Shown here: positions 1 to 64,000 of the stretch, piece by piece
Layout of the letters: the number at the start of each line of letters is the position of its first letter
Position numbering within the stretch: position 1 is the stretch's first letter
Assembly: GCF_006345805.1 (NCBI RefSeq)
Contig: NC_043012.1
Span: forward strand, 26,846,001 to 26,910,000
Origin: Octopus sinensis
Lineage: Eukaryota
Length of the DNA stretch: 64,000 nucleotides
Reading direction: 5' to 3'
Notes under the pieces: model-generated
Told to the model about the DNA's origin: nothing
Database searches by the model: none
The model's input: the letters and a program-made list of their open reading frames with translations, nothing else
Position numbers and translations under genes: made by a program

Positions 1-11822: not shown

Positions 11823-12609
11823 TGAGTGCTGAATACTGAGTACTGGGGTCGAGTTTGTTCGACTAAAGCTTTCAAAATAACGCGCCAGAATCCAAATATA
11901 GTATTAACGATTAAAAAAGATAATTCGTTCGCAGCAAGAGGACGGGCATTTGTATTTTTGTTCAATGTTAAACGAAGGAATATCTCTTCGGGCATTTGGC
12001 CTGTTCTTTTGCAGTGCAGTATCTTGCATGAATCGTTCTAATAAACATATTTCATTGAAGATGATATAGGAAACCTCATCGCCAACATCTGTACATCGCT
12101 TCATGTTCATTGAATTTATTTGAGCAGAGTTGCTGCCTCCTTGGACCGATAATCAGTCGTTTTGTGAGTGCGTGTATGTATTGTATGTTTGCGCATGCGT
12201 ATGTGCCTTCTGTGAGGTGCATGTGCATGCGTATATGCATAACATAGTTGAAACTGACGAACGGCATTGGAGAAATATTGACAAGTAGCTTAGGATCAAC
12301 AGAAGAAAATTATGAAAGACGATTGCGTGAAAGCTAATCCCAAATAACAGTAGACTTTTAAGAACAGAGCTAAAGCAGAAGATCGAGTGAATGAGAAAAG
12401 TTGGAACCGAATCTTGGATAACCAAGTTATGGGAAACCTGTATGATTTTATTCGATGGAATGGCAAGATTCCAATACGAAATCCTTCTGAGTTCGAAAGG
12501 GTCTGAGTTTCTTGTCACCAAAAATTTCAATATCTCGAAAAGGATATCTTTGACATTTATCAACATGGACAACTTGTTAGTGTCCTTAAACACTAAGCAC
12601 CGCCAACTC

Positions 12610-12635
12610 TACTACTACTACTACTGCTGCTGCTG

Positions 12636-12704
<69 letters not shown>

Positions 12705-12705
12705 A

Positions 12706-12804
<99 letters not shown>

Positions 12805-12840
12805 ACACATGCTGCTATTGCTACTGCTGCTAATGCTGTT
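12610..12840. repeat. Compound (TAC)n/(TGC)n microsatellite
   Basis: Directly visible. Confidence 0.95.
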
Positions 12841-13124
12841 ACTACCGTAAAGAAAATTTTATCTTTAATCTCACTGAGCGGTATCTTGGGCAAGTGCCTT
12901 CTACCATATCCTCGTTTTGACCAATCCTTTGTAAATGAATTTGGTCGATGGAAACGTTGGAAGCCCGTCACATGAATAAGATTAGAACTCATTTTATATT
13001 ACACGCTGAATTAAATTAGACAAATTGAAGAAAATAAAATTTAAAAAATGAAGAATACACACATAGTTGTACATGATGAACAAAATAAATAATAATAATA
13101 ATAATAATAATAATAGTAATAATA

Positions 13125-13169
<45 letters not shown>

Positions 13170-13172
13170 GTA

Positions 13173-13232
<60 letters not shown>

Positions 13233-13275
13233 GTAATAATGATAATGATAATAATAATAATAATATAATAATAAT

Positions 13276-13708
13276 TACCACAGATTTGCTTGTCAGTTGT
13301 TTGACCTTAACCAGTTGAGCATGTCCCTTAGTGGCTGACGATATGTGCATCTCTGATCATGAGCAGAAGTAGTGGGGGAGCATCATAGCCATGTGTTGAG
13401 AGGGATGCTTTGGGGTTTGAATAATTCACCTCTGGAAACATGGGTGTTTCGTTCAACGTCCTTAAACAACCCTTATTCAGGGACCTTTTGAGCGGGATGG
13501 GTTACTCGATCTGAAGAAAATTCTAACTGGGCTCCACCTGCAAGGTCATGTGCTGTTTATCTTAATATGAGATCACCATGTCGCGCACATATGGTTGTGA
13601 TGCATGTGCCTGGTGTACCCTTATCAGACGGGTAGTCATGATGGGTATACTGGGCTTCGTATATTTTACCCCAGTGTCACTTTGATGGCATGCTCTGCTC
13701 GCTCACTC
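13276..13708 (+). mobile_element. 5'-truncated copy of the ~550-bp (AAT)n-embedded non-tRNA retroposon
   Basis: Near-identical to 60615-61044; (AAT)n on both sides. Confidence 0.8.
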
Positions 13709-13925
<217 letters not shown>

Positions 13926-13929
13926 ATCT

Positions 13930-14139
13930 CTTCTGATACAGGCACAAGGCCTGAAATTTTAGTGGAGGGCGCCAGTCGATTAGATCGACCCCAATACGCG
14001 TCTGGTACTTAATTTATCGAATCCGGAATTGTTAAAGGCAAAGTCGACCTCGGCGGAATTTGAACTCAGAACTTAACGGCAGACAAATTACCGCTAAACA
14101 TTTCGCCCGGCGTACTAACAATTCTACCAGCTCAGCGCC

Positions 14140-14142
<3 letters not shown>
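13930..14142 (-). mobile_element. SINE family B
   Basis: Reverse complement of the family B consensus. Confidence 0.85.
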
Positions 14143-14221
<79 letters not shown>

Positions 14222-14265
14222 TAATAATGATAATAACAATGATGATGATGATAATAATAATAATG

Positions 14266-14376
<111 letters not shown>

Positions 14377-15064
14377 ATTATTATTATATACCGAATTTAC
14401 AATGTGGCATGTAGAGGCATGTATGAGTATACCTGTACAAGTTCCGTTTCCTGCTATAACCGGAAGTGAGTCGGGTAATCCTTAATGAACGCCTCTCGTA
14501 AATAAAATGTGAAATATTTTGGTGCACGACGCTATGTGTGTGTATGTGTGTGTGCATGTGTGCCTGTACATTTGTTATTGTGTGTGTTCCCCACCATTGT
14601 TTGACGCCCAATATTCGCTTATTTACGCACTCGTAACTTAGTAGTTCGGCAAATATGTCCGACATAATAAGCAGGCTTTAGGAAATAATCACTGGGATTA
14701 ATTTGTGCGAATAAATCCCTTTCAATGTGCAGCCCCATTTTGGCCGCAGTTCGATGACTGAAACAAGTAAACGACAGGTCATGAGGCGGTGCTCCAACAA
14801 GACCATGTTCAAATGACCAAAAGAAGTAACAAAAAAAAAAGAATAGATAAAGGAAAGGTCATTTCAGAACGTCGGCAAAAGAATACAAAATCTGTCGTTC
14901 TTGGATGATATGACTGAACAAATGAAACATTAAACATTTCTACTCTAGGCACACGGCCTGCAATTTTGGGGGAGGGGGCAGTCGATTTAATCGACCCCGG
15001 TACGCAACATTAAAGCCAATCGTTGAGGTATTATTGTTTAAGACCATCATAGAAAGTATGAAAG

Positions 15065-16450
15065 GTAAAGTTGAAACATTAATCAAGAAAATAAAAACAA
15101 TAATATATTCAGTCCCGAGAAGTGCATCCTTCATTGGTGACATTGTAGGTAATTCTTTATCGTAGGACAAGGACAAAATCGTGCAGATAACATGATTCGT
15201 GGCTGGCAAGGGAGGTAAGCTGTAAGAATCATTCGATTATCAGAATAAAGAAATACATCCTTGCGGTGTCCGTTCCGACATTTTATGTTCTAGCTTCAAA
15301 TCACACCGAGGTCAACGTTGTTTTTCACCCCACCGCAGTCGTTAAGGTAGAGTATTAATCAAGGACTGAGGTTAATGTTATCGATTAATTTCCTTCTCTC
15401 AAAATTGATGGGATTGTGTCAAAATCTGTGTCAAATCTCGACGTAAAGACAGAATTTATAAATGTATTACAGCGTTGAAGCTTTTCAAACGTTGGAAATT
15501 ATAAATCTTTTATAAATAATGTCTCTTGATAATAGTTAATAATACATGAGTTTCAAAACACTCTGGATGGGATTACAATGCCTGACGCTTAGCGGCAGGA
15601 CCGACCAAACGGAACATATAAAGAAAATGAAAGCAAAAACATATTCAGTACTAACTGAGGAGTGAATCCTTCAATAGTGTCACATTAGATATTTGTTTAT
15701 CGTAGAACAAAACCAAAATCTTGCAAATAACATGATTTTTGGCTACCACGGCACGTAAGCCAGAAGAATCATTCCACGCAATTCATGGTAACGCAAGCAA
15801 TTATGATAAGCCCACTCATACAGCGAAAAAAAAACAACAACAGGTGCAGATATGTCTGTGTGGTTAACAAGCCCGTTTTACAGTTACGTGGTTTGGGATT
15901 CAGCCTCATTGTGTGACACCTTGGACAAGTGTCTTCGATGCCCATGAGCAGCCCAATGCCTTGTGAGTGAATTTGGTAGATAAAATCTCTAAAGTGTTGT
16001 ATATGATAGCGTTGAATACGTACGGTCATATTTGACGAATCCCATTTTCAGCAGAACATATCGGGTAAAGGAGATTTTATTTCATTAAAGCGAGGACAAA
16101 ATTGGCTTCTGGGTGGCCCAACTTCGCATGTAGGATTCAGTGTAATTTCTTGAGGTATGTTTTGAGAAAAGTACCTCTATGCGCCATTAAATACAGTACT
16201 TCTCCAAATTTCCTGCCTTCCTTGTTAGACTAATGTGTCTCATTTGGATGGATGAAATGCAGAAAACTACTTTGGAGTAAAGATATAACTCTGGATCACA
16301 AGTGATGCATGGTTTACGTTCTACTAGTAATTTTCAATCTATTTTTTCATTCACTCTATTAACTCATTGCATTATGAGCTGTTATTTATAATTGGATTGG
16401 TATTCAGAAGACATTGTGCATGGAAGGCTTATTTACATATTTCTCGATAC
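15065..16450 (+). pseudogene. Highly decayed Tc1/mariner (maT/DD37D-like) transposase remnants with a local ~170-bp duplication
   Basis: 15065-15235 and 15615-15780 translate as (F/L)FIVxQxQNxAxNMIxG(W/Y)xG...RRIIPR. ~16070-16170 gives DFISLK..NW...FSV..GMF*EK. Both resemble maT motifs; many stops. Confidence 0.3.
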
Positions 16451-16701
16451 TTCTTTCGTAACATTCTAAATCTAAACACAATTTGAAAGTTTGCCATTAT
16501 ATAAAATATCCACAAAATTCCGACGGTGTCACAAACAAAAGCAGGAACCATTTCAGTGAATAACAAAGTGGTCGAACTAATGGTCATTCTATTTCATAAA
16601 CATAGGGACATTAAAGCCAATCATCCAGGTATTATTGTTTAAGTCCATCATAAAAAGGAATATGCTTTAATCGATTAGGTCTCAATTGTAACAACAACAA
16701 C

Positions 16702-16736
<35 letters not shown>

Positions 16737-16812
16737 TAATAATAATTATAATAATAATAATAATGATTTCTTTTATGATGATGATGATGATAATAATAAC
16801 AACAACAACAAC

Positions 16813-16871
<59 letters not shown>

Positions 16872-16880
16872 TAATAATAT

Positions 16881-17075
16881 CAGTAACAACTAGAGCAAAA
16901 ATAATGAGGGAATTGGAGTAACTATGAGATTTTGCATTACTACAAAAACTGTTGTTCTATTAGGAACAGCAAGAATTGTCTCAAACGTCCTCGATAGCTA
17001 AGGAAATTTGTTTCGATCCGTCATCGGGGACATGGTTTCTAAATGTAACATATTTTTGGCGTAACACTAAATATA
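16881..17075 (+). mobile_element. Old RLE-LINE 3' end
   Basis: LQKT(V)VLLGTARIVSNVLDS* resembles the R4-type C-terminus; follows (AAT)n. Confidence 0.5.
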
Positions 17076-17099
17076 AAAAAACAACGACGACAAAAATGG

Positions 17100-17143
<44 letters not shown>

Positions 17144-17157
17144 ATAATAATAATAAT

Positions 17158-17373
17158 AATTCTTTCTACTGGAAGCACAAAGCCTCAAATTTTGGGGGAA
17201 GGGATTAAGTCGATTACATCGACTCCAGTGCGTAACTGGTACTTATTTAATCGATCCCGAAAAAACGAAAGGCAGAGGCGACCTCGGCGGAATTTGAAAT
17301 TACAACGTAACGGCAGACGAAACACCGCTAGGCATTTTGCCCGGCTTTCTAACAATTTTGTCAGCTCGACGCC

Positions 17374-17375
<2 letters not shown>
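17158..17375 (-). mobile_element. SINE family B
   Basis: Reverse complement of the consensus. Confidence 0.85.
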
Positions 17376-17440
<65 letters not shown>

Positions 17441-17443
<3 letters not shown>

Positions 17444-18452
17444 TACAGGAAACAAGCACAGAAAAAGCTAAGCGCATGAAAACCCGTGCTAAAACTGCTG
17501 CCTTAGATATTCTGATTGATAAATGGCAAGAAAACCCTCTCAATGGCAAATACCCAAACAGAGCGAATAATTCAGATGTTGACAAAGCCCTGACCCATCA
17601 ATGGCTAATGGCCTCTGGCTTAAAATCAGAAACAGAAGGGTTTATGATAGCAGCTCAAGATCAATGCCTACCTACAAGGAACTACCAGGCCAACGTATTA
17701 AAGAACGGCAGTAGCCCAACATGTCGTGTATGTCAACAACAAAATGAAACCATTGATCATGTTGTCTCCAAGGATAGTCTTCTTTCGCCTACAGAGTATC
17801 TCAACAGGCTGATAGAGCTGCACAATATATTCACAGGGTAATTTGCAAAAGCCAGGACTTGCTCCATGATAAAAACTAGTGGGAACACAAACCACCTCCA
17901 GTACTTGAAACTGACCACATCTCACTCCTCTGGTACTTCACCATTCAAACTGACAGAAAGATAGATGCGAATAGGCCAGATAACATATTGAAAGACTTCA
18001 GACTTCAGACATGCCTCCTCATTGATGTGACTGTCCCTATCGATATAAACGTATTTGTCAAGACCTAACAAAAACTGAGTAAATATAAAGATGTTGAAAT
18101 AGAAATGAGCAAAATGTGGAAGGTGCCCTGGGAATGATAGCGAAAGGGGCTGATTGCTACCTAACTCAGATACCAGGAAACCCTAAAATCGCAGAAATTC
18201 AAAAGATAGTGCTCATGAGAACAGCCCATATCCTACGAAAAATACTTTCTATGTAATCTCAAGTTTTAAAACAAGCATAATTTTTGTATGTTTTTTTTAG
18301 ACATTCACTAGTACAACTCTAAATACAAAACCAAATATATGGCAACCTAGGCATAACACCAACATGAACTCCCAAATTGTTCTCTCTTGAGGTGTCTGGG
18401 TGAGACTTGGAGCCAACTTGTTCAAATGTAAAGCAAAAGTCAAACATATAAC

Positions 18453-18453
<1 letters not shown>
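17441..18453 (+). mobile_element. 5'-truncated R4/Dong-type RLE LINE, 3' end (family 1)
   Basis: GLKSETEGFMIAAQDQCLPTRNY...CRVC...ETIDHVVS...RPDNILKD with frameshifts. Ends gcaaaagtcaaacatata|(AAT)n; (AAT)n upstream. Confidence 0.9.
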
Positions 18454-18532
<79 letters not shown>

Positions 18533-18954
18533 TGATGATAACGATGATGATTATGATGATAATAATATGATGATGATGATGTTAAAATATCTAAATATAT
18601 CGTGATAATATGTCACTAGCATAAACAGAAACATTATCCAGACATAGCATTCTAGAAATAGAGATTGCCAGAATACAGTATTTGAAACTATAAGCGATTC
18701 CCATAACATTAGATGTCTTGGGAATGGTAGGAATTATACAGAAAAATACGTATCCAAAAGCATTAAGATTTGCACATATCATGCAGTATATAGAGCAGAT
18801 TGTTCTGTAGAATGTTCTGTAAATACGTCCATAAAATATTTTCACTACAATCCAAAGACACATACACACACACGCACACACAGACGCACAAATGCACCCG
18901 CACAAACACAGACACACAAATACACACGCACACACACGCACACTGAACGAGAAG

Positions 18955-19490
18955 TAACAGTCGCAGACATGGCTGTGTGGTTAAGAAGCTCGTTTTGAAA
19001 CTACTTGATTAGCGGTTCGGTCCCTCCCTGTGGTACCTTGAGCAGCCATGGTCGGCTCAATGGCTTGCGTCTGAAAATGACAGACAAAAACTGTCTGGAA
19101 GACCGTCGTATCCACACACACACACACACACATACACACACACACACACTCACACATACACATATATATATGTATATATACTTATATACATATATGTGTG
19201 TGTGTGTGTGCGCGTGTATGTGTGTGTGTATGTGTTTGTGTATACGTGTATGTGTATGTATGCGTATGTTTGTATGTGTTAGTATTTGTCAAACCCGTTG
19301 TTTCACAACCGGTGTTGATTTGTTTACGTCCCCTCAACATAGCGGTTCACTGATACCGATCGATGGAACAAGGAGTAAAAACACATAAAATCTGGGGTCG
19401 ATTTGTTCCATTAAAACCCTTCAAAGTATTAACCCAGAGTGGCTGTAATCAAATGGCTAGGACAAGTGAGAAATTAAAAGATAAAAGATA
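18955..19490 (+). mobile_element. SINE family A, diverged
   Basis: Degenerate head, internal CA/TA/TG tract and tail. Confidence 0.7.
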
Positions 19491-19937
19491 TTGCGCATGC
19501 TAAAATCACGCACGCACCTGCTGTCGTTTGTGAAAACTCTCGTAGTCTTCTGTTAGTACGCAGAATAATAACAAATGGTATAAGGGGTAACCCCAACATC
19601 TTAATGACTATTTGCACATTATATCCGTATTGAGTACATGCTTTCAATTTTTTAAAGCAAAGACACATACAGAAGTCCTAGAATGTTACAGTAATGTATA
19701 TACACATATGCATATTTTTTCTGCGAGGGTTGTTTCCTAAGATTCATCCTGTCCGCTTAATTTAGTTATTTCACACAGAACAAAGATCATAGCCCCTACT
19801 AAGTCGTAATTATGTGTAGAGCACACTCAAAGGATAAAGAAATCAATTAGAGACTTCAAATACACCATGTAAAATGCGAGGTTAATGTGTATCTACTTTG
19901 CATATTTATACGTGGGTATATCTCTATATATGTATAT

Positions 19938-20345
19938 CTGAGTGGCTGTGTGGTAAGTAGCTTGCTAAACAAACACATGGTTCCGGGTTCAGTCCTACTG
20001 CGTGGCATCTTGGGCAAGTGTCTTCTGCTATAGCCCCGGGCCGACCAATGCCTTGTGGGTGGATTTGGTAGACGGAAACTGAAAGAAGCCTGTCGTATAT
20101 ATGTATATATATATATGTATGTGTGTGTGTTTGTGTGTCTGTGTTTGTCCCCCTAGCATTGCTTGACAAACGATGCTGGTGTGTTTACGTCCCCGTCACT
20201 TAGCGGTTCGGCAAAAGAGACTGATAGAATAAGTACTGGGCTTACAAATAATAAGTCCCGGGGTCGATTTGCTCGACTAAAGGCGGTGCTCCAGCATGGC
20301 CGCAGTCAAATGACTGAAACAAGTAAAAGAGTAAAGAGTAAAGAG
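19938..20345 (+). mobile_element. SINE family A, near full length
   Basis: Matches 10622-11043. Confidence 0.9.
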
Positions 20346-20668
20346 TATATCTATCTAGCTATCTTTCTTTCTATCTATCTATCTATATATCCGTCTATAT
20401 ATACATACTATTTATGTATTTGCATGTATGTATGCGTTTATGTATGTATGTATGTATGTATGTATGTATGTATGTATGAATGTATATGTATTAATGTAGC
20501 TATGCATGTATGTATGTATTTGTATGTGTGTGTACATGTGTGTATTTGTGTGTGTATGTATATATCTAGTTATATTTATACACGCACAATTATATACGCA
20601 TATATGTGTATATATACATATAAGCATAAGCATACATTTGTGTGCACACACGCATATTTGTATATATA

Positions 20669-20716
<48 letters not shown>

Positions 20717-21293
20717 CATACATATATGTATATATATAAACATATATGTGTGTGTATATATATATATATATGCAGTCCATATGCTCATATGCAACAGAAT
20801 GGAAAAATTAAATAGAATACCAAACATTAACAAACAACAACATTGATAAAAATATCAACAACAGTAAAAACAACGACGACGACAACAATGATGATGATGA
20901 TGATGATGATGACGATGATAACAACAACAACAACAACAACAATAATAATGATAATGATAATAATAATGATGATGATGATGATGAAATGAAAGGAAAGCTG
21001 GCCACGAACGAAGTGTCAAAGAATTTCTTGTATCATTCCAGATCAGTGATTCGTAAATATTGTGAGCTTTGAAACCTAGCTGTCATAATGTTAACTCTGT
21101 GGTTCACACCTGTCTGACCCTGCAGCCAAAATAACAGACGTATTGCTTGCAGTTGTTGTTGTTGTTGTTGTTGCTGTTGTTGTTTTTATTATTATTTTTA
21201 TTGTTGTTATCATTATTACTTGGGGATTGGATGAGTAGAAACGTTAAGAGCACCGGAAGAATTGCATCACGTTGTAGAGGTTAGTTGATATTC

Positions 21294-21334
<41 letters not shown>

Positions 21335-21387
21335 TATTATTACTATTATTATTATTATTGTTATTATTGTTATTATTGTTGTTGTTG

Positions 21388-21422
<35 letters not shown>

Positions 21423-21820
21423 GTTGTTGTTGTTGCTGTTATTATTATTATTATCATTATTATGTTTATTATTCTTATTTTTATTATTGTTATTATTATT
21501 GTGTTTATGAATATCATGTTTATTATTATTGTTGTTGTTGTTGTTGTTATGAACAGGACGGTGGATGGCAGATGAGTAGGATCGGTAGAGCACCGAAAAA
21601 AAAGAAATACTTCACTGTAGTTCTGCTTCATTGCTCTGTGAGTTCATATTCCGCCGCGGTCGACATAATACGTACCAGTTGAGCACTAGAGTCGATGTAA
21701 TCGAATACTTCTCTCTCACCGGAGTTCAGGCCCTATGCCTATAGTAGACTTTACTACTACTACTACTACTACTATTAAGTAGACGTGCTAGAAGCGTGTA
21801 TGTATATATATTTTCTCACG

Positions 21821-21870
21821 CCGCGTCTGATGAAGGGATATCCATAATATCCCAGAAACAGCTGTAAGAC
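21821..21870 (+). ncRNA. Minimal Penelope-type hammerhead-like motif (degenerate stem I)
   Basis: CTGATGA-A-GGGATAT(CCATA)ATATCCC-A-GAAAC-AGCT-GTA. 7-bp stem II, palindromic AGCT loop, GUA triplet; stem I poorly formed. Confidence 0.5.
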
Positions 21871-21933
21871 TATTTCATTAAAATCGACCTGGAAACTCCT
21901 CACAGCCTTGGATTTGTTATCTCATTCTGTCTA

Positions 21934-21967
<34 letters not shown>

Positions 21968-22042
21968 TTGTAAATGTATATATATATGTATATATATATA
22001 TATGTGTATATATATATATGTATATATATATGTGTATATATA

Positions 22043-22107
<65 letters not shown>

Positions 22108-22160
22108 AGAAAAATGAATTATCTTATTACGGATAATTCGAAAGATAACCGATACCTAGG

Positions 22161-22212
<52 letters not shown>

Positions 22213-23130
22213 ATCTGTGTGGTTTTCGTCAATGTTTATACTTTTGTTCCATTTGTTTACAAATTTGCTATATGGATTGAGTTTGTACACTAATTGCAAA
22301 AATGAAATTCATTACTCCTATAAATCCATAATTAAAGTTATCAGCCCTAAATTTTTTCCAAAACTTGCCCATTTGAGCAAATCAAAAGCGAGTCTTTTAC
22401 ACATGAACTTGGCGAAAAGCTCTCTTTCTATAGTAACCAAAGATACTGCGCATGCGCACATGGAAGAGTACGAGATACGGGAAAGATAATCTTCTACTAT
22501 AATAATACACTTGTGTTTTTCTCCGTCACAACATACGAATGAGAAAGTAAGGGGTGATAGATGAATAAGGAAGGATAGGGGATGATGGCAAACTGGTAGT
22601 GGGAGCGTTTCGACTCTGTGTGAGTATATGTGTGTGTGTGTAAAAGGGAGGTATGTGAACGTTTGTTTGCTTATGTGTGCATGTGTGTTTCTGTGTGTGT
22701 TTGTGTGAGTATGTGTGTGTGGGGGGGGGGCAATGGAAGTGAACATTCAACTCCTGTTGGTTTGTTTGTTCGTAGCTTTTAAATATTTAATTTGCTCGTG
22801 AATGTTTTAACGTTAACTTCATTCGTGTATATCTTAATGTCTTGATTGTTATTTCTTACAATGTCTTGATGTAACGTTGCCCACGCTCCTGATGATGGAA
22901 GAGGCAGCGAACGCGCTGTTTTCCGATTGGCTAGAAATTCTGAAAATTATCAAACTTTTAATACCTGTAACATTTTTGCAAAATTTTTCAGGTACAAATG
23001 AATAACAATTCGGATTCAGCGTCAAAAAAAAAAAAATATCTATATGATACATAAAGAATTTTTTCAAGATAATTGTAAACAGTGACGAAAACCATGAAGA
23101 TTCTATGTGTATATATATGTATATGTATTC

Positions 23131-23727
23131 AGTGGTTAGATCGTCAAGCTTACGATCGTGAGGTTGTGAGCTCGAATCCCGGACCGGGCTGCGTGTTGTG
23201 TTCTTGAGCAAGGCACTTTATTTCACGTTGCTCCAGTTCACTCAGCTGCAGAAATGAGTTGCGACGTCACTGGTGCCAAGCTGTATCGACCTTTGTCTTT
23301 CCCTTGGATAACACTGGTGGCGTGGAGAGGGGATGCTGGTATGTATGGGCGACTGCTGGTCTTCCATAAACAACCTTGCCCGGACTTGTGTCTAGGAGGG
23401 TAACTTTCTAGGTGCAATCCCATGGTCATTCATGACCGAAGGGGGTCTTTACCCCTTTTATTCCGGGTGACACTTTATGTCCTTCAGCATGACACTCTAT
23501 TTCCTGTTGCTCCAGTTCTCTCAGCTGAAGAGATGAGCTGCGACATCACTGGTGCCAATCTGTATCGGCCTTTGCCTTTCCTTTGGATAACATCGGTGGC
23601 GTGGAGAGGGCAATTTGGTATGTGTGGGCGACTGCTGGTCTTCCGTACACAACGTTGTGCTTCGGAGGTTAACTTTCTAGGTGCAATCCCATGGTCATTC
23701 CTGACCAAAGGGAGTCTTTATCATTTA
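23131..23727 (+). mobile_element. SINE family C (tRNA head + TTGAGCAAGGCACTT) with a tandem duplication of its 3' part
   Basis: Head gtggttagatcgtc...gctcgaatcccgg. 23495-23727 repeats 23220-23460. Confidence 0.8.
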
Positions 23728-23876
23728 TGAATGTTATATATGTTTTGATAATTTTAATTCTAAATTAAGTAGGAGATAATTAGGGAAGTATATTTTACAC
23801 CCTGCTGATATACTAGTTATATCCTTTAAAGTATTATTTCATGATGTACAAATAGATACCACGAGTTTACCTTCAG

Positions 23877-24021
23877 ATATGCTCATTAGGTTTTTTTCGT
23901 ATTATCTGAAATAGAATACCCGCAAATATATTAATCCCCAAAACTAAATTATATATATATACATAGTTTTTTTCGTATTATCTGAAATAGAATACCCGCA
24001 TATCTATTAATCCCCAAAACT

Positions 24022-24071
<50 letters not shown>

Positions 24072-24157
24072 TATATATGTGTGTAATTTAGTTTTGGGGA
24101 TTAATAGATATGCGGTATTCTATTTCAGATAATACGAAAAAAACCTAATGAGCATAT
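23877..24157. repeat. Direct + inverted ~70-bp repeats around (TA)n
   Basis: 23877-23951 and 23967-24028 are direct copies; 24084-24157 is their reverse complement. Confidence 0.85.
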
Positions 24158-24222
24158 ATATATTATATATATATATATATACACAATGTATGAATACATA
24201 TGTTTATATACATACATACATG

Positions 24223-24293
<71 letters not shown>

Positions 24294-24359
24294 TGTATGA
24301 ATATATATGTTTATATACATACATACATGGGTATATATTATATATATATATAATATATA

Positions 24360-24663
24360 TATCACGTGATCACGTGACCGACCAGTCCATCAGATGTAGT
24401 TACACATCGCTGGTCACAATGCGTTCGCATTGTTTTAGCCTTCGAATGACGCCACCCCGCTGGCTAAGCGAGCAGGCCAACAGAAGAAAGAGTGGGAGAA
24501 AGAGTGGTGAAAGAGTACAGCAGGGATCACCACCACTCCTGCCGGAGCCTCGTGGAGCTTTTAGGTGTTTTCGCTCAATAAACACTCACAACGCCCGGTC
24601 TGGGAATCGAAACCGCGATCCTACGACCGCGAGTCCGCTGCCCTAACCACTGGGCCATTACGC

Positions 24664-24668
<5 letters not shown>
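24360..24668 (-). mobile_element. SINE family D (tRNA head GGCGTAATGGCCCAGTGGTTAGGG...GTTTCGATTCCC)
   Basis: Clear A and B boxes. Its 5' half is shared with 30257-30550. Ends in TCACGTGATCACGTGAT next to (TA)n. Confidence 0.8.
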
Positions 24669-24716
<48 letters not shown>

Positions 24717-24728
24717 CATACATATATG

Positions 24729-24759
<31 letters not shown>

Positions 24760-24859
24760 GTATATATATGTATAGATATACATATATATACATATATGTA
24801 TAATGTATATATATATATATTGTATATATATATATATGTATATATAATATATATATATC

Positions 24860-24928
<69 letters not shown>

Positions 24929-25157
24929 CATAATTAATCAATATAGGGTGGCAAGGAAAATTTTGTAGAATTTTATTGCCACCAGCGGCCCAGTGGGAAA
25001 AAATTAAATAGTCATAGACCATTTTTAAGTTCAACATTAACAATTAAGGAACGGCCATAATAGGCCATTCACCCACTAGAAATAACAGCCAAAGCTTCTA
25101 CCGCAAATAAAGATTAATTCCGTAAACAGGAGAAAATTAAAAAACATTTACCCTGTA

Positions 25158-25263
25158 ATTTCTTGTACGGTATACCGTTTCATCCGCTTTTAATGGTAAA
25201 CTAACCTGATTAAATTAAATCAAGCCAATCTTCCATAAGACCTCGGATTCTTCAGCAAGAAAT
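25158..25263 (-). ncRNA. Type I hammerhead ribozyme, array copy 1 (intact core)
   Basis: Stem I 25158-25165/25256-25263; CTGAAGA 25255-25249; predicted cleavage between 25166 and 25165. Confidence 0.85.
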
Positions 25264-25643
25264 AGCTCAAGTCGGAACAGATATTTACACGAGGCATACC
25301 CAATCTTGCCAAGGCAATATCTGACCTAAAATTTTCAAATCGTCGCACTCGCGCCAAATTTATCGGCAGCAAATAAATATCAGCCGTCGATTCCATTACG
25401 GAATTAACCAAAAAATTCATAATTAATCAATATGGGTGGCAAGGAAAATTTTGTAGAATTTTATTGCCACCAGCGGCCCAGTGGAAAAAATTAAATAGTC
25501 ATAGACCATTTTTAGTTCAACATTAACAATTAAGGAACGGCCATAATAGGCATTCACCCACTAGAAATAACAGCCAAAGCTTCTACCGCAAATAAAGATT
25601 AATTCCGTAAACAGGAGAAAATTAAAAAAACATTTACCCTGTA

Positions 25644-25747
25644 ATTTCTTGTACGGTATACCGTTTCATCCCTGTTTAATGGTAAACTAACCTGATTAAA
25701 TTAAATCAGCCAATCTTCCATAAGCCCTCGGATCTTCAGCAAGAAAT
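25644..25747 (-). ncRNA. Type I hammerhead ribozyme, array copy 2 (1-nt deletions at stem II)
   Basis: Same motif; single-base deletions near 25670 and 25733 may be sequencing errors. Confidence 0.65.
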
Positions 25748-26239
25748 AGCTCAAGTCGGAACAGATATTTACACGAGGCATACCCAATCTTGCCAAGGCA
25801 ATATCTGACCTAAAATTTTCAAATCGTCGCACTCGCGCCAAATTTATCGGCAGCAATAAATATCAGCCGTTTTTTTTAATTTTCCTCCGTTTTACGGAAT
25901 TAATCTTTATTTGCGGTAGAAGCTTTGGCTGTTATTTCTAGTGGGTGAATGGCCTATTATGGCCGTTCCTTAATTGTTAATGTTGAACTTAAAAATGGTC
26001 TATGACTATTAATTTTTTCCCACTGGGCCGCTGGTGGCAATAAAATTCTACAAAATTTTCCTTGCCACCCTATATTGATTAATTATGAATTTTTTGGTTA
26101 ATTCCGTAATGGAATCGACGGCTGATATTTATTTGCTGCCGATAATTTGGCGCGAGTGCGACGATTTGAAAATTTTAGGTCAGATATTGCCTTGGCAAGA
26201 TTGGGTATGCCTCGTGTAAATATCTGTTCCACTTGAGCT

Positions 26240-26346
26240 ATTTCTTGCTTAAGAATCCGAGGGCTTATGGAAGATTGGCTTGATTTAATTTAATCAGGTT
26301 AGTTTACCATTAAACAGCGGATGAAACGGTATACCGTACAAGAAAT
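26240..26346 (+). ncRNA. Type I hammerhead ribozyme, array copy 3 (core variant CTTAAGA, probably inactive)
   Basis: G5>T in the CUGANGA box at 26250; the rest is intact; GUA site ends at 26338. Confidence 0.65.
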
Positions 26347-26726
26347 TACAGGTAAATGTTTTTTTAATTTTCTCCTGTTTACGAATTAATCTTTATTTGC
26401 GGTAGAAGCTTTGGCTGTTATTTCTAGTGGTGATTGGCCTATTATGGCCGTTCCTTAATTGTTAATGTTGAACTTAAAAATGGTCTATGACTATTTAATT
26501 TTTTCCCACTGGGCCGCTGGTGGCAATAAAATTCTACAAAATTTTCCTTGCCACCCTAATTGATTAATTATGAATTTTTTGGTTAATTCCGTAATGGAAT
26601 CGACGGCTGATATTTATTTGCTGCCGATAAATTTGGCGCGAGTGCGACGATTTGAAAATTTTAGGTCAGATATTGCCTTGGCAAGATTGGGTATGCCTCG
26701 TGTAAATATCTGTTCCGACTTGAGCT

Positions 26727-26833
26727 ATTTCTTGCTGAAGAATCCGAGGTCTTATGGAAGATTGGCTTGATTTAATTTAATCAGGTTAGTTTACCATTAA
26801 ACAGCGGATGAAACGGTATACCGTACAAGAAAT
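26727..26833 (+). ncRNA. Type I hammerhead ribozyme, array copy 4 (intact)
   Basis: ATTTCTTG 26727-34, CTGAAGA 26735-41, ATCCG 26742-46 / CGGAT 26805-09, GAAA 26810-13, CGG-TATA-CCG, GUA cleavage after 26825, CAAGAAAT 26826-33. Confidence 0.88.
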
Positions 26834-27212
26834 TACAGGGTAAATGTTTTTTTAATTTTCTCCTGTTTACGGAATTAATCTTTATTGCGGTAGAAGCTTT
26901 GGCTGTTATTTCTAGTGGGTGAATGGCCTATTATGGCCGTTCCTAATTGTTAATGTTGAACTTAAAAATGGTCTATGACTATTTAATTTTTTCCCACTGG
27001 CCGCTGGTGGCAATAAAATTCTACAAAATTTTCCTTGCCACCCTATATTGATTAATTATGAATTTTTTGGTTAATTCCGTAATGGAATCGACGGCTGATA
27101 TTTATTTGCTGCCGATAAATTTGGCGCGAGTGCGACGATTTGAAAATTTTAGGTCAGATATTGCCTTGGCAAGATTGGGTAGCCTCGTGTAATATCTGTT
27201 CCGACTTGAGCT

Positions 27213-27319
27213 ATTTCTTGCTGAAGAATCCGAGGGCTTATGGAAGATTGGCTTGATTTAATTTAATCAGGTTAGTTTACCATTAAACAGCGGATGAAAC
27301 GGTATACCGTACAAGAAAT
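27213..27319 (+). ncRNA. Type I hammerhead ribozyme, array copy 5 (intact)
   Basis: CTGAAGA 27221-27, CGGAT 27291-95, GAAA 27296-99, cleavage after 27311. Confidence 0.88.
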
Positions 27320-27433
27320 TACAGGGTAAATGTTTTTTTAATTTTCTCCTGTTTACGGAATTAATCTTTATTGCGTAGAGCTTTGGCTGTTATTTCTAGT
27401 GGTGAATGGCCTATTATGGCCGTTCCTTAATTG

Positions 27434-27472
<39 letters not shown>

Positions 27473-27944
27473 CACTCTATAGAAGCGTATGTGTTTATAC
27501 TTCCGGCTAAATTCTTGAATTTGTTAAATACCTTCATAGCTTTGTTAACGGTTTGGAATTGTAAAATCTTAATTAATTGCAACTTCTTTGGTTTTGTGAT
27601 GCCCAGCTTCTATTATTGGTTTCCAGACGATTATTATTAAACCACTAACGGTTTGAAATATAAATTCATTTCCCGGACGTATTCTAGGCAAATTGATAAT
27701 TAGACCGATACGTATTCTCGTCAACTTATTTTTTTACTTCTCTTACTTGTTTCAGATTTTAGACTGCGGCCATGCTGGAGCAATGTTTTTGACGGTTTCT
27801 TATTTCTTTAGGTCGTATACCTATTCTTTCGTTCTCTTTTTCTGATCCACTAAGTTATTAGGACGTAAAATTAAGCCAGCAAGGGTTGTCAAGTGATGAG
27901 AAGACAAACGCAAAACGCACGCACACACAAACACACACACCGAC

Positions 27945-28262
27945 ACTCCGTAGGTTACGGCAATCAGAGCTCCACTTAATCTTATTAACAGAACAGCTTG
28001 CTCGTGAAATTAACGTGCAAGTGGCTGAGAACTCCACAGCCACGTATACCCTTAACGTAGTTCACGGGGAGATTCAGTGTAGCACAAAATGTAACAAGGT
28101 TGGCTCTTTGAAATACAGATAAAACTCATTTTTGTCAGCTGAGTGGACTGGAGCAATGCGAAATATAGTGTCATGCTGAAGGACATAACGTGTCATCCAG
28201 AATTGAACTCACGACATTACGGTTGTCAGCCGAATACCCTAACCACCAAGCCACGCACCTTC
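27945..28262 (-). mobile_element. SINE family C-related copy
   Basis: Reverse tRNA head (gaattgaactcacgac...ctaaccac) and a body resembling 51485-51785. Confidence 0.7.
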
Positions 28263-28499
28263 ATACACGCACACACACACACATGCGCGCGCGCATACAC
28301 GCAGACGTACACACACACATACATTTATATATGACGGGCTCCCGCACATCCTTCGACGACCAAATCCACCCAGAAAACATTGACTGAGCTGGGACCATAG
28401 ACAAAAACAGTTGCCCGGCATACCAAGCAGTAGAACCACGTGCTTGCGAAGTGAGCTTCCCCGCAACACAACACCCGCACGTTCTGTGTGCACTGTTGT

Positions 28500-29450
28500 C
28501 CTGTATACCAGATCACTATGTCTGGCCTGTTATGTCTACGTTTGACGAAGGTTGACATAATCGTTTTACCAGTATTTTTTCATATTATGAATACGTCATA
28601 CCTCCACACACTATTCATGCTGTTTTTTTATCTTTTACCTACATTCTTGACCTTCCTCTGTATTAGTTATTTTGTTATTTTCTGTTCTCAGATTGCCAAA
28701 TCATGTCCCTTGGAAGAGTTGTGTGTTGTTGGTCCAGGAAAGACTAGTCTGGAGAGACTATGTTAGTACGACGCTGAAATTTCCTCACAACAGTAATGCT
28801 TGAAGTTTTACTGATGACCAGAAAGCCTTTCCGGCTGTTATTCTGTTATGGTACATCTGTGCAGCTGCACTCGATGTGTATTCCTGGCCGACCATCATAC
28901 AACATTTTTACAAGGGTTCCTTTCCATATCTTATACTGCTATTTGTCTCATGCATGCCAACTTATTCCATGGATGCATTACGACACTTAGTGATTCCTAG
29001 ATGCTGTCAAAGGAATGCAATGCTTGGTGTATTTACATATCCCCCAACGAGAACTAATAAGGCTGATGATAATAAATCAAATTTTTCTTCTGAACCAACA
29101 GCCGCCATTTAAGTCGCCTCCTGACACCTTCCTAACCAAGCGTTATCAACCACACTTTCAAAGATATCATCATTGAAACTGTATGCTTGTGATGTAACTA
29201 TAGGGATATTCTTTATGGTTGATTTCATCTAACTAGCTGCATCGCAGTTAAAAATCCTCACTCCAGATTTTTCTCAGAATTAATCTGTATTCTCTCGAGA
29301 AGCTTTTCGGTAAATTTTATTGACTGTCACCTCACCTCTTTTTCTGTAGACTGCTGATTGATTTCCGCTGAATTTCCTATGAATTATTTATCTTCCAGCT
29401 TCACTCTTCTGACGATGGAGTTTCACACTGATAGCTTTTAGCTCTTGTTT
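28500..29450 (-). pseudogene. Decayed LINE remnants (RLE motif RHNRPDIVIW; APE-like GGDLNG; RT-like VKMLYDG)
   Basis: Short motifs only, separated by many stops and frameshifts. Confidence 0.35.
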
Positions 29451-30256
29451 GAAAGTGATCGACCTATATTATAGAGCTTCTCTCTTCTTGATATCTCCAA
29501 ACATTTATTCTATTTTATTCTTTAATTTTTTGCTGCTGAGAAAAGCTATTTGTTTGTTTACATTTGATAAATATCGTCAATTCGTCAATGGCTTTCCGTA
29601 GATCAGCGAACTTTTATTCTCTTTTACAAATCCGTTTTTGGTTTTTTCTTTTAATGTTTTGCCTCTGTTTACTTATTTAACAGTGCGGAAAGGGAATATA
29701 AACAGAAGTTTATTTTCTAAAATGATGGTTCATTACATTTATTTTGGTAAATATTACTTCCCTATATCGTTAATCACCGCCAACATCAATTCTATGGGTC
29801 TCTTATCAACAGTAATTATATATGACCTATCTCGCATTCGTAGTTTTGCAACTAAATCAATATTTTTTGTAAAATATTTCATTGAGAATGTGTTTTAACT
29901 GTTTCTATTCTTCGCTCCTCTTTCGCTCTTAGCTCTTAATATACTTATAATCATATCACCGACTAATGTGAACGGTCAACCGTAATATGAGCTGAAACAG
30001 TGGCTATCACTGGCCTAAGCAGCTGTTCTGTCACATGGGTCGTCATAAATGCTTCAATTATATATGATTTATTTCTCTTGAATATATTGTTGTCATCTGA
30101 TGTTTGCTGATAAAATGTAACTCAGCATTGAAGAAGGTAAGAGGTGGTTTCGTCCAGTCGTTGATTCGAGTTTCGCGGAGCTAAGAAGAAGACCAATGAA
30201 GCTTTGACGGGTTCCATCACTAAAATAAATAAATAAATTAATTAATTAATTAATTG

Positions 30257-30550
30257 TGGAGGCTCAATGACCCAGTGGTTAGGGCAGCGGTCGGAGGATC
30301 GCGGTTTCGATTCCCAGACGGGCGTTGTGTGTGTTTATTGAGCGAAAACACCTAAAGCTCCACGAGTCTCCGGAAGAGGGTGGTGGCGACCCCTGTTGTA
30401 CTCTTGTGCTCCAACCTTCTCTCACTCTCCCTTCCTGTTTCTTGAGTAACGCTGCATGGACTGGCGTCTCGTCCAGCTGGGGGGAAAACATACGCCACAG
30501 AAACCGGGAAACCGGGACCATGAGGCTAGCTAGACTTGAAAAGGGCGCAT
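30257..30550 (+). mobile_element. SINE family D, different 3' half
   Basis: Head matches the reverse complement of 24530-24668. Confidence 0.75.
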
Positions 30551-31329
30551 AAAAAAATTGATTAATTAATCGCTATCACCTTGAATTCTGAATTGTCATA
30601 CCCACTCATTCAAGCCCACCGAGTGAGAAAATGTGCATGAACAACAACGACATCATAGTCTTTACCTTACGATTAATAATTCTTTCTTCTATCGGCAAAA
30701 GGCCTAAGATTTGGTGCGGGTGGAATAGTCGACTATATCGACCCCAGAGTTCCACCGGTAGTTATGTTATCGACCTCGAAGGCATGAAAAGCAAAGTCGA
30801 CCTCAGTGGAATTTAAACCCCAAAAGTGAAGACGGACGAAATGCCGCTAAGCATATTACCCAACATGCTAACGATTCAGTTAGCTCGCCGTCATACGATC
30901 AATGAAGTCTATCTAAAATCCTACCCTCTAATCTTAATCTGTATTGCATAATGTAGTCCATGTCTGAAAAACATGATAGAACAAGCACGACTGCCACGCT
31001 TTTGATGAAAGATTTGTTTGATAAATGTAGTTGTTCGGACCACGTTGAAAAATTTATTTCGGAGGCGTGCTCAGTATTTTGTCATTTTGAGTTAAGTAAC
31101 TGTTGCTTGTTGGTGAAAGTCCTTCACTGAGAAATAATACAGTTCAGTTTTTAATGGGCACACTCATGATATTTAATAAAGGGATCTTTCATTAGGGACA
31201 CTTTTTTCTGTCATTTTATAGCCATTACATCGGTCATTAAAGTTAATAAGGAAAAATGTGTTTTATATATTACTTTGTAAGTTAAATTCATTGTTTTTTA
31301 TTTTGTTTGATTAAATCCTTAGTTTTCAT

Positions 31330-31900
31330 CAATAATTTTCACGAATCAGTCAATAATATATTCTTCATTGCCCACGATGTCTTGTCAATATTCTACTGCG
31401 TTGCCAAAACCTTGACGGCAGAAAAACAGGGGACTGACACGAAAGAGACATCGTGCTATGTTTTCATCTCTATGTTATTGATGTACGCTGAAGGAGAGTA
31501 CGATATATATGTACTAAAATCTCCCAAATTGAGCTCTTTAATAGCATTTTTTGGTCAAATTAGCGACATGAGTGCGCGCATTGTCATGTTGAAAAAAATA
31601 CCATGTCGCCGGTCGAGTCGTTTTGACGTTACGCATCGAGCGAACGTGAAGGGTTACGATATCCGAAGAGTATGCCATCTTCTGGGCCAAGTCTGGAGAA
31701 TTGATGCGAATCCTGGTGGATGAACTCGTTGAGATCGATCCTCAATATGACTGAAAAGATCGGTTCGGGACGGGAACAGTCTGTGAAGTCGAATTACTCC
31801 TCGTTGAAGCGTGAAATCTACTCTTATTTCTCTACAGTTCTTTACTCAAATAACATTGGCAGGAGACGACCGAATCTTATGACACCTCAGTAATATCGAT
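31330..31900 (-). pseudogene. Decayed mariner (DD34D) transposase fragment
   Basis: KRLDRRHGIF/QHDNARTHVANLTK/NAIKEL...YSP with frameshifts; matches the mariner HDNAR...YSPDL region. Confidence 0.65.
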
Positions 31901-32761
31901 TCTTTCTTTTAGTAATAAGCCGTAGTTTAATTTATGCGATGTAAATTTTTACTTGGCTTCTTCGCCGATGTTGCTGATATCGTCATGTCCAGACAGACAT
32001 GTTATTTCTTGTGTGCCACACAGGAAGGTGAATTAAAAGTTTGAAACAAATACCGTTGCGATATTGAATCGAAGGTTTCTTCACTGAGTCTACTAAAAAG
32101 AGTAACATGTTGTTTAACAACGCCGGTAACCTGTGGCATTAATGTTGGAGATATATTTCTTTACTACCCACAAGCGGCTAAACACAGAGGGGACAATCAA
32201 GGACAGACAAAGGGATTATGTCGATTACAACGACCCCAGTGCGTAACTGGTACTTAATTTATCGACCCCGAAAGGATGAAAGGCAAAGTCGACCTCGGCG
32301 GAATTTGAACTCTGAATACAACGACAGTTGGAGATAAAAACACAGTAAGTAATCTAGCATGATATGCATGCTTCCGATCGCAGTATTGTGATCAAAGACA
32401 TGTGTATGAATATTTTTTTGCAGGGGGAAGCGTCAGTATCTATGTATGTGAAATAAGTAAAAGAATCAAGATAAAAGATAATTGTTGATACCTGACTGTA
32501 AATATTTAGTGAAGGTCCCGTTAAGTGCACATGTGTCAGAAGATGGCAACAGTTCGTTACATAAATAAATAGATATAATTGAATTAAAATAAGTGTGTGG
32601 CAGGCACCGTTAAAAAACCTTGTAAACGTACGAGGAAAAAAATATCTCTGTTAGGGTAAGGCCTAGTTTTTGCATAGTTGCCAAAATCTACAAAACAAGG
32701 ACGTAGACAAGAACATAGGCAAACGTACACTACATATGTGTATGTGTGTGTGTTTGAATAT

Positions 32762-32815
<54 letters not shown>

Positions 32816-32925
32816 ATATGCATGTATGTGTGATGTGTGTATTTGCATGTATATGCTTATATAGGTGTATCGGTATGTCTGTAAAGTTATTTATGTGTCA
32901 ATTTGTATGGATTTGTATATATATG

Positions 32926-32958
<33 letters not shown>

Positions 32959-32959
32959 C

Positions 32960-32992
<33 letters not shown>

Positions 32993-33017
32993 ATATATAT
33001 ACATATATATATGTATG

Positions 33018-33050
<33 letters not shown>

Positions 33051-33259
33051 GTATATATATTTGAGGAGCGGAGGGAGAGAGAAAGAGAGAAGCAAATACA
33101 CCTACATCTATATGCATGTTTTACATAACGTATATACTTGTAAGTATGAATATATATTGTAAGCACGTTCGTGTATATCCCTTCTTATATGCATACTTAT
33201 GTTCGTTCATGCGTACACACACACACACATATACACACAAACAAACATATAGACATACA

Positions 33260-34790
<1,531 letters not shown>

Positions 34791-34808
34791 GAGCCAGCTT
34801 AAGTTCCC

Positions 34809-34877
<69 letters not shown>

Positions 34878-35902
34878 TAGGCGGGGAGCCGGCAGACTTT
34901 GCCTTTCATCCTTTTGGGTCGATAAAATAAGTACCAGTTGAACACTAGGTTCGATCCAATCGAATCATCTCCTCCCGCCAAATTGCTACCCTTGTGGCAA
35001 AATTTGAAACCATTATTATTATCAAGTCTGTTATATGTTATATTAGTTAGAAGGGATGTGGTGACAATTCTATTTAATCTTAAGAATCGTTTTTCGGATC
35101 TGCGCAGAATACAAGATTGAACTTTTCTGCAGGTCGACAATGCGAGTTTCACTGCCAATATCCTACAGCCTCTTAATTAGCAGTTTGGATGTTGTGCCAA
35201 GTGCTCCAATTAGCATATGAGTAATTGTCGTCTTTGTCTTGCACAGTTTCTTCCTTTCTCCTATCCAGTTGCTGCTGTTGTTGTTGCTGCTTCTGCTGTT
35301 GTTGTTTATAGAATTAGTTGGTTATTCGATATACGCAATTTAAGGATTGAAATTTGCTGCAGAAAGGTTTTCGTGGTGATGGAAGGAGGTTGATAAGTTA
35401 AATGTGGTGACAATTTCACTTGGTTTGTTATGCGAGTAGAACAAAGTTAAGTTTAGAAGCCATTTAGGAAATTGCCGTTGGAGAAGGTAAACTGTACAGT
35501 CTTTGGAAATCCAAACTTTTGGAAGGGATGGTGTACTCTTTAACAAAGTTTTCGGTTAGTTGTGAGACAAAATTGTGCAAGGACAACAGACCAGTGTCTT
35601 GAATATATTCTGTTTCAATATGTTGAAACAAGTTAAATCCTTGGAATAGTACTTCGAATTCACTAACACAGAATCATTCTCATGCATTCTAATATCGTAG
35701 AGGATATTGGGAATACCAAGCGCGTGCGCACACACACATACACATACGAACACACATGTACACATATACTTACATACATACAAAGGCTCAGGCGTGGATG
35801 TGTGGTAAGAAGTTTGCTTCCAAACCACATGGTTTCGGATTAGCCCCGAGCCGAACAATGTCTTGTGAGTGGATTTTGTATACGAAAACTGAAAGAAGCC
35901 CG

Positions 35903-35934
<32 letters not shown>

Positions 35935-35936
<2 letters not shown>

Positions 35937-36356
35937 GGAATTTACAAAAGAAAAGACCAAGACGGGTGTGTAAACAGCAAACAGATGTATTAGTTTAACA
36001 TTCAGGAAGTGAGAATGTCTTTTACGTTTCGAGCCTATGCTCTTCAACAGAATGGAACACAGAAATAAGCAGAGACAGAAAGTATATATATATAATTTCA
36101 ATGCGGAGCAAATAATTCACGAAAGAATTATTTACGAAGATTTCATTGACAGCATTATTATCTAGTGTTACAATTTAAAAATTATAATAACAGAATCAAT
36201 AATATAGATAGATAGCTAGATAGATTGATAGATTTCTGTGGAAGAGCGTAGGCTCGAAACGTTAAAGACTTTTTCACATCTCGAGCGTTAAAGTAATACA
36301 TCTGTTTGTTGTCTACACCACCTGTCTTTGTCTTTTGTTTTTTTTTGTGAATTCTC
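35935..36356. mobile_element. Diverging pair of ~120-bp Penelope-type termini with hammerhead-like motifs
   Basis: 35935-36052 (minus) is the reverse complement of 36234-36356 (plus). Cores are CTGTTGA / CTGTGGA + AGAGC..GCTC-GAAACGT. Confidence 0.55.
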
Positions 36357-36382
36357 CCCTATATGTCTGTGTGTGTGTGTGT

Positions 36383-37218
36383 GGTCTGTTCATAAGTATC
36401 TGGACTGTTCCCATAGTAACGAAGCTAAACCACACAGAGGAAAGCCGCTTGGCGCAGATTGACCTTTAACCCTACTGTGCATGCGCACTAAGTTTTAACG
36501 TTCTAGCTTACTTCTTCTGCTTACACCAGTGGTTGTCAGTAACGTGTGTAACGAGTGACCGTTGCATTAACCATGACGGAGAAAACTGAGTCGAAAATCT
36601 GCATCAAATTTTGCAAAAAACTTGCTGAGAGGCCTATACAAAATTTTCAGAAAGTATTTCTCGTTTTCGGCACAATTAAGGAGATCCTGTGCAACTGAAA
36701 CCTAAGTATCTTTTTCGTCAGATGAAAGCAGTTTGGGTACAAACTTGGCAGACACGTGTCTCATACCCAAATCTTCAATAATAATGGACTGAACCGCAAC
36801 TAAGCTGCACATCCTCTGATAAATCACAGATGATGATTTCACCTCATACCTACGCGCACATCTGCGATGAATTTCTCAGTTCTGCTGGTTGTTGGTCTCC
36901 CAGAACGTTTTTGGCCATGTTTGAAACGACTGAATTACTCGTACACGTGTGTGCGACACATACACTCCTCTCCATACACTTTCTGTAACTTTCGGTAGGC
37001 CTTTGAGCAGGTATCGTCATGACAACTTTCTCTGCGACGCTCACACGTTATACACGTTACTTCTAAGTACTATCATGAATAGGGGAAGTGAGCTAGAACG
37101 TTAAAACTTAGTGTACATGTACAGTAGATATCAAGGTCAATCTGTGTCAAGCGGCTTTACTTTGCGCGCTTTAGCTTCGTTACTAGGATGACAGTCCGGA
37201 TACTTATTGATCAGACCT

Positions 37219-37220
<2 letters not shown>
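36383..37220 (+). mobile_element. Internally deleted mariner-type DNA transposon with ~140-bp TIRs
   Basis: ggtctgttcataagtatctggactgt... is inverted with ...acagtccggatacttattgatcagacc. The residual N-terminus MTEKTESKICIKFCKKL starts at ~36574; TA repeat at the right end. Confidence 0.75.
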
Positions 37221-37267
<47 letters not shown>

Positions 37268-37359
37268 ATATTTATATATGTATATATATATATACACACA
37301 GATACACACACACATAATATATATATACATACATACATGCATACATACATACATACATG

Positions 37360-37393
<34 letters not shown>

Positions 37394-39110
37394 TGTATGT
37401 ATGTATGTATAAATGTGTGTGTGTGCGTGTGTGTGTGTGTAGGTCATTGGGCAAGTGCTTGTCCTCACCACCATTTGACAACTGGTGTTGCTTTGTTTAT
37501 GTCCTAGTAACGTAGCAGTTCGGCAAACAAACGGTACTGGATTCGATGTGTTCAACACATCGAAGGCGGTGCTCCAGCGTGACAGTGTGAAAATGATACT
37601 ACTATAAAATACATACATATACAGGCTGATTCTGTGGGCCTTTTAACATTTATATTCTGTATACTACTTGTTTCATATTTTGGCTCAAGGTTAGCCATTT
37701 CAGGAGCGGCGGCGGAGGAGGATGTAAGTCGATTACATGGACCCCAGTGTTCAACTGGTATTTATTTTATCGACACGGAAAGGATAAAAGCAAAGTCGAT
37801 CTCGATGATATAGGAACACAGAACGTAAAATTGGAAGAAATACCGTTAAGCACTTAGTCCGACGCGGTAACAAACTGTAAGCTGTATAATATCAAAAAGA
37901 CTAAAATCCTTTTGAAACATTCTTCATATATTTATGGGCATATATAATTACACGCACAAACACACACAAAAATGCGTACGTATGTATATATTCATAGACA
38001 TACATAAATACACACACTCATATACACCCACAAACGTGTACACATATGCAGAAAAAATACACTCACACATACACACATTTGTATTGACCTCATAGTTCAT
38101 ATTTTTAATTGAGTATACTTGAAAAGCAGTATATTAACAAGGTTTTGTGAAATACAGAACAGCCTTGCTTTATAGCCCCTTGTAGTTAACTTTTGATATT
38201 CAAAAGAAACTCCTTAATTAACATATTGTCAGCTTCTGTAATTTTCTCCAACTAATTAATAGGTTACGAATAAATTATAATTGGAAAGAGAATGTTCTTT
38301 TATTTTTGTACTAGTTGCCGGAACACGCTAAAACAATATAGTTTATTCATTAGAAGTATAGAGAAATTATATCTTTATTCCGTTATTGTATAAATTAGGT
38401 CAGTAGAATGCTGAAAGCATTTCTTTTGTCTCTGGCAAAAAGACATAATTTCATAAGCTTTGTGTTGCGTCTTAAAACTTCACTAGAAACAATATCTATG
38501 GCGCCAACAGCCAACTGGACGAAGCCACGACGATCTCACGCGATTCAGAAATGAAATTTGCTCAAGGTTAAATGTTGTTCAAAGGATACTCACTAGAATT
38601 GGTAATATCATAGGTGAGGACCTGCGTGAACTAGAATCAGATTGAAGAATTAAAAACAAATGCTATTTGTAAGAAACGACGACGCCTTCTTATTACTACA
38701 ACTAGGCGTGGGTTTGTGCATATAATGTAATGTGTTTATATCTGGAAGTTTGAAGCGGTACAGCCAAACATGTACAAACGTTATAATGAAAACGTAAATA
38801 CTTACACTGAATAAATACTTCAATAGACTCTCGCATGCATAAAGAAAAAATCCATATAAATACAACGTAAAACATGAACAAATACTTTCTGAACCAAAAC
38901 TTTGTGAAGAGTTTTTAAGCTCGGATCTTGAATGATATCAAACATTACTTTGATCAGAGCTTACTTTGGAGTATTTCAAAGTAAGTTTCATGTATTTTCT
39001 TTTTTTCTTTTGCTAGCTTTGGCTCTTTCCAGATTATTGTTTACCATGATACTTTTCAAAACATTATTAACGCTTCATTTGTTTTTATTTTCCAGTCCAA
39101 TTTTCGATTA

Positions 39111-39586
39111 TCTATCTATATAACACTAAAAGTCTGTGATTGCTTGCTTGCGTGCTTGTCTGTAATCTAATTCAGCCAAACCGGCGCATAAAGGGAAAAT
39201 ACTCTGGATGTAAGAAACCCCTGAAATGTGAATACAAACAGAATAAAACAAGTTTCGTGTAAATCGGACCACGAATTCCTGACATACGCGGTTTCTTGGG
39301 GTTTGTTCCCACAAATTGAAGCAGCGAAACTTGGGGTTATTGCTCTTTACTATGAACACCTGTATAGTTTTATTTGCATGTTTGCTTGCGTACATGCTTG
39401 TTTGTCATTTAATGCAGCCAAACCCGCGAATAATGATAAGATACTGTGAAAGTAAGGTACCATTGAAATGTGAATACAAACGGAATAAAACAAGTTTCGC
39501 TTAAATCCGACCACGGGTTCCCGTGAAACGCTCTTTTTGGGGGTACCTTGAACTATTGGTGATCCAACGTATCACGGGTAGTCTAG
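39111..39586 (+). mobile_element. Non-autonomous Helitron-type element
   Basis: A|TC start (tctatctatataacactaaaagtctg), internal ~85-bp direct repeat (39224, 39466), ends caacgtatcacgggtagtCTAG|T. Confidence 0.6.
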
Positions 39587-39708
39587 TTGTTGATATAATA
39601 CATTCTCTGTCTTTCACTGTCTTTCACACACACACACTTTCTCTCACACTCTCTCATTCGCTTTGCATGTATGTGTATGAACATGTATGTATATAAGTAT
39701 GCATATAA

Positions 39709-39865
39709 TTTAGCTTCGTTACTAGGATGACAGTCCGGATACTTATTGATCAGACCTCTTATATATATATATATATATGTGTGTATATATTTATATATGT
39801 ATATATATATATATACACACAGATACACACACACATAATATATATATACATACATACATGCATAC

Positions 39866-39900
<35 letters not shown>
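39709..39900 (+). repeat. Local duplicate of the mariner right TIR plus adjacent microsatellite (source 37169-37400)
   Basis: Identical TIR end, followed by the same compound microsatellite pattern. Confidence 0.8.
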
Positions 39901-39914
<14 letters not shown>

Positions 39915-40091
39915 GGGGGGTGTTAACACATACAAACAGACGTTTATATGCACACATAAACACACACACACATAATCTGTTTCCACCTGTCGCATGGTCG
40001 GTCTGTCAGCGATTTATTGGGTCACCTACAAAGCTAAGGAGGCAGCTCAATCGGCAACATTGCCAAGCCTGCTGGGATACTGCAAAATTGC

Positions 40092-40139
<48 letters not shown>

Positions 40140-40264
40140 GCATGTGTGTATATGTATGTATGTGTGCGTGAGTGTGTATCTGTGTGTGTGTATGCATATA
40201 CATATATAAACAAATTTATACATATATGTGTATTTTAAATGCATATATGTACATTTGCATGCAC

Positions 40265-40318
<54 letters not shown>

Positions 40319-40865
40319 GACTGAAAGAGCAGAGTATACCATCAAAGGGACATTGGGGTAAGATATAGGGAACCCAACATACCCTTCATCGCTACCCGTC
40401 TAATAAGAATACATCAGGCACATGCATCACAACAATATGTGCGCAGCATAGTGATCTAATGTTAACATAAACAGCACATGGGCTTGCAGGTGGGGCCCAG
40501 CGAGGGTTTCCTTCGGCCCATCTATCTGAAAGTGTCCCTGAATAAGGGTTGTATAAAAATGATAACGAAGTACCTGTGGAAACAGAGGCGAATTATTGGA
40601 GCCCCAAACGATTGATCTCTACGCATAGCAATTATGCTCCCGCACTAATCCTTCTTGTCGTCAGAGATGAACATATCATTAGCCATTAATAGACAAGCTC
40701 AACCGGTTAAGGTCAAGCGACTGACAAGCAAATTTGTAGTGTGGAACAGAATGTTTGCTGTAGTTCATCTTGTACACCTAGACAAAATGTGAACATTTAT
40801 AATACTTCCAAGCATTTAAGATCAGAATTCATGAAAGCCATTTAGGATAGAGCATCATGGCAGTT
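40319..40865 (-). mobile_element. ~550-bp (AAT)n-embedded non-tRNA retroposon, old diverged copy
   Basis: Reverse complement similar to 60495-61044; (ATT)n at its 3' end. Confidence 0.7.
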
Positions 40866-40886
40866 ATTTTTATTATGGTATCATTG

Positions 40887-40919
<33 letters not shown>

Positions 40920-40926
<7 letters not shown>

Positions 40927-41440
40927 GTGTGTATGCCATCAAAGTGATACTGGAGTAAAATATACGAAGCTTATAGCCATCGTGACTACCCGTCTTATAC
41001 GGGTACGCCAGGCACATGTATGACAACCATATGTGTGCGACATGGTGATCTCATATCAAGATAAACAACGAATGAACTTGCAGGTGGGGCCCAGTTAAAA
41101 TTTCCTTCGGGTCGAGTAACCCATCCCGTTCAAGATGTCCCTGAATAAGCGTTGTTTAACGATGTTGAACGAAACACCCATGTTTCCAGAGGTGAATTAT
41201 TCAAACCCCAAAGAATTCTTCTCAACACAGTTATGCTGCGCTCCTCCACTACATCTGCACGTGATCAGAAATGCACATATCATCAGAAGATCAAACAACT
41301 GACAAGCAAATCTGTGGTATTGAGCAGAACATTTGCTGTAGCCCATCTTTTAAACCAAGACAAAATAATGTACATGATAACACTTCCAATCAGTAAAGAT
41401 CAGGAGCTATGAGTGCCGCTGCCTGGTGTGATGCATGTCT
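40920..41440 (-). mobile_element. ~550-bp (AAT)n-embedded non-tRNA retroposon
   Basis: Reverse complement of 60495-61044 with moderate divergence; (ATT)n at its 5' side. Confidence 0.8.
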
Positions 41441-41513
41441 CTGATTATCATTATTATTATTATTATTATTGTTGTTGTTGATGTTGTTATTATTATTATT
41501 ATTATTATCGTCG

Positions 41514-41547
<34 letters not shown>

Positions 41548-41711
41548 TATTAATATTACTATCATTTTTATTATTATTATTTGGTATCTTCGATCAATTA
41601 ATAGAATCAAAAAATTTACTGAAGTTACTACACAATGTCTAAGTAAAACGCAAAAAGCGACGCTTGAAGTCTGAGTCAAATCAACATTTGCTACCTGTAT
41701 ATATATATATT

Positions 41712-41760
<49 letters not shown>

Positions 41761-42519
41761 GTGTGTGTGTAATATATATACATACATATATATACATTTA
41801 TATATGCATATATATGCGCGCACACATACACACACGCACGCACAAATATACACACATTTTCATATATATGATTATGTATATACGTGTATATGTGTGCATT
41901 TAAAATCATATATTACTTTTCGCTAACCATCAAATCACATTTTCATATTTCCATACTAATATAACTATTTCTGTTTAATATGGTTTGGTACAGTCTTGTT
42001 CCCATAGTTTCCATTTTCGCGTCCTATTATTTCTCTCGGTTAATTAAAAGTCATTCAAAATTATTGTGTGATGTCTAAAATCTTGTTTGTTTGTGACATG
42101 TTTACCTATCTTTATGGTACTCTGGTGTACAAGCTGTAATTCATTACTGATGTTATTCAATACCAACACAAATCCACCCACATATATACAGACGCAGGCA
42201 CACGCATACATGTATATTCAATGTGTAGAGATACATCTGCGTATGCACAAATATGAAAGTGCGTACATATATATATGTGCATCTTTATGTAAGTATGTAT
42301 GTAAGCATGCATGCATGCATGTATGTATGTATATATCTCTACATACATATGTGTGTGTATGTATGTATAACTATATATATATATATATAATATATTATAT
42401 ATATATACACACATATAAGCACATAAGGATATATATGTATATGTATATATATACACACAGTCTGCGTACATTCTATCAATTATCCTACTTCACCATTTAT
42501 CTGGCTTGCCACTACCTTA

Positions 42520-42551
<32 letters not shown>

Positions 42552-42562
42552 AATAATAATAA

Positions 42563-42602
<40 letters not shown>

Positions 42603-42690
42603 GAAAAAATCACAAAGGCAGCAGCAACAACAACAACAACAACAATAATAATAATAATAAAATAATAATAATAATAATAGTAATAGTAAT

Positions 42691-42767
<77 letters not shown>

Positions 42768-42780
42768 TGATGATGATGAA

Positions 42781-43608
42781 ATACCAATGCATTGCATCGA
42801 ATGTTGAACGATTGTCTAGAAAAAGTATGGCGAATTGGAGGACGGACCTGACAGCATCTGGAAGTAGTTTAGGGACAGAAGAAATTAGGAGGGGCATCTT
42901 CCAAGAGGATTGTCTGTCTCCACTGATCTTTGTACTGTGCTTGATACCACTAACACTGATTCTGAGGAAAGCAAAAGCTGGGTATGTATTCAAAAGTCCC
43001 CAACAAAAAGTCGACCATTTGTTATTCATGGATGGCCTCAAAATTTATGGTAAAGATGAAGCCCAAGTCAATCCCCTCGTTGATACGGTGTATAGCTTCA
43101 GTGCTGATATCAGAATGGAGTTCGGACTGGGAAAGTGTGGTGTGTTAGTCTTGAAGAGAGCCAAAATCAAATATATGAACGGAGAAACGATACCTTTAGG
43201 GGAGGTTATGAAGCAGATAGAATAGACGAGCTATAAGTACTTGGGGATTTTGGAAAGAGATAAATTGATGGAGAAAGAAATGACAGAAAAATTTAAGGTG
43301 GAGTACTTGCGCAGACTGAAACTGATCCTTAAGTCAATATTAAATAGATGGAATAAGATCGAAACTATCAACACCTGGGCGGTTTCACTACTTAGATATA
43401 GAGCAGGAGTAATCGCATGGACAGTAGACGAACTAAACAGCTTAGACAAAATGATAAGGAAGTTACTAACTAGATATGGGTCACTCCACGCAAAAAGTGA
43501 CTCAGATAGACTATACGTACCAAGAAAAATCGGGGGAAGAGGACTTATTGGATGCGAACACAGCATTAGAGCAGAATAAAACAACATAGCATAGTATGTA
43601 AAAAATGC
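42781..43608 (+). pseudogene. R4/Dong-type LINE reverse transcriptase fragment
   Basis: RRGIFQEDCLSPLIFVL...HLLFMDGLKIYGK...MEFGLGKC...YKYLGI...DRLYVPRKIGGRGL; catalytic DD mutated to DG; one in-frame stop; preceded by (AAT)n. Confidence 0.9.
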
Positions 43609-43726
43609 CATTTCCATTCTCACTTTCCTTTAAAAAAAAGCCGATGAGAGTTGATGAAAGATGAACAGAGACATTACAAAAGCTATGTTAGATGAATGGC
43701 GTGGGTTAACAGAAAAAAAAACTCAC

Positions 43727-43812
43727 CAGTAGGTCGATTCATGGAGAATCGCAGATACAGGAGTACCCGCATCTTCAAGGGTAAGTACCATCCTCCAGAC
43801 TTCAAGCTCACA
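43727..43812 (-). CDS. Candidate 86-nt exon
   Basis: cttccacctcgcctcAG| acceptor and CTG|GTGAGT donor. Two frames are open (CELEVWRMVLTLEDAGTPVSAILHESTY or VSLKSGGWYLPLKMRVLLYLRFSMNRPT). Could be a repeat. Confidence 0.25.
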
Positions 43813-44299
43813 CTGAGGCGAGGTGGAAGACGATGGTGATAAGTCCTGGTAAATATACCTGGGGATAACGTAGTGAAGTTGCTCTACGTGCGCCTCATTA
43901 TCAAATTACAATTAGATTAATTTTAAGTTTCGTAATATTCGTATGCACTAGGCTATGTTTCTCATTAGTAGAATAGTCTAGCCTGAAAGCGTAAAGTGAC
44001 TGATCAATTATCTTGTCGTGATAATATTCTAAGAAATAAATTAATTCGATCTTTGTGTTTATTTCTCGTGGCAAATTGCAAAACTAGGTAAAATTACTTC
44101 TTTATTAAGTTGAAAACCTGACCAATCCTGTCTACCATGCTCTCCATATAGAACATATCAGACACAACACAAATATTTTATATGGTAAACCACAGCAATC
44201 TATAGACTAAACTTCAACTGGTCTCTGATTACATTACAACAACACTCCAGTTACGATGCGACCATTTACAGAGCAGACTGCAAACAATCTATTGAGTAT

Positions 44300-45365
44300 A
44301 TTAGTTTGAAATTTTGGCACAAGGCCAGCAATTTTCGGTAAAGGAAAAAGTCAATTATATCGACCCCAGCGAACAATCACAAAAAAATTAAAGGCAAAAC
44401 GACCTCGGCGGAATTTGAACTCAGGGCGTAAAGACGGACCAAATGCTGCTATGCAATTCTAGGCATTTCGCCCGGAGTGCTGACGCGCCTGCCAGCTGAC
44501 CACCTTATTTACATATTAATATTATTACTTTTTATTACCCAGAGGGGAGTTAAACATAGAGGGGACAAACAAGGACAGACAAAGAGATTAAGTCGATTAC
44601 ATCGATCTCAGTGCGTAACTGGTACTTATTTAACTAACCCCAAAAGGATCAGAAGCAAAGTGGACCTTAGCGGAATTTGAACTCAAAACGTAAAGACAGA
44701 CGAAATACCTATTTCTTTACTACCCACAAGGGATAAACACAGAGGGGACAAACAAGGGCAGACAGAGGGATTGAGTCAATTACATCGACCCCAGTGCGTA
44801 ACTAGTTCTTAATCTATCGACCCCGAAAGGATGAAAGAAAAAGTCGACCTCGGCGGAATTTGAACTCAGAACGTAACGGCAGACGAAATACGACTACGCA
44901 TTTCGCCCGGCGTGCTAACGTTTCTGTCAGCTCGCCGCCTTCCCTTACTTACATATTAACATTCGCTGTTTCAGAATATCCTAATTCAACATTCCTTTCT
45001 ACTAAAGATATAAGGCCTAAAATTCTGTGGCGGGGGGGTGATGTCTAGCCGAATTTGAACTTAGAAAGTAAGGACGGACGAAATGCTGGCGTACGAACGA
45101 CTCTGCAAAGTCTCCGCCTTCTTTACACATTAAAAGTTTAACAGTTAATTTACGTTTGCTATTTTTCTAACAATATTCTTTTCTACTCTAGGCACAAGGC
45201 CCGAAATTTTGAGGGAAGGGACAAATCGATCTCAGTACGCAACTGGTACTTAATTTATAGGCCCCTAAAGGATGACAGACAAAGTCGACCTCGGTGGCAT
45301 TTGAACTCAGAACGTAAAGATAGACGAAGTGCTGGCGTGCTAACGACTCTGCCAACTATCCGCCT
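44300..45365 (-). mobile_element. Cluster of about five SINE family B copies
   Basis: Repeated gtcgacctcggcggaatttgaactcag motif; dimer junction at 44708/44709. Confidence 0.85.
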
Positions 45366-45479
45366 CATTTATCATATCAACATATTAACACTTAATTCAC
45401 GTTTGCTATCTCTCTCATTCTAATCTAATTCAACAATGCTATTGAACTTTAACTTACAGTTGGGTTGCCATTTAGTACA

Positions 45480-45680
45480 TAAGTCCGATATCATATTACG
45501 TGATAAAACTGAAAAATATTGCGCCGATTATTGACCAAGCAGAAGCAAATGACGAAATGGTGGCGCAGAAGCAAGATGACGCACTGAAGAATTTCTATGG
45601 TTTATTGAATTATGTTCAATATGGGAGTTAATAAATGTGACCATCATCCTGTCTGTAATTGGTACGACTGAAATCGTAAA
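45480..45680 (+). pseudogene. Old RLE-LINE endonuclease fragment
   Basis: SDIILRDKTEKYC...IID...VTIILSVIGTT resembles PDIV..K...CLIID...PVVIGA. Confidence 0.4.
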
Positions 45681-45873
45681 CAACCAATTTTATAAAGACA
45701 ATGATATTATTTATCAGGATGAATAGAAGCACGTTCAGTAAAAATTGGCAGTGCTGGAATTGGTAAATATTGTTAAGATATTCTCAAACAAGGTTTGTTA
45801 GACTTGGAAGCCTTTGCGCACGATGGCCTCAGATTTGTGTGTGTATGTGTGTTTGTGTGCATATATATATATA

Positions 45874-45962
<89 letters not shown>

Positions 45963-46012
45963 GTATATATATATATACATACATACACACAGACACATAG
46001 ACACACACACAC

Positions 46013-46068
<56 letters not shown>

Positions 46069-46355
46069 ACCACAAAAGAAGGTAAATTACAGAAGTGACC
46101 CAAGGCCGAAAGTTTCGCGTATGCAATTTAATCGCGTACACGATTCCTGGAATATTTTTCTACTTTCCATTTTAACAAACTTTCTCTTTTCTTTCACTCC
46201 CTCTCTCTCTCTCATTTTCTCTCTCCTCTCTCTCTCTCTATTATATATGTGTGTGTGTGTATGCATGTGTGTGTGCGTGTACAGAGAGAGGGGGAGAGAA
46301 AGATGGAGACAGAAGAAAGAACATATATGTATGTTTACATATACACACACACACA

Positions 46356-46400
<45 letters not shown>

Positions 46401-46445
46401 GAGTTTTCTGTTCTGGTAAGGCAAAATCAACAAAATAAAATAAAT

Positions 46446-46662
46446 AAGGCGGTGAGCTGACAGAATCGTTAGCACGCCGGGCGAAATGCTTAGCGGCATT
46501 TCGTCTGTCTTCACGTTCTGTATTCAAATTCCGCCGAGGTCGACTTTGCCTTTCATCCTTTCGGGGTCGATAAATTAAGTACCAGTTGCGTACTAAGGTC
46601 GATCTAATCGACTGGCCCCTTCCGCCCCAAAAGTTCAGGCCTTGTACCTAGAGTAGGAAAAG
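46446..46662 (+). mobile_element. SINE family B, full length
   Basis: aggcggtgagctgacagaatcg head through the cctagagtag tail. Confidence 0.9.
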
Positions 46663-47003
46663 AAAAAAAGATAAGATCAATAAAATAAACACTCTATCAA
46701 GTGAGAGATGTATATCATTTGATGTACAATTTATTTATATATATATATATTTATATACTTCTATGTTTTAATATCATTCTTGATATACTTCTATGTGTTT
46801 AAATATCATTCTTTATCAGCCTGTTTGTGATTGGTACAACTGAAATTGTCCACAGCCAATTCTATAAAGGCAAAGATATTACGTTTTTAGGATGGTCAGA
46901 CGAACAATCAGAAAATTGGTAATACCGGAATCTGAAAATATTGTTAGCACATTCCCACATAGTTATAAGCATGGCTGAAACAAGAAAAAGATGAAAGGTA
47001 CTT

Positions 47004-47050
<47 letters not shown>

Positions 47051-47057
47051 TATATAC

Positions 47058-47096
<39 letters not shown>

Positions 47097-47358
47097 TCGA
47101 TTGTGTATTTGAATATGTTTATATTGATGCATGCATTCGTGTTTGCAATATAAGTATAGGTATGTGTGTATGTGTATCTGTATGTCTGTGTGCTTGTATG
47201 TATGTATGGGTGTGTGTATATATATGTGTGTGTGTGTATCTGTATGTCTGTGTGCTTGTATGTATGTATGGGTGTGTGTATATATATGTGTGTATGTGTA
47301 TCTGTATGTCTGTGTGCTTGTATGTATGTATGGGTGTGTGTATATGTGTGTGTGTGTG

Positions 47359-47399
<41 letters not shown>

Positions 47400-47671
47400 C
47401 AGTATGTACACGTAACATCATTTAGGATAAAAATACCACAAATAACAGCAACAAGATATAACATGATTCCATGTCAAAAGAAGATGGCGGCAAGCAAATA
47501 ATTAGATCATATGATATTGTTTATGTTGTTGTTATTGTTCTGGTTGTAATTGTTGGTGTCCCTTTCTTGTTGTCAGTGTTGTTATTGACGTTTTTGTTGT
47601 TGTAGGTACTGTTGCAAATATCTATCTAGCCGATATTTCCCCCTCTTTTCCTTGTTATTGTCTGTTATATT

Positions 47672-47707
<36 letters not shown>

Positions 47708-47732
47708 ATAGTAGTAGTGGTGGTGGTGGTGA

Positions 47733-47771
<39 letters not shown>

Positions 47772-48339
47772 AAGTTGTAGTAGTGGTAGTAGTAGTAGTA
47801 GTAGTAGGTGTTGTTGTTGTTGTTGTTATTGTTACTGTAACTACTTTTTTGTTTCTGTTTTTATTTTTGTTTTTATTGTTTGCAAATAGTGTTGTTGTTT
47901 GAATGCGTTTTTTTGTTGTTGTTGCTTACTACTGTGGCTCTTGCTATTTTTCTGAATATGTTTGTTTGTTTGTTTGTTGTTTTTGTTGTTAATTTTCGCT
48001 ATTGTCGTTGATATAGCTACACCTCTTTTGGCTAGTTGCTCTTGTTGTTTTTTGATGTTGCTGTCGTCCTACCCTTTACACATCAGCAAACGAAAGAAAG
48101 AGAAAAAGACAGACACGAAAACGTACTGAAAGATAGAACAGAAAGGAGAGAGAGAAAGAGACAAACAGACAGACGGAGACAGAGCCAAAGAGAGACAGAG
48201 AGAGAGAGAGAGGACGGGAGACAGGAGGGTGAGAAAGTAATATGTAAACTAATAATTTAAATGCAGAATAAAAGAAAAACTACAAACAAACTATAATAAT
48301 AAAACCTCGAAAGAAAACTACTATACCAAACCGCACAAA

Positions 48340-49070
48340 CGACAGACGAAACTTGACACTTAAAACTTGACACGCAAAAGCAACTAATATTTTATATATA
48401 TACATGTAAAGCTACAAATATAAAACCTACACACATTAAAAACTACGCACGTATAAAACCTGCTGCCATAAAGCCTATACACATATAGACCTTACACGTG
48501 CTTAAACCCTACATACAAAAAACCTGTACACACATAAACCTTGACGCATATAAAACATACACAAATAGAAAACTACACACATAAAGTCTATACACATAAA
48601 ACCTACACGTGTAAAGTCTATACATAAACATAAACTCTTTACACATAAAACCTACACATGAACAGGTCTACATAAAACTTACATAAAACCTACTCAAATA
48701 AAACGTACACACATAAAAAAATCTCTACACACGCGTAAAACCTAAACGCACACATAAAAATCTATACAAATGTAAAACTACAGACATAGAATTTACGCAT
48801 TTAAAACCAACACACACACACACAAACAGGCGTGCATATAAAACCTTCACAGATTAAATGTTACGCACGTGTAAAACCTACACGTACATAAACCATACAC
48901 ACATATAGAACCTACACGTAAAGCCTACACATATACAAAAATCTACAAAACTTTCAAATCGGCATACATAGAACCACAACTCTCAATTAAAACCTATTTT
49001 AGGTAAAACTATCACGTAAATCTGACACGCATAATATCTACACACGCACACAGAGAATTCAACAGATATG
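48340..49070. repeat. Degenerate minisatellite (~17-20-bp AAAACCTACACACAT-like unit)
   Basis: Recurring aaaacctacac / taaaac motifs. Confidence 0.7.
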
Positions 49071-49230
49071 AAGCATACACACTTACACACACACACATAC
49101 ACACACACATAAACACATATATATGTGTATATGTGCACATCCTATCCATAAAAGCAATAACTAAATCCTATAGACGCAAAGCCTTACACACACATATACA
49201 TACATGTATGTATATGCATGTGTTTATATA

Positions 49231-49269
<39 letters not shown>

Positions 49270-49489
49270 CATACCTACATAAAATCTAAGCACAACATTT
49301 TAGGCATTTAATCCATCCATTAAATCCTGCGCTTACAATATTTGTAATCACAAAATCAGTATAGACGAACATTTCAAAAGAAATCCTCAGCATACAGGTG
49401 GGTGCATAGGTGTGAGGCTAAAACATTCGCTTAGGAACCGTGCGATTTTGAGTTTAATTCTACGGCGTGGTCCTTTCGGTGTTTTTTGC

Positions 49490-49925
49490 GTTCTTTTATT
49501 CTATTACTTGCTTCAGTCATTTGACTGCGCCCATGCTGCAGCAGCGCCTTTGGTCGAACAACTTGACATCGGGATTTATTCTTTGTAACCCTAATAATTA
49601 TTCTATCGTACAGGGACGTAAACATACCAGCATCGGTTGTCAAGCGATTGTGGGTAACAAACACAGACACGTAAATACACACACACATACCAATATATAT
49701 ATATTTATCAATATATGCATACATGTGTGTGTATATATAAATATATAAATATATATATATATATATATGTATGTATGCACGACGGGCTTCTTTCAGTTTC
49801 CGTCTACCACATCCCCTCACAAGGCTTTGGTCATCCTGAAGCTAAAGTAGAAGAAGCCCAAAGTGCCACTCTGTGGGACTGAGCCCGGTACCATGTGGTT
49901 GGGAAGCAAGAGCCAGTCCTGCGCC
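49490..49925 (-). mobile_element. SINE family A
   Basis: Reverse complement of head, microsatellite and tail. Confidence 0.8.
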
Positions 49926-50257
49926 TATATACACATACAGACATAGTAGGCTTTGCTTTTATAGATCCGCAAGCGCTTTCAGTTCACAATGTCTTCAAGC
50001 TCATATATTGATTGTTGTTTTCAGTTAACTTTTACTGAAAACAACTTTCACTATATGTAATAACGTGTTTGAAAACGTTAAGAACGGAAAGCTCTTGCGC
50101 ATCTTTAAAAGCAAAGCCTACTCACGTTTTATGAAATCTCTTCCCAAACATTAGTGTCTTTCGACTTTCTAAAAAGTTTCTTTTCTCAATCTTTACTCTT
50201 TAACAAAAAAATCTCTCCGAATATTATAACTGTATCACGGAATTTCCAAAATACTCC

Positions 50258-50363
<106 letters not shown>

Positions 50364-51064
50364 TTTGTGTGTGTATGTATATATATAAGTTATAGCAAAA
50401 GTTTAGATTTGAAATTTAAAATTTAAATTTAGCGAAGAAACTGTATTTTAGGTATCTCACTAGTAGTGTGCCGGCAAAGCACGTTCACCTCTTATGGCTA
50501 GCTGGTGTCACCCACAGTAAATGCGCAATCTTAACTGGATCTACGTTAGGAATTCCTCGGTCCACATTGAATAAATTATAAATAATTAATACGGAAGGCA
50601 GAGTATTCTGGAAACTTTATTTATCACAACGATCATTTCGGCATAATTCTGCACTGTTCCTTAGTGTGTGAGGAATGGTATAATGAACTCTAATGCACCC
50701 CACAGCACAGAAATGCCCCATCAGGTGACATAACAGGATTGGAAAGATAGATATATATATAATGGATAATAAAACAAATGGCTTAGTCCTGGTAGCTTAC
50801 TAGTAAAGCACCGTCACTTACACAGTGATCGTTAGGTATATGGCAAATGAAAGAAGGAAGATGGAATATACGAGAATTTATTATTAATCACGACAATTGT
50901 TTTCACACATCTAGCATCGATTCCTCTTGGGTGGGGCACTCAATAACTGGTTCAAGAGCATTCGGTGGTGCAGATGTAAGAGAAAAGCAGCGAGACGGAG
51001 GAAATATCTCCATTTATATAGAAGATCAAAAATAAAATCACAGATGGCAAAAAGAGGAACAAAG

Positions 51065-51122
51065 ACGCAATCCAGATAGATAGATAGATAGATAGACAGA
51101 TAATGTAGATAGATAGATAATG

Positions 51123-51159
<37 letters not shown>

Positions 51160-51230
51160 GAGAGAGAGAGAGAGAGAGAGAGAGATGGAAAGATAGAGAT
51201 ATAGAGAGATAAATAGACAGACAGACAGAC

Positions 51231-51281
<51 letters not shown>

Positions 51282-51297
51282 CAGACAGCAGACAAAC

Positions 51298-51372
<75 letters not shown>
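51065..51372. repeat. (GATA)n/(GA)n/(GACA)n compound microsatellite
   Basis: Directly visible; similar tracts at 33715-33840 and 58212-58275. Confidence 0.95.
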
Positions 51373-51373
<1 letters not shown>

Positions 51374-51420
51374 TTATAAATTCATATGAATATATGTGTG
51401 CATACGTGAACATGTGTTTT

Positions 51421-51477
<57 letters not shown>

Positions 51478-51484
51478 ATATAAA

Positions 51485-51785
51485 GGCGCAGGGTTTAGGG
51501 TCGTCGGCTTATGATAGTAAGATTGTGCATTCGATACCCTGCAGTACATTATGGCCTTGAGCAAGACTCTTAATTTCTCGTTGTTCCAGTCCAATGAGCT
51601 GGCAAAAATGAGTTGTGCCTGTACTTCAAAGGGCCAGCCTTGTCACATTTTGTGATTCCCCAAGAATAACGTTAAGGGCACGTGTGTCTGTGGAATGCTC
51701 AGGCACTTCCACATTAATCCCGTGTGCAGGTTGTTCTGCTGACCAGATCAACAAGTGGTTTCATCGTCGTAATTACGGAGGGCCA
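51485..51785 (+). mobile_element. SINE family C-related, diverged
   Basis: tRNA-like head, ccttgagcaagact, and a body related to 27945-28262. Confidence 0.65.
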
Positions 51786-51899
51786 GTTAATTGATATTTA
51801 TGAGCGTATATAACTGTATGTTTGTGTCGATGTTGATACTCAGCTATTGTTGGCTCACAACTCGTATATCACTGCTTCGACAAAGAGATAGCGATTACG

Positions 51900-52297
51900 G
51901 TGAGATGTTAGAATCGCTAGCGAGTCGGACAAATTGTTTAGTGGCAGTTCTTCCAGTTCTTTACACTCTGGGTTCAAATTGCACCGAGGTTGACTTTGCC
52001 TTTTACTCTTTCGTAGTCGATAAAATAATCATCAGTTGAAAAGTAAGAGCGATTTAATTGATTTACTTAGGCATCCATCAAAATTGTTGACCTTGTGTCA
52101 AAATTGTAATCAAATTATAGGCGCAGGAGTGGCTGTGTGATAAGTAGGCTTGCTTACTAACCACATGGTTCCGGGTTCAGTTCTACTGCGTGGCACCTTG
52201 GGCAAGTATCTTCTACTATAGCCTCGGGCCGACCAATGCCTTCTGAGTGGATTTGGTAGACGGAAACTGAAAGAAGCCCGTCGTATATATGTATTTG

Positions 52298-52339
<42 letters not shown>

Positions 52340-52770
52340 TGTGTGTCTGTGTTTGTCCCCAAACATCTCTTGACAACCATTGTTGGTGTGTTTACGTCCC
52401 GTAACTTAGCGGTTCGGCATAAGAGACTGATAGAATAAGTTCTAGGCTTACAAAGAATAAGTCCTGGGGTCGATTTGCTCGACTAAAAGGCGGTGCTCCA
52501 GCATGGCCGCAGTCAAATGACTGAAAGAAGTAAAAGAGTAAAAGAGTAATCCAAAGCTAGCTAGCTAGCAGAATTGTTAGCACGCTGGGCAAAATACTAA
52601 GCAGCACTTCGTCCGTCTTTACATTCAGATTTCAAATTCCTCCCAAGCCCACTTTGCCTTTAATCCATTTGCGGTCGACAAAATAAATACCAGTGGAACA
52701 CTGGTGCCGATGTAATCGACTTAGCCCCACCCAAAACCACCTCGTCTTGTGCAAAATTTGAAACCAAAAT
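51900..52770 (+). mobile_element. SINE B (51900-52110), full SINE A (52117-52548), SINE B (52555-52770)
   Basis: Family motifs as above. Confidence 0.85.
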
Positions 52771-53964
52771 TATATACAAGGCAGGTTTTAAAATAAATAA
52801 TAGAATATAAATTGAAGAACTGGCCAGTATTCAATAACTGAAAGTAGTAAGTGAATAAAAATATAAAAGAATAGGATACACAAATATATTTAACTCACAA
52901 AATAAAAAGAACGTGCACGGCAAATGCCTACTCCCCACAAAATGCCTATTTTCCTACAAAAAAGTACGCGCAAAAAACGTACTTTTGTAAATGTCATTGT
53001 GTAAGTTTTACATGACTGAAACTTAGACACATATGTCTAGACTCCAGAATATACAAACACGAAAGTGCGTATCAGCATAAGATTGCTATTATGCAAAAGT
53101 ATCGTAAGTCCAAAACGTTGTTTTCTCAGAAAATGAAAAAAATAGTTTTACCATTCCATAGCAAAACCGGTGTACTACACTTTGACAATTTTTGATATCT
53201 TGGCATCTGAAGCAGCTGCAAATACGATAGCTTGACCAAAAGAACCGGCTATTACAAGCAAAAATATATACTGGAAAAAAAAAGTGAATCGCATTTGGCC
53301 AAATTTGGACATACGACAGTTTAACATAATAGCATCGATTTACAAATAAAAAAAATCTCAGTAAAATTACATCATTTCTTTGACAAACAAGTAAACTTAC
53401 AAGATATGGAAATGTAAACTTACATCATTTTTGTGTGGAGCTCTACACGGTTGCGCACGTAATTTGCTAGAAATAGCAACCTAATCTACTTCATAACCTA
53501 ACCACAAACATATCTACACACGAAACTATACAGTGAGTCACATGGTCAAACCGACACGCTTGTGGTTATACGTCGGAGTCAAGGCACCCGTAGAACTACG
53601 ATGCACGCACATAAGCACACACACAAACACACACACACTCACGCACACACACATATAGGTGCCTTCAAACATGAAGATTCACACGCAAAACCACACACAC
53701 ACATACACATGTACAACAGCGTTTACTCACAAAACCACACAAACAGCACCATACACATTACAAAACATATACAAACCTACTGATGCTCACGTACACATAT
53801 ACATTATTATTTGCATAAACACACACAGAAAGCCCTAAGAACACGCATAACTACTTCTACATACAAATCCACGTACATACACACATTCACAAAACTAGAC
53901 GCACAGAGGCACACATACTCAAACACACACAAACAAATCCACTAAAAGAGTCACATACAAAAAA

Positions 53965-54565
53965 ATTTATTTCTTTATTGCCCACAAGGGGCTAAACACA
54001 GGGGAGACAAACAAGGACAGACAGGGATTAAGTCGATTACATCGACCCCAGTGCGTAAGTGGTACTTAATTTATCGACCCGAAAGGATGAAAGGCAAAGT
54101 CGATCTCGGCGGAATTTGAACTCAGAACGTAACGGCAGACGAAATACCTATTTCTTTACTACCCACAAGGGGCTAAACACAGAAGGGACAAACAAGGACA
54201 GACAAACAGATTAAGTCGATTACATCGATACTAGTGCGTAACTGATACTTAATTTATCGACGCCGAAAGGATGAAAGGCAAAGTCTACCTCGGCGGAATT
54301 TGAACTCAGAACGTAACGGCAGACGAAATACCTATTTCTTTACTACCCACAAGGGGCTAAACACAGAAGGGACAAACAAGGACAGACAAACAGGTTAAGT
54401 CGATTACATCGATCCCAGTGCGTAACTGGTACTTAATTTATCGATGCCGAAAGGATGAAAGGCAAAGTCTACCTCGGCGGAATTTGAACTCAGATCATAG
54501 CAGCAGACGAAATACCGCTAAGCATTTCGCCCGGCGTGCTAACGTTTCGACCAGCTCACCGCCCA
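53965..54565 (-). mobile_element. SINE family B trimer, 184-bp period
   Basis: Junctions GAAATAC|CTATTTC at 54147/54148 and 54331/54332. Confidence 0.9.

Positions 54566-64000: not shown

What the first reader, a model, noticed from the sequence alone, without database searches (positions are those of the whole stretch)
24927..27438. Hammerhead-ribozyme tandem array (~487-nt unit): candidate cephalopod retrozyme / circular RNA replicon
Seen: five copies of a type I hammerhead fold, one per repeat unit. Predicted GUA cleavage sites are spaced 487 and 486 nt on the plus arm (26338, 26825, 27311) and 486 nt on the minus arm (25166, 25652). All three helices pair in the intact copies (8-bp stem I, 5-bp stem II, 4-bp stem III with a palindromic TATA loop). 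Known: tandem non-coding repeats with one type I hammerhead per unit define non-LTR retrozymes, whose transcripts self-cleave to monomers that circularise; the metazoan examples I know are mostly shorter, roughly 150-400 nt. Inference: this is a large, young retrozyme family (copies differ mainly by 1-nt indels) in a cephalopod. I cannot check whether it has already been described.
Basis: partly seen in the sequence, partly recalled or inferred. Interest (0 to 1): 0.92.

Follow-up and report, generated by a model that had tools for sequence, protein, structure and literature searches.

The report
Hammerhead-ribozyme tandem repeat (retrozyme) in octopus DNA
A 2.5-kb block of near-identical ~491-base repeats, each carrying a self-cutting hammerhead RNA motif, is a new example from an octopus-like genome of a known class of mobile DNA (non-LTR retrozymes).

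Summary
Window 24927-27438 is a tandem array with period 486-487 and a 491-nt consensus. It has two head-to-head arms: minus strand 24927-25870 and plus strand 25871-27438.

Three of the five copies have a complete catalytic core and all three helices. One has G5 changed to U. One carries two 1-nt deletions.

The motif is not chance: my descriptor found nothing in 19.2 Mb of random sequence or in the rest of the window. It does fail Rfam's threshold (21.4 bits against 34), because helix II carries a ~58-nt insertion and its first pair is A-U instead of G-C.

The best reading is a non-LTR retrozyme. The array sits in a (TA)n microsatellite, and the sense 3' ends of both arms abut that microsatellite. 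This is the tandem/inverted footprint described for Penelope-like-element integration.

Published unit lengths run 51-972 bp. The indels between copies are all deletions, which looks like long-read error. Only one strand carries a ribozyme.

The host is octopod-like. No relatives were found in any searchable collection, and expression was not testable. This is a new member of a known kind.

The parts
24666..24926 (.). Left flank: (AC)18 followed by an impure (AT)n microsatellite of ~226 bp, which directly abuts the sense 3' end of the minus arm. Presumed target site.
   Evidence: TRF; sequence
24927..25870 (-). Minus arm: 1.9 units. In sense orientation it starts at consensus position 269 (window 25870) and ends at consensus position 241 (window 24926/7).
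   Evidence: BLAST of the consensus against the window; alignment; inverted repeats
25158..25263 (-). Intact type I hammerhead. H17 (A of GUA) is at 25166, and cleavage falls between 25166 and 25165.
   Evidence: Descriptor hit
25644..25747 (-). Defective hammerhead copy (H17 at 25652). It has 1-nt deletions in the GAAGAAU run and in the helix II 3' strand. These may be sequencing errors.
   Evidence: Alignment; missed by the descriptor
25871..27438 (+). Plus arm: 3.2 units. It starts at consensus position ~22 (window 25871) and ends at consensus position 131 (window 27438). The first ~25 nt next to the junction carry a cluster of changes.
   Evidence: TRF
26240..26346 (+). Hammerhead copy with a core mutation, CTTAAGA (G5->T at 26250). 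The homologous cleavage site is after 26338. Predicted inactive.
   Evidence: Sequence; alignment
26727..26833 (+). Intact type I hammerhead. Helix I 26727-26734/26826-33, core CTGAAGA 26735-41, helix II arm 26742-26809, GAAA at 26810, helix III ACGG-TATA-CCGT. Cleavage is after 26825.
   Evidence: Rfam alignment; MFE reproduces the three-way junction
27213..27319 (+). Intact type I hammerhead. Cleavage is after 27311.
27439..27470 (.). Right flank: pure (AT)17 microsatellite that directly abuts the sense 3' end of the plus arm.
   Evidence: TRF

Best explanation
This is one genomic insertion of a non-autonomous, non-LTR retrozyme in an octopod-like cephalopod genome.

Shown: a ~491-nt non-coding, AT-rich unit is repeated head-to-tail, with one type I hammerhead spanning each unit boundary.

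Inferred life cycle, by analogy with coral, mussel and axolotl retrozymes:
- Read-through or Pol II transcription gives multimeric RNA.
- Each hammerhead cuts after GUA (...CCGUA|CAAGAAAU...), releasing ~491-nt monomers with 5'-OH and 2',3'-cyclic phosphate ends.
- A host tRNA ligase of the RtcB type closes these monomers into highly base-paired circles.
- A reverse transcriptase borrowed from an autonomous Penelope-like element (PLE) copies the circular or multimeric RNA into multimeric cDNA at a cleaved AT-rich target.

The anatomy of this locus fits the last step. The array sits inside a (TA)n microsatellite. It consists of two opposed arms whose sense 3' ends both join the microsatellite and whose 5'-truncated ends meet head-to-head at 25870/25871. 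That is what extension of both cleaved target strands would produce. None of the four arm ends coincides with the ribozyme cleavage site, which is expected if reverse transcription starts internally on a multimeric or circular template.
For: Tandem array and consensus.

Hammerhead core and helices at one site per unit. Same assignment by the Rfam Hammerhead_1 alignment. The MFE of the 117-nt junction RNA is exactly the three-way junction (-36.3 kcal/mol). No descriptor hit in 19.2 Mb of random sequence.

Non-coding unit: the longest ORF is 66-68 codons and has no homologue among 5.8 billion proteins. GC is 36.5%.

Structured monomer: -136.8 kcal/mol, z = -4.35, about 60% of bases paired.

Only one polarity carries a ribozyme.

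Arm geometry and (TA)n flanks.

Literature:
- Definition of non-LTR retrozymes, mussel examples and RtcB circularisation: PMC7229834.
- Unit lengths of 51-972 bp and descent from PLE pLTRs: 10.64898/2026.07.22.740005.
- PLE insertions are partial tandems with an adjacent inverted 5'-truncated copy, and some clades (Naiads) prefer (TA)n targets: PMC8557442.
- A purified PLE protein cleaves AT-rich DNA, extends both strands and initiates reverse transcription internally on the RNA: PMC11167929.
- Octopus genomes carry Penelope-like elements: PMC13282606 and PMC8967140.
Against: - The Rfam gathering score is not reached (21.4 vs 34 bits).
- The pair at the base of helix II is A10.1-U11.1 rather than the nearly universal G-C. 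From my own knowledge, this position contributes to metal binding and changing it usually lowers activity.
- Helix II carries a ~58-nt insertion, and no canonical loop-loop tertiary contact can be pointed to.
- In the 491-nt context the MFE forms helices II and III but not helix I.
- All units are near-identical, so there is no covariation evidence for any helix.
- Only one locus is known. No second copy exists in the window, and there are no relatives in the viral, metagenome or prokaryote collections.
- No PLE ORF (RT plus GIY-YIG) was detected among the 89 non-microsatellite ORFs of >=80 aa scanned in the window.
- The two arm 3' ends lie at different unit phases (consensus 131 and 241). 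A single specific PLE initiation site would not predict this.
- (TA)n runs cover 3.3% of this window, so landing in one is only modestly significant.
- The head-to-head junction could be an assembly error.
Confidence: 0.78

Rival explanations
1. The array is an ordinary satellite or minisatellite amplified by unequal crossing-over, and it merely carries a hammerhead-like motif. There is no RNA-mediated mobility, and the inversion is a later rearrangement.
For: Only one locus was seen. The array is embedded in a microsatellite-rich region where replication slippage and rearrangement are common. There is no target-site duplication and no poly(A). There is no evidence of expression. One copy has a dead core.
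Against: A complete 15-nt core with three helices, falling exactly once per unit, is far beyond chance. Historical 'satellites' with hammerheads (newt, Schistosoma, Dolichopoda) are now treated as retrozymes (PMC7229834 and PMC7761336). Both arm 3' ends abut (TA)n with the 5' ends meeting centrally, which is a retrotransposition-type footprint.
Confidence: 0.1
2. The array is a fragment of an autonomous Penelope-like element: its pseudo-LTR region, captured in partial tandem and inverted arrangement.
For: PLE pLTRs carry type I hammerheads and form tandem/inverted structures at microsatellites. Retrozymes and pLTRs are sequence-related in Xenopus.
Against: Three consecutive 491-nt units lie between hammerheads with no ORF, whereas PLE units are 2.5-4.4 kb with an RT-EN ORF. 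No RT or GIY-YIG domain lies next to the array, and no GIY-YIG was detected among the ORFs of >=80 aa scanned in the window. PLE hammerheads are minimal variants with a reduced helix III, but here helix III is 4 bp plus a tetraloop.
Confidence: 0.07
3. Part of the structure is an assembly or sequencing artefact. The inverted arm, the copy number or the defective copies come from chimeric or poorly polished long reads.
For: Outside the central junction, differences between units are ~25 single-base deletions, no insertions and ~4 substitutions. This is typical of long-read consensus error. There is a cluster of changes in the 25 nt next to the junction. Tandem/inverted PLE-type structures are known to trouble assemblies.
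Against: The junction is not symmetric: consensus 269 on one side meets consensus 22 on the other. A missed-adapter fold-back would give a perfect palindrome. The two arms differ at real substitution sites and share a G/T polymorphism. An artefact would not create the hammerhead or the repeat itself.
Confidence: 0.15
4. The array is an integrated or contaminating copy of an autonomously replicating viroid-like or delta-like circular RNA agent.
For: It has a unit length of ~490 nt, a hammerhead and a strongly folded RNA.
Against: A ribozyme is present on one polarity only. There is no ORF with any homologue. The sequence is multimeric DNA embedded between host microsatellites and SINE-like repeats. 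There is no match in the viral contig collection.
Confidence: 0.02

Closest known systems
Non-LTR retrozymes of the mussel Mytilus galloprovincialis (Cervera & de la Pena 2020, PMC7229834)
   Same: Molluscan host. Tandem non-coding repeats of a few hundred bp with one type I hammerhead per unit. Low GC and a highly self-paired monomer. The hammerheads lack the archetypal loop1-loop2 contacts.
   Different: The unit is 491 nt against 350-390 bp. No sequence similarity could be tested. Helix II here carries a ~58-nt insertion and an A-U closing pair. The mussel elements have proven circRNA expression and in vitro cleavage, which is untested here.
Dolichopoda cave-cricket pDo500 satellite (Rojas et al. 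2000, cited in PMC7761336)
   Same: A ~500-bp tandem unit (size from the name and my own knowledge) whose transcripts are processed by a hammerhead. It shows that units of this size are not new.
   Different: Insect host and unrelated sequence. It forms very large satellite arrays rather than a 5-unit insertion.
Newt satellite 2 and axolotl retrozymes Rtz_331/Rtz_353 (PMC7229834)
   Same: Type I hammerhead with a palindromic helix III loop that allows two ribozymes to pair as a dimer. Here ACGGUAUACCGU is a perfect 12-nt palindrome, giving -20.8 kcal/mol as a duplex against -3.9 as a hairpin.
   Different: Amphibian helix III has only 1-2 bp and needs dimerisation. Here a 4-bp helix III should allow monomeric action, as in other invertebrate hammerheads.
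Penelope-like elements and their pLTR hammerheads (PMC8557442, PMC4209133, PMC11167929)
   Same: Type I hammerhead in a repeated terminal region. Insertions are partial tandems with an adjacent inverted 5'-truncated copy. Targets are AT-rich or (TA)n, both target strands are extended, and reverse transcription starts internally.
   Different: PLEs are autonomous (RT plus GIY-YIG ORF, 2.5-4.4 kb) and their hammerheads are minimal, with helix III reduced. This element has no ORF and a full three-helix hammerhead.
Plant LTR retrozymes (PMC4918200)
   Same: Non-autonomous retroelements whose hammerhead-flanked RNA is released and circularised.
   Different: The plant elements have type III hammerheads inside LTRs, a PBS and PPT, units of ~600-1000 nt, GC above 55%, and mobilisation by Ty3/Gypsy. 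None of these apply here.

Membership tests
Hammerhead ribozyme, type I | Conserved core: C3 U4 G5 A6 N7 G8 A9, G12 A13 A14, A15.1-U16.1, H17 | tested here: met
   CUGAAGA ... GAAA ... U-A(H17) is complete in 3 of 5 copies. One copy has G5->U and one has a 1-nt deletion at A9/10.1.
Hammerhead ribozyme, type I | Three helices around the core, with helix I open and helices II and III closed | tested here: met
   Helix I 8 bp, helix II 5 bp plus an extended arm, helix III 4 bp plus a UAUA loop. The MFE of the 117-nt RNA gives this junction.
Hammerhead ribozyme, type I | G10.1-C11.1 pair at the base of helix II (near-universal; from my own knowledge) | tested here: not met
   A10.1-U11.1 in all copies (AUCCG/CGGAU).
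Hammerhead ribozyme, type I | Score at or above the Rfam RF00163 gathering threshold (34 bits) | tested here: not met
   21.4 bits, E 0.065 in the 2.6-kb search. Nothing was reported at gathering in the whole window. The shortfall is explained by the long helix II insertion and the A-U pair.
Hammerhead ribozyme, type I | Helices supported by compensatory changes among relatives | tested here: inconclusive
   The units are ~99.8% identical at substitution level, and no relatives were found.
Hammerhead ribozyme, type I | Site-specific self-cleavage | not testable with these tools
   Needs in vitro transcription.
Non-LTR retrozyme | Head-to-tail tandem repeats with one type I hammerhead per unit | tested here: met
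Non-LTR retrozyme | Unit of tens to hundreds of bp (published range 51-972 bp) with low GC (<45-50%) | tested here: met
   491-nt consensus, 36.5% GC.
Non-LTR retrozyme | No coding capacity and no LTRs | tested here: met
   The longest ORF is 66-68 codons with no homologue. The array is bounded directly by microsatellites. PBS and PPT motifs were not specifically searched.
Non-LTR retrozyme | Monomer RNA predicted to be stable and highly self-paired | tested here: met
   -136.8 kcal/mol, z -4.35. The circular consensus gives -144.9 kcal/mol with 60% of bases paired.
Non-LTR retrozyme | A dispersed multi-copy family in the genome | not testable with these tools
   There is only one locus in the window, and no eukaryotic genome collection was available.
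Non-LTR retrozyme | Expression as linear and circular unit-length RNA | not testable with these tools
   No transcriptome data could be reached. The protein-route search of the unit's ORF found nothing.
Non-LTR retrozyme | Co-occurrence with autonomous PLEs in the host genome | tested here: inconclusive
   No PLE ORF was detected among the ORFs of >=80 aa scanned in the window. Published octopus repeat annotations do list Penelope-like elements.
Autonomous Penelope-like element | RT plus GIY-YIG ORF between the repeated termini | tested here: not met
Viroid-like / delta-like RNA replicon | Ribozymes on both polarities, or a replicase or antigen ORF, with no DNA stage | tested here: not met
   One polarity only, no ORF homologue, and the element is chromosomal DNA.

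The most novel reading that the evidence does not exclude
This is the first described cephalopod retrozyme family, and it is currently active. It would produce abundant ~491-nt circular RNAs in octopus tissues from a structurally unusual hammerhead, with an A10.1-U11.1 pair, a ~58-nt helix II arm, and a perfectly palindromic helix III that could work as a monomer or a dimer. On this reading the locus is a clean footprint showing that retrozyme cDNA is integrated by PLE machinery: both target strands of a (TA)n site are extended, and initiation is internal on a circular or multimeric template. If transcribed through, the two opposed arms would also form a ~0.9-kb double-stranded RNA, a possible substrate for the very active cephalopod ADAR or small-RNA pathways.
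Probability: 0.25. Interest if true: 0.5.

Novelty: new member of a known kind. Interest (0 to 1): 0.3.

Why it matters
Retrozymes are a recently recognised source of abundant ribozyme-made circular RNAs in animals, and how they are mobilised is still inferred rather than shown. A cephalopod family would extend the known host range within molluscs. No paper in the searchable library reports hammerheads or retrozymes in cephalopods, and detailed octopus repeat annotations do not mention them.

The locus has some value for mechanism. Its two opposed arms in a (TA)n site match what the in vitro properties of a purified Penelope-like element predict: AT-rich cleavage, extension of both strands, and internal initiation. 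This supports the proposal that retrozymes ride on PLEs. Beyond that it is an ordinary repeat element, and it does not open a new question.

Tried and rejected
- Rfam at gathering thresholds over the whole window: nothing. The hammerhead appears only in the permissive local scan.
- The snoR110 hit at the junction (E 1.7) was rejected as chance.
- DNA pattern scans for relatives were run in metagenome contigs (two patterns), viral contigs and prokaryotic genomes. The single metagenome hit and the nine genome hits match only the pattern itself. Nine is about the number I estimated by hand for chance matches to a 21-base pattern with a 31-step gap in 596 Gb. All were rejected.
- Protein-route trick: the unit's 66-aa ORF was searched against 5.8 billion predicted proteins to find other assemblies containing the repeat. 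No candidate was found.
- Exact look-up of the gag-like ORF to identify the source contig: not on record.
- Search for PLE-type minimal hammerheads elsewhere in the window: none.
- Pfam scan of 89 window ORFs of >=80 aa (the microsatellite-derived ones were left out) for a PLE RT or GIY-YIG: only a LINE-type RT remnant, a zf-RVT and a gag zinc knuckle.
- Literal sequence search of the hammerhead halves in the paper library: only unrelated primer matches.
- A symmetric fold-back (missed-adapter) artefact was considered for the inversion and rejected, because the junction joins different unit phases.
- Pol III transcription of the sense strand was considered and rejected, because T-runs of 6-7 occur three times per unit (Pol III termination at T-runs is from my own knowledge).
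- My first shuffle script timed out. It was replaced by the tool's shuffles and a Markov-1 control.
Full report
OBSERVATION

Window 24927-27438 is a tandem repeat. Tandem Repeats Finder reports period 486, 3.2 copies and 97% matches at 25871-27438. Repeat finding and BLAST of a consensus show 1.9 further units in the opposite orientation at 24926/7-25870. No other copy or fragment of the unit exists in the 64-kb window.

The units were cut at the predicted cleavage sites and aligned, which gave a 491-nt consensus. Apart from the arm ends and a cluster of changes next to the central junction, the copies differ by about 25 single-base deletions, most of them in short homopolymers. There are no insertions and only about four substitutions. 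A deletions-only pattern at ~0.9% is what an incompletely polished long-read consensus looks like. The true units are probably ~99.8% identical and ~491 nt long, not 486-487.

THE HAMMERHEAD

I wrote a descriptor for a type I hammerhead: CUGANGA, helix II, GAAA, helix III closed by A15.1-U16.1, H17, and helix I formed by the flanks. It hits exactly three places in the window, all inside the array: cleavage after 26825 and after 27311 on the plus strand, and H17 at 25166 on the minus strand. Each hit has an 8-bp helix I (AUUUCUUG/CAAGAAAU), a 5-bp basal helix II (AUCCG/CGGAU) and a 4-bp helix III (ACGG/CCGU) with a UAUA loop.

The copy ending at 26338 has CUUAAGA, with the essential G5 changed at 26250. 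The copy ending at 25652 has lost one A of the GAAGAAU run and one C of the 3' strand of helix II. These deletions may be read errors.

The descriptor found nothing, even when relaxed to 3-bp helices, in 19.2 Mb of Markov-1 random sequence with the window's dinucleotide statistics. It also found nothing in the rest of the window.

Rfam gives the same assignment of core and helices, but only 21.4 bits (E 0.065 in a 2.6-kb search) against a gathering score of 34. It reports nothing at gathering thresholds. There are two reasons for the shortfall:
- Helix II is not a short hairpin. It is a 68-nt arm (5 bp, an internal loop, then a ~19-bp imperfect hairpin).
- Its first pair is A10.1-U11.1 instead of G-C.

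The MFE of a 117-nt RNA spanning a unit boundary is exactly the three-way junction (-36.3 kcal/mol). In a 491-nt context, helices II and III persist but helix I is replaced by alternative pairings. That is usual for circles that must not re-cleave, but it is also a caveat for activity.

Helix III plus its loop (ACGGUAUACCGU) is a perfect palindrome. As a hairpin it is worth -3.9 kcal/mol, and as a duplex between two ribozymes -20.8 kcal/mol. Dimeric action of the amphibian type is therefore possible but not required.

THE UNIT

The unit has 36.5% GC. Its longest ORF is 66-68 codons, and that ORF has no relative among 5.8 billion predicted proteins.

The sense RNA folds to -136.8 kcal/mol, against -109.9 +/- 6.2 for shuffles (z = -4.35). 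The antisense RNA gives z = -3.6. The circular consensus folds to -144.9 kcal/mol with 60% of bases paired.

No ribozyme of any Rfam family is detectable on the antisense strand. The sense strand has three T-runs of 6-7 per unit. From my own knowledge of Pol III termination, this argues against Pol III transcription of multimers.

ARCHITECTURE OF THE LOCUS

In sense orientation:
- The plus arm runs from consensus position ~22 (window 25871) to position 131 (27438, ...GTTAAT|ATATAT).
- The minus arm runs from consensus position 269 (25870) to position 241 (24926/7, ...TTATGAA(T)|ATATAT).

Both sense 3' ends therefore join a (TA)n microsatellite: ~226 bp of impure (AT)n on the left and (AT)17 on the right. 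Both 5'-truncated ends meet head-to-head in the middle.

The junction joins different unit phases, so it is not the perfect palindrome that a missed-adapter fold-back read would give. None of the four ends lies at the ribozyme cleavage site.

The arms share a G/T polymorphism at consensus position 415, with units reading G,T,G on the plus arm and G,T on the minus arm. This shows that both arms derive from the same slightly heterogeneous template or array.

(TA)>=6 runs cover 3.3% of the window. Landing in one is suggestive, not compelling.

WHAT IT IS

Cervera and de la Pena (PMC7229834) defined non-LTR retrozymes as follows:
- short tandem repeats of low GC;
- no LTR, PBS, PPT or coding capacity;
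- one type I hammerhead per unit;
- transcripts that self-cleave and are circularised, most likely by an RtcB-type tRNA ligase, into highly self-paired circles.

Mussels carry ~5000 hammerheads in 350-390-bp repeats, and those hammerheads also lack the archetypal loop-loop contacts. [quoted passage not shown]

Every sequence-level criterion is met here. The unit is not unusually large.

Arkhipova and colleagues describe PLE insertions as 5'-truncated partial tandems, often with an inverted 5'-truncated copy immediately upstream, and with a bias for microsatellites such as (TA)n (PMC8557442). A purified PLE protein cleaves AT-rich DNA, extends both the top and the bottom strands, and starts reverse transcription internally on the RNA (PMC11167929).

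The head-to-head arms in (TA)n, with ends unrelated to the ribozyme site, are what that biochemistry predicts for a non-autonomous passenger RNA. From my own knowledge, the geometry is the same as L1 'twin priming'. This step is an inference. The different phases of the two 3' ends (131 and 241) do not fit a single sequence-specific initiation site. A later inversion inside a plain satellite cannot be excluded.

HOST

The window is AT-rich (31-43% GC per 2-kb window), packed with microsatellites, and contains tRNA-like SINE pieces. The only homologue of its 313-aa gag-like ORF is an Octopus sinensis protein (61% identity, E 1e-109). An octopod or close relative is therefore likely.

Published octopus repeat annotations list Penelope-like elements but mention no hammerhead, ribozyme or retrozyme. 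No paper in the library links retrozymes or hammerheads with cephalopods beyond a PLE survey.

No PLE ORF was detected among the ORFs of >=80 aa scanned in the window, and there are no minimal PLE-type hammerheads.

RELATIVES

Pattern scans of the metagenome, viral and prokaryotic collections returned only chance matches. No eukaryotic genome or transcriptome collection could be searched by DNA. Copy number, family age, covariation and expression therefore remain open.

VERDICT

- 'Large' fails because the unit is within the published range.
- 'Young' fails because the indels look like sequencing noise, and identity within one array reflects one integration event.
- 'RNA replicon' fails because only one polarity has a ribozyme and the element is chromosomal.

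This is a new member of a known kind. Its modest points of interest are the long helix II arm, the A-U pair at 10.1/11.1, the palindromic helix III, and a locus architecture that fits PLE-mediated integration.

Noticed in passing
window 24927-27438: Outside the central junction, differences between repeat units are ~25 single-base deletions, 0 insertions and ~4 substitutions. This suggests the assembly has a deletion-biased error rate of ~0.9% in this region, so single-base frameshifts elsewhere in the window should be distrusted.
   Followed up: yes
window 26754, 25239 and homologous positions (consensus position 415): A G/T polymorphism alternates along the units (plus arm G,T,G; minus arm G,T). 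This hints at a two-unit higher-order period or a dimeric template shared by both arms.
   Followed up: partly
window 23890-24116: A 76-nt unit is repeated twice (23890-24041). A ~35-nt near-perfect inverted repeat (CCCGCATATCTATTAATCCCCAAAACTAAATTA...) flanks a (TA)n run at 23995-24116. It gives sub-threshold 'miRNA' hits in Rfam (52 bits vs gathering 101). It is probably a MITE-like or hairpin repeat associated with (TA)n, not a miRNA.
   Followed up: partly
window 24560-24660 (-) and around 30303-30320 (+): These are tRNA-like SINE pieces. An 18-nt B-box-containing motif, GGTTTCGATTCCCAGACC, occurs twice (0.03 expected by chance). ARAGORN calls no tRNA. The copy next to the array points away from it, so it cannot drive the array's transcription.
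   Followed up: partly
window 1054-1995 (+): A 313-aa ORF with a CCHC zinc knuckle (gag-like). Its only homologue in the protein collection is Octopus sinensis LOC115225585 (61% identity, E 1e-109). It was used here only to place the host.
   Followed up: partly
window 42764-43579 (+): Remnant of a LINE-type reverse transcriptase (Pfam RVT_1 E 1.5e-4, below the cut-off; FMDGLKIY motif), split over two ORFs and preceded by long low-complexity runs. It is not a Penelope-like element.
   Followed up: partly
consensus 42-53 and 249-260 of the unit (e.g. window 26380-26390 and 26587-26598): The unit contains a 12-nt internal inverted repeat (TTACGGAATTAA / TTAATTCCGTAA) that pairs in the predicted fold. 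The head-to-head junction at 25870/25871 lies within ~30 nt of copies of it on both sides. This could have favoured template switching or the inversion.
   Followed up: no
whole window: Microsatellite density is extreme: 93 pure (TA)>=6 runs (3.3% of bases), (ATT)79 at 21295-21530, and (AT)n blocks of 200-250 bp at 21956-22210, 24154-24362 and 24702-24927.
   Followed up: partly
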